Shown here in pieces: positions 1-64,000 of a stretch of DNA of 64,000 nucleotides. The position numbers and the translations under genes were made by a program. The notes under the pieces were generated by a model. That model saw only the letters and a list, made by a program, of their open reading frames with translations, had not been told where the DNA came from and did no database searches. This DNA comes from Armatimonadota bacterium. GTDB lineage: Bacteria > Armatimonadota > UBA5829 > DTLH01. The stretch lies in NCBI GenBank assembly GCA_039679675.1, contig JBDKUN010000065.1, positions 32,001 through 96,000 of the forward strand. The letters are read 5' to 3'. How positions within the stretch are numbered: the first letter of the stretch is position 1; each line of letters opens with the position of its first letter.

Positions 1-1145
1 TTATCAGCAACCCTGTACTTACTGGGTTCACTGCCGGAAAGATCATCTGGCTGCGAAACAACGAACCTGAAGCATATTCCCACGTCAAAAAGGTCCTGCT
101 GCCAAAGGATTACATACGCCTCATGCTCACAGGCGAGTATGCGACTGATGTCTCCGACGCATCCGGGACGGCCCTATTCAATGTAAGGGAACGAGCCTGG
201 TCCGACGAGATGCTTGACACTCTCGATATTCCAAGAGAGTGGATGCCCCGCGCTTATGAGTCACCGGAGATAACCGGACGAATAACCGCCGAAGCTGCTG
301 CTGTTTCTGGCCTCGAACCGGGCACGCCGGTCGTCGCAGGCGGCGGAGATAACGCCGCAAGCGCAGTTGGAAATGGGATAGTGGAACCGGGATTAGTCTT
401 CTCATCGATCGGAACATCCGGCGTCGTCTTTGCTTACGCCGATGAGCCTGCCGTCGACCCGAAACTGCGCGTCCATACATTCTGCCATGCAGTCCCGGGC
501 AAATGGCATGTGATGGGAGTAGTACTGTCTGCCGGAGGCAGCCTCAGATGGTATAAAGATGCTTTTTGCGAAGCCGAAAATGCAGTTGCCGGGCATACTA
601 ATCGTGATACTTATGATATACTAGCAGAGGAAGCAGCTGGCGTCCCTCCCGGATGTGAAGGGCTCATCTTTTTGCCGTATTTGACCGGAGAGAGGACCCC
701 TTATGCCGATCCTTATGCGCGCGGTGTCTTTTTCGGCATCACGCTCAGGCATAGCAAGCCGTATTTTGCACGAGCCGTGATGGAAGGTGTAAGCTATGCA
801 ATGAGGGACTCTTTCGAGATTATGAAAGAGATGGGGGTTCCGCTGGCCCAGGTCCGTGCTACCGGCGGCGGAGCTAAAAGCGCGCTCTGGAGGCAGATAG
901 AGGCCGATATTACCGGCAAGGAACATGTCACTGTCAATACCGGGGAAGGACCGGCGTTTGGAGCAGCGCTCCTCGCCGGAGTCGGAACAGGCGTTTATCC
1001 AAGTGTGACTCAGGCTTGCAAATCCGCCATTAGTGTGGAAAATTCTACTGAGCCAATTCAAAATAACATCCCGATATACGAGCGATACTACCGTGTTTAC
1101 CAGGATCTTTATAAATCGCTCAAGCCTGACTTCAGGCTGGTATAG
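1..1145 (+). CDS. xylB: Xylulokinase (FGGY carbohydrate kinase), 5' end outside window
   Basis: Motifs GGGDNAASAVG, SIGTSG, FLPYLTGERTPY, TGGGAKS; the frame is open from the window start. Confidence 0.9.
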   Translation, partial: ISNPVLTGFTAGKIIWLRNNEPEAYSHVKKVLLPKDYIRLMLTGEYATDVSDASGTALFNVRERAWSDEMLDTLDIPREWMPRAYESPEITGRITAEAAAVSGLEPGTPVVAGGGDNAASAVGNGIVEPGLVFSSIGTSGVVFAYADEPAVDPKLRVHTFCHAVPGKWHVMGVVLSAGGSLRWYKDAFCEAENAVAGHTNRDTYDILAEEAAGVPPGCEGLIFLPYLTGERTPYADPYARGVFFGITLRHSKPYFARAVMEGVSYAMRDSFEIMKEMGVPLAQVRATGGGAKSALWRQIEADITGKEHVTVNTGEGPAFGAALLAGVGTGVYPSVTQACKSAISVENSTEPIQNNIPIYERYYRVYQDLYKSLKPDFRLV

Positions 1146-1162
1146 GTTAGGAGATTTTGAAT

Positions 1163-1807
1163 ATGAAATTTTTCGTTGACACTGCCAATGTCGAAAATAT
1201 TCGCAAAGCCTGCTCCTGGGGTGTGGTTGACGGCGTAACAACCAACCCGACTCTCGTTGCTAAGGAAGGCCGCGACTTCAAGAAGACAATTCTCGAAATC
1301 TGCAGCATTATCAACGGCCCTGTGAGCGCAGAAGCGGTCAGTCTCGACGCTGAAGGTATGGTCCGGGAAGCACGAGAGATTGTAGAATGGCATGAAAACA
1401 TAGTCATAAAGATCCCCATGACAAAGGACGGCATGGTTGCGGTCCGCAAGCTATCAGACGAGGGAATTCGGACTAATGTAACGCTTATATTTTCTCTAAA
1501 CCAGGCGCTTATCGCCGCCAAAGCCGGAGCAACTTACATAAGCGTCTTTGTCGGTAGGCTCGATGACGTGGGACACGAAGGAATGGATGTGGTCCACGAC
1601 ACGGTTCAGATGCTGGACACGTATTCGTTCGATTCAGAAGTGATTGTGGCGAGCGTGCGCCATCCCCTTCATGTAGTCCAGGCGGCCAGAGTCGGCGCTC
1701 AGGTCTGCACGATCCCGTTTGCTGTGCTCGACCAGATGTTCAATCATCCATTAACGGATGTAGGGATAGAAAAGTTTTTGAAAGACTGGGAGTCGGTTCC
1801 CAAATAG
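1163..1807 (+). CDS. tal: Transaldolase / fructose-6-phosphate aldolase family (short type)
   Basis: [21 protein letters not shown] Schiff-base Lys, [23 protein letters not shown] before ATG 1163. Confidence 0.9.
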
Positions 1808-1872
1808 ATTCAAAACATTACTCACCGGCCTTACATGCCAGTAGCCGGTCTGAAATTCAAAGGTGAATCAGA

Positions 1873-2985
1873 GTGATTATTGGAATTCCGAAAGAAATCA
1901 AAGTAGAAGAGGACCGCGTAGCCGCGGTTCCGGCAATCGTGGAGTCGCTTGTGCGCTCCGGTCATGAAGTCATTGTAGAGACCTGCGCGGGATGCGGTAT
2001 CGGCCTCACCGATGACGATTATAAGGACGCAGGCGCAAAGATTGCGGCAACCGCGGCGGAAGTATACGCTGCCGCCGATATGATCGTAAAGGTAAAAGAG
2101 CCTCTCCCCAAGGAGTATGGGCTTATCAAGAACGGTCAGGTGCTGTTTACGTATTTCCATCTTGCAGCAGACCAGGAATTGACCAAGGCGATGATGGACA
2201 GCGGCGCCGTCTGCATAGCCTACGAGACGATAGAGGCCCCTGACGGTTCTCTGCCGCTTCTTACCCCTATGAGTGAAGTCGCGGGCAGAATGGCGGTCCA
2301 GGAGGGTGCAAAATACCTCGAACATCCGATGGGTGGCAAAGGCGTTCTGCTCGGAGGAGTTCCCGGCGTAGCACCAGCTAATGTGGTAGTTATCGGCGGC
2401 GGTATCGCAGGCACAAGCGCAGCGAAGATCGCAGCCGGTATGGGCGCTAACGTCATAGTAATCGACATAAACATAGACAGACTCAGGTATCTCGACGAAA
2501 TACTGCCGGCAAATGTTCAGACTCTTATGTCCAACAGCTACAACATCCGCTCCGCAGTGAAGAATGCCGATCTCGTGATCGGCTCGGTGTTGAGGCATGG
2601 AGCAAAAACACCTGTTCTCGTAACCCGCGATATGCTGAAGCTTATGAAGCCGAAGTCCGTGATCGTCGATATCGCAGTCGACCAGGGCGGATGTTTCGAG
2701 ACAACACATCCGACTACCCATACCGATCCGACTTTCGTCGAAGAGGGTATTATACACTACTGCGTAGCCAACATGCCCGGTGCAGTAGCACACACATCGA
2801 CATATGCGCTCACGAATGCGACTGCTCCTTATATCCTGCAGCTTGCAAACAAGGGTTGGAAGCAGGCGCTCAAGGACAATCCCGGACTGCTCAAGGGGCT
2901 TAACGCCGCTTACGGTAAACTGACCATATCCGCCGTTGCAGAGCTTTTTGGTCTTAAGGCATATTCACCCGAATCTGTGATGTAA
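1873..2985 (+). CDS. ald: Alanine dehydrogenase
   Basis: IGIPKEIK, VKVKEP, LFTYFHLAA, PMSEVAGR, DQGGCFET, VANMPGAV. Confidence 0.95.
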   Translation: MIIGIPKEIKVEEDRVAAVPAIVESLVRSGHEVIVETCAGCGIGLTDDDYKDAGAKIAATAAEVYAAADMIVKVKEPLPKEYGLIKNGQVLFTYFHLAADQELTKAMMDSGAVCIAYETIEAPDGSLPLLTPMSEVAGRMAVQEGAKYLEHPMGGKGVLLGGVPGVAPANVVVIGGGIAGTSAAKIAAGMGANVIVIDINIDRLRYLDEILPANVQTLMSNSYNIRSAVKNADLVIGSVLRHGAKTPVLVTRDMLKLMKPKSVIVDIAVDQGGCFETTHPTTHTDPTFVEEGIIHYCVANMPGAVAHTSTYALTNATAPYILQLANKGWKQALKDNPGLLKGLNAAYGKLTISAVAELFGLKAYSPESVM

Positions 2986-3020
2986 TCGCAGTGCTTATTG
3001 TATTTTGGTTATAAATACTG

Positions 3021-3047
3021 AGGGCGGGGTTTAAACCCCGCCCTTTT
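3021..3047 (+). terminator. Hairpin/terminator after ald
   Basis: agggcggggttt/aaaccccgccct palindrome followed by T run. Confidence 0.6.
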
Positions 3048-3077
3048 CGTCCAAAACAGACTCTGAAAGGGAAAAAC

Positions 3078-4412
3078 ATGATACTTCGAGCACACGTCAT
3101 TGTACCTGTGACAGAAGACCCTATAGAAGGCGGGGAAATCTTTATTAAAAATGGCCGCATCGAGGCTATTGGCGAGGATTTATCAGCTTCTTTACCTGAT
3201 GAGCCTGTCGAGGATCTGGGCCATGCAGCAATACTCCCCGGCCTTGTGAATGCGCACACACATCTGGACTATACCGTTTTGAGAGGCATGGTGGATGATG
3301 AACCGTTCATGCCATGGATCAGGCGGTTGACCGACATCGGCAAGGAGATGCAGCAGGAAGACTTTCTTGCATCTGCCCGTCTGGGGCTTCTCCAACTCGT
3401 CCGCTCCGGTGTAACAGCCATAGGAGACTCCACATTCTCCGGAGCTGTCGTCGAAGCAGCCCGTGAGGCGGGGCTGAGAGGCATTGTATATCAGGAGACT
3501 TTCGGAGCTGACCCAACCCAGGACTACAAAGACCAGGTCGATCTGCTGGCTGAAAAAGTGACAGAACTCCGGGGTAATTCAGGAGACCGGATCACTATCG
3601 GAGTGTCACCGCATTCTGTTTACACTTCCAGTGAGCGGCTTCTCAGGCTGGTAGCCGACCTCGCACTCGACCAGGGGCTTCCTGTCGCTCTCCACGTCTC
3701 GGAAACACGCGATGAGGTTGTTCTGATCGAAAGCGCAGAAGGCCATATAGCTGATTTTTACAAGCTTTTCAGATTCGACTTTGAAGCTCGTGGTATGTCT
3801 CCTGTAGCTTATCTTCATGATATTGGGCTGCTCAACAGCAATACACTAGCAGCACACTGCGTCCACATCAATGATAATGACCTGGATATGCTCGCCGCGA
3901 GCGGCACTCGTGTCGCCCACTGTCCCAAGTCCAATGCAAAGCTCGCAGTAGGCACAGCACCGCTGGAATCGATAATCGAAAGGGGTATTCTGACGGGAAT
4001 CGGCACCGACAGCGCTGCAAGTAATAATGCGCTCGATATGTTCGAAGAAATGCGCTTTGCAGTACTTGCGCAGAGAGCCATCAATGAAGATGTGAACGCA
4101 TTGAATGCCAAACAGATACTCGAACTGGCTACGCTCGGCGGAGCAGCCGCGCTTGGTATGGATAGCGAGATTGGAAGTCTGGAACCTGGAAAACAAGCCG
4201 ACATAATAGCTGTCGATCTATCTTCCCCGGCGGTATTTCCGACTATAGACCCCTACTCCGCGCTGGTCTATTGCTGCTCGGCGTGCGATGTGATGATGAA
4301 TATGATAGGTGGAGAGATAATCTACCGGTCGGGACAATATTTTAAGGTCGATGCGGATGAAATCAACCGGCAGGCGTCGCTTACGGCAGCGAAGATCGCG
4401 CCAGTTGGGTAA
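3078..4412 (+). CDS. Amidohydrolase, MTA/SAH deaminase-like
   Basis: PGLVNAHTH, PHSVY, LHVSET, AHCVH, HCPKSNAKL, GTDS, GSLEPGKQAD. Confidence 0.8.
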   Translation: MILRAHVIVPVTEDPIEGGEIFIKNGRIEAIGEDLSASLPDEPVEDLGHAAILPGLVNAHTHLDYTVLRGMVDDEPFMPWIRRLTDIGKEMQQEDFLASARLGLLQLVRSGVTAIGDSTFSGAVVEAAREAGLRGIVYQETFGADPTQDYKDQVDLLAEKVTELRGNSGDRITIGVSPHSVYTSSERLLRLVADLALDQGLPVALHVSETRDEVVLIESAEGHIADFYKLFRFDFEARGMSPVAYLHDIGLLNSNTLAAHCVHINDNDLDMLAASGTRVAHCPKSNAKLAVGTAPLESIIERGILTGIGTDSAASNNALDMFEEMRFAVLAQRAINEDVNALNAKQILELATLGGAAALGMDSEIGSLEPGKQADIIAVDLSSPAVFPTIDPYSALVYCCSACDVMMNMIGGEIIYRSGQYFKVDADEINRQASLTAAKIAPVG

Positions 4413-4456
4413 GATTGTGTTGGCGGCGATCATAAACCTGTAAAAGAGGATAAGAT

Positions 4457-5185
4457 ATGGCTTTCTCAAAAGAGCAAATGGCAAAAATGATGGATTACAC
4501 ACTGCTCAAGCCGACGGCAACCAGAGATGATGTGCTCAACTTCTGCGAACAGGCGAAAGAGCATCATTTCGCAACTGTTGTCGTGTTTCCGTTCTGGCTT
4601 CCGGTCGTGGCGCGTGAACTCTCTGGGACTGACGTAAAACCTGCGACTGTGATAGGCTTCCCTTACGGTGCAAACGGCCGCGCGGTCAAGCTCTACGAGA
4701 TGCGCGCAGCGGTAACGAACGGCGCATCCGAAATAGATGTCGTAATGAATATATCCGCCCTCAAGTCCGGCGAGATCAGCATAGTAGAAAGGGAAATAAC
4801 GGAACTGGTGGATACGACCAGGGCGCTCGGAATGACGGAAGATGCAAAGCGCGTTCTCATCAAGATAATCATCGAGGCTTATTACCTTACCGATGATGAA
4901 AAACGGATCGCCTGCCAGATCATCCAGAACGCCGGCGCGGACTTCGTCAAGACATCGACGGGAACCGCTCCCGGCGGCGCTACCATAGAGGACATACGGC
5001 TGATACGGGATGTCGTAGGCCCAAGTATGGGTGTGAAAGCTGCCGGAGGCATAAGGACTCCCGCGCAGGCGGTAGCAATGCTCGATGCAGGCGCAAACAG
5101 GATCGGTACGAGCGCAGCAGTCGATATAGTTGAAGCTTATCGTCCCGAAGACTTTATGCAGTCGGCCGAAAGACGCCGGAGGTAG
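4457..5185 (+). CDS. deoC: Deoxyribose-phosphate aldolase
   Basis: DYTLLKP, VIGFPYG, EIDVVMN, ADFVKTSTG, VKAAGGIR, RIGTS. Confidence 0.95.
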   Translation: MAFSKEQMAKMMDYTLLKPTATRDDVLNFCEQAKEHHFATVVVFPFWLPVVARELSGTDVKPATVIGFPYGANGRAVKLYEMRAAVTNGASEIDVVMNISALKSGEISIVEREITELVDTTRALGMTEDAKRVLIKIIIEAYYLTDDEKRIACQIIQNAGADFVKTSTGTAPGGATIEDIRLIRDVVGPSMGVKAAGGIRTPAQAVAMLDAGANRIGTSAAVDIVEAYRPEDFMQSAERRRR

Positions 5186-5194
5186 GCATATTTA

Positions 5195-5971
5195 ATGGAA
5201 TCGCCAAGGACCTACCGCGCGACGGCAATCGTGCTTCGCCGCATAAATATCGGGGAAACGGACAGAGTCATTACTCTTTACACGCGAGAGAAAGGAAAGC
5301 TCTCTGCGGTTGCCAAAGGCGCAAGAAAGCACTTGAGCAAGCTGGCCGGTCCGACCGAAATGTTCACCTATGGCCGGTATTTTCTCGCTGCAGGACGCGA
5401 TCTCGATATAATCACCCAGGCTGAGGCAAAAGAGTCCTTCCCCGCCATCCGCCGGGACCTAGACCGAATAGCCCATGCAACCTACATGGCTGAGATGATA
5501 AATGCCTTTGTCGAAGAACGGGATGCCAACTACGGGCTTTTCGACACACTGCTTTCGTCTCTCTATCTTCTCGAAAGTGAAATCGATCCAACGATAGTTG
5601 CTCGGCATTTCGAGCTGAAGATGATGTCTATGATGGGCTACAGGCCTGAGCTGGACAGGTGCTTAAGGTGTGATGCGGAACCCTCCGGCGATGGGATCGA
5701 CTTCAGTCCATCCCTCGGTGGGAGAGTCTGTGCAGAATGCGGACCGATACCGGACGACGCCATACATATGAGCGAGGAAGCAGCCCAGGCTATGCGCACA
5801 CTGCTCACAGCTGAACCACGGATGCTGAGAAACCTTGATTTTTCTGATGAAGTGAGGAAAGAGCTTTTCAGAGCGATCCGGAGGTATGTCCGCTACAGAA
5901 CCGACCGCGAACTGAAGAGTTCGGAATTCATCCAGGCGTTAGCGCTTATGGGAACCGAGAGCGATCAGTAG
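5195..5971 (+). CDS. recO: DNA repair protein RecO
   Basis: AIVLR..GETDR, AKGARK, FELK, GYRPEL, CxxC...CxxC zinc site. Confidence 0.93.
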   Translation: MESPRTYRATAIVLRRINIGETDRVITLYTREKGKLSAVAKGARKHLSKLAGPTEMFTYGRYFLAAGRDLDIITQAEAKESFPAIRRDLDRIAHATYMAEMINAFVEERDANYGLFDTLLSSLYLLESEIDPTIVARHFELKMMSMMGYRPELDRCLRCDAEPSGDGIDFSPSLGGRVCAECGPIPDDAIHMSEEAAQAMRTLLTAEPRMLRNLDFSDEVRKELFRAIRRYVRYRTDRELKSSEFIQALALMGTESDQ

Positions 5972-6008
5972 CAGGTTCTATTGTTTCAGAACGCTGAGTG
6001 TAATCATT

Positions 6009-6048
6009 AAAAAGGGCGAAGGAGTTGATTTCCTTCGCCCTTTATTTT
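6009..6048. terminator. Bidirectional intrinsic terminator between convergent recO and hppA
   Basis: aaaaagggcgaagga...tccttcgcccttt hairpin flanked by A and T runs. Confidence 0.8.
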
Positions 6049-6070
6049 AGCTTAACTCTTTTGATATGGA

Positions 6071-8530
6071 TTAAGCGTTAACTTTCTCTTTCTCGCCCTT
6101 GCAGCAGCAGCAATCCGATGACTTTGGCCCATCGGTTGTGCCAGCGTCAATTCCACCGCGTTTGCTCCACATGGTCGCACCGATAAGCGCAAGAGCAGCA
6201 GCCACAACAATTACTGTTCTTGTGGCTATTCCCAGCGATGGCTGTATGACTATCGGGGCAAGAAGAATCGCAACAAGGTTCATAACCTTGATGAGCGGGT
6301 TCAACGCAGGACCGGCTGTATCCTTGAAAGGATCACCAACTGTGTCGCCCACGACTGTGGCTTTATGCTCTTCGGTACCTTTACCTCCGAACATACCGTC
6401 TTCGATCTTCTTCTTTGCGTTGTCCCAAAGTCCACCAGCGTTTGAAAGCAAAACTGCCATCAACTGGCCGGAAAGGATCGAACCGGCAAGGAATCCGCCG
6501 AGTGCGGCTGCGCCCTTGATCGGATCGCCATAGCCAAGACCGAAACCTACAAAAATCGGCGCTGTAACAGCCAATACTGCAGGGCTCAGAAGCTCCTTCT
6601 GAGCAGCAGCGGTCGAGATAGCAACGCAGCGCTGATAATCAGGCATGCCTTTTTCGGAACCGCTTCGAGGATCATAGTCCATAATGCCCTTGATCTCTCT
6701 GAACTGGCGGCGGACTTCTTCAACAAGCTGGAAGGCCGCACGGTTTACCGCGTTTATAGCGAATGAACAGAAGAGGAACGGCACCGCGCCTCCGATCAGG
6801 AGACCGATGAATACCTCTGTCCAGTCCACACGAATACCGATATTGAGAATCTGGGCATCTGCCATAAACGATCTGAAGAGCGATGTGGCCGCGATAACGG
6901 CTGTAGCAATCGCGAGACCCTTTGTAAGAGCCTTTGTGGTGTTACCTACCGCGTCGAGCTTGGCAACGATCTTGTTAGCGTTGCTGTCCTCTCCCTCGTC
7001 CTTCAGAGCACCGGACATCTCGAAGATTCCGTTTGCGTTGTCAGAAATCGGTCCGTAGGTGTCCATTGCAAGCATAAAGCCTGTGGTAGCCAGAAGTCCG
7101 AGACCGGAGAGAGCGATTCCGTATGCTGCCATGGCAGGATTGTTAGGGAAGAGAAGCATTGCGGCAAGGATACTTGCACATATTGCGATGATTCCCCAAA
7201 CGCTCGACTCAAGGCCTGAAGCAAATCCACTCAAAATAACGGTAGCTGGACCGGTCTTTGCAGACTTTGCCGCTTCCGTAACAGGTTTCTTATCGATAGC
7301 AGTGAAATGCTCGGTAATCTTGCCGATCACAAGTGCAAGGATAATACCGACGAGGTTTGCAGCCGCAAATCTCCACCACTCAAATCCCGGAATCGGAACT
7401 TTTGTAAAGATATAGTTGGAAACAACAAAAAATCCAACCGTTGCGAGAAGAGCAGAGATCTGGAAGCCCTTGTTAATCGGCTTCATCGGGTCCATGCTCA
7501 TGTCATCTTTGCCTCTTACTGAATAGATACCGATAATGGACGCAACAACGCCTACGGCCCTGATAATAAGAGGATAAACGACCAGTGCAAGTCCTGCGGC
7601 ACCAAGGTGAAGCATGTTAGCAGCGGCAGCACCAAGGATGATCGCAGCAACCAGCGTTACTTCGTAGCTCTCGAACACGTCTGCAGCCATACCGGCGCAG
7701 TCACCAACGTTGTCTCCGACATTATCAGCAATCGTAGCTGCATTTCGGGGATCGTCCTCAGGTATGCCCTGCTCGACTTTTCCGACGAGGTCAGCGCCTA
7801 CGTCAGCAGCCTTCGTATAGATACCACCACCGATCCTCATAAAGAGTGCGGCGAGACATCCGCCGAAACCGAAACCGATAAGGACCTTCATCGACTGATT
7901 GCCGAAGAGGAAGAACACAAAACATGCGCCGAGGAGCCCAAGACCCACTGTCGCCATACCGGAAACGCCGCCTGCGCGGAACGCGATATAAAGCGCCTTC
8001 TTGAAGCTGCTCAGAGCTGCATTTGCAACACGGACGTTGGCTCTTACAGCCATCATCATGCCGACATAACCGGCAATGTAGGAAGCAGCTACGCCAAGTA
8101 CAAATGCGAACGCAACGCCCATATAAATCGGCATCGCGCACCCTGGATAGCTGCCGAACCCTGGCACATTCCTGTAAAGGAAGAACAGGCCGATAGCTAT
8201 AACGATGACAAACCATACCATCGTCTTTACCTGACGCTTCAGGTATGCCTTAGCTCCTTCCTGAACGGCATGGGAAACAGAGACCATTCCCTTTGAGCCG
8301 GGGTCTTCCTTCATAATGCGTAAACACCATATGATTCCAAAGGCCAATCCGATGAGAGCGCATACAAGCACTATCTTAATTGATGGCCACATCATATCGA
8401 GCTCATTAAAATTAGGAAGCTCGATAGCTTCGCTGGCCCAAGACACGCCCGGCAGCGCCAAGAGTGCCAGTGCGCTCATCCCGATAATCATCGAGAGGCG
8501 TTTAACCAGCCCTTTTCGTGCAGTTCGCAA
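6071..8530 (-). CDS. hppA: Membrane-bound proton-translocating pyrophosphatase, probably K+-independent
   Basis: GGGIYTKAADVGADLVGKVE, DNVGDNVGD, DTVGDPFKD; GNTTKA has Lys at the K+-dependence position; TTG start at 8530 after GGAGGAGG. Confidence 0.93.
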   Translation of the reverse strand: MRTARKGLVKRLSMIIGMSALALLALPGVSWASEAIELPNFNELDMMWPSIKIVLVCALIGLAFGIIWCLRIMKEDPGSKGMVSVSHAVQEGAKAYLKRQVKTMVWFVIVIAIGLFFLYRNVPGFGSYPGCAMPIYMGVAFAFVLGVAASYIAGYVGMMMAVRANVRVANAALSSFKKALYIAFRAGGVSGMATVGLGLLGACFVFFLFGNQSMKVLIGFGFGGCLAALFMRIGGGIYTKAADVGADLVGKVEQGIPEDDPRNAATIADNVGDNVGDCAGMAADVFESYEVTLVAAIILGAAAANMLHLGAAGLALVVYPLIIRAVGVVASIIGIYSVRGKDDMSMDPMKPINKGFQISALLATVGFFVVSNYIFTKVPIPGFEWWRFAAANLVGIILALVIGKITEHFTAIDKKPVTEAAKSAKTGPATVILSGFASGLESSVWGIIAICASILAAMLLFPNNPAMAAYGIALSGLGLLATTGFMLAMDTYGPISDNANGIFEMSGALKDEGEDSNANKIVAKLDAVGNTTKALTKGLAIATAVIAATSLFRSFMADAQILNIGIRVDWTEVFIGLLIGGAVPFLFCSFAINAVNRAAFQLVEEVRRQFREIKGIMDYDPRSGSEKGMPDYQRCVAISTAAAQKELLSPAVLAVTAPIFVGFGLGYGDPIKGAAALGGFLAGSILSGQLMAVLLSNAGGLWDNAKKKIEDGMFGGKGTEEHKATVVGDTVGDPFKDTAGPALNPLIKVMNLVAILLAPIVIQPSLGIATRTVIVVAAALALIGATMWSKRGGIDAGTTDGPKSSDCCCCKGEKEKVNA

Positions 8531-8753
8531 CGTTAACCTCCTCCAAATACTCGTGGCCATCAATGGCCACACGAATAAAATGCCGCGCGTTATCTACAGC
8601 AACGCTGCGGCAACTTAGCGAATCATTCGCCTATAAACCAACGAAATTATATGCCTCTGCAACTGTTTATGTCAATCTCAACCACTCATCACTTCTTACA
8701 AAGAAGGTTCTTTGGCGAACAAGATCGAAGTTTTTACTATGAAAGGGATCAAT

Positions 8754-9692
8754 ATGGACAAAGTATCATATAACGGCTGGCCTAACTGCGTCAGAATATC
8801 CAACGGCAGTGTTGAGCTTATAATCACCACCGATGTCGGGCCGAGAATTATCCGGTACGGGTTTATTGGTCAAGAAAACGAGCTTTATGAGTTTTCTGAC
8901 CAAGCCGGAAAGACAGGCGGAGATGAGTTCAGGCTGTACGGCGGGCACCGGCTTTGGCTTGCCCCCGAAAAGAAAGACCTTACCTACTTCCCGGATAACT
9001 CCACAGTAGATTACGAAACAGATAACGACACGCTGAGGTTGATTCCGCGTATCGAGGACACTACAGGCGTTCAAAAAGAACTGCTTATTACCCTTAATCA
9101 GGATGACGGCAGCGTCAAAATGGTGCATAAAGTTACCAACCGCTCCAGCCGCAGCATTGAGCTGGCTCCATGGTCTATCTCAATGATGGCGCCGGGCGGT
9201 TTCGGGATTATTCCGCAGGAGCCTTATTCACCGCATCCCGACATACCGGATTACCCCGGCCAGGTCATAGACACTAAATACTATCTGCCTGTCAGAACGA
9301 TGGTGTTGTGGTCATATACCAATCTGAGCGACCACCGGCTGCAGTTCATGCCTAAGTACATCACACTTAAGCAGGACAAAAACACCACACGACCGATCAA
9401 GCTAGGGCTGAGCAACTCACTGAAATGGGCCGCATATGCCAGGAACAGACATTTGTTCATCAAGACGTTCCCATATGACTCGGAAGCAGCCTACCCGGAC
9501 AACGGATGCAATTTCGAGATATTCACAGACAACAAATTTATGGAAATCGAGAGTCTTGGCGCGCTTGGAACATTACCTGCCGGTAAAAGCGTCATTCATG
9601 AGGAAGACTGGTTACTTTTTGATAATGTTGATGTTGACCAGACAGAAGAAAGCATCGACGCGAGCGTGCTCCCTAAGGTTTTTGCTGATTAA
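8754..9692 (+). CDS. Conserved protein, galactose-mutarotase-like/DUF4380-like
   Basis: DVGPRII, YGGHRLWLAPE, YPDNGCNFE, EIESLG motifs. Confidence 0.6.
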   Translation: MDKVSYNGWPNCVRISNGSVELIITTDVGPRIIRYGFIGQENELYEFSDQAGKTGGDEFRLYGGHRLWLAPEKKDLTYFPDNSTVDYETDNDTLRLIPRIEDTTGVQKELLITLNQDDGSVKMVHKVTNRSSRSIELAPWSISMMAPGGFGIIPQEPYSPHPDIPDYPGQVIDTKYYLPVRTMVLWSYTNLSDHRLQFMPKYITLKQDKNTTRPIKLGLSNSLKWAAYARNRHLFIKTFPYDSEAAYPDNGCNFEIFTDNKFMEIESLGALGTLPAGKSVIHEEDWLLFDNVDVDQTEESIDASVLPKVFAD

Positions 9693-9793
9693 TGAGAGCG
9701 AATGCTACAATAACTTAGTATTTAGGCGTCTATTATCCATGGGCAAGATTCTGCCCTAACTTTGTCGTTGTTGAAAGGAGACGTGTACTGAGC

Positions 9794-10795
9794 ATGTCAC
9801 GTAGAAATATTTACTCATATATACTGGCCTTCTTTTTTGTCGCGCTTTTCTTTGCGATATCTTCAACCTGCGCCCGATCTGCAGGGCTGATAGAGGACAA
9901 ACAACCAACATGGTCGCCGGACGGCAAGAGGATTGCATTCGTCTCCAACAGGCTTCTGCCCGAAAATGCACCCGAAGGGTCTTCCAACATATGGGTGGCC
10001 GATGCCGACGGCAGCAATTTGCAGCAGATCACGTATCAGGGAGCAAATCAGTTTCCGTCATGGTCACCGGACGGCAAAAAGATCATCTTCCAGAGCGGAA
10101 AGTCTATATGGCTGGTCGAGATCAGCACAAAACAGTTCACGCAGCTTACGAGTGGAGACAGAGGCTGGTATACCCCTGATTGGCATCCTAAAGACATAGG
10201 AAAAGTTATCTGTTCCTACCAGACACAGATCAGCAGCGACAACGACCTCGCGGTTATAAACCCATTGACTATCCTTACACGCGAATCGGGCGCGCAGACT
10301 GTTCGTGACAGATACGGTGACGACAATATGCCCCGCTGGTCAAAAGACGGCACGAAGATTGCGTTCATCGGCAAAACATCGGACCTATCTACCGGGACAG
10401 ATAATTTCTACCTTATGACGATCAGCGCGGATGGGACAACACTAAAAACACACTGCAAACTCGACAAACCAAGCGGGCGCCCGTCCTGGTTCTATTCGGG
10501 TGACTCTGTTGTCCTCGATAACGGCGTAGTCTGTGACCTCGCCACCGGCAAGACGCACGATCTATTCGAAGATAAGATCAGTGACCCTGATCTATCCCCG
10601 GATGGCCGTATGGTAGCCTACAGCCAGACTGTAGATGACGGTGGAAATTTTATATTCACCCGCAAATTGAGCGGTGAGGACAAAAAGCAGATAACAACAG
10701 TGCCGCCAGAGCCCGTCAAACCGGCTGAGCCAGCCAAACCTGCCGAGCCGTCTGTGAAGGACCAGCCTGAACCGGCTGTAAAAGATGCGAAGTAG
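9794..10795 (+). CDS. Exported TolB-like beta-propeller (PD40 repeats) with Pro-rich tail
   Basis: Signal peptide; repeated PxWSPDG; C-terminal KPAEPAKPAEP. Confidence 0.8.
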   Translation: MSRRNIYSYILAFFFVALFFAISSTCARSAGLIEDKQPTWSPDGKRIAFVSNRLLPENAPEGSSNIWVADADGSNLQQITYQGANQFPSWSPDGKKIIFQSGKSIWLVEISTKQFTQLTSGDRGWYTPDWHPKDIGKVICSYQTQISSDNDLAVINPLTILTRESGAQTVRDRYGDDNMPRWSKDGTKIAFIGKTSDLSTGTDNFYLMTISADGTTLKTHCKLDKPSGRPSWFYSGDSVVLDNGVVCDLATGKTHDLFEDKISDPDLSPDGRMVAYSQTVDDGGNFIFTRKLSGEDKKQITTVPPEPVKPAEPAKPAEPSVKDQPEPAVKDAK

Positions 10796-10884
10796 CTTTT
10801 AGTTTCAGAGTGTTGAATCGCGAGATGCGCGAAGAAGCACGAAAGACGCGAAAATGGGATTAGTGGAGACTCGTAGCTTCCTGA

Positions 10885-10930
10885 TGCTTCGGGACCGCAG
10901 TTCGTCCCGAAGCACGAATCTCCACCAATC
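10885..10930 (+). repeat. REP-like palindrome family A, copy 1
   Basis: tgcttcgggac-cgcagttc-gtcccgaagca plus tail cgaatctccaccaatc; recurs at 11234, 51221 and (inverted) 63615. Confidence 0.9.
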
Positions 10931-10986
10931 TAAAAAAGTTGGCTTCTACCGCACCAAAGATTCCATCACAATCATTCACAAGACGC

Positions 10987-11196
10987 TTATCGTAGAATTC
11001 GCCAAATAATCTGTGCAATCCACCACCCAAAAATAACTGCACCCGCACTAATGATACCAACACCTATAGCTATGTATTTCGAGAAGCGTTTCTGCACAGA
11101 TATTGAGATGTATCTAAGCAAAAAACAAGTTGCCCCAAAAACGCATATACATTGTATCAGTAATGCTACAATGATCCTAAAGACTGTATAAGTCAT
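10987..11196 (-). CDS. Small AT-rich two-TM membrane protein (69 aa)
   Basis: Two hydrophobic segments; AAGGA RBS upstream; lies between two family A repeats. Confidence 0.55.
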   Translation of the reverse strand: MTYTVFRIIVALLIQCICVFGATCFLLRYISISVQKRFSKYIAIGVGIISAGAVIFGWWIAQIIWRILR

Positions 11197-11233
11197 AGTA
11201 CGCTATCCTTTATCAACCTAATTCATTAAGGGT

Positions 11234-11278
11234 TGCTTCGGGACCGCAGTTCGTCCCGAAGCACAATTCTCCACCAAT
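11234..11278 (+). repeat. REP-like palindrome family A, copy 2
   Basis: Core identical to 10885-10914, tail caattctccaccaat; abuts the deoB stop. Confidence 0.9.
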
Positions 11279-12457
11279 TCACCCGTTCCCTATTTCCCGC
11301 AAAAAACTCTTTCCGTTTTTCATGTGCGGCAGGGAAAGGGCTTCGGCTATGGTTGCGGCAACATCCGAGAAAGTTTCCCTCACCCCCAGGTCGACACCTG
11401 CTTTAAGCCCTGGGCCAATTACGATAAGCGGGACATATTCCCGGCTGTGGTCGGTGCTCGGCGTAGTAGGATCGCAGCCATGGTCTGCTGTTATTATCAA
11501 CAAATCCCCCATTTCGAGCGCAGTAAGCAGCCTCGGAATCTCCTGATCGAACGCTTCGAGCGCTGCTGCATATCCTTCGGGGTCATTTCTGTGGCCGTAG
11601 CGCATATCGAAATCGACAAGATTCGAGAATATCAATGCGCCCTTTCGGGATTCAACCTCACGAATAGTCACTTCTGTGATCTCGGCATTTCCAGCAGCAT
11701 GTATTGCACGGGTCACTCCACGGCCTGCAAAAATGTCCTCTATTTTTCCTATTGCAACTACTTCCCCACCCTTCTTCTCGACATAATCGAGAAGAGTCTC
11801 TTCCGGCGGGGCCAGCGAAAAATCCCTGCGGCGCGGTGTCCTCGTGAAGCTACCCGGCTCGCCGATAAAAGGCCTTGCTATGACCCTTGCAACGGCGTGG
11901 GGGCCGGAGAGAATGCGCCTGGCGGTCATACACCAGCGGTACAGCTCATTTACCGGCACGATGCCCTCATGCGCTGCAATCTGAAACACACTGTCTGCTG
12001 ATGTATATACTATGGGACTTCCTGTTTTCAGATGTTCAGCACCCAACTGCTCGATTATCACTGTTCCAGAGGCCGGAATATTGCCGAGCGTCTTCCTGCC
12101 TATTTCTTTCTCGAACAGGCCGAGCACATCCTGTGGAAAACCGTTCGGATAGACCGGAAACGGTTGGTGCGTAATGATCCCGGCCAGTTCCCAGTGACCG
12201 ATAGTCGTGTCTTTCCCGGCGGAACGCTCTGCCATTTTACCATAGCAAGCCAGCGGATGAGGGACAGCGGGCACTCCGTCTATATTAATGATGTTACCGA
12301 GTCCCAACCGCTCAAGGTTCGGCAGGTTTAATCCTCCTACGGCTGACGCTATATGCCCGAGCGTATTGCTTCCGGCATCTCCATAGCTCGCGGCATCCGG
12401 CAGTTCCCCTACCCCGAGTGAATCTAGGACGATGATTATAGCACGGGATATTTTCAT
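11279..12457 (-). CDS. deoB: Phosphopentomutase
   Basis: [53 protein letters not shown]. Confidence 0.96.
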
Positions 12458-12460
12458 AGA

Positions 12461-13351
12461 CTATGCCCTTGGGTGAGATTTTCTATATACTTCACGCAGG
12501 TGGTCGCGCGTGACATGGGTATAGACCTGCGTCGTTGCAATATCTGCATGCCCCAGCATCTCCTGTATCGACCTTATGTCCGCGCCGTGCTCCAGAAGAT
12601 GCGTCGCAAATGAATGCCTGAGCACGTGAGGAGTTATTTGCTTGGTTATCCCTGCAGATTCCGCATGCTTTTTGACGATCTTCCAGAAGCTGACCCTTGT
12701 CATAGGACCGCCGAGGCGCGTAATAAACAAATACTCGTTCCTCCGGCCTTTTGCGAATACCGGTCGGCTCTCGTTCAGATAACGGCGGATCATCCCGACG
12801 GCTATATCGCCTATCGGCACGACACGCTCTTTGGAACCTTTTCCGACACATCTCACAAACCCTACACCCAGGTTCACATCGTTCGTGAGCAGGTTTACAA
12901 GCTCGGACACCCTGAGTCCCGTCGCGTACATCGTCTCAAGCATCGCCCGGTCTCTTATTCCGTTGGGCTCGGACAGGTCAGGCTGGTTTAGGAGCCTGAC
13001 GATATCGTCTTCAGTGAGTATCTTCGGAAGCGGTTTTGCCGGCCGAGGGTTCTCGATAAAACCTGCGGGATCGCCTGAAATATCACCTTCGCGCTGAAGA
13101 AACTTGAGAAATGTTCTAAGAGCAGCGAATTTTCTTTCCACGCTCGCTGCAGCATACTTCTCGCGACGGAGTCTTGCGATAAACTGAGTAATGAGCTCTT
13201 CACGAATGCCTTTGACCGTGTCTACACCCATTTCGTCAGAATATGCGGCAAACTGGGCGATGTCCCGCGCATAGGAAGCTATGGTATTCTCCGAAAGGCC
13301 GCGCTCGACCATAAGATAATCGAGAAATTTCTGAATATGGGCGTCCATCAT
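12461..13351 (-). CDS. xerD: Site-specific tyrosine recombinase XerD
   Basis: RDRAMLETMYATGLRVSEL, GKGSKER, HVLRHSFATHLL, LGHADIATTQVY, HPRA terminus; next to deoB. Confidence 0.93.
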   Translation of the reverse strand: MMDAHIQKFLDYLMVERGLSENTIASYARDIAQFAAYSDEMGVDTVKGIREELITQFIARLRREKYAAASVERKFAALRTFLKFLQREGDISGDPAGFIENPRPAKPLPKILTEDDIVRLLNQPDLSEPNGIRDRAMLETMYATGLRVSELVNLLTNDVNLGVGFVRCVGKGSKERVVPIGDIAVGMIRRYLNESRPVFAKGRRNEYLFITRLGGPMTRVSFWKIVKKHAESAGITKQITPHVLRHSFATHLLEHGADIRSIQEMLGHADIATTQVYTHVTRDHLREVYRKSHPRA

Positions 13352-14985
13352 ATTTTCCGGTAGACCTTTATCGTCGGTGACATATACTTCAGGTCATGCG
13401 GCAGGTTTTCGGTCGGACCGAAGGAGATATTGAAGGCTTTCAGATCTCTTTTGAATACTGCAACCTCTTTGTAAGACTTTTTCAAGCCTTCCAAAAACTT
13501 CATAGCGCTTGGAACCTGCAGCCGAACGGCATCTTCATACTCAAAATCGGTCATTACGATATATTCCGGCATTTCCTCATTCACAATCGACGGGTCCCAT
13601 TCCCCGCCGGGACCGGGGTTGACCTTGATACTGTAGCGCGAGTTAAGCGTCCCCTGAAACCGGTCGCTCCGGTTTACAGCCGTAGAGTCCGGCGAGATCG
13701 GTGGAGTATAAAACCACGGCACAGTCGGAAGCCCGATTGCAGCTGACGGCTTTATATTATCACTGAACCACTGCGCAGCCTGTGTTCTCGTGTCCGGTGC
13801 CAGGAACAGCAGGTCGAAAGATATCGCATAAATGCAGGTATAGCCTACTGCAGCAACGCATATACCGGCCCAGACCCACCTGAGCATCGCCGTCCCCTGC
13901 TCTTTCGCCACCTGGTAGACTTCCACTATCATACGGCCGACGAGTACCGCAAGAGGCGGAAGTATCAGGATCATATAGCGGGCGAACCTTACTTCCGACA
14001 TTGAGATCATCGCGTAGTAAGGAAGCACGAACGACAGTATAAGCCAATCAGCCGGTTTCCGGCGTACTACAGCCAGTGCGACTGCAGCAAGGACCACCAC
14101 AAGCAGAAATACCCCAAGCCCATAACCGAGCGAGTTGGAAAGAATATCGAGCCAGCCGGGACCCTTCCCCACAAACACAAGCCCATGCCCGCTTCCCGCG
14201 TGCCTTAGCTCGTAAGTAAACCCTTCGATGAACCGACCAGGACGAATAAGGACCGCCGGTGTAGAGATAAGAAATCCGGTCAGGAACGAGGGTGCTATCA
14301 TCCAAAACCTAGAGTCTTTCAGCCGCTTCAGGACTGAGACCTTGCCTTCTCTCAAAAAATGAGCCAAGAGAACTGGGATCAGCACAACTCCCGCGTTATA
14401 TTTGGTACCTGCGGCGATACCTGCCACGATGCCTGCCGCAATGTACCATTTAGGAGCCGGTTTTGCGATAATCATCGCTGAAGCAAGTAACGTTACAGCT
14501 ACCCAGAATGCGGCGGGGACATCTACCGTTGCAAAATGAGAGTGAACGATGTGAAGCGGAATGATGGCCATAATGACGGCAGCTAACACGCCTGCCGCAC
14601 GTCCGTAAAGCCGGTTTGCGGCCCCGTAGACGGCCAAAACGGTCAGCGTGCCGAGAATAACGACGGTAAGCCTGGCAATCAGATAGACACTGACAAGCGT
14701 TTTGTCTATCGTTACCCCGTAATACGGCGCGGTATGAACCGCAAGCGCGCCGAGGTTCATATATCCTGACGGATAATTATAGAAACCAGGGTCGAGCTGA
14801 AACGAAAATGGGTCGATCCTCAGCATAGCACCGATCTGGAAGATTTCATCCGGATGGTATGTAAACTGATGAAAAGCGTCGGGCAAACCCCAGTGGATAC
14901 CCCATATACGGAGTACAAACGCAGTGATCGTTATAAAAGTGACTGCAGCAGTCACCCATAGCTTTGCGGCAGGTTGTTTCTTCAT
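13348..14985 (-). CDS. GT-C superfamily (ArnT/PMT-like) membrane glycosyltransferase
   Basis: HPDE loop motif, YNYPS, HSHFATVD, TKY, RY motifs, many TM segments; ATG overlaps the upstream stop (TAATG at 14983-14987). Confidence 0.8.
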   Translation of the reverse strand: MKKQPAAKLWVTAAVTFITITAFVLRIWGIHWGLPDAFHQFTYHPDEIFQIGAMLRIDPFSFQLDPGFYNYPSGYMNLGALAVHTAPYYGVTIDKTLVSVYLIARLTVVILGTLTVLAVYGAANRLYGRAAGVLAAVIMAIIPLHIVHSHFATVDVPAAFWVAVTLLASAMIIAKPAPKWYIAAGIVAGIAAGTKYNAGVVLIPVLLAHFLREGKVSVLKRLKDSRFWMIAPSFLTGFLISTPAVLIRPGRFIEGFTYELRHAGSGHGLVFVGKGPGWLDILSNSLGYGLGVFLLVVVLAAVALAVVRRKPADWLILSFVLPYYAMISMSEVRFARYMILILPPLAVLVGRMIVEVYQVAKEQGTAMLRWVWAGICVAAVGYTCIYAISFDLLFLAPDTRTQAAQWFSDNIKPSAAIGLPTVPWFYTPPISPDSTAVNRSDRFQGTLNSRYSIKVNPGPGGEWDPSIVNEEMPEYIVMTDFEYEDAVRLQVPSAMKFLEGLKKSYKEVAVFKRDLKAFNISFGPTENLPHDLKYMSPTIKVYRKI

Positions 14986-15611
14986 TAGTCCGGGCAACCT
15001 TCCTTTGCTGCTCGTGAGGTTTTCGACTTTTTCGGACACATCGTTAGCTGGATCAGGATAAATATGCCAACAGCCATCAGAACATCGCCAATGCTGAATA
15101 TCCCCGAAAACACCTTTGAAAGCCCACATGGAAGAGCATCCGTAATGAGTTTAGGCACCGGTATAGTATCTCCCAGGAAATTGAATTTTGACCAGGCGCT
15201 ACCAGACATTACGATGTGTCTCATACCTTCTGACCGATTCAATACATCCGCCACTCCCGCTATGGCAGCGGCTTTTTCGGAAACAGGCATCTTTCCAGCG
15301 TTAAGCACTATCGGAAACAGGTTCAACACCCATCCGGCCAGGAACCACTTCATCCCCGGCAGTTTTCTATTCGCCCAGAAAAATACAAGAAACGCAATGC
15401 TCGCGATTATGTGCAGCAGGCCGGTCAGATGGGACCAGAGGATGGTTTTACCTAAATATTTCCCCAACACCATGGAAACGATGATAATGAACGCCGGGAT
15501 AAAGACAAGCCACAGGCTTTTTATCTCCAGATCCGCAAGCCGCCGGAGCCGCCCGCGGCGTATGAGCGCTATTATAATCGAGAGAATACCGGCCTCAAAC
15601 GCCAATTTCAC
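14985..15611 (-). CDS. DUF5317-like membrane protein with signal-peptidase-II-like motifs
   Basis: Hydrophobic; GxxLN...NAGKMPV, FLGDTI, IFSIGDVL; likely start GTG 15611 or TTG 15605 overlapping the upstream gene end. Confidence 0.75.
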   Translation of the reverse strand: MKLAFEAGILSIIIALIRRGRLRRLADLEIKSLWLVFIPAFIIIVSMVLGKYLGKTILWSHLTGLLHIIASIAFLVFFWANRKLPGMKWFLAGWVLNLFPIVLNAGKMPVSEKAAAIAGVADVLNRSEGMRHIVMSGSAWSKFNFLGDTIPVPKLITDALPCGLSKVFSGIFSIGDVLMAVGIFILIQLTMCPKKSKTSRAAKEGCPD

Positions 15612-16293
15612 ACCTGCCTTCATTCTTTTCAAGGACTTTCAAAAATGCATCCACAACTGAAGGATCGTATTTATTACCGAAACCACTTTTTATCTGCAAT
15701 ATAGCCTCTTCCTTCGGCTGAGACTGATGATATGGTCTGTCCGAAATGATGGCATCATAATCGGTAGTTACAGCAAGAATACGTGATGCAAGAGGTATAT
15801 CCTCACCCGACAACCCATCAGGATAGCCGGTCCCATCCCAATGTTCGTGGTGATGAAGGATCGAATCCCTCAAAAATGAAAGCGACGGCACTGCCTGTAC
15901 CATATCCGCACCGAGTGTCGAGTGACTCTTTACTTTCTCCCACTCAACAGGAGTCAGAGGCTCGCTCTTGTTGAGCAGCATTGCCGGAACATTCACCTTC
16001 CCGATGTCCCTCAAAAGCGCGGCATATTCTATCTCCAGCCGTTTATCTGTATCTATCCCCAGCTCATCCGCAACAGCAGTCGCATACTCGGCTACCCTCT
16101 TTGCATGGCCGATGGTACCAGAGTCCCTGGTTTCGACGGCAGCCGCAAGAGCATAAAGCGCCTTTTTGAAGGCTAACTCCATCTTGCGAGGTTGATAGAA
16201 GCTGGAATAATACCAACTTCCAAAGGTTATGATCGCAGCAACAGCCACCGCGATTATAACCGGCGGTGTCCACTGGCTAGCCATTGCCTCCAA
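15595..16293 (-). CDS. Single-TM HD-GYP domain protein with degenerate HD motif
   Basis: ETRD...GH, LRDIGK (H to R), HHHEHWDGTGYP, SDRPY; start ATG 16284 or TTG 16293. Confidence 0.85.
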   Translation of the reverse strand: MEAMASQWTPPVIIAVAVAAIITFGSWYYSSFYQPRKMELAFKKALYALAAAVETRDSGTIGHAKRVAEYATAVADELGIDTDKRLEIEYAALLRDIGKVNVPAMLLNKSEPLTPVEWEKVKSHSTLGADMVQAVPSLSFLRDSILHHHEHWDGTGYPDGLSGEDIPLASRILAVTTDYDAIISDRPYHQSQPKEEAILQIKSGFGNKYDPSVVDAFLKVLEKNEGRCEIGV

Positions 16294-17824
16294 CCCTTAT
16301 CCCCTCCCTGTCGACCATCTTGAGAAATGCATGCACAACATCCGGTGAAAATTGCGATCCGGCGCCTCTTCTAAGCTCGTTGATCGCATCATCGACACTA
16401 AGCGGTTCTCGATATACTCTGCGTTTCGGAGCGCCGCAGACAGGGCATACTTCCGGGCGCTCGCCGTTTTCAGCCTTGAAACCGCATGCATCGCACTCCC
16501 AGTCCACGGACATCTCCCGGTCATCCGTCATAGCATCGAATGCATCCGCAACAGCGATAATTGCGGCCTCCAGCGGAACTCCGCCGTTTTTCACTCCATC
16601 GTCAGGATAACCCGCACCATTTGCCCATTTGTGGTGATACTTTATCCAGTCTACTGTCTGGTTCAAAAAGTCGATATGCTCGACAATTTCTGCGCCTTTT
16701 ACCGGATGCTCTTTGATCTTCGACCATTCCTCATCCGTCAGCTTTCCAACTTTGTCCAGGATTTCCTCAGATACTCCCACTTTTCCGATGTCATGCAGCA
16801 GCCCAGCATAAGGCATAAGCATAATCGTCTCGGTGGAAAGCCGGAGTTCTCTTGCAAGCCGCTCTGAAAGCTCAGCAACGCGCTTCAGGTGCCCTCTTGT
16901 ATACGGATGGTAATGCTGCATATAGGTACCTAATGTGGCGATAGTATCCATATACATTTTCTCTCGCTCGACAGCTCTCTGAACCGCGAGACGGAGTGAA
17001 AGAAACGGCCCAAGCGCAACTAATCCACTCAATATACCGACATGAAGATACAGATAGATCAAAAGGACCGTGACCGGCGGAAGCAGCAGATATTGGCTCC
17101 ATGTCAGGCGGACGCTGCCCAGAAGCAAGATTTTCAACCTCAGGACAAAGCTGTACCAATCACTGCCTTTTTTAGGCGATTGAGGCTCATTTACCAGAGC
17201 TGCAGCAGCGCACCGCGCTTCATCAACTATAAAATATGTAATTATGCCGACTAAAAACGGCAGCGCGGCATGCAGGAAAAGCATGCTGTTTGAAGCGGAC
17301 ATAAAGTACCGCTGATCCAGAACATGCCCCCCTACGCATCTGTACGCAAGAGCTGCAAGTCCCACATTTATTACATCAAGCGCAGTATTGGCGATTATGA
17401 TTTCAAGTGCCCAGAAAAACGGATAATTCGCTCTACCTTCCCAGGCACCCGCTAAAGTCCTGATAATACTGTGAAGGCGGGTCGTTCCGGTATCTGATTC
17501 ATGGTTTTTCAGCCACCTGGCACACACCCATCCGGTAATATTGACGACAGGTAAAGGAATTGCGGCGACGAGCATTGCGAGGACAGGTCCGAACAGCACC
17601 ATTGCAGCCCAATGCATGGGAACGCTTATCGTTACTTCTCCCAAGCCATGCGGCACTGTAATAGGAGTTAGCTCCGACCATATTGCAAGTATTGCAAAGG
17701 CTAATGCCCCTTTCCAGACACCTGCCTCAGGCGGAATCACCCATAGCATTACGACTGCTATAGCCACCGCGGTCACTATCGATCCGCGGTAAAATAGATG
17801 AAACGACCTCTTACTACTTGCCAT
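16277..17824 (-). CDS. Multi-TM sensor plus HD-GYP phosphodiesterase with rubredoxin-like insertion
   Basis: Several hydrophobic segments, LLHDIGK, EHP, HHK..GAGYP, ADAFDAMT, inserted CDAC-x12-CPVC. Confidence 0.88.
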   Translation of the reverse strand: MASSKRSFHLFYRGSIVTAVAIAVVMLWVIPPEAGVWKGALAFAILAIWSELTPITVPHGLGEVTISVPMHWAAMVLFGPVLAMLVAAIPLPVVNITGWVCARWLKNHESDTGTTRLHSIIRTLAGAWEGRANYPFFWALEIIIANTALDVINVGLAALAYRCVGGHVLDQRYFMSASNSMLFLHAALPFLVGIITYFIVDEARCAAAALVNEPQSPKKGSDWYSFVLRLKILLLGSVRLTWSQYLLLPPVTVLLIYLYLHVGILSGLVALGPFLSLRLAVQRAVEREKMYMDTIATLGTYMQHYHPYTRGHLKRVAELSERLARELRLSTETIMLMPYAGLLHDIGKVGVSEEILDKVGKLTDEEWSKIKEHPVKGAEIVEHIDFLNQTVDWIKYHHKWANGAGYPDDGVKNGGVPLEAAIIAVADAFDAMTDDREMSVDWECDACGFKAENGERPEVCPVCGAPKRRVYREPLSVDDAINELRRGAGSQFSPDVVHAFLKMVDREGIRVGGNG

Positions 17825-17953
17825 TCAAACCATGTGGGCTGTCTAGAGCTTAATTTCGATGCTAGAGCAATGGCTCTAGTCTATAGTATGCCATCTTTGA
17901 AGCGTAACCTCTATCGGTAAAGACGGCGAATATTTTAGCATAATAATAAAATT

Positions 17954-18240
17954 ATTGAGCCAACGGCAGCGACAGTTTTATTTCAGGAACTGCTGTGTAC
18001 CTGCATACATCCATCAGTTCAATAATTGTAAACTATGGTGGTGGCCACTGTCTCCATGTGGCTCCGCAGGTTGCAGCCAGTGTCGCCAATGCGATCAGTA
18101 CCTTGAACAGGCGTTTCATGTTTTTCAACCCCTTTCGCGTGATACTACCCCTTACCGCTCAGATGGGGTGCATTCATCGCTTCGCTCGGGTTGACTTTTC
18201 CGCTCATTTTTGGATCTGCCGCTCGCGCCGTTGGCTCAAT
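17954..18240 (-). promoter_or_regulatory. Long-range inverted repeat enclosing the small peptide gene
   Basis: attgagccaacggc (17954-17967) is the exact reverse complement of 18227-18240; pairing extends about 8 bp past a 3-nt bulge with a G-U pair on the minus transcript. Confidence 0.75.
18033..18119 (-). CDS. Unannotated 28-aa secreted peptide precursor MKRLFKVLIALATLAATCGATWRQWPPP
   Basis: AAAGGGG RBS then ATG; basic N-region, hydrophobic core, GA, short Trp-rich tail; same strand as flanking genes. Confidence 0.8.
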   Translation of the reverse strand: MKRLFKVLIALATLAATCGATWRQWPPP

Positions 18241-18247
18241 TTGAAAA

Positions 18248-18901
18248 CTATTCTTTAGTTATCAATGTGGTTCGCCGGTTAATGGCATCCAGTGTAGCAT
18301 TAACCACAGCTTTCCATAAATCCTGCCTGACTATCGCGGAACCTGTTAAATAATCATCCCCGCGGTTCGTGACAAAATTGATCAATACTACAACAATATT
18401 CTTTCCGGCAAGATTGACTCCTGTGGTCATGTCTTCGACTACCATAGTACCGTCAGCCGCGCCTGCATCTTCGACCGCGCGCAGCGTTGCAGTCGCAATG
18501 AGCTTCATCTGGCTACTGCTCGAGCTTAAGCCCGTAGCAGTTCCCGTGTAAGCCACACCGTCTCTCCCTAAATGGACCGTAGCCTCTGCTCTGCTCCCTT
18601 CAAGAGAGATCGAAACGTCTGAAAACTTTAATCTGCCCTGCTCCTTTTTCTCATTACCCTGAAGTTGAGCTACGCTGACCTTTCGATGATCCAGCTGGAC
18701 GCCAAGTTTGGCCATAACCGCCGATTCGATGTCACGCACAACCTGTTTTGGGGCTCTACTTGCTTCCGTCAGAACGTGAATCTCCTCGATCTCTCCATCA
18801 TCGCCGGAAACTACCCGCGCAGATATCACATCGCGCAGCCGGCATATAACGGACTCAACATCAATCAGGTCGTCGATATTTTCTTTTCTTTCGACTGCCA
18901 T
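18248..18901 (-). CDS. Conserved cytoplasmic protein (PKQVVRDIES motif), C-terminal half resembling the LeuA allosteric domain
   Basis: EIHVL...PKQVVRDIES...DHRKVSVAQL; duplicated beta-beta-beta-alpha pattern ending AVVNATLDAINR; AAAGGAG RBS. Confidence 0.7.
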   Translation of the reverse strand: MAVERKENIDDLIDVESVICRLRDVISARVVSGDDGEIEEIHVLTEASRAPKQVVRDIESAVMAKLGVQLDHRKVSVAQLQGNEKKEQGRLKFSDVSISLEGSRAEATVHLGRDGVAYTGTATGLSSSSSQMKLIATATLRAVEDAGAADGTMVVEDMTTGVNLAGKNIVVVLINFVTNRGDDYLTGSAIVRQDLWKAVVNATLDAINRRTTLITKE

Positions 18902-19035
18902 TCTCCGCTCTCCTTTCGCCGCTACTTCCTTAAAGCGGCGCCCTCTCTTTTCCTCGCTTCGCCATTCGTGACTTTTATCGTCCGAATGGTCCTTTGCCTG
19001 AAAACCGGCTATATAATTCTTGCACCGTTCTTCAG

Positions 19036-21126
19036 CTACCCACGGAATATCGCTTTGAACTCCGATGCAAGATTATCTTTTATTTTTTCAAGAACAGCGT
19101 TGATTTCCTCGTCCTTAAGTGTACGTTCTTTCGATCTGAAAACTATTGAGAGTGTCAGACTCTGCTCATCCTCGCTCACATGCGGGCCGACATATACGTC
19201 CAGAAGGCTCACATCTTCAAGAATAGCCCCACCTGCTTCGATAACTGCTCTTCTGATGTCACCATAGGGCACATCCCGCTTCACAACGGCAGCAATATGC
19301 CTGTAAAGAGCCGGGAACTTCGGAAGATGTTCGTATACTATCTTCTCAGGAACAAGAGACTTCAGTTTCTCAACACTCAGTTCAAATATATACGGACGTC
19401 CCTTTATATCCAGCTCGTTTATGACTTCAGGAGCGACTTCACCGATGATACCTATCTCTGCATTACCGGCTGTAATCTTTGCGGCTCTGGTCGGGTGAAG
19501 CATAGGGTGCTCAGTGCGCTCGAACCTCACACCGGAAATCTTCAATCTGTCGAAGATATTCTCGACAACTCCCTTTATGAGATAAAAATCAGCCGCCATC
19601 GCTTCTTTATCCAGGTTCCAAGAGTTTGACCACTGATTTCCGACCATTGCACCTGCCACTGACAGCCACTCGGTCACAGCTTTGTCCTTTTCCAGCCAGC
19701 GATAGACTTTACCGATCTCGTAGATGCTCATATCACGGATCCCGTTCGCCTGGTTCCTCACGATGACCCGGAGCAGGTTCGGTGCAATCATTGTCCTCAT
19801 CCCCGCTGTTTCCCAACTGAGCTGGTTTCGCACGAAGATAGAGTTTTCCTGACCGGCGATTCTGATGCTGTTATGATCTATAAGGCTGTGTGTAAGGACT
19901 TCCTGCATCCCTGAGGACATAAGCGTCCGCCGCATTTCCTGCACGAAAAGCCCCATGTCGCTGTCTTTGCCCTGGAACGGCGCAGGCGGAAGAGTGCTGC
20001 CGATGCTCTCATAGCCATAAGCTCTCGCAATCTCTTCGATCACATCTGCCTCGAGCCGTATATCCGGCCTGAACGTCGGAACCGTTACGACAATATCTTC
20101 ATCTTCAAGAGTTGCAGGTATCTGGTACACTTCAAGGAATGACACCATTTCCTGGGCACTCAAAGAGGTGTCGAGCATTGCGTTTACCCGTTCAGGGCGG
20201 ACAGTAACCTTGAATATGTTATCTTTGGCAGGATACAGGTCTACAAGGCCTTCGGCTATTTCGCCGTCAGCCAGGTCCCGCATAAGCTCAGCGGCTCGTT
20301 TGGCTACCATGTCAGCTGTGCCGATATCCACCGAACGCTCAAACCGGTAACTGGACTCTGTTACGATACCGAGCTTCTTTGAAGTCCTTCTGATAGAGAC
20401 CGGATTAAAGTGCGCAGACTCTATGAGAATATTCTTCGTGTCGGGTTTTACCTCAGAATCAAAGCCGCCCATAATCCCTGCAAGCCCGACAGCGCGGTTT
20501 TTATCAGCAATAACGAGCATGTCAGAACCCAGCTCGCGCTCTTCACCGTCAAGAGTAGTCAGCTTCTCGCCGGCATTTGCGCGACGGACTATGATCTCTT
20601 TCCCCTCCAAGAGGCTGTAATCGAACGCATGCAGTGGTTGTCCCATCTCAAGCATCACATAGTTGGTGATATCCACTATGTTATTGATCGGCCTCATGCC
20701 TGCGCGGATCAGCCGGTTCTTCATCCAGGCTGGGGAATCCTTTACCGTCACATTGCGGACAACGACGCCGACATACCTGTCACAGAGGTCAGGATCTTTA
20801 ATAGTGATCTTTATCTCCGATGCGGATGAAGGCGGAACGCCTGAAGCTTCAGGCTGGGGTATTTTGACGGGGCTTTTGGTAAAAGCGGCGACTTCGCGGG
20901 CGACACCGATAAGCGACAGCCAGTCCCCTCGGTTCGGCGTGACTTTCGTAAGCATCACGCGGCTGTCCACAGCATCAGGCATGCCTCCTGCGTGGGAGAC
21001 CTCTTCACTTTCCATCGAAGAGATCTCCTCGACCTCAAGCCCGGCCATAGTAAGCTTATCAGCCAACTCCTCGACTGATCCGCCTGTCTCTACATATTCA
21101 TTAAGCCATTCAACTGGAACTCTCAT
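19036..21126 (-). CDS. pheT: Phenylalanine-tRNA ligase beta subunit (short form without B2 OB domain)
   Basis: TPNRGD, INNIVDITNYV, GQPLHAFD, RFERSVD, RPDI...EEIAR, FDX-ACB C-terminus. Confidence 0.95.
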   Translation of the reverse strand: MRVPVEWLNEYVETGGSVEELADKLTMAGLEVEEISSMESEEVSHAGGMPDAVDSRVMLTKVTPNRGDWLSLIGVAREVAAFTKSPVKIPQPEASGVPPSSASEIKITIKDPDLCDRYVGVVVRNVTVKDSPAWMKNRLIRAGMRPINNIVDITNYVMLEMGQPLHAFDYSLLEGKEIIVRRANAGEKLTTLDGEERELGSDMLVIADKNRAVGLAGIMGGFDSEVKPDTKNILIESAHFNPVSIRRTSKKLGIVTESSYRFERSVDIGTADMVAKRAAELMRDLADGEIAEGLVDLYPAKDNIFKVTVRPERVNAMLDTSLSAQEMVSFLEVYQIPATLEDEDIVVTVPTFRPDIRLEADVIEEIARAYGYESIGSTLPPAPFQGKDSDMGLFVQEMRRTLMSSGMQEVLTHSLIDHNSIRIAGQENSIFVRNQLSWETAGMRTMIAPNLLRVIVRNQANGIRDMSIYEIGKVYRWLEKDKAVTEWLSVAGAMVGNQWSNSWNLDKEAMAADFYLIKGVVENIFDRLKISGVRFERTEHPMLHPTRAAKITAGNAEIGIIGEVAPEVINELDIKGRPYIFELSVEKLKSLVPEKIVYEHLPKFPALYRHIAAVVKRDVPYGDIRRAVIEAGGAILEDVSLLDVYVGPHVSEDEQSLTLSIVFRSKERTLKDEEINAVLEKIKDNLASEFKAIFRG

Positions 21127-21172
21127 ATTGCCTCAAAATGGAAAGTATAGCCTTCCATCAAACTTCTCACTT

Positions 21173-22189
21173 CTAAAACTGGGCCAGGAACCTGAGATCG
21201 TCCTCCATAAACAGGCGGAGATCGTCTATCTGGTGTTCGATCATAGGCATCCGGTCTATCCCAAGCCCGAATGCAAACCCACTGTATATCTTCGGGTCCA
21301 TTCCACTGTTTGCCAACTCGTTAGGATGGATCATTCCGGCTCCGCCGAGCTCCAGCCACCTGCCGCCGCCGATACTGACGGCAATCTCCGCCCCAGGTTC
21401 GACAAATGGGAAGAAATCCGGTCTGAACCTGGTTTTGGCATCCGGGCCGAACATCTCGCGGCAGAAATGGTCCAGCGTCCCTTTCAGGTCGGCGAAGGTA
21501 ATGTTTTTACCTACTGTAAAGCAATCGACCTGATGGAACGTGTGGCCGTGCGTTGCATCGACAGCTTCATAACGATAGCATTTGCCCATCGTGCATATTC
21601 TGAACGGGGGTTTTCTCTTCTCATACACCCGCTTGTGCGAAGCAGTGGTCTGAGTACGGAGAAGATAGGTGCTGCGCACATCGTGAGTATCCCTGTCGGT
21701 GACATAGAACGACATCTGCTCATCCATCGCTGGATGCTCTTCGGGATAATTCAGTGCTTCGAAGTTATAATGGTATGACTCGATCTCCGGGCTTTCTACG
21801 ACCTCGTAGCCCATTCCGATGAAGATACTTTTGATCCGAGCCATCGTCTCGACGAGGATATGCGGTTTTCCGGTCTTGTATAACCTTCCAGGCAGTGTAA
21901 CATCAATCGATTCTGCTTGTATACGGCGTTCTGTCTCTTCTGAGGCAAGCCTTGTCCGGCGTTCGGATATTACTGCCTCCAGTTCGGACTTTGCCTCGTT
22001 AACGCAGCTTCCAAACAGAGGCCGCTGTTCCGCCGGAAGCTCTCCGACGGTCCTCAGAAGCTGAGTCAGCCTGCCTTTTCGACCAAGGTACTCGACCTCA
22101 ATCTCATCCAGCTCTTTAGTAGCCTTCGCAGTCTCTATTCGCCCGGATGACTCCTTCACAAGATCGGTTATCGTGTTGAATTCAATCAT
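21173..22189 (-). CDS. pheS: Phenylalanine-tRNA ligase alpha subunit
   Basis: YLGRKG, NFEALN..HPA, LLRTQT, FRPDFFPFVEP, GFAFGLGIDR; ATG 22189 after GGGAG. Confidence 0.96.
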   Translation of the reverse strand: MIEFNTITDLVKESSGRIETAKATKELDEIEVEYLGRKGRLTQLLRTVGELPAEQRPLFGSCVNEAKSELEAVISERRTRLASEETERRIQAESIDVTLPGRLYKTGKPHILVETMARIKSIFIGMGYEVVESPEIESYHYNFEALNYPEEHPAMDEQMSFYVTDRDTHDVRSTYLLRTQTTASHKRVYEKRKPPFRICTMGKCYRYEAVDATHGHTFHQVDCFTVGKNITFADLKGTLDHFCREMFGPDAKTRFRPDFFPFVEPGAEIAVSIGGGRWLELGGAGMIHPNELANSGMDPKIYSGFAFGLGIDRMPMIEHQIDDLRLFMEDDLRFLAQF

Positions 22190-22438
22190 ATTACTCCCAA
22201 CACAACAATCAGAAGGGTGTTGTAAGTCCCATGCGGGACTCTCCCATAGATTTTCAGATGTCACGAGAACTATCAGATAAACCTATAATATAAAAACCCA
22301 ACGACCAATGACCAAAACAACAGTCCTACCTTGAATCATTCCAATGCTCCTGGTAGATCAACTGCTTCGGTTATTGTACGTTGGGCGATAAATTTTAATG
22401 CGGGTCTATCGGGGTTATTCCCCGTGACCCATCTCATC

Positions 22439-22798
22439 TTATGCTGATACCTGGGCTCTCGCCTGTTCTACAAGCTGAGAAAATGCCTTGGCATCATTGA
22501 TAGCCATCTCAGAAAGCATCTTTCTATCCAGTTCTACACCTGCTTTAGAAAGTCCTTCTATAAATCGGCCATATGTCAGGCCTTGCTCTCTGCATGCGGC
22601 ATTGATTCTTGCGATCCACAGTCTGCGGAACTCCCGCTTCTTGTTTCGCCTGTCACGATAAGCATACTGCATGGAGTGCATGACTGCTTCTTTAGCTGTC
22701 TTGAACAGCCTGCTTCGTCCACCCCAGTAGCCTTTCGCTCTTTCCAGCACCTTCTTATGGCGCTTATGCGTCATTGTGCCGCGTTTCACGCGTGGCAT
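22439..22798 (-). CDS. rplT: 50S ribosomal protein L20
   Basis: MPRVKRG, AKGYWG, AYRDRR..KR.FR.LWI.RINAA. Confidence 0.98.
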
Positions 22799-22877
22799 GT
22801 ATCCGTTCTCCTAACTTAGAGTTATTAATAAACTCAAAACTTTGTATTTACGTAAGAGTTCACACTCTACAACAACA

Positions 22878-22938
22878 TCACCCTGAAATAATTCAGGGCC
22901 CATCCCTCTCCTGGGTTCCGAATCAAGTTCGGAATGAC
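22878..22938. repeat. REP-like family B doublet in the rpmI-rplT spacer
   Basis: tcaccctgaaataattcaggg and ttccgaatcaagttcggaatgac; related unit cctgaatcaagttcagggtgac at 63660-63681. Confidence 0.65.
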
Positions 22939-22971
22939 ATTACGACGGTTCGGGATGATGTAAAACACCTT

Positions 22972-23169
22972 TTAGGTTCCGGGCATCATCCTTTTGATCT
23001 TCTTGAGATCACCTTTTGTGACCGCGGTCTCTAACTCAAGCCGACGCTCACGTGAGGATGATTTCTTCATCATAAGGTGGTTCATTCTAGCATGTCCGTG
23101 AAGGATTTTTCCACCCGCACTAATCTTGAACCGCTTTGCGGCGGTCTTCCTCGTCTTAATCTTAGGCAC
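22972..23169 (-). CDS. rpmI: 50S ribosomal protein L35
   Basis: MPKIKTRKTAAKRFK; between infC and rplT. Confidence 0.97.
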   Translation of the reverse strand: MPKIKTRKTAAKRFKISAGGKILHGHARMNHLMMKKSSSRERRLELETAVTKGDLKKIKRMMPGT

Positions 23170-23198
23170 GTTTTACCTCACATCAAATAAAAGTCAGC

Positions 23199-23717
23199 TT
23201 ATACAGCCGACTTTGGGCTAAGTATCATCGTCATCGTCCGGCCTTCCATGGAAGGCGCTTTCTCTACTACAGCGATCTCCTGCGATTCCTCGGCGATCCG
23301 CTGAAGCGACTTTTTGGCGAACTCAGGATGAGTAATTTCCCTACTCCTGAAGATGACAGTAAATTTGACCTTGTCACCTTCTTTGAGAAACTTCAGTGCA
23401 TTTTTAAGTTTGAACTGGAAATCATGCTCATCAATCCCCGGCCTCATTCGGATACTCTTGACTTCCGAGGCTTTCTGCTTCTTGTGAGCTTCCCGTTCAC
23501 GCTTTCCCTGTTCATACTTCCACTTCCCGTAATCCATTATGCGGCATACGGGTGGGTTAGCTGTTGGTGCAACCTCAATCAGGTCTAATCCCTTTTCCCG
23601 TGCAAGCTCAATGGCCTGTCTGAAAGGCACGACGCCGACTTGCGCCCCTGCGTCATCGATTAACCTGACTTCCCGGGCACGGATCCTCTCGTTTACCCTG
23701 AAATCTCCTCTGCTTAT
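23199..23717 (-). CDS. infC: Translation initiation factor IF-3, non-canonical ATA start
   Basis: Frame extends upstream of 23630 as ISRGDFRVNERIRAREVRLID; GAGGTG RBS before ATA 23717; PPVCRIMDYGK. Confidence 0.93.
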   Translation of the reverse strand: MSRGDFRVNERIRAREVRLIDDAGAQVGVVPFRQAIELAREKGLDLIEVAPTANPPVCRIMDYGKWKYEQGKREREAHKKQKASEVKSIRMRPGIDEHDFQFKLKNALKFLKEGDKVKFTVIFRSREITHPEFAKKSLQRIAEESQEIAVVEKAPSMEGRTMTMILSPKSAV

Positions 23718-23795
23718 AGTCGTCTCACCTCAAGTTCGGCTGAAGCACTATAAGTGCTCTTCCTGCCGGATTTTCCCTGTTAGTATAACTGACCA

Positions 23796-25517
23796 TCAAG
23801 AAGCTGTCAACTCCCCTGTAAGGTCCATTATAAATTTATCTACCGGTTTTGCACCGATATCACCTTTGTCGCGGGAGCGGACGGACACCTGGTCCTCTGC
23901 TATCTCTCTGTCACCTACTATCAGCATATATGGTATCTTCTGAAGCTGTGCTTCTCGAATCTTATACCCCGTCTTTTCGTTTCGTGTATCGACCGTTGCT
24001 CTGAAACCTTTTTCGGCAAGCCGGGCAGCCACTTTATGAGCATACTCCTGATGCCTGTCTGCAATCGGAAGGAGTATTGCCTGCACCGGAGCAAGCCAGA
24101 GCGGGAATGCACCGGCATAATGCTCGACCAGCACGCCGAAGAACCTTTCAATCGATCCCAGAAGCGCTCTGTGGATCATTATCGGGCGGTGCGCCTTGCC
24201 GTCTTCACCGATGTACTCGATGTTGAACCGTTCAGGCTCATTGAAATCGACCTGAATGGTGCTGCACTGATGTTCCCTGCCGAGTGCGTCTTTAATCTTG
24301 ACGTCGATCTTCGGGCCGTAGAACGCGCCGCCGCCCTCATCGACCTTGTACTCAAGCCCTTTGTGTTCCAGAGCCTTCTTAAGAGCATCCGTAGCTTCAG
24401 CCCAGCTCTCCAGCGTCCCGACATACTTGTCTTCAGGCCGTGTCGAGAGGTATATGCCGTACTCATGGAACCCGAAATGGCCCAATATGTCGATTACGAA
24501 GTCCAGAAGACTGATTATCTCGTCGTCGAGCTGATCCGGCGTGCAGAAAATGTGCGCATCATCCTGTGTAAAGCCGCGCACTCTCATCAGGCCATGCAGC
24601 GTACCGGAGCGCTCGAACCGGTATACAGTTCCAAGCTCTGCCCATCTGATCGGAAGCTCTCTGTAGCTCCTTAATCTTGTTTTATAAATGGCAAGATGGA
24701 ACGGGCAGTTCATCGGCTTGATTCTGTAAGGAGCGCCTTCGACTTCCATCGGGCCGTACATGCTCTCGGAGTAGAAATCGAGGTGTCCGCTCGTCACCCA
24801 TAGGTCCTGGCGCGCGATATGCGGAGTCTGCACTAGCTCGTAGCCGCCTTTAAGGTGAGCATCCCGCCAGTAGTCTTCCATTATCTTCCGCATCAGTGCG
24901 CCCTTCGGATGCCAAAGCACGAGCCCTGGGCCTACTTCTTCATCGAACGAGAAAAGCTCAAGTTCTTTCCCCAGTTTCCTGTGGTCGCGCTTCTCTGCCT
25001 CTTCGAGCCGATGCAGATGTTCGTCCAACTCAGCCTTTGTAGGCCACGCTGTCGCGTAAATCCGCTGAAGCATCGGGTTCTTCTCGTCACCGCGCCAGTA
25101 TGCACCGGCGATAGAAAGAATCTTGAACGCGCCGATCTTACCTGTGCTCTCGACGTGCGGGCCGCGGCACCAGTCTACGAAGCCGTTTTCCTCATATATG
25201 GTCGATGTCTCGTCCTCATTCTCTCGGATCAGCTCCAATTTGTAAGGCTGGTCGGCAAAAATCTTCTCAGCCTCAGGCTTCGTTACTTCCTTACGGACAA
25301 ACTTATTGTCGGCCTTCACGATTTTTGCCATCTCGGCTTCGATCTTTTCGATGTCTTCCGGCACGAACGGCTCCGGCTTGTCGAAATCGTAATAAAAGCC
25401 GTCCTCAATAGGTGGCCCAATTGCAATTTTCACCTCAGGGAACAGGTTCTTCACTGCGTGCGCCATAACGTGCGCCGCAGAATGCCGCATCATTTCAAGA
25501 GCATCTGTCTTTTCCAT
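23796..25517 (-). CDS. thrS: Threonine-tRNA ligase (no N-terminal TGS domain)
   Basis: RHSAAH, CRGPH, RDHRKLG, KPMNCP, RVRGFTQDDAH, HRALLGS; ATG 25517 after GGAG. Confidence 0.96.
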   Translation of the reverse strand: MEKTDALEMMRHSAAHVMAHAVKNLFPEVKIAIGPPIEDGFYYDFDKPEPFVPEDIEKIEAEMAKIVKADNKFVRKEVTKPEAEKIFADQPYKLELIRENEDETSTIYEENGFVDWCRGPHVESTGKIGAFKILSIAGAYWRGDEKNPMLQRIYATAWPTKAELDEHLHRLEEAEKRDHRKLGKELELFSFDEEVGPGLVLWHPKGALMRKIMEDYWRDAHLKGGYELVQTPHIARQDLWVTSGHLDFYSESMYGPMEVEGAPYRIKPMNCPFHLAIYKTRLRSYRELPIRWAELGTVYRFERSGTLHGLMRVRGFTQDDAHIFCTPDQLDDEIISLLDFVIDILGHFGFHEYGIYLSTRPEDKYVGTLESWAEATDALKKALEHKGLEYKVDEGGGAFYGPKIDVKIKDALGREHQCSTIQVDFNEPERFNIEYIGEDGKAHRPIMIHRALLGSIERFFGVLVEHYAGAFPLWLAPVQAILLPIADRHQEYAHKVAARLAEKGFRATVDTRNEKTGYKIREAQLQKIPYMLIVGDREIAEDQVSVRSRDKGDIGAKPVDKFIMDLTGELTAS

Positions 25518-25521
25518 AAAA

Positions 25522-26511
25522 TCATCTATCTCCAAAACCATCGGGGTGGTTTTTATGCCACTGCCAGGCGGTCTCAATTATCGTTCTCAGTTCCGCGTAC
25601 TCAGGTCTCCATCCAAGCTGCTTTTTGATCTTATCAGAGCTTGCCACAAGCCTTGCGGGGTCCCCTGCCCTTCTTGGAGCATCGACCGCTGCTATTTTCT
25701 TTCCGGTAACTTCCTCTGCAACGGTAATTACCTCTTTGACGGAATAACCGCTCCCATTACCCATATTATATACGTCGCTTGAGGCACCGGATTCCAGCGC
25801 TTCGAGCGCCAAAAGGTGCGCTTGGGCAAGATCGGTCACATGTACATAGTCCCTTATGCATGTGCCGTCCGGCGTTGGCCAGTCCGTGCCGAATATTGCT
25901 ATATTATCGCGTTTACCGAGGGCTACGTCCAGCACAAGCGGTATCAGATGGTGTTCCGGCTTATGGTCTTCTCCTATCGCGCCCGATGGGTCAGCCCCTG
26001 AAGCATTAAAGTATCTTAAGGCTGTCCACTTGAGTCCGTATGCATGATCATATTCGGTTAAAATATGCTCCAGCATAAGCTTCGATCTGCCGTAAGGGTT
26101 TGTCGGGTTCTTTGGGTGGTCTTCAGGGATAGGCACTGCCTCCGGTTCACCGAAGACTGCTGCTGTCGAGGAGAAAATCATCCTCTTGACTCCGGCTGCG
26201 AGCATCTCCTGAACCAGAGTAATGCTGTTCTGAATATTATTAATGTAGTATTTCTGAGGGTCCTTGACCGATTCGCCTACGTCAGCAAACGCTGCAAAAT
26301 GCATTACGGCATCGATCGGATATTTTGCAAAGACTTTTTTCAGGAGCCCGGCATCGCCGATGCTTCCGATAACGGTTTCACTTCCGCTCGACGCTTTGGT
26401 ATGCCCGAATGACAAATCATCGAGGCAGACTACCTGCCTGCCATGGCCCATCAGATGCTTGACAGCATGAGAGCCCACATATCCCAGCCCGCCGGTTACA
26501 AGAATCGCCAT
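25522..26511 (-). CDS. galE: UDP-glucose 4-epimerase
   Basis: ILVTGGLGYVGSH, HFAA, FSSTAAV, YGRSK, LRYFNASGA, DGTCIRDYVHV. Confidence 0.95.
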   Translation of the reverse strand: MAILVTGGLGYVGSHAVKHLMGHGRQVVCLDDLSFGHTKASSGSETVIGSIGDAGLLKKVFAKYPIDAVMHFAAFADVGESVKDPQKYYINNIQNSITLVQEMLAAGVKRMIFSSTAAVFGEPEAVPIPEDHPKNPTNPYGRSKLMLEHILTEYDHAYGLKWTALRYFNASGADPSGAIGEDHKPEHHLIPLVLDVALGKRDNIAIFGTDWPTPDGTCIRDYVHVTDLAQAHLLALEALESGASSDVYNMGNGSGYSVKEVITVAEEVTGKKIAAVDAPRRAGDPARLVASSDKIKKQLGWRPEYAELRTIIETAWQWHKNHPDGFGDR

Positions 26512-26867
26512 AGGTTCCCCCTGTGATACCCTGTACAAACTTTAAACTGGTAAAGCGTTGCTCTACCAGTCAATACTCAAAGATGCTTGTTCCACAGTCT
26601 TGGAAATAATAAAACCGACTGTTACTTCCAGCACTCCGACAGGCACTAATATACCACTTTCTCTCATATATTGGCAATAATTCGGTTAGCACAACGATCA
26701 AACAACCACCAGACACAACCATATCCGGCCACGCATTTACCTCATTACAGATAACTTTATCTCTATAATTTACTCCTTGTCCCACATTGCCTATTGCAGA
26801 GTTAAATATACATGATATATTGTAGTAAGCGAGCATTCTGTAAACTATTATACTACGACTAAAGAGG

Positions 26868-27560
26868 TTGATTATGAAAATATCAAATGTTTCAATCATG
26901 ATTGCGCTGATATGCGTTATGTCGTGCTCCACGGCATTGTTTGCACAGACCCGAACCACGCCTGTAGAGGTGCAAAACACGCCCAATGTGAAAGTAGATC
27001 CGAGCGGAAACACCGTAAAAATAGACAATACAGGCAATACCGTGCAGGTAAGCGGCACACCGAATGTAAATGTGACGAATACACCTAATGTGAATGTAGG
27101 GACCCTGCCAGCAGTGAAGGTCGATCCTAACCAGAACACTATTAGGATCGATTCCACACAAAACACGGTAAAAGCACCTACGATGAGCAACCAGTTGGTA
27201 TTATGGACCAGCCAAGCCTTGCCACATGGCAGTACTATATCTTCCGGCATATTAAGCTGCACCGGATACAAAGAGCTGAGGATAGTAGCGACGCTTCCTT
27301 CAGCAGTGAATGATGCCGGAAACATTCAGATCAATGTCCGGTTTCAGATGCCGAACACCGGTGGTTATTACCTGATGGGAAAAGGCAGCTTCGCTACGCC
27401 AACTACTCCGCTGATACCTTATGCCAATTTCACGCAGTCCGGTGGAATGGCGCTTATGATTGTTCCTATTATGAGCAATAATGTAATGATCGAAATAGTG
27501 AATAACACAACTGCCACTGATACAACCGTCAGCGCAGCATGGGTGTACATGGTCAACTAA
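26868..27560 (+). CDS. Exported protein with N-terminal Val/Asn/Thr-rich repeats
   Basis: Signal peptide; repeats TPNVKV/TPNVNV and VKVDPxxNTVKID; GAGG RBS. Confidence 0.7.
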   Translation: MIMKISNVSIMIALICVMSCSTALFAQTRTTPVEVQNTPNVKVDPSGNTVKIDNTGNTVQVSGTPNVNVTNTPNVNVGTLPAVKVDPNQNTIRIDSTQNTVKAPTMSNQLVLWTSQALPHGSTISSGILSCTGYKELRIVATLPSAVNDAGNIQINVRFQMPNTGGYYLMGKGSFATPTTPLIPYANFTQSGGMALMIVPIMSNNVMIEIVNNTTATDTTVSAAWVYMVN

Positions 27561-27586
27561 TCCGCTTCAACCGGGAGAAATCGGTT

Positions 27587-28825
27587 ATGAGAATATTTAT
27601 TTGTGTATTTGCGGCGTTATGCCTGCTTACGACTGCATCTACCTTACAGGCTGCGACGGCATATACCGATGCTGATTCATTTACCGCGGCTGTTGCGGAA
27701 CAAGGTCTCAATTTTGTGCTTTGTTTTGATTCGCAGGCTTCGGGGTCAAGTGCCACCAGCTTCGGCATGCTGAAGCTAACTGCAGACGGGCTTCAGTCCA
27801 ATGGCTCAACCCGGATTACAGTTCAGCCTGTTATCACCAATACATATAGTACGACAAGCGGTCAGAATGCGATTGGAGGGTCAGGCTCCAGGGAACAGTT
27901 CCTTGCGGGAAATGGAGACAAGATTGTTTTCAATCTTTCGCACCCAGTGCACGCATTCGGATTACGACTGATCGGCAACCCCAGCCCGACTGGGACTCCT
28001 GCCATACCGTTCTGGCGGATGCACGCGAATGCAGGCTCCGGTTTCGACGTCCTGAGCGCAACAGAACCATTTCAGATACTTAACAAAGGCAATGATGTAT
28101 ATTTTCTGGGAATAATCTCAAAAGAAGCTTTTGACCAGGTGGAATTGTGCTCTGACAATGACCCGACAGCCATATTCAGCTTCAATGTGGATGATATAGT
28201 GGTGGCTGCGGATGTCAAAGTGCTCAATCTGGCTCAGGTAAAATCAGCCGAGCCTCAGGCAGTAGTGATACCGGGTGCAGTGGTTACGCGAGTCCATTCC
28301 GACAGGTTCAACGTGGAAACACAGGACCGTGCCTGCGGGCTGGCTGTAATGGGAAGCGGCACTACGAGGGGTAAGGAAGTGTCCGTCTTTGGCGAACTGC
28401 TGTGCAATGCTGATGGCGAGCGCGTCTTGAACCTGATACACCTGATAGACGAATGCGACCCTGAACCCGGCATTCCAGCTCCGCTTGGAATGACCAATCG
28501 GTCGGTCGGAGGAGGGTCGCCCGCAGGTTTTCAGATCGGATGCGACGGTGGCACAGGGCTCAATAATATCGGGCTGGATGTGACAATCTGGGGCGAAATT
28601 ACCGATATTGCATCCGATTTCACCTGGATGATTATTGACGACGGCTCACACCGTGATAATGGGACAGCACATTTGGGCATCAAAGTTGTCGGGAGTATAA
28701 ACGCGCGGTCAAGGCAGGTCGGAGACCGCATAAAAGTTCAGGGCTCATCGTCTATCTTTAAGTCCGGGACAAAATACTATCCGGTAATAAAGGCAGCTCA
28801 GCCTTCCGATATTACCGGCATTTAG
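27587..28825 (+). CDS. Exported protein with C-terminal OB-fold-like modules
   Basis: Signal peptide MRIFICVF; PLGMTNRSVGG...GLNNIGLDVTIWG...IDDGS pattern. Confidence 0.65.
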   Translation: MRIFICVFAALCLLTTASTLQAATAYTDADSFTAAVAEQGLNFVLCFDSQASGSSATSFGMLKLTADGLQSNGSTRITVQPVITNTYSTTSGQNAIGGSGSREQFLAGNGDKIVFNLSHPVHAFGLRLIGNPSPTGTPAIPFWRMHANAGSGFDVLSATEPFQILNKGNDVYFLGIISKEAFDQVELCSDNDPTAIFSFNVDDIVVAADVKVLNLAQVKSAEPQAVVIPGAVVTRVHSDRFNVETQDRACGLAVMGSGTTRGKEVSVFGELLCNADGERVLNLIHLIDECDPEPGIPAPLGMTNRSVGGGSPAGFQIGCDGGTGLNNIGLDVTIWGEITDIASDFTWMIIDDGSHRDNGTAHLGIKVVGSINARSRQVGDRIKVQGSSSIFKSGTKYYPVIKAAQPSDITGI

Positions 28826-29502
28826 CATATATGCGAGGACAGAGCCTCCATCAACTGGACGATCTTCGATTCATCCTTTCGTCCGGGAGCTGTCTCGGCG
28901 CCTGTCAGAACATCCACACCGAAAGGGTTTGTCGCGGCGGCGATGGAGGCGATGTTATCGGGATTTAGGCCTCCAGCCAGAATGACCGGGACTTCGCTCT
29001 CCCGCTGCACAGTCTTGAATGTGGAAAGATCGACAACTATACCTGAACCGCCGGGTCGGGCCTCAGTATATGAGTCCACAACGATTGCGGCTATCTCCGT
29101 TCGGGAAAGTTCACGGGCAGCGAGGACAGGGTCGGTGATCTCAAAATCACAATTGCCGCTCTTATCGAACCGCAGAGCCTTGATCGTCCTGATGCCTAGC
29201 GCACTCAACTCCTTTGCCGTCCGCCGCACGTCCGCCAGCGTTTCCCTGTAATGCAGCTGAACAATTCTCGGGCGCAACTCATCAGCCAGAGCCAAAACCT
29301 TGTTCACCGGACCGCCTGTAACTATGCAGGCTTCTGCGGGAGCTGAGACCAGGCTGATAAGCTCTTTTGCTTCACTTGCAGTCAGGTTCCACGGCACCGG
29401 CTGCGGGTATTCCACGACGAACCCCACCATGTCCGCACCCGCCTTCACGCATATATCGACATCCTTTTTGTTCATCAAGCCGCAGATTTTGACCTTTATC
29501 AT
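28822..29502 (-). CDS. trpF: Phosphoribosylanthranilate isomerase
   Basis: VKICGL, VQLH, GGSG, ILAGGLNPDN, GVDV..G.E..PG.KD. Confidence 0.93.
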   Translation of the reverse strand: MIKVKICGLMNKKDVDICVKAGADMVGFVVEYPQPVPWNLTASEAKELISLVSAPAEACIVTGGPVNKVLALADELRPRIVQLHYRETLADVRRTAKELSALGIRTIKALRFDKSGNCDFEITDPVLAARELSRTEIAAIVVDSYTEARPGGSGIVVDLSTFKTVQRESEVPVILAGGLNPDNIASIAAATNPFGVDVLTGAETAPGRKDESKIVQLMEALSSHIC

Positions 29503-30206
29503 GCCTGCTGTTCCTTTAGTTCGCTTAGTTTCCGGTACATGGCAGCCGGGTCGTCGGCACGAAGGATGGCAGTCCCCACCAAGACAGCATGCGCGCCCGC
29601 CGCTGCCGCCCGCCGGACATCACAGGGAGAGCTTATGGAGCTTTCGCTCACTATCAGCGCTTCCGGCCATGCCAGAGCAGCGAGATTTTCTGTCCTGGAG
29701 ACATTTCCGCCGTCTTTTTCCAGTTCGAGTATGTTGCGGTTGTTGATCCCTAGAAAAGTGGGCTTCAGTTCGTTAGCGATCCTTATTTCCGCCTCATTAT
29801 GTGTCTCGACCAGCGGTTCCAGGCCCAGCGATAACGCTTTCTCGAACAGTTTGAACAATACGCTTTTCTCCATCATTGCCGCAATCAGCAGCACGGCAGC
29901 AGCGCCCATATCCACGCTCTCCTGCACCTGCTCCACGGTCGTAATGAAGTCTTTGCGCAGCACAGGGACCGTCACCGCATGCGAAATGCGGCTGAACAGC
30001 TCCGGCGAACCCCCGAAATGCTCCGCTTCCGTCACCACCGAAAGTGCAGGCGCGCCTGCCGCCACAAGCTCCACAGCAAACGCGACAGGATCTCTGCCGG
30101 AGAGCAAATCCCCCTCTCCGGGCGATTTGCTCTTGATATCAGGGATAACCGGCGTTTTTTCCACCCTCAGTTTTTGCCGCAGTGCCGTTGTGTAACTGCC
30201 TGCCAT
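29499..30206 (-). CDS. trpC: Indole-3-glycerol phosphate synthase
   Basis: KSKSP, LSVVTE..HFGGS, LRKDFI, GINNRN, SES; conserved Glu of IAExK appears as IPDIK. Confidence 0.88.
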   Translation of the reverse strand: MAGSYTTALRQKLRVEKTPVIPDIKSKSPGEGDLLSGRDPVAFAVELVAAGAPALSVVTEAEHFGGSPELFSRISHAVTVPVLRKDFITTVEQVQESVDMGAAAVLLIAAMMEKSVLFKLFEKALSLGLEPLVETHNEAEIRIANELKPTFLGINNRNILELEKDGGNVSRTENLAALAWPEALIVSESSISSPCDVRRAAAAGAHAVLVGTAILRADDPAAMYRKLSELKEQQA

Positions 30207-30207
30207 G

Positions 30208-31239
30208 TCAGTTCACCGAAGCGTAGTCTTGAGAAGCGGTGATAAGCTCTTCCAGCTTGCGCTGTGCCAGTCCGCTGTCGATTATCTCGCCTGCGCAACC
30301 GATTCCTTCTTTAAAGGAAGCTGCCTTATCACCGATCATCAGTGCCCCAGCGGCATTTAGGATGACGGCCTGGCGGCGCGGGCCTTTATCTTTGCCGGAG
30401 AAAACATTTCTTATCATCTCAGCATTTTCCTGCGGAGTTCCCGTGGCAATCTCTTCCAGTGAGCAGCGAGTCAAGCCGAAATCTTCCGGGCTGATCTCAT
30501 AAGTAGATATCTCACCATTTTTGAGCTCGTTGACTCTTGTTTTGCCCAGAAGCGAGATCTCATCCATCCCGTCCAACCCATGCACGAAAAGCGCTCTGTC
30601 GTACCCTATCGACGAGGCAACACGTGAGACCGTGTCCAGAATCTCCGGCTTATAAACGCCCATAACATGCCTGCTTGCTTTGGTAGGGTTGATAAGCGGG
30701 CCTATGATCGTATAGAAAATCGTTTTTATCCCCAGGTCTTTCTCCGGAGGAAGCACCTTGCACATGACAGGATGAAACAGCGGAGCATAAAGAAAAGCTA
30801 TGCCGATGTCTTCGATCATCTTTTCGACCGATTCCGGTGTCTGGTTGATCTCGACATTCAGCGCTTCCAGCACGTCAGCGCTGCCGGACAGGCTGGCAAT
30901 GGAGCGGCTGCCGTGTTTGGCCACGGGAATCCCAGCTGCTGCTGCCACAAAAGCTACCGCGGTCGAAATGTTGAATGTGCTTAAGCCGCCTCCGGTGCCG
31001 CATGTGTCCATAAGCTCTCCATCGACCTTCGGGTCGATCTTGATGCAGTTGTCCCGCATAGCCTTGGCTATGGCTGTAATCTCCGTCAGCGTCGGACCCT
31101 TCATCAAAAGAGCCACCTGAAACCCCGCGATCTGCACATCGCTCAACTCGTCGTTCTTAATAGCCACGATCAGCTTATAAATATCCTCCGCAGTCAGATC
31201 CTGCTTAGTTGTAAGTTTACGTAAAACACCTTTAACCAT
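30208..31239 (-). CDS. trpD: Anthranilate phosphoribosyltransferase
   Basis: DTCGTGG, NIST, AKHG, SGSADVLE, GPLINP, GLDGMDE. Confidence 0.95.
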   Translation of the reverse strand: MVKGVLRKLTTKQDLTAEDIYKLIVAIKNDELSDVQIAGFQVALLMKGPTLTEITAIAKAMRDNCIKIDPKVDGELMDTCGTGGGLSTFNISTAVAFVAAAAGIPVAKHGSRSIASLSGSADVLEALNVEINQTPESVEKMIEDIGIAFLYAPLFHPVMCKVLPPEKDLGIKTIFYTIIGPLINPTKASRHVMGVYKPEILDTVSRVASSIGYDRALFVHGLDGMDEISLLGKTRVNELKNGEISTYEISPEDFGLTRCSLEEIATGTPQENAEMIRNVFSGKDKGPRRQAVILNAAGALMIGDKAASFKEGIGCAGEIIDSGLAQRKLEELITASQDYASVN

Positions 31240-31240
31240 C

Positions 31241-32032
31241 TTAACCCTTCCTCACTTCCTCTGATACAATAGCGTCCTTCATAGCACGCACATATTCCGA
31301 GACATGCGGCACGCACTGCGCCCCATATCGCCCCACTATTTCCACAATTGCACTACCGACGATCACTCCATCAGCAAACCCGGCCATTTCCGCGGCCTGT
31401 CCGGGTGTAGAAATGCCGAAACCGACAGCGCAGGGAATCTCCTTGACACCCTTTACGATCTTAATCATCTCCTCCACGCCGCTCCCGATGTCGCTCCGTA
31501 CGCCGGTCACGCCCAGGGATGAGACACAATAGATAAAACCTTGAGCCTCTTTTGCGATCATACATATGCGCTCTCTTGACGTCGGCGCAACCATCGAGAT
31601 AAGAGTGACCCCGTGTTGCGCGCAGAAAGGCTGCAGCTCTTCTTTTTCTTCAAAAGGCACATCCGGCACGATTACAGCGTCGATCCCGGTCTCAAGGCAC
31701 CGTTTCATGAACCTGTCCACACCGTATGTAAAGATAGGGTTGGCATAGGACATAAAGGCCAGCGGAACACTGCAGTTTTTTCTGATACGGCCCGTCATTT
31801 CGAAGATATTGTCCGTCGTCGTCCCGCCGGAGAGCGCCCGGTTGTCCGCTTCCTGGATGACAGGTCCCTCCGCCACCGGGTCGGAAAACGGAATGCCCAG
31901 CTCGATCAGGTCTGCTCCTGCGTCAGCCATCGCATATACCAATTCCTCAGTCACTTCAAGCGACGGATCGCCCGCCGTGATAAACGGTATGAAGGCCTTG
32001 CCCCCGGAAAATGCCCTGTTCAGCTTATTCAT
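31241..32032 (-). CDS. trpA: Tryptophan synthase alpha
   Basis: [41 protein letters not shown]. Confidence 0.97.
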
Positions 32033-33209
32033 AGATATTCACCCCCCGATAGCGTGCGATTGCGGCCACATCCTTGTCTCCCCTGCCGGACAGGCAGATC
32101 ACCATAGTCGAGTTTTTGTCCATTTGCGGTGCGATTTTCCTGGCATAGGCCACTGCATGAGCGCTCTCTATCGCCGGGATAATCCCTTCCATGCGTGAAA
32201 GATATTCGAAGGCATCTACGGCTTCAGCATCCGTAACAGGCACGTACTCAGCCCTGCCGGAGTCGAAAAGCGCGGCATGTTCGGGCCCGACACCGGGATA
32301 ATCCAGCCCGGCAGAAATGGAATAGACCGGTGCTATCTGTCCGTACTCGTCCTGACAGAAATAAGACTTCATGCCATGGAAAATCCCGATACTGCCGTTC
32401 GCGATAGTGGCGGCATTCTTGTCTGTATCGACTCCGAGCCCTGCTGCCTCACAGCCTATGAGTTTCACATCAGGTTCTTTGATAAATTCATAGAACAGCC
32501 CCATGGCATTGCTTCCTCCGCCGACGCAGGCCAGCAGCACGTCCGGCAAATGCCCTTCTCTTTCCAGCATCTCCTTCTTTACTTCGCGTCCGATGACGCT
32601 CTGAAAGTCCCTAACGATCATCGGAAACGGGTGCGGTCCCATGACCGAGCCGAGAACATAGTGGGTATCGTGAATCCTCCGGCACCATTCGCGCATGGTC
32701 TCATTAACCGCATCCTTCAGCGTCTGCGTGCCGCTTGTGACGGCATGCACCTTCGCGCCGAGGATTTCCATGCGGTAAACATTGAGCGCCTGCCGCTCGG
32801 TATCCTCTTTACCCATGAATATCTCGCATTCCAGCCCCAGGAGCGTAGCCGCGGTAGCTGTGGCCACACCGTGCTGCCCTGCCCCGGTTTCGGCGATCAC
32901 ACGGGTCTTGCCCATACGCTTGGCCAGAAGCACCTGCCCCAACACGTTATTGATCTTATGGGAACCTGTATGGTTGAGGTCCTCCCGCTTCAGGTAAATT
33001 TTTGCGCCGCCCAGGTCTTTGGTCATCTTCTCTGCATAATAGAGCAGCGATGGCCGCCCGGCGTAATCTTTAAGCAGCGCGGCCAGTTCCGATGTGAACT
33101 GCGGCTCATCTTTTAACCGGTTATACGCATCCTCCAGCTCAAGGACGGCATTCATAAGCGTTTCCGGGATGTACTGCCCTCCGTGGATGCCGTATCTGCC
33201 TTTGGTCAT
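32025..33209 (-). CDS. trpB: Tryptophan synthase beta
   Basis: [47 protein letters not shown]. Confidence 0.98.
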
Positions 33210-33303
33210 ATTTCATCCTCCTCTGATACTGCTTTTAGAACCTATTCCTCGCACTACTACGATTCTTATTCCTTCTGCCTTCCCAATTTGGCCCCTGTAA
33301 TGC

Positions 33304-33337
33304 AAAAAAGCCGGGGACTAAGATGGGTGTCCCCGGC
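33304..33337 (-). terminator. Second terminator in trp leader
   Basis: Minus strand gccggggac-loop-gtccccggc followed by T6. Confidence 0.75.
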
Positions 33338-33358
33338 CTAAAATCAGCCTATATACAC

Positions 33359-33396
33359 AAAAAAGCCGCGAACCCCGCCTTGGAGCGGGCCGCGAC
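33359..33396 (-). terminator. trp attenuator terminator
   Basis: Minus strand gtcgcggcccgc..gcggggttcgcggc followed by T6; 5' arm complementary to ggagc just after the leader stop. Confidence 0.8.
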
Positions 33397-33445
33397 TTAA
33401 ATATTTTAGTTCTTACTTATCCGATAGCAAGCGCGCCGGCTCCAC

Positions 33446-33508
33446 CTAATTGGAGTAGCGCCACCACCACATATTATTGCAATTGTCTATCAGATAATAA
33501 GTATCCAT
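33446..33508 (-). CDS. trpL: trp leader peptide MDTYYLIDNCNNMWWWRYSN
   Basis: Three consecutive TGG codons in a 20-aa ORF upstream of trpB, followed by attenuator hairpins. Confidence 0.9.
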   Translation of the reverse strand: MDTYYLIDNCNNMWWWRYSN

Positions 33509-33516
33509 TTGATTGT

Positions 33517-33545
33517 ATTATAGCCAGTTACCACCGAGATTTCAA
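33517..33545 (-). promoter_or_regulatory. Sigma70 promoter of trp operon
   Basis: TTGAAA-17 bp-TATAAT, 8 nt before the leader ATG. Confidence 0.8.
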
Positions 33546-33745
33546 TGATAAATAGCAAAAATTATAGAAATTTTTCGTTGCCACAGCTATACATTAGTCT
33601 TACTGCAAAACATATGCCAAACAGCCTTCGATGGACCGAGGGATCCTGCCTCGGTCCTGATTCTCCAGGGCATCCATGCCCACTGCTATTTGTATCCTTC
33701 TGCGCGAGCTTTTTGCACCAAAGCATTTCAAATGTGTTTGAGCTG

Positions 33746-34141
33746 CTATGCCCATCGCTTTCTAACATAATTGCCTGCTTTGAAAGATATATACCAGGTT
33801 CCCAGAAAGAGAAGAAAGCCTAAACCATATACCAACAAAAAATATGATGTACTCCAGTGCTTTCCTGCATCAGCTAACCATGCAAGCAGAAATACAAATA
33901 CAATTAGGAATATAATCCGCTCTTTTTTATTACTTGGAAGAAGTGATCTCAGCCAAGATGGATCTTCGGAAAAAATACCATCAACAAACGGCCAAGTCCA
34001 TGCTAGCGGGACAAATAGGCATGTCAGCAGAATATTATATTGGCTATACCGATGGCACAGCATAAAATACCAAGGCGCAACTACAAGACTAAGTATGATT
34101 TGCAATACACGTATTAGCTTATATAAGGTAATATCTTTCAA
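33746..34141 (-). CDS. Small AT-rich 4-TM membrane protein
   Basis: 131-aa hydrophobic ORF, purine-rich RBS before TTG. Confidence 0.6.
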   Translation of the reverse strand: MKDITLYKLIRVLQIILSLVVAPWYFMLCHRYSQYNILLTCLFVPLAWTWPFVDGIFSEDPSWLRSLLPSNKKERIIFLIVFVFLLAWLADAGKHWSTSYFLLVYGLGFLLFLGTWYISFKAGNYVRKRWA

Positions 34142-34354
34142 TGCGCCTCTTCCTGCTCTTTCAGAACAAATACCTCTTTGCGGTCAATATTGCGTATCCG
34201 ATAGGTTAGCTTCGGCGCAAAATACGCGCGCCGAAGGATACAACATATGCCAAACAGCCAGAGTTGCAGCTACTTCGACGCTAATTGCATGCTTCGGGCA
34301 CGGTTTTTGCCGAAGTAGCTCAAGCAGCGAGCGTTGAAGCAAACAAAGAACCAC

Positions 34355-34833
34355 TTACAAGTTATTATTCAATTCTCGCAAAGCCCACTCAGCTTCTCTA
34401 CGAACGTAACCTTGTGGATCTTTCAAATAAACCTCAATAAGCTGTGCTGCTGACGGCATGCCTGATGCTGCAAGCGATTTGCATATTCCAACCTTACGAT
34501 AAGGGGAAGCATCATTTGCTAAATTCCTATGCGCTGATTCTGTTGCTTCCAGTGCTGCACGAGGCATACGCCCTAAAGCTAATAATGCTGCTCTTGCTAA
34601 AAAAGAGCTCGCCCCATAGGCCCAAGGTCATCAATTTGGGTAAATTCAACTAACCATGGAGCTTTGTCTGCATTGCAATCAATCCCGGCCTGTTCTATCT
34701 GGTTGAACAACACCCAAAATTCGGGATCATTCGTAATATCCCACCCTGCTTCCTCAATATTGGGAACCTCAGCCAAGCCTTCGACTGCTTTCCGAATCCG
34801 CTCAATACCAGAGATAAAACCATCTGTGGCCAT
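34355..34833 (-). pseudogene. HEAT-repeat-like protein split by a frameshift in a T6 run
   Basis: One extra T at 34599-34604 joins 34597..34833 to 34355..34567 (GRALFLARAALLALGRMP...YLKDPQGYVRREAEWAL); AGGAG RBS. Confidence 0.6.
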
Positions 34834-34884
34834 ATGTATATATTCTCCTGGCGGTAAATGCTATACTTTTTTGTATCCTTCGGC

Positions 34885-35295
34885 TCACTCTTCAATGCTT
34901 CCTCCTGCAGCAGAACCGTTTGCGCTTCTTCTTGATCTGCAGACCACAAGGCGGAGAATCGCCTGGAATATCAGTCCTGAGAATAACACCAGCGATACCG
35001 GCAGAAACCAACTTACGAAAATCCCCTCCACTGCAAGTGCCATGGGGACTGCATACAATGCACCTCGGACAACATGATCTGTATGCCAACTACTGCTTGT
35101 GCTATGATAAGAGATCAATCTTTCAATGCCTCCACCTGCAGAGAAACTGCCAAGTAAACTTCCGGCAATCCACGGAGTCAGGCTTGGAGCACTACTGATT
35201 GCCTTGTAACCTATTAGCAATCCGAAAATCTCAAAGCCGATGTAGCTCGCGAAGACAATGAAGCCACCTAGACGAAGAATGATGTATCTGTTCAT
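34885..35295 (-). CDS. Small 4-TM membrane protein
   Basis: 136-aa hydrophobic ORF, GAGG RBS. Confidence 0.6.
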   Translation of the reverse strand: MNRYIILRLGGFIVFASYIGFEIFGLLIGYKAISSAPSLTPWIAGSLLGSFSAGGGIERLISYHSTSSSWHTDHVVRGALYAVPMALAVEGIFVSWFLPVSLVLFSGLIFQAILRLVVCRSRRSANGSAAGGSIEE

Positions 35296-35537
35296 TTACA
35301 GAAATCCTCACTCGTTGCATATTCGTATTGTGCAGCTAACGTGCCTGTTAGTATCCCAATAACAAACCCTACCGCTGCACGAAGAGTCATCTGACCCGCC
35401 AGTCGGCTGATGGCAACTCTTTTGTATTCTTCAGCACGAGTTTTTTGTGCCAAAGCCTCATGATCGACATCCACGGCCTCATCTACTAGCTGAAAAGGCC
35501 GAGTTGAAGATTCAACACATGCGCCACAATCAGTCTG

Positions 35538-35840
35538 TCAGCGCAACCACAGCACAATCGTAACAAATAACTTGCCAATCAACTGCAGAGTGCACACAAT
35601 GATTAATAGTAACCTCATTTTATATAGCACACGTTTCATACCGCTATGTACGTCAATCTTATTACAAGGAGGCTTGATGAATACCATCATCAAAATCACT
35701 ATGGCATCTGCCACGCCTGTTAACCTAACCGGATTTGCGGATATACCAAGGAAATGCATATATGTACTAGTTACAAAGGACTCCACCGCTGCGATTAATA
35801 CAGATAAAGCACTAGCATTTTCATTAATTCTTGTCTGCAT
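35538..35840 (-). CDS. Small 3-TM membrane protein
   Basis: AAGGAG RBS before ATG 35840; hydrophobic. Confidence 0.55.
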   Translation of the reverse strand: MQTRINENASALSVLIAAVESFVTSTYMHFLGISANPVRLTGVADAIVILMMVFIKPPCNKIDVHSGMKRVLYKMRLLLIIVCTLQLIGKLFVTIVLWLR

Positions 35841-36114
35841 TGGTTGATTCTCCTTAGTGAGCTTTTTTACGGCTCTCCGCCGACACATTGATTATCTTAT
35901 AGCAACCAACCATCAAGATGTCAAGTAATGGTGGCATTTTTGGCATTTCAATGGCATAAACAGCAAAATACTTACCATTTTCCGAATGCAAAAAGTGTTG
36001 ACAGCATTACTGCAGCGGGAGTATAAAAGCTCATACTTTGTGTTCGTCCGGCTGAAAGATATTGCCGTTTCAGCCGAAAATCAGTAAGTAACGCATAAGT
36101 ATGGGAGAAGGTTT

Positions 36115-38400
36115 ATGTCAGGGATGCGGATGCCGGCCTGGTGGCTGCGCGTAATTGTTTCAGGAATTATTCTTTTAGGCGGACTGAACGTTGTATGGGC
36201 GGAAGAAGGGGAACAACATGACTTTGTTGAGTCGCCAGTGCCGCTCGGATACCCGGATGAACAGATTATCTTGCCCTTGAAAGGCAAGATCACCTATACG
36301 ATAAAGGTCAGCGGACAGACCGTTAGGGACGGCGGCGATGCGACCGTAACCACCGTTGCCAATATGCAGGCTACCACCACATTTGCAGGTGGAAAGACCT
36401 CAGTCGAGCGAAAGAGTTCATACAACGGCACTTTGACTTTTACTGCCGTGTACCATGAGACCGGCGAGAAATCTACAGGTGTTGAGACCATCAGCTTTAA
36501 CGATACTACCTCTTTGCCCATAAGCGAGGATGACCTGCAGGGTATTGTCGGGCGGGTAGCTGTCAGCAAGAAGCTCGGACGGGCCTGCTTCCAGCTAATG
36601 GAAAACAATTGGTCAGTGACAGATGATGATGCACCCACAGTCGTTCACGGCGCTGCCGGCAGCGCGACAACTCACGCCGGTTCATCCATTACTGTTCGTA
36701 TTCCCTATTATGCCGCGAGTCCAGGAACGGCATTTGCCAACTTTGCCAACAAGGCTGAAGCAACCGGAATCGGAGTGAACAATACACCCTTTGCTTTTAC
36801 CGAGGGAGGCGTCTTTGAAGTGCCGTGGAGTAACGGCGGCAGCAAGGGCAGCATGTCTGTACCGGTAGTGGCTGTGGTAGGTCCCGGATGTGTAATGGCA
36901 GACTCAATGCAATCGTTCAAGGCCCAGTGGGGAGATGCCTTAAAAGAAATACCTCTAATGCAGGGAACGCTTACAGTCGATTGGTCAGTCGGCGATGTGC
37001 CGGTGGAGCCAAAGATGATCATCTACCCGGTAGAGAAAGCCGTGTATCAGAAGTGGGTGCCGGTGCCGCGAATGCAGGACAACCCCAGCAACATCTATGG
37101 CTTGCCTCATCCGCTCTTGATCATGGCGGAGCTCAAGCCGCAGGAGAAGGGAAAACCTGCCCCGAAAGGACGCATCGACTTTTATCTTACTGGCGTGAGC
37201 GAGAACAAGGGCCGGTGCTGCAACTATCCGTTCGATGTGAGCAAGAAGACCGACCTGTGTTTTGCTGATGATCAGGGAGAAGGGATCGTCATCGACCCTA
37301 ATGACCCAAAACACGCCTACACGAGCGAGCGCGTCTCTCAGGCGGTGGTGATAGTCGAGTCCAAAGACTGCGGTGCTTACGGCAAGTTGAAGGCAGTCTG
37401 CGATGAGCTCAACCAGACTGCACAGGAAGAAACCTCAGGAAAGCAATTCCTGGCTATACCTCGTGATGAGAACGAAAACCATGTCTCCGATGCCTGGGAA
37501 GAAGAGAATGGCATACCTAATTATGATAAGGATTGGGACGAGGAAGAAGTTGCCGGACAGGATATAAAAGGCGATGGACTCTCCCTTTACCGGGAATACA
37601 GAGGCTTCGTAGTGCTGGATGGCAGCACACTGGCCTATAAGCGACTTTCACCCAAGGAAAAGGACCTGTTCGTTATCGACGAGAGCAACGTTTTTAACCA
37701 GCAACTCTGGAAACAGGCCTCTGGCATTACTGCTTACCGGCTCAATAACCAGCTTGTATTCAATCGAGGAGGACTCACCATAGACCGCATCGTCGATTAC
37801 AAGATGGGTGAGATCAAAGATTACCACAAATTTGCCGTGCGGCTGGTCGTCCCGCCGGGACTGGAAGACCCTGATAAACTAAGAAACGGTTACGGCACCT
37901 ATGGGTACTGCAGTAACGGCGACTGCCCGGAAGACGCCGATTATACGAAGATCTTCCCTGCGCGGCTGCGCCGCTACATCGGCCATATATACACATTCCT
38001 CGACCACGCGCTCAACCGGCCCGGTTCTGATGAGGACAAGCAACTGCAGGCATCCGGTATTCCTCACTCGCTGGCGATGAAAGCCTTCAAGCAAATGGGC
38101 GAAGATACGCGCGAGAAACTGGTGCAGCAGATGGTCACCGTCTGCGCCATACACGAGGTCGGCCATGCGTGCGGCTTGCCGGGGCATGAGGTAACGAACT
38201 CAGACGGCAGCAGCAGCGAAAGCTCAGAGGGCAACCCTATATGCCCGATGCGCTACCCGGATGAGTCGAATGAACTTGATCTAGGCATTCTGCAGGTGCT
38301 TTTCAAGATCGATGCGCCGCTTCCGCTGCAGTACGATCACTTCTGCACCGGCGGGCAGTATAATTGCCGGAAGAAGTTGAATGTGAAGGATAAATCATAG
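36115..38400 (+). CDS. Large exported protein with C-terminal zinc-metallopeptidase motif
   Basis: Signal peptide; DGLSLYREYRGF, KDLFV, HEVGHACGLPGH, CPMRY. Confidence 0.75.
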   Translation: MSGMRMPAWWLRVIVSGIILLGGLNVVWAEEGEQHDFVESPVPLGYPDEQIILPLKGKITYTIKVSGQTVRDGGDATVTTVANMQATTTFAGGKTSVERKSSYNGTLTFTAVYHETGEKSTGVETISFNDTTSLPISEDDLQGIVGRVAVSKKLGRACFQLMENNWSVTDDDAPTVVHGAAGSATTHAGSSITVRIPYYAASPGTAFANFANKAEATGIGVNNTPFAFTEGGVFEVPWSNGGSKGSMSVPVVAVVGPGCVMADSMQSFKAQWGDALKEIPLMQGTLTVDWSVGDVPVEPKMIIYPVEKAVYQKWVPVPRMQDNPSNIYGLPHPLLIMAELKPQEKGKPAPKGRIDFYLTGVSENKGRCCNYPFDVSKKTDLCFADDQGEGIVIDPNDPKHAYTSERVSQAVVIVESKDCGAYGKLKAVCDELNQTAQEETSGKQFLAIPRDENENHVSDAWEEENGIPNYDKDWDEEEVAGQDIKGDGLSLYREYRGFVVLDGSTLAYKRLSPKEKDLFVIDESNVFNQQLWKQASGITAYRLNNQLVFNRGGLTIDRIVDYKMGEIKDYHKFAVRLVVPPGLEDPDKLRNGYGTYGYCSNGDCPEDADYTKIFPARLRRYIGHIYTFLDHALNRPGSDEDKQLQASGIPHSLAMKAFKQMGEDTREKLVQQMVTVCAIHEVGHACGLPGHEVTNSDGSSSESSEGNPICPMRYPDESNELDLGILQVLFKIDAPLPLQYDHFCTGGQYNCRKKLNVKDKS

Positions 38401-38416
38401 TGCTATGAGATGCACC

Positions 38417-38449
38417 GAAAGCCCCGGAATACGAAAACCGGGGCTTTTC
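38417..38449. terminator. Terminator between convergent genes
   Basis: gaaagccccgg...ccggggcttttc. Confidence 0.75.
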
Positions 38450-38487
38450 TGCACTATATTCCCACAAAGCACCGATTGGAGCGCCTG

Positions 38488-39300
38488 TTATTTCACTTCC
38501 CGGTCACCTTCTACAAGGCCGAAGGCATACCACCAGTTCGTCACCGGTGATTTGCGGTAGATGACGTTCCTGACTCTGCCGCGATACTCGTAGCTCACGG
38601 TGCCGTCATTTCTCGAAAGCATCTCTCTAAACGCCCGTTTCAGCGACTCATTATTCTGCTTCATCGGTTCAAGAAAGATCAACTGCGGGTCCCAATCGAG
38701 CCCAACCAGAGGTTCAGAATTGAACGAGTAGAAGATCATCGTCTTATCGAGCGCCATTTCTTTTTCCAGCAGGCTACCGAGCTTGTCCAGGTAAACCGAG
38801 CTGCCGAGCATTCCTATGACTGCCCCATTTTTCATTACAGGCACAGCAACTATCGCGACAGCCTTGCCGGTAGATTTGCTGACAACCAGATCGCCGATAA
38901 CATCCTTTCCAGCGAGCAGCCGGGGAAAATAAGGCCGGTCCGAAAGATTCTCAGAGACATGTCCCTGCTCTACAGTCCAGTAAGCCCCATCCGGCAGCGA
39001 AAACCACATTGCCGCCGGGACACTCCTCTGCTCAACCCTCGCGAGCGGGCCTTTTATCTTGTTCCAGTCCAGAGTCCGGGCTTCTTCGGTACCGGCCAGT
39101 GTCTTGAGCGAATTTTCGATATCCTGCAGATGCCCGTCACTGATCGACATCAACGAAGCAAGCACGACTCTGCCGTCCACGCGTATCGAAACATTATTTG
39201 CCTGTGCAAACTTCGGCATGATGCATGCCAGAATCGATGCAACCACAGCCACCGCCGGGAAATACCTTGCGATCCTGCAGCTTGCTGTCCGGTTAGTCAT
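38488..39300 (-). CDS. Exported stand-alone Cache-domain protein
   Basis: Signal peptide; NLSDRPYF, VVSKSTGK..IVAVPV, G.V.YEY.G...YRKSPVTNWW; no downstream TM or output domain. Confidence 0.75.
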   Translation of the reverse strand: MTNRTASCRIARYFPAVAVVASILACIMPKFAQANNVSIRVDGRVVLASLMSISDGHLQDIENSLKTLAGTEEARTLDWNKIKGPLARVEQRSVPAAMWFSLPDGAYWTVEQGHVSENLSDRPYFPRLLAGKDVIGDLVVSKSTGKAVAIVAVPVMKNGAVIGMLGSSVYLDKLGSLLEKEMALDKTMIFYSFNSEPLVGLDWDPQLIFLEPMKQNNESLKRAFREMLSRNDGTVSYEYRGRVRNVIYRKSPVTNWWYAFGLVEGDREVK

Positions 39301-39322
39301 TTCAACCCTCCATTTTATTGAA

Positions 39323-40477
39323 TCATCCCAATATCCCAAGCACTCTGGCAACGATCTCGTCAAATGGAAGAGTCGCGAAATACACCAGTATCATGGGGAT
39401 AGCTGCCAGAAGCGCAATGACAATAACCGTCTTGTTGTCTGCGGCTACGATACGCATGTTCTGCACAATATCGAAGCTGTTTGCAAGGTCCGCCAGAGAC
39501 TGGATATCCGAGCTGCCCAGGACTGTTTCATCCTCAGGATGCAGTCCGCCGATCCATTTTTGATCGAACAACTTCGCATAATCCTCACCGAGGTCTCCAT
39601 ACTTCAGTATGCCGTTTGCCCTCAGCGCTACCAGCTTGCCGGTGAACACGAAAACCGGTGCGATTATGACCAGAACCGCGAGGGCTACATATACGGCCAT
39701 AATACCTGTAGCATTTGCAAGAACCAGCCCCCGGTAGGTTATGTGGTTCAACAGTGATGTGGAAATAACCGCGCCGCAGGCGAAACCTATCATGCCGAAC
39801 GGTATCTGGGCAAGCCCAAGGAAACCCAGCCCCCCCATCCTGTCCGGGTGGATCGGCACCAACTGTAAATCAAGCCTCGAAATCCTCCAGAGCAGGCCTG
39901 TCCATATCGCCAGCCTCCAAATCCACCTTATCAACAAGAATTGGAAGACCGGCAGGCTCACGAGGACGTAATACCAGCCTGCCGGAGTGATTTTGCCGCC
40001 TGCATAGTACCACGTATTCATCGAAGCCGGTAATATAATCTGTGAGCGGACCCCAATACTGGAGTAAATGAGCGCAAGGATGATGATTTCCGCTAAAACC
40101 GAGTTCTTTTGCGCTGTCGCATCTCGGACGGCGGAAGATAAAAGAGGCATATCCTCTTCGCGAGTGAGATCCGTCTTGATAAACTGCTCCAGCGCATCCC
40201 GCGTCCTCCTGCCTATCGGCATTTCCGCAATCACAAGGACCGGAATAGCAATCAAAATCCGGCCGTATACGCCGTAATCCCGAAAAAATGAGATGTCTAC
40301 GGCAGCCGGACCGTATATTGCCCATAGAATGAGCAGCGGAAACCAGGCAAGTATCATCAACATGAATGCGCGGACGGCTACACGGCCAGCCATCCCGGTA
40401 CGCCGTGACAGGGTGTGGAAAAGCCCGCCAGTGGACAGCGAGAACTCATTCAGTTCCTGTTGTTCCGGTGATTCCAT
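39323..40477 (-). CDS. Conserved multi-TM membrane protein
   Basis: HPDRMGGLGFLG and LGSSDIQSLADL motifs; probable start MESPEQ at 40477. Confidence 0.7.
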   Translation of the reverse strand: MESPEQQELNEFSLSTGGLFHTLSRRTGMAGRVAVRAFMLMILAWFPLLILWAIYGPAAVDISFFRDYGVYGRILIAIPVLVIAEMPIGRRTRDALEQFIKTDLTREEDMPLLSSAVRDATAQKNSVLAEIIILALIYSSIGVRSQIILPASMNTWYYAGGKITPAGWYYVLVSLPVFQFLLIRWIWRLAIWTGLLWRISRLDLQLVPIHPDRMGGLGFLGLAQIPFGMIGFACGAVISTSLLNHITYRGLVLANATGIMAVYVALAVLVIIAPVFVFTGKLVALRANGILKYGDLGEDYAKLFDQKWIGGLHPEDETVLGSSDIQSLADLANSFDIVQNMRIVAADNKTVIVIALLAAIPMILVYFATLPFDEIVARVLGILG

Positions 40478-40839
40478 CTGGTGGCGATCCTGTTCGTTAT
40501 TCCCCTGGCGAGAGCATAAGGAAGACCGATCAATAACAGGCCGACGATAATTGCCGGAATAAGACGCACTCGTTCGAAAATGAAATACTGCAGGATAAGA
40601 TCGATTATGACACCGATGATAAACGGTTTGAGGATATGCTGTAAGGTCAGCGCCCACAGCTCGCCACGGCGGTCAGGACGGAATATCAATCCAATAAAAT
40701 AAGGAGGCTCACCTGCTTTCGCATCTATCAATCCATCACGGACACCCAGCGCGATTGCAACGACAGGCTATATGATGAAACGGAGCCGTCCCGGCCCGCC
40801 AAGTCTTTTTGCCGCACCCTCAGCGATTTGAAGAAACAC
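40450..40839 (-). pseudogene. Small membrane protein with in-frame TAG
   Basis: AAAGGAG RBS, GTG 40839, VFLQ...RLGGPGRLRFII*PVVAIALGVRDG; TAG at 40768-40770. Confidence 0.7.
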
Positions 40840-40915
40840 CTTAGTCCGCTCCTTTCAGGCTTTGCTTACCCGCTGCCATATGCGGTGAAACTCATTACAG
40901 GAGCGTAAGTTCGGC

Positions 40916-40951
40916 TTGACATATATCGAATATTTGGCTAAAATACCAAAT
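40916..40951 (+). promoter_or_regulatory. Sigma70 promoter with probable ArsR operator
   Basis: TTGACA-17-TAAAAT; inverted repeat atttgg-8-ccaaat over the -10. Confidence 0.75.
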
Positions 40952-40967
40952 GTAGGGTGCAATTGAA

Positions 40968-41285
40968 ATGAAGAACAGAGAAAAATACAAAGCACGGGCG
41001 AAGATTATAAAGGCACTCGCTCACCCAAGCAGACTGATGATGATCGACTCACTTGCTGAAGGTGAAAAATGCGTCTGTGAGCTGCGTGATCTTGTCGGAT
41101 CGGACATCTCGACCGTCTCGAAGCATCTGACGCTGATGAAAGAAGCTGGGCTGGTAGAAGACAGGAAGGTGGGGCAGCAGGTGTATTACAAACTGCGCGT
41201 ACCCTGCATTATGAATTTCTTCAGTTGTATAGAAGCTGTAATGGAATCCAAAGCTAAAGAGCAAATATCCCTGGTCGGTAAATAG
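40968..41285 (+). CDS. arsR: ArsR/SmtB family repressor
   Basis: KALAHPSRL, CVCEL, TVSKHL, C-terminal CI..FF.C. Confidence 0.9.
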   Translation: MKNREKYKARAKIIKALAHPSRLMMIDSLAEGEKCVCELRDLVGSDISTVSKHLTLMKEAGLVEDRKVGQQVYYKLRVPCIMNFFSCIEAVMESKAKEQISLVGK

Positions 41286-41357
41286 AGTATATTTTTTGAG
41301 TTATATTTGGTTATATGGCAAAATCGCCAATAAAATAATATGTAAGGAGATAAGACT

Positions 41358-41594
41358 ATGAAAAAGAAGCTGCAGATTCTAGGCACAGGATGTCCCAAAT
41401 GCATGAAGCTGGCGGAACTCACCGAAGAAGCCGCTAAAGAGCTGGGCATCGAGTATGAAATCGAGAAAGTAAACGACATTAAAAAGATAATGGAGTTCGG
41501 TGTCATGATGACCCCTGCGCTGGCCGTCGATGGCGAAGTAAAAGTCGCCGGCAGGGTTCCGAACATCGAAGAGATAAAGAAGATGCTTGCATAA
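41358..41594 (+). CDS. Small redox-active disulfide protein (MTH895-like thioredoxin fold)
   Basis: ILGTGCPKC, GVMMTPALAVDG. Confidence 0.9.
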   Translation: MKKKLQILGTGCPKCMKLAELTEEAAKELGIEYEIEKVNDIKKIMEFGVMMTPALAVDGEVKVAGRVPNIEEIKKMLA

Positions 41595-41613
41595 GCGGTA
41601 TCTCGATACATAA

Positions 41614-42102
41614 ATGGAGTTAACCGGAATGAAAAACAATAACTGCTGCTCAGCATCGAGCACAACGACTGTCCTTGCCTGCTCAGGCGGCTCGAATGTC
41701 GGACAGATTGCTAATGAAGCCGCCAAACTGCTCGATACTGCCGGTGAGGCTAAATTCTTCTGTCTCGCCGGAGTTGGGGGACATATCAGCGGAATGATAG
41801 CATCGGTTGAAGGATGCAACAAGGTGCTGGTATTGGATGGTTGCCCGGTGGCTTGCGCCAAGAAAGCCATGGATGCGGCTAATATCAAAGGCTATACACA
41901 CATTACCGTCACCAATCTCGGCATTGAAAAGGTCCATGATTTTAAATTGTCCGATGAACAAATAAATCAAGTACTATCAGCATGCAGGGCTGAGATAAAC
42001 GGCTCATCGACACTTAAGGAGAATTCAAATGAAACAAAATTGGTGGAAACTTCTGGTGATAGTGGTTCTTGTCGTGGTGGTGGGTGTTGTTCTTGCGAAT
42101 AA
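41614..42102 (+). CDS. DGC-domain zinc-binding protein
   Basis: CSGGSNVGQ, CLAG, LDGCPVACAKK. Confidence 0.85.
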   Translation: MELTGMKNNNCCSASSTTTVLACSGGSNVGQIANEAAKLLDTAGEAKFFCLAGVGGHISGMIASVEGCNKVLVLDGCPVACAKKAMDAANIKGYTHITVTNLGIEKVHDFKLSDEQINQVLSACRAEINGSSTLKENSNETKLVETSGDSGSCRGGGCCSCE

Positions 42103-42442
42103 GGAAAAACCGAAAGCTGAAACAGCGGTCAAACCTGTTGCTGCAAAAGAACAACAGAAAAGCCTCCCCAAAATGATGGAGCTTGGCGCTGAGAAGTGTG
42201 TGCCGTGCAAGATGATGATGCCGATTGTCGAGGAGCTTCAGAAAGAATATAAAAACAAATTGGAAGTTGTGTTTATCGATGTCTTAAAAAACAGCGCTGC
42301 AATCGATAAATATGACATTAAGAGCATCCCAACACAGATATTTTTCGATAAGAGCGGCAAGGAATTCTTCCGCCATACTGGTTTCTTCTCTAAAAAAGAC
42401 GTGCTAAAGACCTTCGCGGAGCATGGTATCAAGCTCGACTAA
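42029..42442 (+). CDS. Exported thioredoxin
   Basis: N-terminal TM, CVPC, IPTQIF, RHTGF; AAGGAG RBS. Confidence 0.88.
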   Translation: MKQNWWKLLVIVVLVVVVGVVLANKEKPKAETAVKPVAAKEQQKSLPKMMELGAEKCVPCKMMMPIVEELQKEYKNKLEVVFIDVLKNSAAIDKYDIKSIPTQIFFDKSGKEFFRHTGFFSKKDVLKTFAEHGIKLD

Positions 42443-42466
42443 ACGAGGAACCGGGAGTCAAATAGT

Positions 42467-43162
42467 TTGGAACAGATTTGGATAACTCTTACCAAAGCGG
42501 TGGAAAGCTCAGCACTGATCGCGTTGAGCGCATCACTCGTGTGGGGAATCCTGAGTGTAGTGCTCAGTCCATGTCACCTGTCAAGCATTCCCCTTATCGT
42601 GGGATTCATCAGTGACCTGGGAAAGCTGTCTACACGCAAGGCTTTTTGGATCTCTTTGATGTTCGGCCTGGGGATTCTAATGACAATCGCACTGATCGGT
42701 GTGGCAACTGCCGCAATGGGACGGTTAATGGGAGATGTCGGGAGATACGGCAATTACGCTGTGTCCATAATTTTCTTTTTGGTCGGGCTGCACCTTCTGG
42801 ACATTATCCCGATGCCATTTTCAGGCCCAGCGGGCATCGGTATGAAGCGGCGCGGGATGCTTGCAGCCTTCATCCTTGGGCTCGTCTTTGGAGTTGCGCT
42901 CGGTCCCTGCACATTTGCTTATATGGCTCCGGTGCTTGCAGCGAGTTTCAAGGCGGCATCCACGAACCTTCTATATGGAATTCTGCTGCTGGCTTTTTAC
43001 GGTGTAGGGCATTCAGCAGTAATAGTGGCAGCGGGAACATCAACCGAAGCCGTGCAGCGCTATTTGAACTGGAACGAAAAATCGCACGGAGCGACTATTG
43101 TCAAGCGCATATGCGGCGCATTGGTAATTCTCGGCGGAGTTTATCTGATCTACAGAGCATAA
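42467..43162 (+). CDS. CcdA/DsbD-type transmembrane electron transporter
   Basis: LSPCHL and GPCT Cys pair, 6 TM. Confidence 0.85.
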   Translation: MEQIWITLTKAVESSALIALSASLVWGILSVVLSPCHLSSIPLIVGFISDLGKLSTRKAFWISLMFGLGILMTIALIGVATAAMGRLMGDVGRYGNYAVSIIFFLVGLHLLDIIPMPFSGPAGIGMKRRGMLAAFILGLVFGVALGPCTFAYMAPVLAASFKAASTNLLYGILLLAFYGVGHSAVIVAAGTSTEAVQRYLNWNEKSHGATIVKRICGALVILGGVYLIYRA

Positions 43163-43188
43163 TAATACGATAACAGGAGGAAGCTGCT

Positions 43189-44250
43189 GTGGCAGCAACA
43201 AATCGAGACCATAAAACTATAAATACGGCCAAATTACGCAGCCTCCAGCTTTTAAGGTTTGCAGTATTCGCGGCTGCCTGGTATGGAATCTATTGTTTTC
43301 TGCAGCCCGCTGCAGACTGGCTTACATATTCCCTCTTCGGATTCTCGAAGTTCAATCACATCGGAATGGCCGTGAACTTCTTCATCTTTGAGACTCCCAA
43401 AGTCCTGATGCTTCTGGTCCTGGTAGTATTCGGGATCGGCATCATCCGGTCTTATTTCACGCCCGAACGCACCAGGCAGATACTCGCGGGAAAAAGGGAA
43501 TCCGTGGGTAATGTGATGGCCGCAATGCTCGGCATCGTGACGCCGTTTTGCTCATGTTCGGCCGTACCGCTTTTCATAGGGTTTGTACAGGCAGGGGTGC
43601 CGCTTGGAGTTACGCTTTCGTTTCTCATAGCTGCGCCCATGATAAACGAGGTTGCCGTTGTCCTCCTGTTCGGCATGTTCGGCTGGAAAGTTGCAGCCGT
43701 TTATGTCACAACAGGGCTGTTTATTGCGATTTTCGCAGGCTGGATAATCGGAAGGCTCAAGCTGGAAAGGTTCGTCGAAGACTGGGTCTACGAGATGCAG
43801 ATGAGTCAGAGCAATCTTGAGACACAGAATATAGCCTGGGCGGAACGTGTCGATGCGGGAAAGACCGCTGTGCGGGAGATCGTCGGCAAGGTCTGGCCAT
43901 ATGTCATCGCGGGGATCGCAGTCGGCGCGGGAATCCATGGCTATGTGCCGGAAGGACTGCTGGCATCGTTTATGGGTAAGAGCGCGTGGTGGAGTGTTCC
44001 GCTTGCAGTCATCCTGGGTGTCCCCATGTACTCGAACGCTGCAGGTATCATACCGGTTGTGAGCGCGCTCATCGAAAAAGGCGCGGCACTTGGAACAGTC
44101 CTGGCATTTATGATGTCCGTTATTGGGCTGTCGCTGCCGGAGATGATAATACTTCGCAAAGTGCTGAAGATCAGGCTAATCGCAGTGTTCGTCGGTGTCG
44201 TCGCTGCGGGTATCCTCGTAGTCGGATACCTGTTCAACCTCATATTCTGA
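43189..44250 (+). CDS. ArsP/DUF318 family permease
   Basis: TPFCSCSAVP, APMINE, GAGIHG, GVPMY, LSLPE. Confidence 0.88.
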   Translation: MAATNRDHKTINTAKLRSLQLLRFAVFAAAWYGIYCFLQPAADWLTYSLFGFSKFNHIGMAVNFFIFETPKVLMLLVLVVFGIGIIRSYFTPERTRQILAGKRESVGNVMAAMLGIVTPFCSCSAVPLFIGFVQAGVPLGVTLSFLIAAPMINEVAVVLLFGMFGWKVAAVYVTTGLFIAIFAGWIIGRLKLERFVEDWVYEMQMSQSNLETQNIAWAERVDAGKTAVREIVGKVWPYVIAGIAVGAGIHGYVPEGLLASFMGKSAWWSVPLAVILGVPMYSNAAGIIPVVSALIEKGAALGTVLAFMMSVIGLSLPEMIILRKVLKIRLIAVFVGVVAAGILVVGYLFNLIF

Positions 44251-44262
44251 TGCGTCAACACC

Positions 44263-45366
44263 TCACCCCAGCCGTTTTTGGAACCTCGCGGCGGCAATAG
44301 TGAGAATCACTACACCGAGGCCGATGAGGATGAAGACCTGCTGCCAAAGTTCGCTCCAACCTGCTCCCCGTATGATAATCCCGCGCAGTATCTCAAGAAA
44401 ATAAGTGACTGGAATTATAGTCGTAATTGGGTAGATGAGAGCTGGCATGCTCTCGCGTGGAAAAACGAACCCCGACAATAAGACCGAGGGCATAATAATA
44501 AGAAACGACGCTTGGAAAGCTTGCACCTGGCTTTGCGCAAATGTGGAGATGAGCAGACCGAGCCCCAGCCCGGAAAAGAGAAAGACCGGCGCAACCGCTG
44601 CAAGAAGAAGTATGCTTCCGTGGATCGGGACGGCGAAAACAGTCCACATGAAGAGAAGAACGATAGCGATTTCCAAGAGCCCTAACACCGCGTACGGCAC
44701 GAGCTTACCTATCATAAGCCCAAATCGCCCTACTGGAGTTACCAGAAGCTGCTCTAGCGTCCCATTCTCTTTCTCGCGGACAATGGACAGTGCCGTAAGC
44801 ATCATAAGAACAATCTGCATTATGATCCCGACCAGTCCCGGCACGAAGAAGTTCGCACTCCGCATATCTGGGTTGAAAAGGACCCTCGGCCGAACGTCGA
44901 TCAATGGAGCAGCAGTTCGCCCTACTATCTCGCTGGAAAACTGTAGTCCAAGCGATAAGGCCGCGCTCTGAGCTCTCGATGCCACCTGTGAGTCGGAACC
45001 GTCTATCAGCACCAAAACCTGCGAGCCTGTCCCCCTGGCTACTTTTTCACTGAAGTCGGGAGGGATTTTAATCCCTACATGCGCGCGCCCGCTGACAATC
45101 TCATCCCGAAGCGCCTGATCTGAGCCCACATAATCTACCACATCAAAGTATTGGGTCGCAGTAAACCTGTCTATGAGATCGCGGCTCGCAGTCCTCTGGT
45201 CTTGGTTCAAGACAGCGGTCGGAATGTGCTTCACGTCCGTATCCAGCGCATAACCGAAGATAATGAGCTGAATTAAAGGAATGAAAAGTGCAAAAACGAT
45301 GGTGCTCGGCTCGCGCAGAACGTGGATGAACTCCTTGGCGGCGATGGCTCTCAACCCTCTAAACAT
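44263..45366 (-). CDS. ABC-2 transporter permease (YbhR/S-like)
   Basis: KEF...RE, FNP, IVREKENGTLEQLLVTP, LSGFVFPRESMP. Confidence 0.9.
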   Translation of the reverse strand: MFRGLRAIAAKEFIHVLREPSTIVFALFIPLIQLIIFGYALDTDVKHIPTAVLNQDQRTASRDLIDRFTATQYFDVVDYVGSDQALRDEIVSGRAHVGIKIPPDFSEKVARGTGSQVLVLIDGSDSQVASRAQSAALSLGLQFSSEIVGRTAAPLIDVRPRVLFNPDMRSANFFVPGLVGIIMQIVLMMLTALSIVREKENGTLEQLLVTPVGRFGLMIGKLVPYAVLGLLEIAIVLLFMWTVFAVPIHGSILLLAAVAPVFLFSGLGLGLLISTFAQSQVQAFQASFLIIMPSVLLSGFVFPRESMPALIYPITTIIPVTYFLEILRGIIIRGAGWSELWQQVFILIGLGVVILTIAAARFQKRLG

Positions 45367-46324
45367 TGTCTCCGCCTCCCAACTGTTCCGTTATGGAAAC
45401 GAAGACATCCTCCAGCGTAGCTGACATACCGTTTATCCGGCTTACATTGATTCCTTTCTCGCTCAAAGCTTGAACAACTGATGAGGGCTCCAGCGTTCGG
45501 TCAACAAGGAGATGAATCGCCTCACCAAAGAAGGTCGATGACCTGACACCACGTAAATTTCTCGCTACCTGAAGCGCCTTGGTCGGATTGTCGCTGACAA
45601 TTTCGATTCTTTTGGTGTCTGGCGGCGTGACACCCGGAAGAAGCTTCAGCTCAGAGGGCTTCCCTAGTGCAATCAGCCTGGAGAGATAAATATACCCGAC
45701 ATCAGTACAGCGTTCGGCCTCGTCCATATAGTGAGTGGTCACAAAAAGCGTGTGACCACTGGCTGATAGTTTAAAAAGCAGGTCCCAGAGCCGCCTTCTC
45801 GCTACCGGATCGATTCCAGCCGTCGGCTCGTCGAGAAAAAGTATTCCGGGTTCGTGGATCATGGAGCATGCGAGAGCAAGCCGCTGCCTCCAGCCGCCTG
45901 AAAGCATCCCCGCGCGCTGTGACATTCGGCTCGTTATGCCGACAACTTCCATAACTTCAGTTTTCCGCCTCTGAAGCCGTTCCCGGTTGAGTCCATATAT
46001 AGAGCCGTAAAAACTGAGGTTTTCGTCCACAGTCAGATCGCGGTACAAGCTGAACTGCTGGGACATATAGCCGATTCGGGGCTTCACACGGTCGGGGTAA
46101 CTTACAACATCGATGCCGTCCAGTGTTGCGGTGCCGGATGTAGGAGCCAGAAGCCCGCAGAGCATGCGGATTACGGTCGATTTGCCGCTGCCATTGGGGC
46201 CAAGAAAGCCGAAAATGGCTCCGCGCGAGACCTGGAAGCTCACATCCTTAACGGCTGTCAGGTCGCCGAACTTTCTGGTCAGATTGCTGCAGACGATGGC
46301 TGCATCCGGCTGTAAATTGTTCAC
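45359..46324 (-). CDS. ABC transporter ATP-binding protein
   Basis: GPNGSGKS, LSGG, LDEPTAG, TTH. Confidence 0.95.
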   Translation of the reverse strand: MNNLQPDAAIVCSNLTRKFGDLTAVKDVSFQVSRGAIFGFLGPNGSGKSTVIRMLCGLLAPTSGTATLDGIDVVSYPDRVKPRIGYMSQQFSLYRDLTVDENLSFYGSIYGLNRERLQRRKTEVMEVVGITSRMSQRAGMLSGGWRQRLALACSMIHEPGILFLDEPTAGIDPVARRRLWDLLFKLSASGHTLFVTTHYMDEAERCTDVGYIYLSRLIALGKPSELKLLPGVTPPDTKRIEIVSDNPTKALQVARNLRGVRSSTFFGEAIHLLVDRTLEPSSVVQALSEKGINVSRINGMSATLEDVFVSITEQLGGGDNV

Positions 46325-47619
46325 TTCAGGCGCACATCCGCCGACATTCCGGCGCGAATCTTGAGTTTTGGATTAGGGATTCGGACTTTTACTGCATATA
46401 CCTGCAGCGAGCGCTCCTCTTTTGTCTGCACGTTTCTTGGAGTAAACTCAGCTTCAACAGGAATCTGCTCGACAATGCCGGTTGTTCTGATTCCCGAATC
46501 GGTGACAACAGGCAACTTGCTTCCTACCTGGAGATTCCCAAGCTTCCCGCCGGGAATGTATACCTTAACGTAGATGTCGTGCGGGTCAACGATGGTTGCA
46601 ACAGTCTGACCTGGCTGAATTATGTCCCCTGCCTGCACATTGAGGATCTGAATCTGTCCGGCTCTCGGAGCAAATACTGCCCGCTCCCGAACATTGGCCC
46701 TAACCTGCTCGACCGTCGCCTGGGCTTGCCGGAGGGCTGCTCTTGCCTGCGCGATCTGTTCAGGACGCGTCCCCGCCTGAAACTCCTCTAGCGTGGCCTT
46801 CGCCTGGGCTACTCCTTCCTCGGCAGACCTTATATCCTCGGGCCGGGGGCCCTTCCTTACAAGTTGATAATTGGCGCTTGCCTGGTTGTACGCCTGCCTG
46901 GCTGCACGTATCTCTTCGGAACGTGTTCCTGCCAAAAGCTCGTTCAACTGCTCTTGTGCAGAACGCTCCTCTGCCTGTGCCGTTTCCAGCCTTGTGCGCG
47001 CTTCATCCAGAGTCTGGGCGGCAATAGCTCCCTGATCATACAGCTTTTGCGTTCTCTCAAGCGACCGCTCGGCCAATACGCGGGCTGCAACAGCGGCGTT
47101 ATAATTGGCACGCGCGCGGTTTATCTCCTGCGGCCTGGGTCCTGCCTGAGCCTCCGCGAGCTTGTCTCTCGCCTGCTCCATAGCAGCTCTCGCTGCCGCG
47201 ATCTCCTCTGGGCGGCTCCCGCGCTGAAGTTTTTCAAGTTGGCTCTCTGCCTGTCTTAGCGCGGCTCTCGCACGCTGGATTTCTTCTGGCCGTGGACCTG
47301 CCAGAAGGTCATTCAAGTGCGCTGCAGCCTGCTGACGGGTAGCTGCGGCAGCTTGAAGACTCTTTTCCAACTGTTCTGACTCGAAAGTAACAATCCGGTC
47401 GCCTTTACGAACGGTGTCGCCTTCTCTAGCAAGCGTTTTTGAGACCCTGCCGCCCACTGTGGAGCCGACAAGCGACTCCTCTGCCTCGATTGTGCCGGTG
47501 TAAACATCCTCGGACGATTTCTGCTTGTTGTACTGCCACACGAAAAGGAGGACAATAATCACAAGAACGATTACCGGTATCAAAAACCTCAGTTTGCGTG
47601 CAGTAAACTTAGCGCTCAA
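46321..47619 (-). CDS. HlyD-family membrane fusion protein with expanded alpha-helical repeats
   Basis: N-terminal TM, lipoyl halves, about six GxRxE(Q)I..A repeats, AEFTPRNVQT. Confidence 0.9.
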   Translation of the reverse strand: MSAKFTARKLRFLIPVIVLVIIVLLFVWQYNKQKSSEDVYTGTIEAEESLVGSTVGGRVSKTLAREGDTVRKGDRIVTFESEQLEKSLQAAAATRQQAAAHLNDLLAGPRPEEIQRARAALRQAESQLEKLQRGSRPEEIAAARAAMEQARDKLAEAQAGPRPQEINRARANYNAAVAARVLAERSLERTQKLYDQGAIAAQTLDEARTRLETAQAEERSAQEQLNELLAGTRSEEIRAARQAYNQASANYQLVRKGPRPEDIRSAEEGVAQAKATLEEFQAGTRPEQIAQARAALRQAQATVEQVRANVRERAVFAPRAGQIQILNVQAGDIIQPGQTVATIVDPHDIYVKVYIPGGKLGNLQVGSKLPVVTDSGIRTTGIVEQIPVEAEFTPRNVQTKEERSLQVYAVKVRIPNPKLKIRAGMSADVRLK

Positions 47620-47726
47620 TGCTTACTTACTTTCCGGCCAGAGTTTTCGCCATATTTAGTAGTATTCAGGTTTAATAATCTTAAGTGTAACAACCTGCCG
47701 TGTCAATATAAACTCATATTTTGGGC

Positions 47727-47757
47727 TTGACATTATTATGAGCATATGCCCATAATA
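47727..47757 (+). promoter_or_regulatory. Promoter with 24-bp palindromic operator
   Basis: TTGACA-18-CATAAT; tattatgagcatatgcccataata (one mismatch). Confidence 0.75.
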
Positions 47758-47775
47758 GCATGGAGGTCGACAGTA

Positions 47776-48495
47776 ATGGCAAGACGAGCAAACTGCAGGC
47801 GAGTGTGTTGTATGCCCGGAGCACGCTACTTCAAACCGCGCGGGATACCCCTTTCAGAGCTGGAAGAGGTTGTCCTGACAGTGGACGAACTGGAGGCCGT
47901 CCGGCTCGCTGATCTCATGCAGCTTTACCAGTCCCAGGCTGCCGAAAAGATGAATGTATCCAGGCAGACTTTTGGACGGATTATCGAATCGGCGCATCGC
48001 AAGATAGCACAGGCGCTAGTAGATGGTAAAGCGCTGAGGATCGAAGGCGGTGAGTTCGAACTGTCAGACCAACAGATCACCAGGAGGAAACAAATGAAAA
48101 TCGCAGTAGCATCGATGGATGGCACCACCATATCAGGCCATTTCGGACGCAGCTCATGTTTTATAATCTTCGAAACCGATGGCAAGGGAATAACGGGGAA
48201 GGAAATCAGGCAAAACACCTTCACTGCCCATGCACAAGGTGAATGTACGGGAGAGGAAAGGCACGAACACACCCATGAGCATGCTCATCACAGCCATTCC
48301 GCAATAGTAGAAGCACTGCATGATTGTGACGCAGTCCTGTGTTACGGCATGGGCTGGCGGGCTGCCCAGGATCTGGCAGCAAACGGCATAAAGGCCTATG
48401 TACTCGAATCGGAGAGTACGCCGGATGAAGCAGTGATGCAGTTCCTATCCGGCAGCTTGAAGGCAGCAGGCAGCTTCTGCAGATGTCATGAGTGA
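47776..48495 (+). CDS. DUF134 HTH domain fused to NifB/NifX-family domain
   Basis: [29 protein letters not shown]; then MKIAV..ISGHFGR, His-rich linker, GMG. Confidence 0.85.
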
Positions 48496-48566
48496 CATCC
48501 CCGGCAGGAATTAGCAGTCAGCTCCCTTTTTTACCGGAACACTAACCCGATTATGGCTGAACCGGG

Positions 48567-48776
48567 TTAGTGAGACATTCGATTATGCCTGGGCTCTTTA
48601 TGAAAATCATCCATCTCGGAGATCATCTGCTGGAAATTATCCGTGGTTTTGTCGGACTTTTTGCGTCTCTTTTTGAGTGAGCAAAAATCCTCACATCCGC
48701 TGCACCGGCAACTGTTTCCTGTAAGGTCGCACCACTCGACTGCGCCCGCAGACCACCAATAATCACATTGAGACAA
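48567..48776 (-). CDS. Small Cys-rich protein (69 aa)
   Basis: AGGAGG RBS before TTG 48776; six Cys followed by KKRRKK. Confidence 0.55.
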   Translation of the reverse strand: MSQCDYWWSAGAVEWCDLTGNSCRCSGCEDFCSLKKRRKKSDKTTDNFQQMISEMDDFHKEPRHNRMSH

Positions 48777-49128
48777 CTTGGACTGTCCTCCTAACAAGCT
48801 TTCTTGTACGCTATTATCGGCAGGAAAATCGCATAGTTGGAGGTAGTAAAAATTCTACGGAACTAATAGAAATAATATGCGTCATAGATACTGATGCCGA
48901 GCCGCCGGGTCAGTTATCTGAAGAATGACCTTGCCCGTTTCCATCCGATACAGCTTGACCCGGCGGTCCGGCAGAAGCGGAAAACCTCTTCACCCACCCC
49001 ACCCCATCACCGGGAACTATGTGATGCACAATTCGGTCAATTGATGGAAGATGGAAGATGCCATAAATTGACATCATTAGGGTCTCGTATTTATACTTTA
49101 TGCTATTGATCTCAACCAAAACCGAACA

Positions 49129-49647
49129 ATGGAGATAGAAATGGCGGAGAACATCACTCTCAAGTTCAGATACACCGAACAAGACTACATTGCAGCCATG
49201 CGGCTGTGGTATATTCGCGTTAAAAAGCTGCGCGTGAAGCTGGACGGCATAATAGCTCTTATTCTTGCAGTTTTTGGTGCAATTGCGTGGCATATGTTCG
49301 GGTATTCGATTGAGTTTCTGACGATTATCATTGTGGGCTGTGTGTTTCTTCTGTTAATCTTTATGGCAATGGTTGTCATCCCGCGCATAACCTTCCGCAG
49401 CCAGCCCAAATTCCGAGACGAATATCAGCTCAGGTTTACTGAAGACGGCATCGAGTTCAAGACTCAAAGCATAGACTCGAAACTCGAATGGAACCTCTAC
49501 AATCAACTCGTTGAAGATGACAAGACTTATCTCCTGATCTACGGCAAATCAATGTTTTCCGCTATTCCCAAGCGTGTTTTTGCAAATGAAGCTGAGGAAA
49601 TGAAATTCAAGGAACTTGTTAAGCGTAAAATAGCAACCTGTTGCTGA
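49129..49647 (+). CDS. YcxB-like membrane protein
   Basis: Two TM, then F.EDGI...W...IPKR.F. Confidence 0.75.
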   Translation: MEIEMAENITLKFRYTEQDYIAAMRLWYIRVKKLRVKLDGIIALILAVFGAIAWHMFGYSIEFLTIIIVGCVFLLLIFMAMVVIPRITFRSQPKFRDEYQLRFTEDGIEFKTQSIDSKLEWNLYNQLVEDDKTYLLIYGKSMFSAIPKRVFANEAEEMKFKELVKRKIATCC

Positions 49648-49721
49648 TAGTTTCTTCTATTCCCTGTTCCCTAGTTTGCGTGCAATCGTCCCACTGTCGT
49701 ATAATTAGCGGGAGGAAAAAC

Positions 49722-50747
49722 ATGAGAGTTCTCAGACTGCACGCGCCGCTTGATATGAGGATGCACGACGAACCTGTTCCTGTACCAGGACCGGGTGAAG
49801 CACTGGTCCATGTCGGATCGGTGGGCGTCTGCGCGTCCGATGTCCATTGGTGGCGGCACGGCAGGATCGGCGGAAACGTGCTTACAGACCCGCTGGTTTT
49901 GGGACATGAGGCCGCCGGTACTGTTGAATCTGTCGGAGAAGGGGTTCCATACCTGAAACCGGGGCAGCGGGTCGCAATCGAACCCGCCAAACCCTGCGGC
50001 AGGTGTGAGTTCTGCATGTCGGGCAACTATAATGTCTGTCCATCCGTAAAATTCTTCGGCACGCCACCGACTGACGGTTGTTTTAGAGATTACGTCGTCT
50101 GGCCAGCGTCGCTGATGCTTCCCATCCCCGATTCCATCTCGCTGGATGAAGCCGCTATGCTCGAACCGCTTGCAGTCGGGATTTACGCAGCGGACCTCGC
50201 AATGATCCGCGCAGAAGAGAAGGTAGCAGTCCTCGGAGCGGGGGCAATCGGGCTTTCAGTGATGCAGTCGCTCAAAGTCTGCGGCGCGGGAGATGTATTG
50301 GTGTGCGATCCTATCTCCGCCCGGCGCGAAACGGCGCTGAAACTTGGAGCGGACGAAGTTTGTGACCCATCCGAGGTGCATGAAGCCGCAAAAGCTATGA
50401 CTTCGGGACGAGGTTTCGATCTGGTCTTCGAATGCGCGGGAGATATTAACGCAGTGAGGGAGACAGCAAGGCTCGCGCGGGTGCTTGGGCGGGTTGTGAT
50501 CGTCGGTATTCCAAAGGAAGATGAGTATCCTTTCGATGCCGGATCAGCCAGAAGAAAGCAGCTCAAAGCCACATTCGTCCGCAGAAGCAATCTGACGGGA
50601 GAACGAGCTGTGGAGCTTGTGCATCGAGGCAAAATCAATGCGGCAAGCCTTGCAACCCATACGTTCCCGCTTGAAGACACCGATAAAGCAATGAAACTTG
50701 CCGAATCGAAGACGGACGGCGTTATCCGTGCCGTCATTCGGCTATAA
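49722..50747 (+). CDS. Zinc-dependent polyol (sorbitol/xylitol-like) dehydrogenase
   Basis: GVCASD, GHE, CGRCEFC..GNYNVC, EPL, GAGAIG; GGAGG RBS. Confidence 0.88.
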   Translation: MRVLRLHAPLDMRMHDEPVPVPGPGEALVHVGSVGVCASDVHWWRHGRIGGNVLTDPLVLGHEAAGTVESVGEGVPYLKPGQRVAIEPAKPCGRCEFCMSGNYNVCPSVKFFGTPPTDGCFRDYVVWPASLMLPIPDSISLDEAAMLEPLAVGIYAADLAMIRAEEKVAVLGAGAIGLSVMQSLKVCGAGDVLVCDPISARRETALKLGADEVCDPSEVHEAAKAMTSGRGFDLVFECAGDINAVRETARLARVLGRVVIVGIPKEDEYPFDAGSARRKQLKATFVRRSNLTGERAVELVHRGKINAASLATHTFPLEDTDKAMKLAESKTDGVIRAVIRL

Positions 50748-50774
50748 ATAATCTTGATACTGTAACTGGAGGCT

Positions 50775-51188
50775 ATGTTGGCTCATAATACTGACAAAAA
50801 CTGCTGTGCGGCCTGTGCTGAAAATGAAGCGCCCCTTAGGATATGGTGGGTGATCCCCGGTATTATCGGTGGAGTTGCTGCGGCAGCCATCTTCGCATAC
50901 CTGCATGTCCGCTTCGGAGGAATGGCTCCGATCCAGGCGGGAAGCACTGCAGCGACAAGCACTGGAATCTTCGTGATATCGTATCTGCTGCTCAGGCGTA
51001 TTCGCCCGCAGGAGAACCCCAGTTCCATAAAGGGACTGCTGCAGAGCACAGCCGTCGCACTCCCTGTCTTCGTGATGGCGTTCATAGGGCTTGCATACGA
51101 GATCGGCGTACTGGCGGATTTCACTGCGATGTACATCCTCGGAAGCTGGCTCGGAACTTCCGAAGCTGCAGAAAAAGCGGAGTGTTGA
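50775..51188 (+). CDS. Small 4-TM membrane protein; 3' end duplicated at 54832-54973
   Basis: GGAGG RBS, hydrophobic, N-terminal CCAAC. Confidence 0.7.
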   Translation: MLAHNTDKNCCAACAENEAPLRIWWVIPGIIGGVAAAAIFAYLHVRFGGMAPIQAGSTAATSTGIFVISYLLLRRIRPQENPSSIKGLLQSTAVALPVFVMAFIGLAYEIGVLADFTAMYILGSWLGTSEAAEKAEC

Positions 51189-51220
51189 GGTAAGCTATAG
51201 GATTCAGAATTCAGGATTTC

Positions 51221-51266
51221 TGCTTCGGGACCACAGTTCGTCCCGAAGCACGATTCTCCACCAATC
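51221..51266 (+). repeat. REP-like palindrome family A, copy 3
   Basis: tgcttcgggac-cacagttc-gtcccgaagca-cgattctccaccaatc. Confidence 0.9.
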
Positions 51267-51281
51267 CCTACATCTACACAT

Positions 51282-52337
51282 CTAAAACCACAACAAGCGC
51301 CTGAATCCGTGCAGCAGGACTATTACCAGGAAAAAGACATTTCGAGCAAGGAGTCCCAAAGCCGACAACTTAGGTGCGGACTGCTTCTCATTATTCGATA
51401 ATGCCTTTACAAGCCTTGTGCCGAGGTTTTCCATCCACAATACGCTTCTCGGCCACTCCACAATCCCGCTGAGCCAGTCCACAGGGATTCCATCCTTGCC
51501 TACACCAGCTCCTATAATCCCGCCGACTATCGCTGCAGTTGTATCCGTATCCCCGCCGCAGTGTATTACATCCAACACTGCAGCTCGGTAATCGTTCAAA
51601 TTTCTAAACCAGGCATAAAGAGCTACCGGAACTGTAGAATAGACATAACCGCTTACGCCTCTTTCCAATCCCATTCCGGTAGCGAATTCCTCAGTGGTAG
51701 CCCCCAACTCCGAACTCTCGACAGCCGCCGTGACAAGATTTATGAACTCTTCCGATTCGTCTCCGAGAAGACCAACTAACATATGCAGATAGTCCCTCGG
51801 ATTGGCTTCACCCTGCGCGGATAAATATGCTGCCAATGCAACGGCAAATGCGCCGTATTCGGCTTTGGGATCAGTGTGAGTAATCCGTGTCGATGCACGA
51901 ACCAGGTCACGCATCTTCTTCAGGTCGTCTCCGTAGCAAACGCCGATGATTGCACTCCTCATCGCCGGGCCGTTTCCAGCAGAAAAGACTCCGCTCCGGC
52001 TTGGTGAAGTGCCAATCAGCAACCTAAGTGCGGACTTCACCGTAGCCATCCCAGCACCGGCAGGAAGCATAATGAGCCAACGCTTCAACCTACTGGCAAA
52101 GCATTTGGTAAAGGCATCACAGTCTCCAACAGATTCGATTATAGACTGGGCAACCATACAGGTGTGCTCTGTATCATCGGATATCATCCCACGACCGAAG
52201 AAAAACCTGTACCCGTCGAGTTTCGGAAACACCCGTTTCTGCCGCTTTCTGGAAAGTCCCTCCACCGGCAGTCCAATTGCATCTCCCACCGCCGTGCCGA
52301 GAATGCAGCCTATTACTGAACGCTCCATGAAAGCCAC
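51282..52337 (-). CDS. ADP-ribosylglycohydrolase (DraG/ARH family)
   Basis: GDAIG, SDDT, GNGPAMR, THTDP, GGDTDT. Confidence 0.92.
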   Translation of the reverse strand: MAFMERSVIGCILGTAVGDAIGLPVEGLSRKRQKRVFPKLDGYRFFFGRGMISDDTEHTCMVAQSIIESVGDCDAFTKCFASRLKRWLIMLPAGAGMATVKSALRLLIGTSPSRSGVFSAGNGPAMRSAIIGVCYGDDLKKMRDLVRASTRITHTDPKAEYGAFAVALAAYLSAQGEANPRDYLHMLVGLLGDESEEFINLVTAAVESSELGATTEEFATGMGLERGVSGYVYSTVPVALYAWFRNLNDYRAAVLDVIHCGGDTDTTAAIVGGIIGAGVGKDGIPVDWLSGIVEWPRSVLWMENLGTRLVKALSNNEKQSAPKLSALGLLARNVFFLVIVLLHGFRRLLWF

Positions 52338-52338
52338 C

Positions 52339-52806
52339 TTACCCCCTCCTGAACCTCACCAGTATCACTTTCTGAGGACTTTCTATCTCCTTAAAAGCAT
52401 CGAGCATGACTTTTTCAGCTCTAGATGCGCTGAACCCTCCCGACCCGGCTCCGATGATAGGAAATGCCAGTGATTTAATGCCGAGTTCCTCGACAATCTT
52501 CATAGCGTTTACCACAGAACCTCGAATCGACCCTTCAGATGCTCTCCAAAGCATGTTGATCCCGGCTACATGGATGATTGCCTTGTAAGGAAGCCTCCCG
52601 GCAGAGGTGGCAACCGCTCCGCCGAGTGGAATCGGCCCAACTTTGGCAAGTTCCTTGAACGGCTGGTAACCAGCACGCTTCTTTATTGCCCCTGATACCC
52701 CTTGAGGGAGCAGAAGCCACCAGGGAATGATGTTTCTGTTCCAGGCATTTACGATGGCTTCCACAGGCTGATCGAGCAGATCGCCTTCGACTATCTTTAC
52801 ATCCAT
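52339..52806 (-). CDS. Macro domain protein
   Basis: VEGDL, AIVNAWN, GVSGAI, IIHVAG, AFPIIGAGSGG. Confidence 0.92.
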   Translation of the reverse strand: MDVKIVEGDLLDQPVEAIVNAWNRNIIPWWLLLPQGVSGAIKKRAGYQPFKELAKVGPIPLGGAVATSAGRLPYKAIIHVAGINMLWRASEGSIRGSVVNAMKIVEELGIKSLAFPIIGAGSGGFSASRAEKVMLDAFKEIESPQKVILVRFRRG

Positions 52807-52826
52807 TTTTCCAAATTCCTTGCTTC

Positions 52827-54023
52827 CTACTCATGCAGATGAAGCTGTGCCGACTTCTGACCGTCCTCTATTCTGATCAGCCGGTCCGGGTTTTGATACT
52901 GGGCAACCAGGTAGCGGGTCAGATCGATGTTCATCCCTTTCATCGATTGCAGAAACTCTATCTGCTCCCTGTCCATCGCTTTCTGGTGCTCTTCCTCTAT
53001 CTCGTTCACCATCCGTTTGGCAGAAGCATCCCTTTCCTGCTCGGCTTCAAGCTGACGCAGGGTCTCTTCGTAAGAAATTGACTGAAGTTGTATCTTATGC
53101 CGCTCTTCGGACTCCTCCATCTCCCGGCGCTGTTTTGCGCGCTCGGCTTCGCGTTCCAGCCGCAAGTCCGCAAGCTCCTGCGCCTGGTTTTCAGTCTCGG
53201 ATTCCAGTTTGAGCTTGGTCCTTGCCTCAATAGCCTGGTCGTGCATATTCTGAAGCGTCGCGCTCGCATGGTAGCCCCTGTACACGACCTTGTTGATCTT
53301 GTAGCCTATCCGCTCGCCCCGCTGGATTAACTGAGGATACGTTTCCAGGTCATTCAGCTTATTGGTCTGCTCTTTGAACCGCTCGAATGGGAGCGCTACA
53401 ACAAAGTCTATCACATCCGCAGTCACCGCATTGATGAAATCCGCGACTGGGTCGTGTGTCTGGTCCAGCATTTTTTCGATGTCTGTAAGCTCGAAGAAGA
53501 TCATCAGCTTGATGACCAGAAGCGCGTCATCAGCAGTCCGAACATCGCACACGTCAAAATACATCTGGTCGGGAATAATTCTGAGCTTGGCAAATCTGAG
53601 CGCACCGTAAACCTTCTTATTTGGGTCCTTCGGGTCTGACCCATGCCAGCAAAAATTGTGCAGCCACTCATTTGCCGCCGGAACATACATATCCGGCCCA
53701 CGGACAACCCGCCGGTCGACATGATCATCATCCTGCCGGTAGACGACGACGGCCTCGTTCGCATCTATGGCAAACGCCTTCTGCACAGAAATACTCTCAT
53801 GCAGAACAGGATTAAACCAGACCGACACCGGGCCGCGCAGATGCTCGCTTCGCCCGTTCTTATACACCACAGCCAAATATTCATCAGTCCCGGCAGCATA
53901 AAGCATCATTTTTTCGAGCTTGCGGCCGATAGTATAAACTCTTCTGGGACCGTCGATCATCTCGACTCTGCCCCGTTTGTCCCACACTGCTACACGTTCA
54001 CCCTGCCGAATTGTTGCGAACAC
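52827..54023 (-). CDS. Major-vault-protein-like / SPFH protein with coiled-coil tail
   Basis: AAAGGAGG RBS before GTG 54023; three beta repeats with GP motifs, VRTADDA shoulder-like domain, long charged helix. Confidence 0.7.
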   Translation of the reverse strand: MFATIRQGERVAVWDKRGRVEMIDGPRRVYTIGRKLEKMMLYAAGTDEYLAVVYKNGRSEHLRGPVSVWFNPVLHESISVQKAFAIDANEAVVVYRQDDDHVDRRVVRGPDMYVPAANEWLHNFCWHGSDPKDPNKKVYGALRFAKLRIIPDQMYFDVCDVRTADDALLVIKLMIFFELTDIEKMLDQTHDPVADFINAVTADVIDFVVALPFERFKEQTNKLNDLETYPQLIQRGERIGYKINKVVYRGYHASATLQNMHDQAIEARTKLKLESETENQAQELADLRLEREAERAKQRREMEESEERHKIQLQSISYEETLRQLEAEQERDASAKRMVNEIEEEHQKAMDREQIEFLQSMKGMNIDLTRYLVAQYQNPDRLIRIEDGQKSAQLHLHE

Positions 54024-54036
54024 TTTAAACCTCCTT

Positions 54037-54726
54037 TTATATCTCGAAATTGAATCCCTGCTCTGCAAGCTTCCGATATTTCTCCTCATCGAAGCTGTAG
54101 AGCCGTGCTGCTCGGTGCGCCACATCCTGCTGGACCTCGTCAAGCTCTACCAAAAGGTCCATGCCGAGTATCTTCTTTCGGAAATTCCGCTTGTCGAGCG
54201 TTGTTTCGAGGATAATTTCATACAGATGCTGAAGCTGAGAAAGAGTAAACCTCTCAGGAAGCAACTCGAAACCAATTGGCTGATACCTGACCTTTCCTTT
54301 CAGCCGTTCATGTGCCGTTTCGATTATCAGATTGTGGTCGAATACAAGCTGAGGCAGATCATCAACCGGAAACCAGAGCGCATTTCTGGCATCCGTCGCC
54401 GCTTGGATGTGGTGGTCATAGAGATTCACAAGCGCGTAGTAAGCAACACTCACTACCCTCTCCCTGGGGTCGCGGTCGACAGCGCCGAATGTATACAACT
54501 GCTCAAGATACACATCACCCACGCCGGTTTCTTCATGAAGTTCGCGGAGCGCTGCATCTTCGAGAGTTTCGTCGATATGAACAAACCCTCCCGGTAGCGC
54601 CCATTTTCCTGCAAACGGTTCCAGGTCCCTCTCGATAAGGAGGATTTTCAAATTCTCCTCATCAACCCCGAATACGACACAATCTACCGTCAGTGCCGGT
54701 CTCGGATACTCGTATGTATACGCCAT
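54037..54726 (-). CDS. nrtR: NrtR family regulator (Nudix plus winged HTH)
   Basis: [54 protein letters not shown]. Confidence 0.92.
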
Positions 54727-54744
54727 TGTGCATTCACCCCCTAC

Positions 54745-54793
54745 TTAGTGTATTCCCTACACTTATAATAGTGTAACATTCACACTATGTCAA
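54745..54793 (-). promoter_or_regulatory. Promoter with two tandem NrtR-type boxes
   Basis: TTGACA-17-TATTAT; palindromes ttagtgtattccctacactta (54745-54765) and atagtgtaacattcacactat (54768-54788). Confidence 0.85.
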
Positions 54794-55003
54794 GGAATAT
54801 TTTGATTTAATTGAAATAAATATTCAAGGTGCAGCCGTCGCTCTACCCGTTTTCGTGATGGCGTTCATAGGGCTTGCATACGAGATCGGCGTACTGGCGG
54901 ATTTCACTGCGATGTACATCCTCGGAAGCTGGCTCGGAACTTCCGAAGCTGCAGAAAAAGCGGAGTGTTGAGGATTTCAAATGTAAAAATCTATAAGCAT
55001 GAT

Positions 55004-55912
55004 TTAGAATCTAGATCCGCGCCTGATTCTTGACTTGAATATCAATGGCATTGCAAACACACCTGCAGCACATAACAAATGAAAGAATATTGCAGGCATC
55101 AGGTATGTTTTTGGATCAGGAAAAAGAAGGGAATAGGGCAAGTAGATAGCTATAAATATTCCGGGTCCAATAAAAAACCCGCCGACTAGCACTGCAATAA
55201 GCCCAAGCCATGCTTTAGATGATTTCCATTGATTGCTCACTGCCATACCGATAATAACTCCTACAAGCGAGCCTATAATAAACCCCAAAAACTCAAGAAT
55301 CGCCGGAATCCAAAAAGCTATCGGTCCCATACAAGTATTTTTATCTATCGGTTGTGCTGCCATAACAATAAACAGCAGAGCACCCGGAAAAGCACCGATC
55401 ACTGCGCCTGAAGCTATGTAGAACCAGGGCTTGAGCCTGTTCAACGCTTCAATCTGCTCCTGTTCTTCAGAAGGTGCTGCCTGCTCTTTTGTTTCGGCTG
55501 CTTGTTCTCCTGCTCCAATTGCAGCAGCTATCTGTGCAACTGAAACTTGTGATGGGAGCATCAATATAGTTATTAACAGCAGGATTATGCTGATTGCTGA
55601 TCTAAGTGATACCGAAAGCAGGATTAGGACAAGGAAGATCATCCACATCAGTTGCCATACCCTTGCCGCGGTCCCACCTTTTGTTATCATCATCCACCAG
55701 AAAAGCCCGATGAACAGGAATATCATACTTGCCGGACTAGCGTGGATATCAATGGGGATTTTTGCACCGGATAAAAGCAAATACAAATAAAACGAGCTTA
55801 TCAGCAGAAGCGCAATCAGGCCGATTACAGCTTTCAACCGCCATGCTCTGTCAGCTTGCCGCCATACTGTAAGCCTTATATCAGGATTATCATCCTGCCG
55901 CATCAGACCCAC
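55004..55912 (-). CDS. Multi-TM membrane protein of unknown function
   Basis: About 8 hydrophobic segments with an acidic linker; GGAGG RBS. Confidence 0.65.
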   Translation of the reverse strand: MGLMRQDDNPDIRLTVWRQADRAWRLKAVIGLIALLLISSFYLYLLLSGAKIPIDIHASPASMIFLFIGLFWWMMITKGGTAARVWQLMWMIFLVLILLSVSLRSAISIILLLITILMLPSQVSVAQIAAAIGAGEQAAETKEQAAPSEEQEQIEALNRLKPWFYIASGAVIGAFPGALLFIVMAAQPIDKNTCMGPIAFWIPAILEFLGFIIGSLVGVIIGMAVSNQWKSSKAWLGLIAVLVGGFFIGPGIFIAIYLPYSLLFPDPKTYLMPAIFFHLLCAAGVFAMPLIFKSRIRRGSRF

Positions 55913-55936
55913 CTCCGCTTACTTAATTATATTGAA

Positions 55937-57469
55937 CTACTCTTTCATCCTCTGCCGCACAATTTCGAGTATCTCCTGCACTAAGCAATCGCACTCGCTG
56001 CGGATTTCTGATGCGCGGCTGCTGAGATTCTGTTTCAACGCTTCGTCGCTGATCGACGGCAGGTTGATTTCAACGTTCAGGTTTGCGCCTTCACAGGCTG
56101 CGCGGGCCATCAGTGCGCCGACTCCGGCATCCGAGGCGGAATTGACGTTTCCTTTGGCTGCAATCGGCTTTAAGCAGCCGAGCAGAGTCCGCACTTCCGC
56201 CATTACGGAAAGCGGAACCTCAGTTGCACCCTTGTAAGCCTCCTGAAGCGCCTTTTCTCTAAGCTCGATCTCCTCCGGCGTGTCCTTCGGGAGCTTTATG
56301 GCGGCCATCACGGCATCGAACGCCTTCGCGTCGGCATCTATGGCGCTAGTAAGCTTCGATCTCGACCGTTCAGTTTGCTTAAGTGCTTCGGCAAGCTCCT
56401 CGGATACATCGGCATACTTCTTTCTGCCAACCGTCAACCTGCAGACCATCGAGCTGAGCGCTGCCGCGAGCGCTCCGGCAAGCGCGGAGACGCTTCCGCC
56501 GCCCGGCGCGGGAGATTTCGACGCAACTTCGTCTATAAACATCGTCGGGATGCTTTCCGCATCTCCCCCACCCCAAAGTTTGTTCTCAAGCACCTGCTCA
56601 TGGCTAAAGTTATCGAGCTGGAGATAATATTCCGCCGTGTTCACCATCGCTTCGAGCGGCACAAGCCCGATTATCTCGCTGTCCGTAACCGAAACACCGT
56701 AGCGGACAGCTTCTCGCTTAACGAACTCGAACGCATCGTGCATCGGTGTGCCTTTGTAGTTCGTCAGGTTCATCGAAACCTGCACACACCCACGCTCTCG
56801 AATCGCAAACCCGTTTGCCTTAACAAATCTGAACCCGCCGTCCTTGAACCTGATTCTCTTGGCGATCTTCTTTGCTGTGTCGAGGTTGTTCGTGTTGAGA
56901 TATATGTTATAAGCGATCAAAAAGTCGCGCACACCGACTGCCGTGGCACCTGCGGTCGGGTGGATTTTCGCCTCACCGAAGTCAGGATAGCGCGTGGGGT
57001 CAGTCTCGATGTCGTTTCTGAGCCCCTCGAACTGACCTTTCCGAACAACCGCCAGGTTTTCCCGTTCCGGTCTCGTGGCGGACTTCTCGTAAAGGTAGAC
57101 CGGAATTCCCAGCTTTTCGGCTATCTCCTGGCCGAGTTCGCGGCTAAGTTCAATGCACTCTTCTATGCTCACACCTGAGACGGGTATGAACGGAATGACA
57201 TCCGTCGCACCGATTCTTGGGTGCTCCCCTTCGTGCTTGTTCAGGTCGATCAACTCTGCTGCTTTGGCGCATCCGGCGAATGCGGCTTGCTTCACCTGAT
57301 CGGGCTCACCGACGAATGTTACAACAGCGCGGTTGTGATCGGCGTCCATCTCTTTTCCGAGGACGCGAACGCCCTCAACCCCGGCTATTGCGCCGACTAT
57401 TGCATCCAGAACTTCAGGCCGCCTCCCTTCAGAGAAGTTCGGCACGCACTCGACTATCCGCGACATCAA
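55937..57469 (-). CDS. ftcd: Glutamate formimidoyltransferase-cyclodeaminase fusion
   Basis: ECVPNFSEGR, DHNR, HPRIGATDV, VSMNL; SPAPGGGSVSA, N..SDAGV. Confidence 0.94.
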   Translation of the reverse strand: MMSRIVECVPNFSEGRRPEVLDAIVGAIAGVEGVRVLGKEMDADHNRAVVTFVGEPDQVKQAAFAGCAKAAELIDLNKHEGEHPRIGATDVIPFIPVSGVSIEECIELSRELGQEIAEKLGIPVYLYEKSATRPERENLAVVRKGQFEGLRNDIETDPTRYPDFGEAKIHPTAGATAVGVRDFLIAYNIYLNTNNLDTAKKIAKRIRFKDGGFRFVKANGFAIRERGCVQVSMNLTNYKGTPMHDAFEFVKREAVRYGVSVTDSEIIGLVPLEAMVNTAEYYLQLDNFSHEQVLENKLWGGGDAESIPTMFIDEVASKSPAPGGGSVSALAGALAAALSSMVCRLTVGRKKYADVSEELAEALKQTERSRSKLTSAIDADAKAFDAVMAAIKLPKDTPEEIELREKALQEAYKGATEVPLSVMAEVRTLLGCLKPIAAKGNVNSASDAGVGALMARAACEGANLNVEINLPSISDEALKQNLSSRASEIRSECDCLVQEILEIVRQRMKE

Positions 57470-57476
57470 AATCTCC

Positions 57477-58763
57477 TTACTGACGAACCAATTTCCCCTT
57501 CTTGATAACCATATCCACCGGATTTACACCAAACCTGTATGGGATTTCCCGGTAGTCGGATATTTTCATAATCAGCATATCGGCCTGTTTGCCTACTTCG
57601 AGCGACCCGATGATGCTATCTCTCCGTATTGCCTTCGCAGCGTTGAGTGTTGAGGCTATAATCGCTTCCTCCGGCGTAAGCTTCAGCTTAAGGCACGCCA
57701 AGCCGATAATAATCGGCATGCTCTCTATGGTGCAGGTTCCGGGGTTCAGGTCAGTTCCAAGCGCTACGGGCAGCCCGCGCTCGATCATCGCTCTCGCAGG
57801 AGCAAAGTCCGAGTTCAGGAAGAAACTCGCTCCTGGAAGGATCACAGGGACCACTCCTGCGCGCTTCATTGCATCCATTCCTTCCGGCGAGACATGGACC
57901 AGATGGTCAGCAGAGACCGCTCCGACCTCCGCTGCAAGCTCCGCACCGCCTAAATGAACGATCTCATCCGCGTGGATCTTGAGCATAAGCCCCGCTTCCT
58001 TCGCGGCTTCGAGGATGCGTCTGGAATCATCAACAGAGAATACACCTTTTTCGGTAAAAACATCGCAGAACTCCGCCAGCCATTTTTTACCGATCTCCGG
58101 TATAAGGGTTTTCACGAGCAGATCGACATATTCGCCGCGTTTCTCCTGATACTCCGGTGGAAACTCGTGCGCTCCCATATAAGTCGGCACAAGCTCGACA
58201 GGTTGCTCCAAAGCAAGCTGCTGGATGGTCATCAGCATCTTGAGCTCACCGGCATGGTTCAGCGCGTATCCACTTTTTACTTCGGCTGTCGTCGTCCCCC
58301 AGGCAAACATCCGGGCAAGCCGCGCTTTGGCCGAATCGACAAGATCATCAAGAGAAGCCTTCCGGGTCGCTTTCACCGTGGAATTGATACCTCCGCCCCG
58401 GCTGGCGATCTCCATATAAGGTACTCCCTGAAGCCTGAGCGTGAACTCTTCGGCTCTGGAACCGGCGTAGACAAGGTGGGTATGAGGATCGACGAACCCC
58501 GGCATAACGATTTTCCCGGCCGCATCGATGATTAGCGTCTCAGCGCCCGGCTCTACCCGGTAAATAACATCCCCGGTGCGCCCGATGTCGACGATCTTCC
58601 CGTCACGAACGGCTACTGCACCGTTTTTGATGACCTTGAGGTTCCACTCTTTGGCCGGAGTAACGACCTGAGCGGCATTGACTATAAGTAGATTTGGAGG
58701 CAAGTTATCCAAAACACTCTCCGTAGAATTTGAAATTTCAGGCGAGCTGCCTGCAAGAGTCAT
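57477..58763 (-). CDS. hutI: Imidazolonepropionase
   Basis: PGFVDPHTH, GGGINSTV, EVKSGY, GAH, HADE, SADHL, TDLNPG. Confidence 0.95.
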   Translation of the reverse strand: MTLAGSSPEISNSTESVLDNLPPNLLIVNAAQVVTPAKEWNLKVIKNGAVAVRDGKIVDIGRTGDVIYRVEPGAETLIIDAAGKIVMPGFVDPHTHLVYAGSRAEEFTLRLQGVPYMEIASRGGGINSTVKATRKASLDDLVDSAKARLARMFAWGTTTAEVKSGYALNHAGELKMLMTIQQLALEQPVELVPTYMGAHEFPPEYQEKRGEYVDLLVKTLIPEIGKKWLAEFCDVFTEKGVFSVDDSRRILEAAKEAGLMLKIHADEIVHLGGAELAAEVGAVSADHLVHVSPEGMDAMKRAGVVPVILPGASFFLNSDFAPARAMIERGLPVALGTDLNPGTCTIESMPIIIGLACLKLKLTPEEAIIASTLNAAKAIRRDSIIGSLEVGKQADMLIMKISDYREIPYRFGVNPVDMVIKKGKLVRQ

Positions 58764-58813
58764 TATATTGCAAAGCGGGAAGGATTGGAAGGTTGCCCGA
58801 CAAAGATTACATA

Positions 58814-60121
58814 CTAATAATTAATACCTGCGACAATGTCTCCCTTGCTGTCTCTATGAATGAAATGTCTAGAAGCATTCTGCTCCTTCGGGTCAAGAAC
58901 AGGTGTGCCATTGTTGTTAACACAGTCCGGGCCGACACTCCAAAGGGTATATTTGTCGCCATCCCTGCGATAGTTTAGTGGAGCTTTGAGCGCAAACATG
59001 TCATCAGGGACACTCTTCAAATAAGCGGGGCAGAGTTCAGAGAGTTTTGCCGGATAATTTCCGTGGTCCGCGTGATAAACCTGAAGCGCAAAAGCTGTTG
59101 CCAGAATATTGTTACGCGTCTGGTTGTCTGTATCGTAAAAGTAGAATATTCGCTCGTCCGGATAAATCATAAGAAGCATAAGAGCCGCGAATTTATCACC
59201 ATTGGCCATAGCCAGTGGACCCTTTGGCTCCTCTACCTCCGGGAAAACCGGCTTTGTCGCATAAGGCATCTGAACATTCTTGATGCACTGGTCCATATAG
59301 CCAGTGTATTTATCAAACACCTTGATTTTTACAGGTTCAGAAACCTTAGCCCACTCCTTTATATCTGAGTCCTTGCACTTTCCATTAAAACAGTCCTGCA
59401 AAAACAACAACTGCGCTTCTTTCTCGCATTTCAGTGACTCATGCAGTGGAAAATGGCGGTTCTGGATTTTCTGCATTCTTGCTATGGCCACTTTCGCCTG
59501 TGCGCCGGTAAGGTGCGGAATGGCGTCCCAGATATGTCGGCAAGTGATTTTTTGACATTTGACTCCGACAAGTCTTGATACGGTGTTGTTATCTCCATGA
59601 GCAATCAATTCACTTAAGAGCAATCCATCCTGACAGCTGTCTACTGCTCCAGCCCAATCGCCATTTGCCCTCTTTACCCGGCTTTCCAGTATCAAAAGAT
59701 ATGACAGGTTCATATAATTCAGATATTCGGGATACCTCGCGTCTATACCATATTTAAATGGCTGCAGATAATCGTATTTAAGCCCTTCCCGAAGCTTATC
59801 GAGCGCAGGCTGGTTTTTCCTAACAAAAGCAGCGATGTCTGAATCCGAGTATGTTTTCGACTGATTCCCCGGCAAGACAGCAGATTTCATCTTACCGGCA
59901 TCTTTCAAGTCTTTACCGACAGCCACGAAGTAATCGTACGCGTTCGGCGACGGCATTTTTACCACTGGTGGTTTGATCACCGGCATACGGGCAGAACCGG
60001 CCTTACTGCAACCTGAAATCGTGACAACCGGCAGTACAACACAGAGCATTAACGGCAACGATAACCTGTAAATACGACTCACACGGCACCTGCTCACTAC
60101 GCTTGCCTCCTGAGGATTCAT
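58814..60121 (-). CDS. Putative lipoprotein with pseudopilin-G-like C-terminal motif (paralog 1)
   Basis: Lipobox ISGC; NAYDYF; ALQVYHADHGNYP..L.EL.P.YL..VP.D, LWSVGPD. Confidence 0.7.
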   Translation of the reverse strand: MNPQEASVVSRCRVSRIYRLSLPLMLCVVLPVVTISGCSKAGSARMPVIKPPVVKMPSPNAYDYFVAVGKDLKDAGKMKSAVLPGNQSKTYSDSDIAAFVRKNQPALDKLREGLKYDYLQPFKYGIDARYPEYLNYMNLSYLLILESRVKRANGDWAGAVDSCQDGLLLSELIAHGDNNTVSRLVGVKCQKITCRHIWDAIPHLTGAQAKVAIARMQKIQNRHFPLHESLKCEKEAQLLFLQDCFNGKCKDSDIKEWAKVSEPVKIKVFDKYTGYMDQCIKNVQMPYATKPVFPEVEEPKGPLAMANGDKFAALMLLMIYPDERIFYFYDTDNQTRNNILATAFALQVYHADHGNYPAKLSELCPAYLKSVPDDMFALKAPLNYRRDGDKYTLWSVGPDCVNNNGTPVLDPKEQNASRHFIHRDSKGDIVAGINY

Positions 60122-60178
60122 TTGATTAATAAAAGACGCGGCTATGCATCAAATATTATAGTAGTCTGAGATAAGTTA

Positions 60179-60376
60179 GGGATCGACGAACCATGGTGTA
60201 ACGATCTTGCTGGGATGACCTTGAGGTTCCACTCTTTGACCGGAGTGACGACCTGAGCGGCATTGACTATAAGTAGACTTGGAGGCAAGTTATCCAAAAC
60301 ACTCTCCGTAGAATTTTAGATTTCAGGCAGCCTGCCTGCAAAGCCGTTATATTGCAAAGCGGGAAGGATTGGAAGG
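60179..60376 (-). pseudogene. Decayed duplicate of the hutI 5' end
   Basis: 60214-60376 matches 58629-58792 with ATG changed to ACG; 60179-60191 matches 58486-58498. Confidence 0.85.
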
Positions 60377-60391
60377 CTACCTGATCTCTAT

Positions 60392-61687
60392 TCACATATT
60401 AATACCCGCGACGATGTCTCCCTTGCTGTCTTGATCGACGTAATATTTCTCAGACGCGGTGTCCGATTTTGCCTTTGGATTAACAACAGGAACTCCGTTA
60501 TTGTTGACGCAGTCCGGGCCGACACTCCAAAGGGTATATTTGTCGCCGTCCAAACGATAGCTCAAGGGCGCTTTGAGCGTAAACAAATCATCTGGGACAC
60601 TCTTCAGATAACCGGGACAAAGTTCCGAAAGCTTCGCCGGATAATTTCCGTGGTCTGCGTGATAAGCCTGAAGTGCAAACGAAACAGTAAGAAATTCTTT
60701 CCTTGTCTGGTTGTATGTATCTGCGAACCAAAACCTCTCCCAGACCGGGTAAATTATTGAAAGAATAAATTCAGGAGTTACTTCAGTACCGGTTGTTGGT
60801 GAATTGCCTTTCACCTCCGGAAAGACCGGCTTTGACGCATACTGCAACTGGACGTTTCTGATGCACTGGTCCATAATATGTGTGTAATCATTAATCGTCC
60901 TGATTTTCGCTTGATCCGGTAACTTGTCCCAATCTTTTACATAAGCGTCCTTGCACTTCCCATTAAAACAGTCCTGCAAAAACAGCAACTGCGAAATTTT
61001 CTCGCGTTCCAGTGACTTATACAGTGGAAAATGATGCTTCTCAATATCCTGCATCCTTGCGACAGCATCTTTCGCCTGTGCGCTGGTTAGTTGTGGAATG
61101 GCATCCCAGATGTGCCGACCTGCAGCTTTCTGACAAGCGATCCCGACAAGCCTTCCCACGGAATTACTATCTCCATGAGCGACCATTTCACCGAGCATCA
61201 ACCCGTCCTGACAGCTATCTACAGCGCCAGTCCAATCACCCTTTGACAACTTCACCTGGCTTTCCAATGCCAGAAGATGCGATAAGTTCCTGTAATAATT
61301 ATATTCCGGGTATATAGCCTCAATACCATATTTAAATGGCTGCTGATAATCGTATTTAAGTCCCTCGCGCAGTTTACCAAGTGCAGCCTGGTTCTTTTCA
61401 ACAAGAGTTGCTGTCTCCGATTCCGAACTTGTCCCCTCTAGTGAAGCTTTTCTAATATGTTCGACATCCACCAAGGACTTACCGGCAAACACAAAATAAT
61501 CGTACGCGTTCGGCGAGGGCATTTTTATTACAGGGGGCTTAACTACCAGCATACGATCGAAGCTGGATTTACCACCAACTGCAATCGCGGCAACCGATAG
61601 TACAACACCGAGTATTAACGGCAATGATAACCTACAAATACGACTTACACGGCATCTGATCATTATTCTTGCCTCCTGAAGATTCAT
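60392..61687 (-). CDS. Membrane-anchored paralog 2 of 58814..60121
   Basis: Collinear similarity throughout; identical 30 nt around the start; no lipobox Cys. Confidence 0.7.
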   Translation of the reverse strand: MNLQEARIMIRCRVSRICRLSLPLILGVVLSVAAIAVGGKSSFDRMLVVKPPVIKMPSPNAYDYFVFAGKSLVDVEHIRKASLEGTSSESETATLVEKNQAALGKLREGLKYDYQQPFKYGIEAIYPEYNYYRNLSHLLALESQVKLSKGDWTGAVDSCQDGLMLGEMVAHGDSNSVGRLVGIACQKAAGRHIWDAIPQLTSAQAKDAVARMQDIEKHHFPLYKSLEREKISQLLFLQDCFNGKCKDAYVKDWDKLPDQAKIRTINDYTHIMDQCIRNVQLQYASKPVFPEVKGNSPTTGTEVTPEFILSIIYPVWERFWFADTYNQTRKEFLTVSFALQAYHADHGNYPAKLSELCPGYLKSVPDDLFTLKAPLSYRLDGDKYTLWSVGPDCVNNNGVPVVNPKAKSDTASEKYYVDQDSKGDIVAGINM

Positions 61688-61769
61688 TTGATTAATAAAA
61701 GACGCGGCTACGCATTAAATATTTCGCAGCTATAAAATAAGCCGGAAGAGTATATGCCATGTATCTCCC

Positions 61770-63416
61770 TTAACCTATTCTCGGCACCTTTACGCCGCGC
61801 TCATTGGCAACTTCGATAGCTTTCTCGTAACCAGCATCCACGTGGCGGATTACGCCCATTCCAGGGTCGTTCGTTAGCACCCGCTTTAGACGAATATCCA
61901 TCTCATCCGTCCCGTCTGCGACTATTACCTGACCGGCGTGGAGCGAATAGCCTATGCCAACGCCTCCGCCGTGGTGGAAAGACACCCAAGATGCCCCCGA
62001 AACAGCATTTACGAGTGCGTTTAAGACCGGCCAGTCGCCGATTGCGTCGGAACCGTCCTTCATGCCTTCGGTCTCGCGGTTCGGGGATGCGACGGAACCT
62101 GCGTCGAGGTGGTCGCGCCCGATGACTATCGGCGCGGAGACTTTCCCTTTTCTCACCAGGTCGTTTATGACAAGCCCGAACTTGTCCCGCTCACCGTAAC
62201 CCAGCCAGCAGATACGTGACGGCAGCCCCTGGAACGCAACTTTGTCCTCGGCCATCCGAATCCACCGCTCAAGCGATTTGTTCTCAGGGAAAAGCTCTAA
62301 AAGCGCTTCATCCGTCGTCAAAATGTCCTTCGGATCGCCGGAAAGTGCTGCCCAACGGAACGGCCCTTTTCCTTCACAGAAAAGCGGGCGGATATATTCC
62401 GGCACGAACCCCGGCACATCGAACGCATTCGCAACTCCAGCCTTCTTCGCCTGGCCTCTCAGGTTGTTTCCATAATCGAATGTTATGGCCCCGGCCTTCT
62501 GCATTCCGAGCATCGCTTCCATGTGCTGCGCCATCGACTTATAAGCCGCCGCAATGTAGGCTTTCGGATCGCGTTTTCTTAAGTCCAGAGCTTCTTCGAA
62601 GCTCATTCCCCCGGGAACGTAGCCGTTAAGCTCGTCATGTGCCGACGTCTGGTCAGTCAGCACGTCAGGAATAATGCCACGGTTTAAGAGCTCGACATGA
62701 ACCTCGCTCGCGTTTCCGACAAGCCCTATGGAGACCGCTTCACCGCTTATTTTAGCTTCATCGACCCATTTTAGAGCTTCTCCGAGGTTATCGGTCATCC
62801 TGTCGCAGTAGCGGGTATCGACGCGGCGTTTGATGCGTGATGGATCGACCTCGACACAGAGGCAAATTCCTTCATTCATAGTGACCGCAAGCGGCTGTGC
62901 ACCGCTCATGCCGCCCATACCGGCGGTCAGGACCAGCCTGCCTTTCAACGTTCCGCCGAAATGACGCTCGGCACATGCCGCCAGAGTCTCATAAGTCCCC
63001 TGAAGTATCCCCTGAGTGCCGATATATATCCAGCTTCCGGCGGTCATCTGGCCGTACATCGTGAGCCCCAGCCCTTCCAGCCTTCGGAACTCGTCACCGG
63101 TCGCCCACGCAGGAACCAAAAGCGAGTTTGCGATCAAGACTCTCGGCGCGTAAGAATGCGTGCGAAGCACCCCGACCGGCTTACCGGACTGGACAAGCAA
63201 AGTCTCATCGTTTTCGAGCTCTTTTAACGCGCGGACGATTGCGTGGTAACAGTCCCAGTTCCGTGCAGCCTTGCCGGACCCGCCGTATATGATCAAATCT
63301 TCAGGCTTTTCGCCCACTTCCAGGTTGTTCATCAGCATCCTGAGAGCAGCTTCCTGTTGCCAGCCCTTACAGGACTTTTCTGTGCCTCTCGGCGCTTTGA
63401 TTGGTGTATATGTCAT
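61770..63416 (-). CDS. hutU: Urocanate hydratase
   Basis: [47 protein letters not shown]. Confidence 0.98.
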
Positions 63417-63600
63417 GTCTAACCTCTGCTATACGAAGTCATCATCTTTCAGTTCGTTGATGGCCCAGGGGATCCATGCCCCATGCTATCTTTCATATCT
63501 CCACAGATTAGTGCATGTCCGTCACCTTCGGTGACGATGGCTCAAAATACCCGTGGTCCGGTAGGTCCACGGGTTAGCACGGAGACCGGCCACTACACTT

Positions 63601-63681
63601 ATTGGTGAATGTCGTGCTTCGGGACGAACTGCGGTCCCGAAGCATAAAATTTTCTGGAGCCTGAATCAAGTTCAGGGTGAC
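63601..63681 (-). repeat. Family A copy 4 (inverted) next to a family B unit
   Basis: tgcttcgggacgaactgcggtcccgaagca at 63615-63644; cctgaatcaagttcagggtgac at 63660-63681. Confidence 0.85.
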
Positions 63682-63699
63682 GTGGTTTTGTTCCCTACC

Positions 63700-64000
63700 T
63701 TACCAGACTATCTCTAGTATGCCTATTTTCCGCTCCACAGCATCGACTACGGTGTTTTTTCGCACCATTTCGGTGAGTGTGTCGATGTCAGGATAGAGAG
63801 GGCGGTCGTCTTTTAGGAATTCCACCTGTTTGCGTATCTCTTTGTGTGCGGCTGCTGTACCTTTGCCGGGTTTTAAGGGGGAGCGGAAGTCTATGGCCTG
63901 CGCCGCGCACATAAAATGAAGCGCCACGACGGATGCTGCGTTACCGAGCACATGGCGGAGTTTGAACGCTGCGCCTGCGCCCATCGAAACGTAATCTTCC
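63700..64000 (-). CDS. hutH: Histidine ammonia-lyase, C-terminal part
   Basis: EDYVSMG, AAQAIDFR, DDRPLYPDI; upstream of hutU. Confidence 0.9.
   Translation of the reverse strand, partial: EDYVSMGAGAAFKLRHVLGNAASVVALHFMCAAQAIDFRSPLKPGKGTAAAHKEIRKQVEFLKDDRPLYPDIDTLTEMVRKNTVVDAVERKIGILEIVW

What the first reader, a model, noticed from the sequence alone, without database searches (positions are those of the whole stretch)
14985..18901. Candidate undescribed peptide-signalling system: secreted micropeptide, SPase-II-like DUF5317 protein and membrane HD-GYP receptor pair
Seen: five co-directional genes. In order, they are a 217-aa cytoplasmic protein, a 28-aa ORF missed by the ORF track (signal-like N-terminus, tail GA-TWRQWPPP), a multi-TM HD-GYP, a single-TM degenerate HD-GYP and a DUF5317-like membrane protein. 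The last three overlap at their ends. Known: HD-GYP domains hydrolyse cyclic dinucleotides, and agr-type systems group precursor, membrane peptidase and membrane sensor. Inference: the peptide is exported and cleaved by the DUF5317 protein, and the released Trp-rich fragment is sensed by the TM domain. This would be quorum-sensing logic wired to a phosphodiesterase instead of a histidine kinase.
Basis: partly seen in the sequence, partly recalled or inferred. Interest (0 to 1): 0.92.

Follow-up and report, generated by a model that had tools for sequence, protein, structure and literature searches.

The report
Hidden micropeptide gene beside c-di-GMP sensor
A real but never-annotated 28-codon gene for a tiny membrane peptide, wrapped in a conserved folded RNA, sits between an unknown regulatory protein and a membrane enzyme that breaks down the bacterial messenger c-di-GMP, and the whole set recurs in at least five phyla, so it looks like an undescribed control layer for that enzyme rather than a proven secreted signal.

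Summary
All five genes are present, and the 28-codon ORF (window 18036-18119, minus strand) is a real gene. A comparable micro-ORF with a Shine-Dalgarno site lies in the same slot in 50 of 57 homologous loci. It evolves under purifying selection.

- The ORF lies inside a conserved RNA structure not in Rfam. It has an outer helix with compensatory changes, invariant AGCGRAGCG and AGCG motifs, and a paired Shine-Dalgarno site.
- The 217-aa protein is the most constant partner. It has a ferredoxin-like domain and a LeuA/citramalate-synthase-type regulatory domain.
- The multi-TM HD-GYP belongs to the MASE9-HD-GYP family (HdgA/TM1467 type), and its degenerate neighbour mirrors HdgB.

DUF5317 shows no sequence or fold likeness to signal peptidase II, the peptide has no conserved lipobox cysteine, and the genome has its own LspA. 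DUF5317 does track the hydrophobic "LAGGA" peptide type across lineages, with one exception.

Best reading (about 0.5): a membrane-resident micropeptide partner of MASE9 and/or DUF5317, made under RNA-level translational control. Secretion, cleavage and quorum sensing are untested (about 0.12).

This scan noted the same module earlier on other DNA. My searches found no paper describing it.

The parts
18248..18901 (-). p217: 217-aa cytoplasmic protein with an N-terminal ferredoxin-like alpha-beta-beta-alpha-beta domain and a C-terminal LeuA/citramalate-synthase-type regulatory domain. It is the most constant neighbour of the RNA and micro-ORF.
   Evidence: No Pfam hit. 646 homologues, nearly all named hypothetical. 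AlphaFold model at pLDDT 89. Foldseek hit to LeuA 1sr9_B at E 1.4e-6. VIA hit to 3f6g_B at Z 9.4, 109 aligned, rmsd 3.2; the N-domain matches MamM/CzcD CTD, ANL C-subdomains and EscJ at Z 7.5-9.3.
17954..18240 (-). Structured RNA element that encloses the micro-ORF. The outer helix P1 has its 5' arm at 18226-18240 (starting 7 nt after the p217 stop) and its 3' arm at 17954-17968.
   Evidence: Alignments. P1 cells are 97.9% paired, 10 of 14 pairs show compensatory changes, 0 of 500 shuffles reach this, and slid controls give 27-51% for the whole structure. The Bacillota P1 is 98.7% paired with 7 of 11 pairs compensatory. No Rfam family at E<=10.
18117..18194 (-). 5' leader core. P2a is TCAACCC 18188-18194 paired with GGGTTGA 18125-18131, which covers the Shine-Dalgarno G-run. 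The invariant AGCGAAGCG is at 18178-18186. The P3 hairpin is 18165-18169 with 18147-18151, carrying AGCG in its loop at 18156-18159. The SD-like AAAGGGG is at 18129-18135.
   Evidence: AGCGNAGCG and the loop AGCG are invariant in 33 of 33 leaders from several phyla. There are 41 distinct P3 5' arms among 50 leaders. On the CM-guided alignment 13 of 18 pairs show changes on both sides, 87.8% of cells are paired and 0 of 500 shuffles reach this. There is one copy per genome, always just after p217.
18033..18119 (-). Micro-ORF of 28 codons plus stop: MKRLFKVLIALATLAATCGATWRQWPPP. It has a basic N-terminus, a roughly 17-residue hydrophobic helix, a small-residue xGA turn and an aromatic/proline tail.
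   Evidence: Present in the same slot in 50 of 57 loci. pN/pS is 0.43 in frame against 1.14 and 1.72 off frame. Alignment A7 has L17 invariant and G22/A23 nearly invariant across Armatimonadota and Bacillota. None of 10 peptides is present in a 15-billion-protein collection.
17881..17895 (-). Conserved TGGCATA(A/C)T box between the RNA element and the HD-GYP gene. It is a candidate extended -10 promoter for the HD-GYP operon (inference only).
   Evidence: The box is conserved in the intergenic alignment of family-level relatives. The consensus promoter scan did not call it.
16277..17824 (-). HD515: multi-TM (divergent MASE9) HD-GYP phosphodiesterase with a rubredoxin-like CxxC...CxxC insert. 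HD, HH and GYP are present, but HHE reads HHK.
   Evidence: HD_5 1.3e-27 and RUBY_RBDX 1.9e-7. 17 of 34 aligned homologues match MASE9 PF20972, best 4.9e-13. Atlas lead to MASE9 clusters.
15595..16293 (-). HD232: single-TM HD-GYP with a degenerate HD dyad (RD). It is the counterpart of HdgB.
   Evidence: HD_5 8.2e-41. LLRDIGK occurs here and in 6 relatives, with MD in one. An hdgA/hdgB operon of the same make-up exists in S. venezuelae (PMC6205966, passages).
14985..15632 (-). DUF5317: five-helix membrane protein. Invariant residues are N88, N104, N111 (NGGxMPV), P116, S180-x-G182-D183, and D155 is nearly invariant. Its fold is unknown.
   Evidence: PF17248 4e-28. Alignment A4. Model at pLDDT 86. 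No fold match was found. It co-occurs with p217: 23 genomes have both, 14 neither and 4 are discordant, out of 41.
13348..14985 (-). PMT_2/GT-C glycosyltransferase. It is a clade-specific neighbour, not part of the core module. Its likely start overlaps the DUF5317 stop.
   Evidence: PMT_2 8.2e-16. It is syntenic only in Armatimonadota. tblastn alignments start near residue 46-76 of the long ORF.

Best explanation
The locus is a conserved signalling module. Its centre is an unannotated gene for a 24-30 aa peptide, 28 aa here.

Shown:
- The ORF is protein-coding and conserved across phyla.
- It is enclosed by a long-range RNA helix (P1).
- It is preceded by a structured leader with two invariant AGCG-type motifs, and helices in that leader pair with the Shine-Dalgarno or start region.
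- The element occurs once per genome, always directly after the p217 gene.
- It is followed by a MASE9-type HD-GYP phosphodiesterase gene.

Inferred:
- The peptide inserts into the membrane as a single helix, with its basic N-terminus inside and its GGA-aromatic tail at the outer face.
- There it acts as an in-membrane partner or ligand of the MASE9 sensor domain and/or of DUF5317, and so tunes c-di-GMP hydrolysis.
- How much peptide is made is set at translation initiation by the leader fold. That fold may respond to a factor that reads the AGCG motifs, or to ribosomes finishing p217 7 nt upstream of P1.
- p217, with its amino-acid-type regulatory domain, is a cytoplasmic input or accessory subunit.
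- DUF5317 handles or binds the hydrophobic LAGGA-type peptide at the outer face. Whether it cuts the peptide is open.
For: Coding signal. A micro-ORF with an SD site is found in 50 of 57 loci. Third-codon-position variation is 0.59, against 0.35 and 0.26 at positions 1 and 2. pN/pS is 0.43 in frame against 1.14 and 1.72 off frame in 17 Armatimonadota, and 0.61 against 1.04 and 1.23 in 16 Bacillota.

Peptide conservation. The helix is conserved residue by residue across two phyla. It is more constrained than the tail, with pN/pS 0.13 against 0.54 within the family.

RNA. P1 and the leader helices show compensatory changes. The motifs are invariant in 33 of 33 leaders. There is a single copy per genome, next to p217, in 23 of 23 genomes with a hit.

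Module. p217, the micro-ORF and the multi-TM HD-GYP are linked in Armatimonadota, Bacillota, Gemmatimonadota/Longimicrobiales, Desulfobacteria-type MAGs and Actinomycetota. The trio stays together when DUF5317 lies on another contig.

MASE9. 17 of 34 homologues match PF20972. Galperin and Chou suggest that MASE9 binds its ligand within the membrane (bioRxiv 10.1101/2021.11.05.467447, passages).

DUF5317. It was found in the genomes with LAGGA-type peptides that I checked. It was not found in 10 of 10 genomes with non-hydrophobic peptide types.
Against: There is no direct evidence of translation, membrane insertion or binding. No RNA-seq run holding the locus was listed.

The window's own HD515 does not reach a MASE9 Pfam score. 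Its HHE motif reads HHK, so its activity is uncertain.

One genome, G040 (97% complete), has a LAGGA-like peptide and both HD-GYPs but no DUF5317.

The conserved small-residue GGA followed by a short variable tail is also what a signal-peptidase site would look like.

The fold hits for p217 are generic regulatory folds and give no support for RNA binding.

The S. venezuelae hdgA and hdgB mutants had no developmental phenotype (PMC6205966), so the physiological role is unknown.
Confidence: 0.5

Rival explanations
1. The peptide is a precursor. It is exported and cut after the GGA motif by DUF5317, acting as a new outer-face aspartyl peptidase. The released 4-8 residue aromatic tail (here TWRQWPPP) is a diffusible signal sensed by the membrane HD-GYP, giving quorum-sensing logic wired to c-di-GMP hydrolysis.
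For: The N-region, h-region and small-residue GGA layout resembles a signal peptide, and G22/A23 are nearly invariant. The tail is the fastest-evolving part. DUF5317 has invariant D183 (SxGD) and nearly invariant D155 in or next to a large conserved loop. DUF5317 tracks the hydrophobic LAGGA-type peptides: it was found with them and not found in 10 of 10 genomes with other peptide types. From recall, short hydrophobic pheromone precursors of similar size exist (SHP/Rgg, ComS/XIP).
Against: DUF5317 shows no profile or fold likeness to LspA or any listed peptidase. The Cys is not conserved, so there is no lipobox. The helix, not the tail, is the most conserved part across phyla. Within Armatimonadota the tail keeps one pattern (xWxxWPPP) over a whole order, which is unlike strain-specific pheromones. 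The module works without DUF5317 in Gemmatimonadota, some Oscillospiraceae, Capsulimonadaceae and G040. No exporter or RRNPP-type receptor is in the module.
Confidence: 0.12
2. The micro-ORF is only a regulatory leader ORF. What matters is the act of translating it, which opens P1 and the leader and couples p217, the ORF and the downstream HD-GYP, or prevents a P1-plus-U-tract terminator. The peptide product has no function.
For: P1's 5' arm starts 3-20 nt after the p217 stop in most loci. Its 3' arm starts 0-12 nt after the micro-ORF stop in Bacillota and Gemmatimonadota, so terminating ribosomes would melt it. The SD or start region is paired in all clades. In the Dethiobacter-type loci P1 is followed by a U-run. 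In Armatimonadota the ORF ends in WPPP-stop, and proline runs are known to slow ribosomes (from recall).
Against: Residue-level conservation of the helix, and purifying selection along the whole ORF, extend across phyla. The C-terminal residues nearest the peptidyl-transferase centre are the least conserved, and PPP is confined to one phylum. In the window the HD-GYP gene starts 130 nt beyond P1 behind its own conserved promoter-like box. The HD-GYP ribosome-binding site is not inside P1 in the Bacillota loci read.
Confidence: 0.13
3. The peptide's true partner is p217 (for example as a membrane anchor for it) or another membrane protein, rather than MASE9 or DUF5317. The HD-GYP would then be only a co-regulated output.
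For: Adjacency of p217 and the RNA/micro-ORF is the most constant feature: 23 of 23 genomes in the order, and also across phyla. p217 is found in the same genomes as the RNA.
Against: The peptide leaves only 3-6 cytoplasmic residues to contact a soluble protein. The multi-TM HD-GYP follows the micro-ORF in every sufficiently long locus. The peptide type co-varies with the presence of DUF5317, not with any visible feature of p217.
Confidence: 0.12

Closest known systems
MASE9-HD-GYP phosphodiesterases: T. maritima TM1467, and S. venezuelae HdgA with its degenerate neighbour HdgB
   Same: They share a multi-TM N-terminal sensor fused to HD-GYP. 17 of 34 homologues of HD515 match PF20972. An active-type and a degenerate HD-GYP gene lie side by side in one operon and are membrane-bound (PMC6205966, passages; bioRxiv 10.1101/2021.11.05.467447, passages).
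   Different: In the passages and term searches I ran, neither paper mentions a micro-ORF, an RNA leader, DUF5317 or a p217-type protein ('DUF5317' and 'small protein' each occur 0 times in the preprint). The window protein is too divergent to score on the Pfam MASE9 model. It carries a rubredoxin-like insert and HHK in place of HHE.
Small membrane-protein regulators of sensors and transporters (MgrB and SafA with PhoQ, AcrZ with AcrB, KdpF); names from recall, plus search listings
   Same: They work in the same way: a peptide under 50 aa with a single hydrophobic helix, encoded beside or co-regulated with a larger membrane protein that it is thought to modulate.
   Different: There is no sequence relationship. 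The target here would be a c-di-GMP phosphodiesterase sensor domain. The gene is embedded in a conserved RNA fold. The family spans at least five phyla, and binding has not been shown.
Leader-ORF and RNA-helix control systems (erm/cat leaders, secM-secA, mifM-yidC2); from recall
   Same: A short ORF lies inside an mRNA structure whose helices occlude a ribosome-binding site, so translation would remodel the fold.
   Different: Here the paired site is the micro-ORF's own Shine-Dalgarno site. The peptide's N-terminal helix, not its C-terminal arrest segment, is conserved. At 24-30 residues the peptide would still be inside the ribosome tunnel at termination, so force-sensing arrest release is implausible.
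Peptide quorum-sensing systems (agr AgrD/AgrB/AgrC; SHP-Rgg; Phr-Rap); from recall
   Same: They have a small hydrophobic precursor gene clustered with membrane proteins and a signalling output, and the peptide's C-terminus is variable.
   Different: No AgrB, histidine kinase, RRNPP receptor or exporter domain is in the module. The output is an HD-GYP. The helix is more conserved than the tail.
Lipoprotein signal peptidase II, LspA (Peptidase_A8, PF01252)
   Same: Both are small polytopic membrane proteins with conserved aspartates near the outer face (DUF5317 D155 and D183; the topology is my inference).
   Different: hhalign probability is 0.9%. No PF01252 hit appears. LspA was not among the fold matches. 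The peptide has no conserved lipobox Cys. A canonical LspA is encoded elsewhere in the genome.

Membership tests
DUF5317 (PF17248) | Match to the Pfam model above its gathering score | tested here: met
   E 4e-28, 98.8 bits against a cut-off of 25, covering profile positions 2-151 of 151.
Signal peptidase II / Peptidase_A8 (PF01252), for the DUF5317 protein | Sequence or profile similarity to LspA | tested here: not met
   No PF01252 hit at E<=0.1. hhalign of 27 DUF5317 sequences against 12 LspA sequences gives probability 0.9% over 18 columns.
Signal peptidase II / Peptidase_A8 (PF01252), for the DUF5317 protein | LspA fold | tested here: inconclusive
   The best Foldseek PDB hit has E 1.2. 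The best VIA wide hit has Z 7.0 on helical hairpins only. LspA was not listed.
Signal peptidase II / Peptidase_A8 (PF01252), for the DUF5317 protein | Substrate with a lipobox ending in an invariant Cys | tested here: not met
   Cys at the position before GA occurs in only some Armatimonadota. Elsewhere that position is S, A or G (alignment A7).
HD-GYP (PF13487 HD_5) | Domain match and catalytic motifs HD, HHE and GYP | tested here: met
   HD515 scores 1.3e-27 and has HD (H344, D345), HH (397, 398) and GYP, but HHK in place of HHE. HD232 scores 8.2e-41, keeps HHE...GYP and has RD in place of HD, so it is degenerate.
MASE9 (PF20972) | Match of the N-terminal membrane domain to the Pfam model | tested here: inconclusive
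   The window protein has no hit at E<=0.1. 17 of 34 aligned homologues hit, best 4.9e-13. 11 of the 18 scanned singly hit at E<=0.01, 9 of them above the 24.3-bit cut-off. Atlas lead at 0.90.
LeuA/citramalate synthase regulatory domain (PF08502 LeuA_dimer), for p217 residues about 89-212 | Sequence match to PF08502 | tested here: not met
   No Pfam hit for the window protein at E<=0.1. One of the 120 listed homologue clusters carries PF08502.
LeuA/citramalate synthase regulatory domain (PF08502 LeuA_dimer), for p217 residues about 89-212 | Shared fold | tested here: met
   Foldseek gives 1sr9_B at E 1.4e-6 and 3f6g_A at TMt 0.58. VIA gives 3f6g_B at Z 9.4, 109 aligned, rmsd 3.2.
Any Rfam family, for the RNA element | Covariance-model match | tested here: not met
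   There is no meaningful hit at E<=10 in window 17600-18500; the two listed have E 4.5 and 9.4. No gathering-score hit falls on the element in 10 homologous loci.
agr-type quorum sensing | AgrB-type peptidase and histidine-kinase receptor next to the precursor | tested here: not met
   Pfam and NCBIfam scans of the neighbouring proteins show only HD-GYP, DUF5317 and PMT_2.
Small single-helix membrane-protein regulators (functional class) | Under 50 aa with one hydrophobic helix; physical binding to a larger membrane protein | not testable with these tools
   Size and helix are met. Binding cannot be established here.

The most novel reading that the evidence does not exclude
DUF5317 is a new kind of outer-face membrane aspartyl peptidase. 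It clips the LAGGA micropeptide after GGA and releases a 4-8 residue aromatic tail, which acts as an auto-inducer on the MASE9 domain. This would be a peptide-signalling system whose direct output is c-di-GMP hydrolysis. Synthesis of the precursor would be gated by a new RNA switch, with the LeuA-like p217 as a metabolite input.
Probability: 0.12. Interest if true: 0.93.

Novelty: new variant of a known kind. Interest (0 to 1): 0.77.

Why it matters
MASE9-HD-GYP enzymes are widespread, yet they have no known signal and no phenotype in the one organism where they were deleted.

A conserved, never-annotated membrane micropeptide encoded directly in front of them gives a concrete candidate for the missing in-membrane ligand or regulator. 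Two further uncharacterised partners (p217 and DUF5317) and an RNA fold absent from Rfam come with it.

This makes the open question of what these sensors sense directly testable.

The finding also adds a family of proteins of 30 aa or fewer, spanning at least five phyla, that gene callers miss completely. The RNA fold, with two invariant AGCG motifs, has an unknown reader.

Tried and rejected
- Complex prediction of the 31-aa peptide (alignment A7) with HD515 residues 1-290 (alignment A6) gave the verdict 'no answer', ipSAE 0.02 in both runs, and controls were not run. It is not evidence either way.
- The look-up of sequencing runs (kind rna) listed no RNA holder. Three metatranscriptome runs of the same study held next to none of the words.
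- The Rfam searches found nothing on the element.
- RNAalifold on cross-phylum MAFFT alignments of the leader gave no or wrong consensus, because the hairpin was mis-registered. I therefore set the structure by hand on 12 Armatimonadota leaders and re-aligned with the covariance model. That alignment leans towards the structure.
- The idea that p217 is the RNA-binding reader of the AGCG motifs has no support. Weak dsRBD/S5 Foldseek hits (E 1e-3 to 1e-2) were not borne out by VIA, which shows generic ferredoxin-like regulatory domains. The idea is kept only as a speculation.
- The DUF5317 fold searches listed no peptidase.
- The promoter/terminator consensus scan of 17600-19100 found nothing above chance: 3 promoter-like sites against 1.7 expected, and 0 terminators.
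The exact look-up of 10 peptides found none.
- The published version of the Galperin and Chou paper (PMC9017333) is not held, so I read passages of the preprint.
Whether TM1467 and hdgA are preceded by the RNA and micro-ORF is therefore not checked.
- In 15 more divergent Actinomycetota p217 loci (L141-L152, L154-L156) my SD-based heuristic found no convincing micro-ORF. This may be a limit of the heuristic.

Full report
**What is there**

All genes of the finding lie on the minus strand.
- p217 is at 18248-18901.
- A 28-codon ORF runs from ATG 18119 to 18036, with its stop at 18033-18035.
- A 515-aa multi-TM HD-GYP (HD515) is at 16277-17824.
- A 232-aa single-TM HD-GYP (HD232) is at 15595-16293.
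- A 215-aa DUF5317 protein is at 14985-15632.

Pfam gives HD_5 at 1.3e-27 for HD515, with a rubredoxin-like insert at 1.9e-7. It gives HD_5 at 8.2e-41 for HD232 and DUF5317 at 4e-28. It gives nothing for p217 or the peptide, and NCBIfam adds nothing for p217 or the peptide. The flanks are pheT upstream and a PMT_2 glycosyltransferase and xerD downstream. Titles of related records place the organism in Armatimonadota.

**The micro-ORF is a real gene**

I fetched 13-kb neighbourhoods from 20 relatives. The order pheT, p217, micro-ORF, HD515, HD232, DUF5317, PMT, xerD is syntenic across the order.

A search with p217 then brought 48 loci from other Armatimonadota, Bacillota (Geosporobacter, Dethiobacter, Desulfitobacterium, Peptococcaceae, Oscillospiraceae), Gemmatimonadota/Longimicrobiales, and MAGs labelled Desulfobacteria, Deferrimicrobium and Actinomycetes.

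In 50 of the 57 downstream regions examined, a 23-30 codon ORF with a strong Shine-Dalgarno site sits in the same slot. The seven misses are:
- three Capsulimonadaceae, which have a different 25-26 codon ORF;
- three regions cut by contig ends;
- one region (L084) with none found.

Peptides of Armatimonadota and Bacillota align as one family: M-x-[KR]-L-x-K-V-L-x-A-L-x-T-L-x-L-A-G-G-A followed by a short aromatic/basic tail. L17 is invariant and G22/A23 are nearly invariant. Seven Actinomycetota loci carry the same type. Gemmatimonadota, two Oscillospiraceae and the Capsulimonadaceae have less hydrophobic peptides of the same length.

The substitution patterns are those of a coding sequence.
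- Pairwise difference is 0.35, 0.26 and 0.59 at codon positions 1, 2 and 3.
- pN/pS is 0.43 in frame against 1.14 and 1.72 in the other frames (17 Armatimonadota).
- pN/pS is 0.61 against 1.04 and 1.23 (16 Bacillota).

Within the window's family the helix is more constrained than the tail, with pN/pS 0.13 against 0.54. None of 10 peptides tried is present in a 15-billion-protein collection, so gene callers have never called them.

The intergenic alignment shows that the ORF is enclosed by a long-range helix, P1. In the window its arms are ATTGAGCCAACGGCG at 18226-18240 and TGCCGTTGGCTCAAT at 17954-17968.

A helix search found an ORF-flanking helix in all 50 regions. In 47 it matched the relatives' arms. 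In L074, L077 and L087 the finder picked another helix, but the relatives' arm sequences are visible in the output. The arm sequences differ between phyla: GAGCCAACGGCG, GGTCGGC, GGGCCGAC, GACCCCCGG, AGCGGGTTCGCAG.

| Set | P1 cells paired | Pairs with change on both sides | Shuffles reaching the overall paired fraction | Slid controls |
|---|---|---|---|---|
| 14 Armatimonadota | 97.9% | 10 of 14 | 0 of 500 | 27-51% |
| 15 Bacillota | 98.7% | 7 of 11 | 0 of 500 | 17-49% |

The 5' leader has these features.
- It holds an invariant AGCG-N-AGCG and a second invariant AGCG in 33 of 33 leaders aligned across phyla.
- The second AGCG usually sits in the loop of a hairpin, P3, whose stem varies freely. 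There are 41 distinct 5' arms among 50 leaders.
- In Peptococcaceae-type loci two tandem AGCGRAGCGG copies replace the hairpin.
- Helices pair with the Shine-Dalgarno G-run (in the window TCAACCC with GGGTTGA) or with the spacer just before the start codon.

I built a covariance model from 12 leaders with a hand-set structure. It recovered Armatimonadota and Bacillota leaders. On the model-guided alignment, which leans towards the structure, 13 of 18 pairs show changes on both sides and 87.8% of cells pair. No shuffle out of 500 reaches this, and slid controls give 27-53%.

The second-round model finds exactly one copy in the window's genome. It also finds one copy in each of 23 of 41 relatives. 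In all 23 the copy lies 60-340 nt downstream of the p217 match (coordinates).

Rfam has no family for it.

P1's 5' arm begins 7 nt after the p217 stop in the window, and within 20 nt in most loci. Its 3' arm begins 0-12 nt after the micro-ORF stop in Bacillota and Gemmatimonadota, and 36-75 nt after it in Armatimonadota.

**The partners**

*p217.* It has 646 homologues, almost all named hypothetical. Its model (pLDDT 89) has two domains.
- The N-terminal domain is a ferredoxin-like alpha-beta-beta-alpha-beta fold. Its nearest matches are CDF-transporter C-terminal domains, ANL C-subdomains and EscJ, at Z 7.5-9.3.
- The C-terminal domain has the fold of the LeuA/citramalate-synthase regulatory domain. 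Foldseek gives 1sr9_B at E 1.4e-6, and VIA gives 3f6g_B at Z 9.4 with 109 residues aligned.

p217 therefore looks like a small-molecule-binding regulatory protein. I found no good support for RNA binding.

*HD515.* Its family is MASE9-HD-GYP. 17 of 34 aligned homologues match PF20972 (per protein), although the window protein itself is too divergent to score. Galperin and Chou defined MASE9 from T. maritima TM1467. They suggested that its ligand binds within the membrane and named S. venezuelae HdgA as the only studied member (preprint, passages). In S. venezuelae, hdgA and the degenerate hdgB form an operon. Both proteins are membrane-bound, and the mutants have no developmental phenotype (PMC6205966, passages). 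That is the same pair as HD515 and HD232.

*DUF5317.* No paper in the searched library contains this name.

**DUF5317 and the 'SPase II' idea**

The evidence against an SPase II relationship is as follows.
- A profile of 27 DUF5317 proteins against 12 LspA proteins gives hhalign probability 0.9%.
- The DUF5317 model (pLDDT 86) has no PDB fold match. The best Foldseek hit has E 1.2, and the best VIA hit has Z 7.0 on helical hairpins only.
- The genome has a canonical LspA elsewhere.
- The peptide's Cys is not conserved.

DUF5317 is nevertheless a true module member. Across the same 41 relatives, p217 and DUF5317 are both present in 23 and both not found in 14. DUF5317 alone occurs in 2 (a contig end or an incomplete genome), and p217 alone in 2.

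It can sit elsewhere in the genome while p217, the RNA/micro-ORF and HD515 stay together.

It also tracks the peptide type.
- It was found in the genomes with hydrophobic LAGGA-type peptides that I checked: G041, G042, G044, G249, G250 and the 23 Armatimonadota.
- It was not found in 10 of 10 genomes whose peptides are of the other types: six Gemmatimonadota/Longimicrobiales, two Oscillospiraceae and two Capsulimonadaceae.
- The Oscillospiraceae contrast lies within one family.

The two p217-only relatives are informative.
- In G018 the leader has lost its AGCG motifs and the peptide helix is disrupted.
- G040 keeps a LAGGA-like peptide and both HD-GYPs, with no DUF5317 between HD232 and PMT. 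It is one clear exception.

Kin are not independent, so I count about three independent contrasts in favour and one exception.

DUF5317's invariant polar residues are N88, N104, N111 in NGGxMPV, D155 and S180-x-G-D183. By my positive-inside reading they lie in or beside the large loop on the outer face. That is the same side as the peptide's GGA-tail. This topology is an inference.

**How it most likely works**

Shown:
- a coding, conserved micro-ORF;
- a conserved RNA fold that pairs the ORF's own ribosome-binding site and encloses the ORF;
- fixed linkage to p217 and a MASE9-type HD-GYP;
- frequent linkage to DUF5317.

Inferred:
- the peptide is a membrane-resident single helix that acts on MASE9 and/or DUF5317 to tune c-di-GMP hydrolysis;
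- its synthesis is gated by the leader;
- p217 supplies a metabolite input.

I put this at about 0.5. The rivals are a cleaved, secreted signal (0.12), a leader ORF whose product is irrelevant (0.13), and a different partner such as p217 (0.12). The remainder is something I have not thought of.

**Comparison and novelty**

The module works like the small membrane-protein regulators of sensors, such as MgrB and SafA with PhoQ (from recall), but shares no sequence with them.
- My literature searches found no description of the peptide, the RNA or the module: 'DUF5317' gave 0 papers, 'MASE9' gave 2, and HD-GYP with small ORF or small protein terms gave nothing relevant.
- The nearest hit, a C. 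difficile small-protein family behind c-di-GMP riboswitches (PMC13724677, passages), concerns longer proteins with several helices.
- Supplements of the papers were not read.

The tally of p217 in 52 of 201 sampled Actinomycetota genomes includes five genomes flagged unpublished (G046, G063, G093, G193, G219). No other claim rests on them.

**Earlier notes of this scan**

After forming the above reading I looked up the scan's notes. The same module had been noted on other DNA at least eight times, in Gemmatimonadota, Gaiellaceae, Chloroflexota, Limnocylindria and other Armatimonadota. Those notes included the folded RNA, the p217-type accessory protein and an 'LspA-like motif, different fold' reading of DUF5317. 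They are AI notes, not independent evidence. They agree with what I tested here.

Noticed in passing
L060:1220-1757 and L061:1468-1970 (Geosporobacter): A raiA RNA (169-172 bits) and a c-di-GMP-I riboswitch (71-76 bits) lie in tandem about 2.2 kb upstream of the p217 gene. I did not work out which genes they control, or whether they feed into the module.
   Followed up: no
window 16400-16500 (HD515 residues about 442-468): A rubredoxin-like CxxC...CxxC insert (PF21349, 1.9e-7) sits inside the HD-GYP domain, just after the AVADAFDAMT motif. It is present in 10 of 34 aligned homologues, all Armatimonadota. The same clade has HHK(W)xNGxGYP instead of HHExxDGxGYP.
   Followed up: partly
window 14983-14987: The long PMT ORF as listed (start 15129) overlaps DUF5317 by 145 nt. 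Homologue alignments start near residue 46-76, and an ATG at 14985 would overlap the DUF5317 stop by one base, which suggests translational coupling.
   Followed up: partly
L032:3350-4140 (G005) and L158:1230-1473 (G018): Short tandem or inverted repeat arrays (GGTTAGAGG-type in L032, TTTAGTTGCTTCGGTATCC-type in L158) are inserted next to the RNA element. In L032 they extend P1 to 37 bp. In G018 they accompany a decayed leader and peptide.
   Followed up: no
L152, about 110-185 nt after the p217 homologue: A 24-codon ORF, MSKRARKRRARKNSAANHGNRPNA, lies there in an actinobacterial locus. From recall it resembles the tiny actinobacterial ribosomal protein bL37. It is unrelated to the module's peptide.
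   Followed up: no
L060:6107-7472 and L061:6125-7468: Geosporobacter carries two DUF5317 paralogues in tandem after the HD-GYP gene.
   Followed up: no
L093:4001-5766: A Longimicrobiales locus has two p217 paralogues in tandem before the RNA and micro-ORF.
   Followed up: no

Follow-up and report, generated by a model that had tools for sequence, protein, structure and literature searches.

Here we show that a 28-codon open reading frame (ORF) of an Armatimonadota bacterium is a genuine protein-coding microgene under codon-level purifying selection, that it occupies the central position in a cassette of three genes shared by several phyla and that it is embedded in a conserved structured RNA. 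The locus lies within a window of 64,000 nucleotides (contig JBDKUN010000065.1 of assembly GCA_039679675.1, positions 32,001 to 96,000), which is the whole stretch of DNA analysed and within which all positions are numbered (Table 1). Its organisation, i.e. a 217-aa protein gene followed by the microgene and by a gene encoding a membrane HD-GYP protein, recurs in hundreds of species and points to an undescribed small-protein control module.

Table 1. Features of the cassette and of its RNA in the window, in the direction of transcription
Feature	Position	Strand	Sequence or basis
217-aa gene, first of the cassette	18248..18901	minus	no Pfam or NCBIfam family
Clamp helix P1, 5' strand	18216..18240	minus	core AUUGAGCCAACGGC 18240-18227; extension AGCGGCAG 18223-18216
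Leader with five AGCG motifs	18156..18223	minus	invariant columns; sequence inspection
AGCG motifs	18223-18220, 18204-18201, 18186-18183, 18181-18178, 18159-18156	minus	
Anti-Shine-Dalgarno (anti-SD) UCAACCC	18188..18194	minus	complement of GGGUUGA 18131-18125 (3' strand of the SD-sequestering helix)
Hairpin P3	18145..18171	minus	stem CCCC/GGGG here, UGAGCG in the loop
Shine-Dalgarno (SD) region GAAAGGGGUUGA	18125..18136	minus	(nearly) invariant columns, 23 aligned relatives
Microprotein ORF, MKRLFKVLIALATLAATCGATWRQWPPP	18033..18119	minus	28 codons and TAG stop; translation, 25/25 syntenic loci, codon statistics
Clamp helix P1, 3' strand	17954..17975	minus	CUGUCGCU GCCGUUGGCUCAAU; inverted repeat, alignment, fold
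515-aa membrane HD-GYP protein	16277..17824	minus	Pfam; hhalign against the MASE9-bearing group

Results

A protein-coding microgene of 28 codons

The original prediction had proposed a hidden gene for a 28-aa peptide with a ribosome-binding site and an ATG start codon, and its coordinates and elements are as claimed: the ORF runs on the minus strand, which the prediction had left unstated, from the ATG at 18119 to the TAG stop codon at 18035-18033, which is included in the interval. The ribosome-binding site, GAAAGGGG, occupies 18136-18129, the distance from its GGGG to the ATG being 9 nt. An upstream in-frame TTG in the ORF listing extends the frame to 18033..18128, corresponding to a 31-aa form. 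Including the stop codon the microgene comprises 87 nt; the minimum gene length of one common gene caller, about 90 nt, lies above this value.

Conservation in relatives had been named as a check of the prediction, and the ORF is kept directly behind the 217-aa gene in 25/25 syntenic Armatimonadota loci. Within these relatives the third codon position is the most variable (entropy 0.83, 0.475 and 1.47 for positions 1, 2 and 3), and pN/pS amounts to 0.41 in frame, the two alternative frames giving 1.09 and 2.35. For 107 ungapped distinct sequences from several phyla, the corresponding values are 0.58 in frame versus 1.01 and 1.58, with entropies of 1.27, 0.85 and 1.82. The SD and the start codon are invariant and set at a fixed spacing in the aligned relatives. 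Synteny, frame-specific substitution and membership in a multi-phylum family thus bear out the proposal of a genuine hidden gene. Peptide and leader each occur once in their own genome. A small upstream frame (..NPSEA(V/M)...) was considered as a second ORF and rejected, its start and stop not being conserved; we regard this frame as a by-product of the invariance of GAGCGAAGCG.

A microprotein family with a conserved apolar core

The peptides constitute an undescribed family of hydrophobic microproteins of 24-31 aa (109 distinct sequences, consensus MSRLFKVLLALATLVLAGGASFKW), which is also present in Bacillota, Actinomycetota and Sumerlaeota; in Gemmatimonadota the corresponding place is taken by a divergent analogue. 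Lengths in the set used for the codon statistics extend from 24 to 43 aa (median 25), and family members share a basic N-terminus, an apolar core of 14-17 residues and a short aromatic/basic tail, which reads WRQWPPP in this genome. The core is flanked by basic residues, is short for a membrane-spanning helix and contains LxLAGGA, a motif of small residues that hardly varies (TCGA in this genome). All of the most conserved positions sit within the apolar stretch (L11 85%, L14 90%, G19 99%, A20 95%) and the tail is the least conserved part, columns 21-23 reaching 19-36% consensus. Only 4-8 residues follow the hydrophobic stretch, 4-6 in most members. At the same place, Gemmatimonadota and Capsulimonadaceae encode clearly different, more amphipathic or polar peptides, and the peptide sequence is therefore not constrained alike everywhere. 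The observation that LAATC resembles but does not match a strict lipobox was correct, the A-A-T-C of this genome departing from the pattern [LVI][ASTVI][GAS]C. The Cys is present in only 9/25 Armatimonadota sequences, Ala or Ser replacing it in the other 16/25, and the consensus of the wider family has Gly at the equivalent position.

Neither Pfam nor NCBIfam holds a model for the peptide family. The peptide stays below the cut-offs of NCBIfam PhrK (14.2 and 16.3 bits, cut-off 35), of NprX (9.4 bits, cut-off 75) and of Pfam LPAM_1 (14.4 bits, cut-off 20), and its 31-aa form yields sub-threshold matches only in the ESM Atlas (0.84). A hidden Markov model (HMM) built from the Armatimonadota peptides alone gave eight matches in the other classes of the phylum (E 4.8e-4 to 9.4e-3); these lie inside ORFs of 82-1134 aa and were rejected, leaving no credible member in those classes by this model. 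The wider family was recovered solely via synteny. In the literature searched on MASE9, HD-GYP and small membrane proteins there was no description of the peptide, the RNA or the cassette, and among the matches listed for the peptide-core strings LVLAGGA, LAGGAN and VLAGGAS there was only the unrelated word 'laggan'.

The microgene is part of a three-gene cassette

In nearly all loci the order is 217-aa homologue, microgene and MASE9-type membrane HD-GYP gene. A first set of 47 loci of the 217-aa family showed a hydrophobic ORF of 23-31 aa downstream in nearly all cases. In a second set of 80 loci the microgene is present in 69 (66 plus loci L159, L212 and L219); seven of the 11 loci without it have a flank of at most 266 nt, and the four that truly lack it also lack the adjoining membrane HD-GYP gene and a match to the leader. 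An ORF of at least 100 aa follows in 56 of 66 loci of this set, starting at a median of 46 nt past the microgene stop, and 48 of these 56 ORFs match the membrane N-termini of the cassette. For Armatimonadota, the membrane ORF is found next door in 23/24 loci. When 41 relatives were searched for the 217-aa gene and the peptide, both were present in 25 and neither in 15, the only one with the peptide alone being G020, which has no 217-aa gene but has the microgene and a membrane ORF. Carriers of the cassette in culture include Desulfosporosinus species, Geosporobacter ferrireducens, Thermosediminibacter litoriperuensis and Formimonas warabiya.

The first gene of the cassette encodes a cytoplasmic protein of about 210 aa with a ferredoxin-like alpha/beta N-terminal domain and a C-terminal half with a fold like the LeuA/CMS regulatory domain. 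This C-terminal domain also occurs in a CBS-CBS-GGDEF protein of the same genome. The ESM Atlas returned 'hypothetical protein' clusters only for the 217-aa protein (0.94). Foldseek comparison of the model with dsRNA-binding domains gave TM values of 0.16-0.25, which is too weak for a claim of RNA binding. The family occupies at least 562 confirmed places among GTDB species representatives; a locus search using the Geosporobacter protein alone retrieved only the two Geosporobacter loci.

The downstream gene encodes a polytopic N-terminal domain followed by HD_5/HD (HD_5 by Pfam, E 1.3e-27) and a rubredoxin-like insert. The Pfam MASE9 model does not match the HD-GYP protein of the window itself; the profile of the Armatimonadota N-termini aligns with the MASE9-bearing group at 99.9% probability (hhalign, E 5e-37, 274 columns). 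Among nine tested proteins encoded downstream of the microgene, all have HD_5 and six have MASE9, and in a larger set MASE9 was found in 10/35 cassette proteins. MASE9 was proposed to bind a ligand inside the membrane, according to the accessible text of 10.1101/2021.11.05.467447. The predicted complex of the membrane N-terminus with the 31-aa peptide scored 0.01 against a mark of 0.32, a value that speaks neither for nor against binding.

A conserved structured RNA encloses the microgene

The ORF is embedded in an RNA structure that the original prediction did not mention. Its clamp helix, P1, forms between the beginning of the leader, 8 nt past the stop of the 217-aa gene, and the 3' UTR, thereby enclosing leader and ORF. 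The core of P1 is a perfect 14-nt inverted repeat flanking 259 nt, of which the genome holds only these two copies. Changes on both sides were found in 13/15 P1 pairs and in 9/9 pairs of hairpin P3, the latter having 85.9% of its cells paired. The anti-SD helix has 93.2% of its cells paired and shows no compensatory change in 23 sequences; because it is invariant, covariation can neither prove nor disprove it. Taking all helices together, 86.8% of cells are paired compared to 79.1% in shuffles (0/500 reach the observed value), and sliding the partners against each other reduces paired cells to 27-46%. The single-sequence minimum free energy (MFE) fold (-109.2 kcal/mol, z = -5.68, 0/200 shuffles) recovers P1 with 14 + 8 bp, the anti-SD helix and P3, and G-U pairs are found on the sense strand. 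Most of the ORF is without a predicted constraining helix.

Within the leader, the invariant core GAGCGAAGCG lies at 18187-18178. The other phyla have three to six AGCG motifs in the same region in 74/80 loci, and the four cassette-less loci are among the six that do not. With a covariance model built on the leader of Armatimonadota, the expected site is recovered in loci of Bacillota, Gemmatimonadota, Actinomycetota and Sumerlaeota (E 3.9e-8 to ~0.5), and a clamp stem of at least 10 bp is formed by 81/127 cognate pairs of strands versus 68/635 non-cognate pairs.

Rfam gave no match in the element when positions 17000-19200 were searched at E up to 10, its two weak matches lying outside, and none at the element of 10 homologous loci at E up to 1. 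In four genomes (G009, G010, G013 and G032), 24 nt of the leader (positions 66-89) also match multicopy sites. These belong to a REP-like repeat, GTCATTCCGAGCGAAGCGAGGAAT, whose surroundings are unrelated, and were rejected; at these sites Rfam reports only tRNAs and a weak TPP match nearby. Three promoter-like sites compare with 1.3 expected, which is not significant, and none converges on the ORF. The terminator scan of the locus found none.

Discussion

We consider it moderately probable that the microgene product is embedded in the membrane as a partner of the neighbouring HD-GYP sensor and that its translation is gated by the leader RNA. According to this model the peptide would insert into the membrane as a single short helix with its N-terminus inside, where it may modulate the neighbouring membrane sensor domain or serve as its small subunit, in the fashion of MgrB acting on PhoQ. 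Synthesis of the microprotein would normally be held off through sequestration of the SD, which could be released by a factor rearranging the AGCG leader. In relatives with a closer clamp, the P1 3' strand lies only 5-20 nt beyond the stop codon, and translation of the microgene would there also open the clamp before the HD-GYP start. In this genome 58 nt separate the microgene stop from the strand and a further 130 nt lie between the strand and the HD-GYP start; translational coupling to the HD-GYP gene would therefore be less direct than in Bacillota.

A more far-reaching model, which we regard as speculative and unlikely as a whole, describes the cassette as a self-contained c-di-GMP control device composed of protein, RNA and microprotein. 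The 217-aa protein would sense a small molecule via its LeuA-regulatory-like domain and, purely hypothetically, bind the repeated (U/G)AGCG motifs in a TRAP-like manner. The bound protein would open the SD-sequestering helix within the 5'-3' clamp or lock it, and the microprotein made in response would dock to the MASE9 domain within the membrane, resulting in switching of the HD-GYP phosphodiesterase. If this were true, the microprotein would provide the intramembrane MASE-domain ligand that has long been sought, and the AGCG leader would represent a new class of protein-responsive RNA switch distributed over at least five phyla.

Translation itself rather than the product might be what matters. 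In such a regulatory upstream ORF, a reading we consider unlikely on its own, the passage of ribosomes would remodel clamp and leader and set translation or stability of the HD-GYP message, with ribosomes perhaps pausing at a Pro-Pro-(Pro)-stop end in Armatimonadota. This agrees with the short distance between microgene and HD-GYP gene, with the location of the P1 3' strand between the two, with a Pro-Pro pair near the C-terminus of 24/25 Armatimonadota peptides and with the persistence of the RNA motif where peptides vary between phyla. However, members from Bacillota and Actinomycetota lack the Pro-rich end, and specific residues are conserved across phyla along the whole hydrophobic stretch, unlike in typical leader peptides. 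A chain of 24-28 aa is still within the ribosomal exit tunnel at termination, so that reporting on membrane insertion as by SecM or MifM is not possible. A role of the translation act and a role of the product as membrane partner are not mutually exclusive.

The original prediction interpreted the product as precursor of a short signal peptide or lipopeptide. Applied to the family, this would mean that a Sec signal is cleaved after CGA or GGA, releasing an extracellular aromatic/basic cue of 4-8 residues which is possibly sensed by the neighbouring membrane HD-GYP protein. An n-h-c arrangement is present whose small residues at positions -3 and -1 (C-G-A here, G-G-A elsewhere) would fit a signal-peptidase site, the gene adjoins a membrane sensor gene and the models of PhrK, NprX and lipoprotein signals are matched weakly, below threshold (E 0.0087-0.84). 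A secreted precursor should nevertheless conserve its exported tail, and here the would-be mature part, 4-6 residues in most members, is the least conserved (19-36% compared to 90-99% in the helix), the conservation residing inside the hydrophobic helix. Inspection of the neighbouring genes revealed no RRNPP-type (TPR) receptor gene, and a lipopeptide would require the Cys that most of the close relatives do not have. With so variable a Cys position and so short a tail, the precursor interpretation is disfavoured, and we judge it quite unlikely.

The second interpretation offered by the original prediction, a type I toxin, would entail a membrane-damaging peptide countered by an antisense RNA, with 5'-3' pairing and a sequestered SD holding the mRNA inactive. 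Messages of hok-type toxins characteristically contain a long-distance 5'-3' helix and a buried SD, and these likenesses, together with the small and hydrophobic product, stand. What argues against the toxin is that a single copy keeps its place beside the same two neighbours in different phyla: peptide and leader are not multiplied within the genome, their position is fixed in Armatimonadota, Bacillota, Actinomycetota, Sumerlaeota and Gemmatimonadota, and in four loci the microgene is lost along with the HD-GYP gene. The lack of a convergent site facing the ORF in the promoter scan adds weak evidence, and we consider a toxin very unlikely.

It is barely credible that the ORF is not a gene, the locus being a non-coding structured RNA only or the 14-bp repeats being the sites of an invertible switch: the RNA structure is very strong and the inverted repeats are perfect, but the substitution pattern is frame-specific, SD and start codon are invariant at fixed spacing, most of the ORF is free of predicted helices, the orientation is the same in 25/25 genomes and G-T pairs in the arms of several genomes fit pairing of one RNA strand and not identical DNA arms. 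Two DNA read runs, which may derive from the source of this DNA, gave one colinear contig each without joints, whereby contigs cannot reveal rare inversions.

Membrane-sensor HD-GYP phosphodiesterases occur widely, and few of the signals they perceive are known. A strictly co-inherited peptide of about 25 aa encoded just upstream is a concrete candidate input or regulatory subunit of such an enzyme, and the presence of the cassette in cultivable organisms makes this question directly testable. The locus furthermore adds a multi-phylum microprotein family outside the coverage of Pfam and NCBIfam and a conserved structured RNA motif without Rfam match, and it connects this module with a domain that a CBS-GGDEF protein also has.

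Comparison with known systems

The arrest peptides SecM, MifM and TnaC differ from the microprotein in that its conserved part is the N-terminal helix and the Pro-Pro pair is confined to the Armatimonadota branch. With the toxin mRNAs of hok and AapA1 the microgene shares a tiny hydrophobic ORF, a closing 5'-3' pairing and an SD buried in a helix. It differs from these in being single-copy, syntenic and co-inherited with two partner genes across phyla, in the repeated AGCG motifs of its leader and in that no antisense RNA is evident from the promoter scan.

TRAP and HutP are attenuation proteins that bind RNA at repeated (G/U)AG sites. The three to six (U/G)AGCG copies in a leader next to a gene whose small protein product has a domain of ligand-binding type are reminiscent of these systems, whereas the 217-aa protein is related to neither in fold or sequence and the spacing of the motifs is irregular. 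Judged from the cassette proteins with a MASE9 match and from the profile homology of the Armatimonadota group, the architecture of the downstream gene is that of the MASE9-HD-GYP proteins TM1467 of T. maritima and HdgA of S. venezuelae, for which the accessible text of Galperin and Chou (10.1101/2021.11.05.467447) describes no small partner gene, upstream RNA element or 210-aa companion.

In Clostridioides difficile, the available portion of PMC13724677 describes membrane-associated small proteins of 58 aa under the control of c-di-GMP-I riboswitches, which resemble the system presented here in combining a small membrane-type protein, a structured leader and a link to c-di-GMP, the gating in our case being a proposal. 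As far as this portion of PMC13724677 goes, the 58-aa proteins are multicopy, are controlled by a known riboswitch class and have no homologues reported outside C. difficile. The peptides of the cassette are shorter (24-31 aa), single-copy and multi-phylum, and their leader is without an Rfam family.

A pairing of a small protein with an HD-GYP protein was not found in the literature searched. Small membrane proteins modulating sensors and pumps are represented by MgrB-PhoQ, SafA-PhoQ, AcrZ-AcrB and KdpF-KdpABC. Like MgrB, SafA, AcrZ and KdpF, the microprotein has fewer than 50 aa, one hydrophobic helix, putative in our case, and a basic N-terminus, and like them it is encoded beside a polytopic membrane protein or regulated together with it, and was overlooked by gene callers. 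It is set apart from them by the absence of sequence similarity and by its candidate target, a c-di-GMP phosphodiesterase, and furthermore by a family extending over several phyla and by an mRNA with a conserved clamp-and-leader structure.

Results

The small open reading frame proved to be placed as the original prediction had it, in its coordinates as well as in having a ribosome-binding site upstream of the ATG, here a GGGG core. Read from an in-frame upstream TTG, the frame comprises 31 aa in the ORF listing. It follows thrS, infC, rplT, pheS, pheT and a gene for a 217-aa protein and precedes a gene for a 515-aa membrane HD-GYP protein, all on the minus strand. Homologues of the 217-aa gene are present in 25 of 41 related genomes, and the microgene lies directly 3' of it on the same strand in 25/25 Armatimonadota loci. 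Codon-level conservation in relatives, proposed earlier as a check, is found, the frame being kept in all 25 loci with a pN/pS of 0.41 compared to 1.09 and 2.35 in the two other frames and codon-position entropies of 0.83, 0.475 and 1.47 at positions 1, 2 and 3 (first 22 codons). Searching the 41 relatives for peptide and 217-aa gene returned both in 25, neither in 15 and the peptide alone in one (genome G020), and the window's genome holds one copy each of peptide and leader. An HMM of the 25 peptides gives 36 clear matches (E ≤ 1.1e-7) in 401 genomes from the phylum, confined to the window's own class; eight weaker matches, each inside a long ORF, were not credited. The microgene is coding, conserved and bound to the cassette. 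Synteny and codon pattern thus uphold the hidden peptide gene as genuine, whereas the function suggested for it is probably wrong.

Coordinates of the features of the cassette and of related loci (window positions unless a locus is given)
Feature	Position	Strand	Remark
Microgene	18033-18119; ATG 18119-18117, TAG stop 18035-18033	minus	28 sense codons; product (translation) MKRLFKVLIALATLAATCGATWRQWPPP
Shine-Dalgarno (SD) core GGGG	18132-18129	minus	9 nt ahead of microgene ATG
217-aa gene	18248-18901	minus	
515-aa membrane HD-GYP gene	16277-17824	minus	
Second, soluble HD-GYP gene	15595-16293	minus	directly past cassette HD-GYP gene
DUF5317 membrane-protein gene	14985-15632	minus	past second HD-GYP gene
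14-nt inverted repeat	18240-18227 and 17967-17954		perfect; flanks microgene
Anti-SD UCAACCC	18194-18188		complementary to GGGUUGA of SD region, 18131-18125
CTAGAGC/GCTCTAG copies	17841-17880	minus	three copies; two form a 7-bp palindrome with CATT loop, 17879-17862
CBS-CBS-GGDEF gene, window's genome	G000:C31:22520-23866 (L136:721-2067)	minus	C-terminal-domain homology to 217-aa protein
Micro-ORF of genome G020	L220 (G020:C223:12300-14303), 1436-1522		membrane ORF next
REP-like repeat, genome G013	G013:C1:1807423-1807782 (L083)		also L084, L085, L086, L087

Beyond this phylum, the 217-aa family is found in Bacillota, Gemmatimonadota, Actinomycetota and other phyla, with at least 562 places among GTDB species representatives in an alignment-based scan, and a hydrophobic ORF of 23-31 aa with an SD ahead of it again lies 3' of its genes. 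In a second set of 80 loci the microgene is present in 69, i.e. 66 by scan and L159, L212 and L219 by inspection; seven loci without a counted microgene have a flank of at most 266 nt, and it is absent from four, i.e. L211, L213 and the Moorella/Neomoorella loci L215 and L217, which show neither an adjacent membrane HD-GYP gene nor a leader match. The 109 distinct peptides collected have a median length of 25 aa and the consensus MSRLFKVLLALATLVLAGGASFKW, with G19 conserved in 99%, A20 in 95% and L14 in 90%, and the pN/pS of this wider family is 0.58 in frame compared to 1.01 and 1.58 out of frame. No Pfam model (10 peptides tested) or NCBIfam model (9 tested) reaches its cut-off for any peptide. 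Other peptides occupy the same slot in Gemmatimonadota (e.g. MTLVFDFGWFAGLIAAIVRLLVQDMGGTNSW) and Capsulimonadaceae, perhaps through replacement or strong divergence. These are quite different mini-peptides, reading MISKMIKTITSVVNGC..FFP.D in Capsulimonadaceae (L097, L098, L099) and MTLVFDFGWFAGL..GGTNSW or MLFSSLFDFFGEALAVMARGLLSW in Gemmatimonadota (L121-L135), the latter loci retaining the AGCG leader.

The gene 3' of the microgene encodes a polytopic membrane protein that carries an HD-GYP domain. Cassette HD-GYP proteins carry HD_5 in 9/9 and MASE9 in 6/9 tested cases, and MASE9 is matched in 10 of 35 of their N-terminal 300-aa segments. The Pfam MASE9 model does not match the window's own HD-GYP protein; comparing the profile for Armatimonadota N-termini with the one for the MASE9-bearing group gives a match of 99.9% probability (E 5e-37). 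Residues 436-472 of the window's protein form a rubredoxin-like Cys-rich insert near the C-terminus (Pfam RUBY_RBDX, E 1.9e-7) that was not seen in the tested Bacillota cassette proteins. A membrane ORF adjoins the microgene in 23/24 Armatimonadota loci, and 56 of 66 loci of the second set have an ORF of at least 100 aa 3' of the microgene, starting at a median of 46 nt past its stop, 48 of these ORFs matching cassette membrane N-termini. At the locus of G020, pheT is followed by approximately 80 nt, the microgene and a membrane ORF running off the contig end, and R1, a leader covariance model built from 23 Armatimonadota leaders, finds no AGCG leader there; this genome has lost the 217-aa gene and, within R1's detection, the leader. 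Taken with the four loci having the 217-aa gene but lacking HD-GYP gene, microgene and leader, this pattern indicates inheritance of the microgene together with the HD-GYP gene. The second HD-GYP gene and the DUF5317 gene past the cassette make the locus a small c-di-GMP-related cluster.

The 217-aa protein is 'hypothetical' in public sources and has no Pfam or NCBIfam family assignment. In its AlphaFold2 model (mean pLDDT 85.5) the N-terminal domain is predicted to be ferredoxin-like alpha/beta with generic matches alone (Z 7-9), and the modelled C-terminal half is similar in fold to the LeuA/citramalate-synthase regulatory domain (Foldseek E 4e-6 to 4e-4; 3f6g_B with Z 9.4 and rmsd 3.2 over 109 residues). 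A 448-aa CBS-CBS-GGDEF protein of the window's genome, with a paralogue of approximately 450 aa in most relatives, ends in a domain of approximately 135 aa homologous to this half (31% identity, E 1e-10).

Both the clamp and the hairpin of the microgene mRNA covary, and its SD has a complementary partner. The sequence of the inverted repeat occurs in the genome in its two copies only. The clamp P1, a long-range helix pairing the leader start with the 3' UTR, shows both-side changes at 13/15 pairs with 89.2% of cells paired and contains G-U pairs on the sense strand; the hairpin P3, with UGAGCG in its loop, covaries at 9/9 pairs. The anti-SD helix is paired in 93.2% of cells and invariant, and is thus consistent with the data, not proven. 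The whole structure has 86.8% of cells paired compared to 79.1% in shuffles (0/500 reach it) and 27-46% with slid partners, and this conserved RNA structure explains an intergenic DNA similarity reaching order level. The window's 295-nt unit folds with an MFE of -109.2 kcal/mol (z = -5.68, 0/200 shuffles), the single-sequence fold recovering P1 (14 + 8 bp), anti-SD helix and P3 with no comparative input.

The leader has five AGCG motifs, among them the invariant GAGCGAAGCG, and 74/80 loci of other phyla have 3-6 AGCG in the corresponding region. R1 matches at the expected site and strand in Bacillota (E 1.4e-5 to 0.012), Gemmatimonadota (E 0.005 to 0.18), Actinomycetota (E 0.01 to 0.04) and one Sumerlaeota locus (E 3.9e-8), its reach being limited as it misses several peptide-carrying loci. 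A clamp stem of at least 10 bp with a CCRRC/CCGG core is found in 81/127 cognate 5'/3' pairs compared to 68/635 non-cognate ones, a conservative count since some groups use another core. Rfam has no family match at the element, either in the window (E up to 10) or at 10 homologous loci (E up to 1). Between the clamp 3' strand and the HD-GYP start, the CTAGAGC/GCTCTAG copies, with an AT-rich stretch just upstream, could represent an operator or a promoter region belonging to the HD-GYP gene itself. The GAGCGAAGCG core is also common to a REP-like 24-nt repeat, GTCATTCCGAGCGAAGCGAGGAAT, which recurs many times in other genomes from the order, arranged in tandem with 168-nt spacing in G013 and with one copy between tRNA genes in G009.

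Discussion

This locus belongs to a widespread module that combines a microprotein and a structured RNA and is attached to MASE9-type HD-GYP phosphodiesterases; the function of the module is inferred. The peptide would form a short membrane helix whose basic N-terminus lies inside, with small residues along one face and the aromatic/basic tail at the opposite interface, and would act together with the adjacent membrane sensor domain; MASE9 has been proposed in a preprint to bind a ligand within the membrane (10.1101/2021.11.05.467447). In its default state the RNA would block microgene translation, to be released by a factor acting on the AGCG leader, for which the 217-aa protein, if it binds RNA, would be the obvious candidate. 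As the P1 3' strand lies 5-20 nt past the microgene stop in Bacillota, a terminating ribosome would open the clamp immediately 5' of the HD-GYP start; distances in the window are larger, i.e. 58 nt from stop to strand and 130 nt from strand to HD-GYP start.

A regulatory uORF, the microgene serving by being translated, is compatible with its position and the RNA structure, but leaves unexplained why particular helix residues are conserved across phyla. The short signal-peptide or lipopeptide precursor originally favoured, secreted or lipidated, is disfavoured by a Cys that varies, a poorly conserved tail of 4-6 aa and the lack of any neighbouring receptor-type gene. A type I toxin, offered originally as the alternative, shares the mRNA logic, yet is at odds with a single-copy microgene syntenic across several phyla. 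An RNA-only element or an invertible DNA one runs counter to the frame-specific substitutions, the uniform orientation (25/25) and the G-U pairs. The presence of the cassette in cultivable bacteria opens it to experimental test.

The module is apparently undescribed, no description of peptide, leader or cassette being found in the literature searched. The nearest known kind would be small membrane-protein modulators of membrane sensors, MgrB and similar, and the likeness to hok-type toxin messages is one of mRNA architecture only. The 58-aa membrane proteins reported under c-di-GMP-I riboswitches in C. difficile (2026, PMC13724677) offer a conceptual parallel, but belong to a different family.

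Follow-up and report, generated by a model that had tools for sequence, protein, structure and literature searches.

What is the function of a long inverted repeat that brackets a gene of 28 codons? The question is raised by a locus in a 64,000-nt stretch of DNA from an Armatimonadota bacterium (contig JBDKUN010000065.1 of assembly GCA_039679675.1), referred to here as the window and numbered from its first nucleotide. On the minus strand of the window, a gene that we call X (18248–18901, about 214–217 aa, from the ORF list) is followed by a small ORF (sORF; 18033–18119, 28 codons plus stop) and then by a gene for a c-di-GMP-degrading membrane HD-GYP protein of 515 aa with a rubredoxin-like insert (16277–17824; ORF list and Pfam). 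An initial annotation described a perfect 14-bp inverted repeat that starts 7 nt after the stop codon of X, closes the peptide gene into a loop and resumes past a 3-nt bulge with a G-U pair, which favored an RNA helix on the minus transcript over a DNA site. It took the stem to be either a processing or stabilizing element of the RNase III type or a 5´–3´ fold-back control as in type I toxin mRNAs. Here we ask whether the helix is under selection, whether it acts as RNA and which of these roles, or which other, it may serve.

The structural part of the description was borne out in full. The two arms, ATTGAGCCAACGGC and GCCGTTGGCTCAAT, are 14 nt each, 100% complementary and spaced by 259 nt. 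Read on the minus strand, the 5´ arm lies at 18227–18240 (inverted-repeat search and MFE fold; columns 10–22 of the alignment A3 discussed below) and the 3´ arm at 17954–17967 (inverted-repeat search, MFE fold and covariation count), together forming the outer 14 bp of a long-range helix, P1. The gap between the X stop codon (TAG, 18248–18250) and the 5´ arm is indeed 7 nt (18241–18247). By our own arithmetic, the chance expectation for a perfect 14-mer inverted repeat within ~600 nt is ~7e-4. Folding of the minus strand, which had been suggested as a check, returned exactly the stem described: 14 pairs, a 3-nt bulge (GCG, 18224–18226) between the outer and inner 5´ strands, and 8 further pairs, one of them G-U, between the inner 5´ strand AGCGGCAG (18216–18223), which carries the first AGCG motif, and the inner 3´ strand CUGUCGCU (17968–17975). 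The MFE of this fold is -109.2 kcal/mol (z = -4.73), and none of 100 shuffles folded equally well. The plus strand also folds well (z = -4.09), so that folding of a single sequence cannot assign the strand. Within the MFE fold, the stretch from the sORF stop to the 3´ strand of the stem (17976–18032) is untranslated and contains a local hairpin, and the sequence directly 3´ of the 3´ arm is a U-rich tail, AAUUUUAUUAUUAU (17940–17953). The inner helix recurs in relatives as GGCAG/CUGCC, as read from the alignment, and in MFE folds of five loci from four clades the long-range helix was outermost in all. The element is single-copy in its 3.1-Mb genome, so that a mobile element in several copies is excluded. 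Another exact match to a 12-mer of the leader sits within a 563-aa ORF and was set aside as a chance match.

Relatives of the element were collected by a DNA search of 41 related genomes, which yielded 20 close homologous loci (L001–L020), and both arms together with a 27–32-codon ORF of the same family were present in all 20. For 22 Armatimonadota elements (alignment A3), RNAalifold found the long-range helix in the consensus fold without guidance, with 97.2% of 285 cells paired. The covariation asked for by the initial annotation is present: compensatory changes keep the helix paired across the 22 elements, 10 of the 13 pairs showing double-sided changes. In 500 column shuffles, none matched the observed number of paired cells, of double-change pairs or the covariation score, counts that are not probabilities because the A3 sequences are kin. 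When the partner strand was slid by 1–3 columns as a control, pairing fell to 19–50%. More distant Armatimonadota members, recovered with a covariance model, carry further compensatory arms. The clade-specific covariance model R1 matched 8 of 151 sampled Armatimonadota genomes, a figure that is no estimate of distribution because R1 is blind to the differently built versions in Fimbriimonadales, Bacillota and Actinomycetota.

To follow the element more widely we used protein X. In a one-genome-per-species collection, at least 578 of 600 candidate stretches were confirmed by tblastn as holding X relatives, and the best 80 of these were examined. They include Armatimonadota (with Fimbriimonadales and Chthonomonadia), Coriobacteriia, one Limnocylindrales MAG, one Sumerlaeota MAG and, among Bacillota, Symbiobacterium, Thermincola, Syntrophomonadaceae, Thermoanaerobacterales and Clostridia. 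A small hydrophobic ORF lies downstream of X in 85 of the 99 loci with an identified X gene; removal of genome duplicates (L021, L023, L024 and L036) and of doubtful ORF calls (L049 and L099) left a set of 79 non-redundant loci. Helices were called in this set by a scan for uninterrupted pairing, which replaced an RNAduplex finder that was too greedy. The uninterrupted helix exceeded all 40 shuffles of the locus's own 3´ region in 61 of 79 loci (median z 5.1), and z was below 2 in 11 of 79. Among the 18 loci whose uninterrupted helix did not rise above shuffles are L071, L079, L080 and L098, the helices of which are interrupted as judged by eye. Similarly, in 63 of 78 loci none of 15 non-cognate 3´ regions gave a helix as good as the locus's own; the non-cognate regions were drawn from loci with an X protein less than 45% identical, since random partners are confounded by same-clade loci, and the 15 failures include the same four interrupted helices as well as weak helix calls. 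With 10 Coriobacteriia elements, automatic alignment put the 3´ arms out of register, and in the RNAalifold consensus the 5´ arm was paired to GGC codons within the sORF instead; read locus by locus, outside that alignment, the Coriobacteriia arms are complementary. These data make it very probable that the long-range helix is a selected RNA structure.

Comparison of the loci also reveals which features of the arrangement are kept. The 5´ arm differs by clade, e.g., UGAGCCAACGGCG, CAGGCAAGGCAAGC, UGAAGCCGGCAG, UAAGGGCCGAC and UUAAACCGGCCGCAAGA, and despite these differences the cognate 3´ arm is complementary in each clade. The distance of the arm from the X stop varies from -3 to +164 nt and that from the sORF stop from +2 to +120, while the 3´ arm precedes the HD-GYP start by a median of 32.5 nt (129 nt in the window). 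As all three distances vary, the sole invariant is the helix over the leader and the sORF, which it encloses in every locus; the view that the stem closes the peptide gene in a loop thus holds in the window and in all loci examined. Across the 79 loci the uninterrupted helix has a median length of 13 bp (interquartile range 11.5–15), and in order-level relatives it is interrupted by an 11-nt asymmetric loop. Local duplexes that include bulges have a median of 25 pairs, a value from greedy duplex folding without a shuffle control. On the upstream side, the neighbor of X is pheT in the window, hpf in 5 of 15 loci and ribonucleotide reductase or other genes elsewhere. On the downstream side, an HD_5 (HD-GYP) gene was found in 15 of the 15 other loci tested, with MASE9 called in 6 of these 15, and further downstream the window has another HD-GYP gene and a DUF5317 gene. 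Because the upstream neighbors of X vary, the conserved unit, as judged from gene order, is X-sORF-HD-GYP.

The next question is whether the repeat acts as RNA or as DNA. A ~260-bp segment bordered by a perfect inverted repeat, the plus strand of which folds nearly as well as the minus strand, might be a DNA-level feature, i.e., a mobile element with terminal inverted repeats, a switch that inverts or a pair of protein-binding sites. We consider this extremely improbable. The segment is single-copy in its genome, the arm sequences diverge between clades with complementarity kept, and no adjoining recombinase gene was noticed in the ORF list or by Pfam on five neighboring ORFs. In addition, helix positions are richer in G-U than in A-C. 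In A3 there are 12 G-U/U-G cells versus 3 A-C/C-A cells, all 3 at the terminal pair, and at interior non-Watson-Crick positions (those with three flanking pairs on each side) of 66 distinct helices we counted 13 G-U, 5 A-C and 6 other combinations. Orientation was examined in 90 loci by means of the tandem AGCG motif described below: the motif is in the sense orientation in 74, is antisense in one that also has a sense copy and is antisense-only in none, so that all loci with the motif agree in orientation. Hence no inverted state of the enclosed segment is seen between species. A crude strand test, which compared how far G-U or A-C pairs extend the ends of the helix, gave a longer sense helix in 31 loci, an equal one in 20 and a longer antisense helix in 28. 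The excess of G-U, the strand specificity of the motif and the orientation of the genes, together with the compensatory changes, favor a helix that acts as RNA on the minus (sense) transcript and not as a DNA site, as far as sequence comparison can tell, in agreement with the initial annotation.

What does the helix enclose? Between P1 and the sORF lies a structured leader (18126–18215; fold, alignment and motif counts) with AGCG motifs at 18201–18204, 18183–18186, 18178–18181 and 18156–18159, the second and third forming the tandem AGCGAAGCG and the fourth lying in a hairpin loop. AGCG is the commonest 4-mer of the 79 leaders, with 300 copies in 7,612 nt versus 48 +/- 6.7 in shuffles and versus 14 copies of its complement CGCT. 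The median is 4 copies per leader, 71 of 79 leaders hold at least 3, and the tandem AGCGRAGCG is found in 65 of 79. In 44 of 79 leaders no more than 6 nt separate the first AGCG from the end of the 5´ arm, and in order-level relatives a UAGCGR motif sits in a bulge within the stem. A hairpin with a UAGCGR loop covaries, with double changes in 6 of 6 pairs. The Shine-Dalgarno sequence of the sORF is paired in the MFE fold of the window, in a helix, P2 (CAACCC/GGGGUUG, 18188–18193 with 18126–18132), that sequesters it; P2 is invariant and is thus uninformative on covariation. The pattern of a riboswitch or protein-binding leader is therefore present, with covarying helices around invariant unpaired nucleotides and an expression platform that pairs the Shine-Dalgarno sequence. 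Rfam 15, which includes c-di-GMP-I/II, raiA and known leaders, gave no match at E≤1 in 17000–19500 of the window and, with a cut-off of E≤0.1, none over the element in 12 further loci. Literature searches on MASE9, on HD-GYP with a small ORF, riboswitch or RNA motif, and on AGCGGAGCG also gave no description of the element; passages of one paper concern a different, larger family of small proteins behind c-di-GMP-I riboswitches (PMC13724677).

The sORF encodes a signal-peptide-like peptide, MKRLFKVLIALATLAATCGATWRQWPPP, and ranges from 24 to 45 codons across loci. Its layout consists of a basic N-terminus, a hydrophobic stretch, (A/S/G)G(A/S) and a short tail with aromatic residues, which in the window's clade reads WxxWPPP. 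The peptide is conserved in 20 of 20 close loci. For 13 equal-length Armatimonadota ORFs, 44 of 78 pairs had a usable dS; dN was below dS in all 44, and dN/dS (ratio of means) was 0.20, compared to 2.3 when the same DNA was read in frame +2. Thus, the sORF is coding. None of 18 peptides reached a curated cut-off in Pfam or NCBIfam, and a reading as lipoproteins was rejected, as the cysteine is replaced by alanine in many relatives. Complex prediction for residues 1–262 of a Fimbriimonadales HD-GYP protein and the 45-aa peptide of the same locus gave a score of 0.52, in the range up to 0.60 that holds only 18 of 157 solved complexes plus both of the mismatches that pass; the mark itself was passed by 116 of 157 solved complexes and by 2 of 215 mismatches. 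The best of 3 controls scored 0.00, runs agreed in at least 77% of contacts, and partner pLDDT was at least 52. The model lends weak support to a peptide–HD-GYP complex, which may serve as a lead on the partner of the peptide and is silent on the RNA helix.

Protein X was modeled by AF2 with a pLDDT of 91.3. Its residues 89–212 resemble the Ile/Leu-binding regulatory domain of citramalate and isopropylmalate synthases (versus 3f6g_B, Z 9.7, rmsd 3.1, 109 aligned; versus LeuA, Foldseek E 2.6e-6), while residues 5–81 adopt a common ferredoxin-like fold with Z values of 7–9 to many families and hence show no function. Searches of Pfam, NCBIfam and PDB sequences gave nothing above cut-off for X, and it holds no recognized RNA-binding domain. 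In the ESM Atlas, X falls in 'hypothetical protein' clusters only. Two source labels call X a 'predicted nucleic-acid-binding protein'. In five relatives without the element, an X ortholog is missing as well; 4 of them have a 30–33% identical match to the C-terminal domain of X within ~450-aa ORFs and 1 has nothing. In Moorella and in a Thermoanaerobacterales locus, X is followed by secA and the element is absent. In passages of Galperin and Chou (10.1101/2021.11.05.467447), MASE9 is a membrane sensor domain for which ligand binding within the membrane is suggested, and the sole MASE9 protein studied experimentally is described as poorly expressed.

These observations suggest a role for P1 that differs from both roles first proposed. 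We tentatively read P1 as a closing, scaffolding or insulating helix of a regulatory domain that presents the AGCG motifs, a reading that we place a little short of probable. It would be the outermost long-range helix of a conserved mRNA module on the minus strand that is presumably transcribed together with X, a consensus scan for promoters and terminators having found no candidate of either kind between X and the 5´ arm. P1 would pair RNA just 3´ of the X stop with RNA downstream of the 28-codon sORF and thereby fold ~290 nt into one closed domain containing the leader with its 4–5 single-stranded AGCG(R) motifs, the local helix in which the Shine-Dalgarno sequence is locked, and the sORF. 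The helix may fix the geometry of the AGCG motifs at its base, through which a putative trans-acting factor would gate sORF translation; candidates for this factor are the co-inherited protein X and a small ligand linked to c-di-GMP signaling. P1 might also insulate the switch, both from its neighboring cistrons and from ribosomes that stop 7 nt upstream. Our preference for a closing, scaffolding or insulating helix comes from the AGCG motifs, which in most loci lie at or within the stem base, and we also count for it the joint loss of X and the element in the five relatives. Counting against it are the lack of a recognized RNA-binding domain in X, the loci with X followed by secA and no element, and the 18 of 79 loci whose uninterrupted helix did not rise above shuffles. 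Mean predicted accessibilities of the sORF ribosome-binding site (RBS) with and without the arms were 0.38, 0.37 and 0.37 (79 loci), and removal of either arm raised accessibility by more than 0.1 in 0 of 79 loci. As accessibility is unchanged without P1, folding shows no regulatory dependence on it, and secondary-structure prediction is itself blind to the scaffolding of a binding site. A bolder version, which we regard as doubtful, is that the AGCG leader closed by P1 represents a new class of ligand- or protein-sensing RNA switch, found in at least 4–5 phyla and tied to c-di-GMP turnover. P1 would then be part of the sensor, so that the decision could be taken only on the finished mRNA; the switch would gate a micropeptide that acts on the MASE9-type membrane domain of the HD-GYP protein, and X, with its LeuA-type domain, would be the protein partner of the sensor.

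The main rival to the scaffolding role, and one compatible with it, is the processing or stabilizing stem of the initial annotation, which we judge unlikely while giving it real weight. RNase III or another double-strand nuclease would cut the helix, or the helix would protect the ends, so as to free or stabilize a ~290-nt sORF mRNA from the X-sORF-HD-GYP transcript, such that the dose of the peptide would differ from that of its neighbors. The stem does sit between cistrons and encloses a whole cistron in every locus, and in the window its 22 pairs and 3-nt bulge amount to about two helical turns, the usual size of an RNase III substrate. Against this, the median uninterrupted helix of the 79 loci is only 13 bp long, and in the order-level relatives the helix is broken by the 11-nt asymmetric loop. 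A further possibility is translational coupling or occlusion, in which translation of the HD-GYP gene or of the sORF would start poorly while the stem is intact and would be freed once an arm is melted by ribosomes that complete X or the sORF. The spacing in part of the loci would suit it, as the 5´ arm starts -3 to +15 nt from the X stop in 34 of 79, in 31 of 79 no more than 20 nt lie between the sORF stop and the start of the 3´ arm, and the HD-GYP start lies within 35 nt past the 3´ arm in 39 of 74; moreover, the sORF of the window's clade ends in WPPP, and poly-proline is a slow-translation motif. The window itself does not conform: 64 nt separate the sORF stop from its 3´ arm, and 129 nt separate that arm from the start codon of the HD-GYP gene. 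Nor did removal of the 5´ arm in silico free the HD-GYP RBS, the accessibility of which went up in 8 and down in 12 of the 39 near loci and up in 2 and down in 6 of the 35 far loci, and, as noted, that of the sORF RBS was raised in none. Sensing of secretion force is also unlikely, since peptides of 24–28 residues should still be in the exit tunnel at termination. We therefore consider coupling improbable.

Two other readings are less probable still. If the 3´ arm paired with a free 5´ arm ahead of a U-rich tail, P1 could be a long-range intrinsic terminator or attenuator that stops transcription of X and the sORF short of the HD-GYP gene; in the window's clade that gene would then have its own promoter. 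Consistent with this, the 3´ arm of the window runs straight into AAUUUUAUU, Armatimonadota loci show, on reading, a conserved GCCATAAT-like box between the 3´ arm and the HD-GYP gene, and the mean number of T residues after the arm is 3.56 versus 2.68 in control windows. A count of 6 or more T among the first 9 nt past the arm is reached in 14 of 79 loci, window included, but 65 of 79 have no clear U-run; a scan of 17700–19100 returned 0 terminators, the loop being 259 nt; and in many Bacillota loci the HD-GYP start is only 11–30 nt onward. To our knowledge, no known intrinsic terminator is kinetically like one with a 260-nt loop, and we rate this explanation as quite improbable. The remaining reading, the type I toxin-like fold-back of the initial annotation, would make the sORF a membrane toxin with an mRNA kept inert by 5´–3´ pairing until it is processed, as in hok and AapA. 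A small hydrophobic peptide, a sequestered Shine-Dalgarno sequence and a 5´–3´ long-range helix are all present, the pattern described in passages of two papers on type I systems (PMC6733600, PMC8594479). The distribution of the locus does not fit, however: it is single-copy, keeps its place between X and the HD-GYP gene in several phyla and evolves under purifying selection. A consensus scan, a weak test, found no promoter-like site on the plus strand that would read antisense into the sORF. The absence of any gain in accessibility on arm removal argues, in silico only, against both hok-like fold-back and simple RBS occlusion, as it is the local hairpin that holds the RBS and P1 leaves its predicted accessibility unchanged. 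The fold-back control thus finds no support in silico, and we regard a type I toxin-like locus as very improbable.

The locus combines a covarying RNA, a repeated 4-nt motif and an enclosed micropeptide gene beside HD-GYP genes in distant phyla, without a match in Rfam, and the unit may offer a direct handle on the control of MASE9-type HD-GYP enzymes. Of the systems to which it can be compared, the type I toxin mRNAs (hok with its fbi, Helicobacter AapA/IsoA) share the end-to-end helix around a hydrophobic ORF of ~30 codons and the sequestered Shine-Dalgarno sequence. They are free-standing transcripts, whereas the element is flanked by two protein genes, is single-copy, is conserved in synteny across phyla, gives no indication of an antisense RNA and has its Shine-Dalgarno sequence held by a local hairpin on which P1 has no predicted effect. 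RNase III stems of rRNA operons and of phage early mRNAs resemble it in that flanking sequences pair around a whole unit in a longer transcript, with 22 pairs and a bulge predicted in the window; here the uninterrupted helix is usually 11–15 bp and the unit enclosed is a regulatory leader with an sORF rather than a stable RNA. Systems of leader-ORF control (secM-secA, mifM-yidC2, erm) are similar in that a small hydrophobic ORF and a long-range stem lie on the upstream side of the HD-GYP gene. By contrast, the stem in the window does not hold the HD-GYP RBS, which is 129 nt off, and gene X and the AGCG leader belong to the unit.

There is also a likeness in motif to the Guanidine-II (mini-ykkC) riboswitch, in which a short ACGR motif is repeated in hairpin loops. 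In both, a 4-nt motif with a G/C core is repeated in the loops or junctions of a leader upstream of a small gene; here the motif is AGCGR, in 3–5 copies and in another architecture, without an Rfam match. One may speculate that the AGCG motifs pair loop to loop. With the P1 stems of riboswitches and protein-binding leaders, the element shares covarying stems around near-invariant single-stranded AGCGRAGCG and a UAGCGR loop, as well as a platform that sequesters the Shine-Dalgarno sequence. It differs from them in matching no Rfam family, the c-di-GMP classes included, and in that P1 encloses the whole regulated ORF and thus can form only after the ORF has been transcribed. It is unusual for a helix within an operon to close over an entire cistron.

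Between the 3´ arm of the long-range RNA helix and the HD-GYP gene, the minus strand carries a GCCATAAT-like box that resembles a -10 element (window 17883-17892). This box is conserved at the same position in other Armatimonadota loci homologous to that of the window (L003, L004, L006, L008-L010, L014, L017-L020 and L025), and its conservation 5´ of the gene suggests, at the level of sequence, that the HD-GYP gene in the Armatimonadota clade has a separate promoter. The operon continues on the minus strand with a second, short HD-GYP protein of 232 residues and a DUF5317 membrane protein of 215 residues (window 14985-16293).

The helix itself varies among homologous loci. In L005/L036 it is lengthened to 31 bp, and short tandem repeats border the element, with CCCATGA units in the 5´ flank and units of the GGTAAGAGGTTAGAGG type in the 3´ flank. 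Pairings other than the long-range helix can also be drawn. A GCAGGU motif in the 3´ untranslated stretch of the small ORF (sORF) is conserved in the Cys-containing clades (window 18000-18010; L003-L005, L012 and L019), where it is able to pair with the ACCUGC (Thr-Cys) codons of the sORF, located at about 18076-18081 in the window. In A7, an automatic alignment of 10 Coriobacteriia elements in which the 3´ arms were misaligned, the 5´ arm has another potential partner in the GGCGGCGGC codons for Gly-Gly-Gly within the sORF (columns 23-27 with 212-216); this second pairing may be genuine or may be an artefact of the alignment.

The Fimbriimonadales sORFs (L030-L043, L048 and L068) are longer, encoding 43-47 residues. 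Their products read as a signal peptide that ends in ASA, with the conserved hydrophilic tail KRVYYPHRWDDP... after it, and, as judged from this layout, look like secreted peptides.

Upstream of the element lies the gene for protein X (217 residues; window 18248-18901, minus strand). In two Syntrophomonadaceae loci, X is preceded by a ribonucleotide reductase gene that contains an intein with a LAGLIDADG domain (L071 1-2316 and L091 3-2327). In a Clostridia locus, hpf is located upstream of X and is itself preceded by a raiA RNA (RF03072, 174 bits; L082 417-653). The protein X family was found in neither Pfam nor NCBIfam, and relatives are encoded in at least 578 species-representative genomes from several phyla. 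The predicted model of protein X has a confident fold with two domains, the C-terminal of which is of the LeuA/citramalate-synthase regulatory type.
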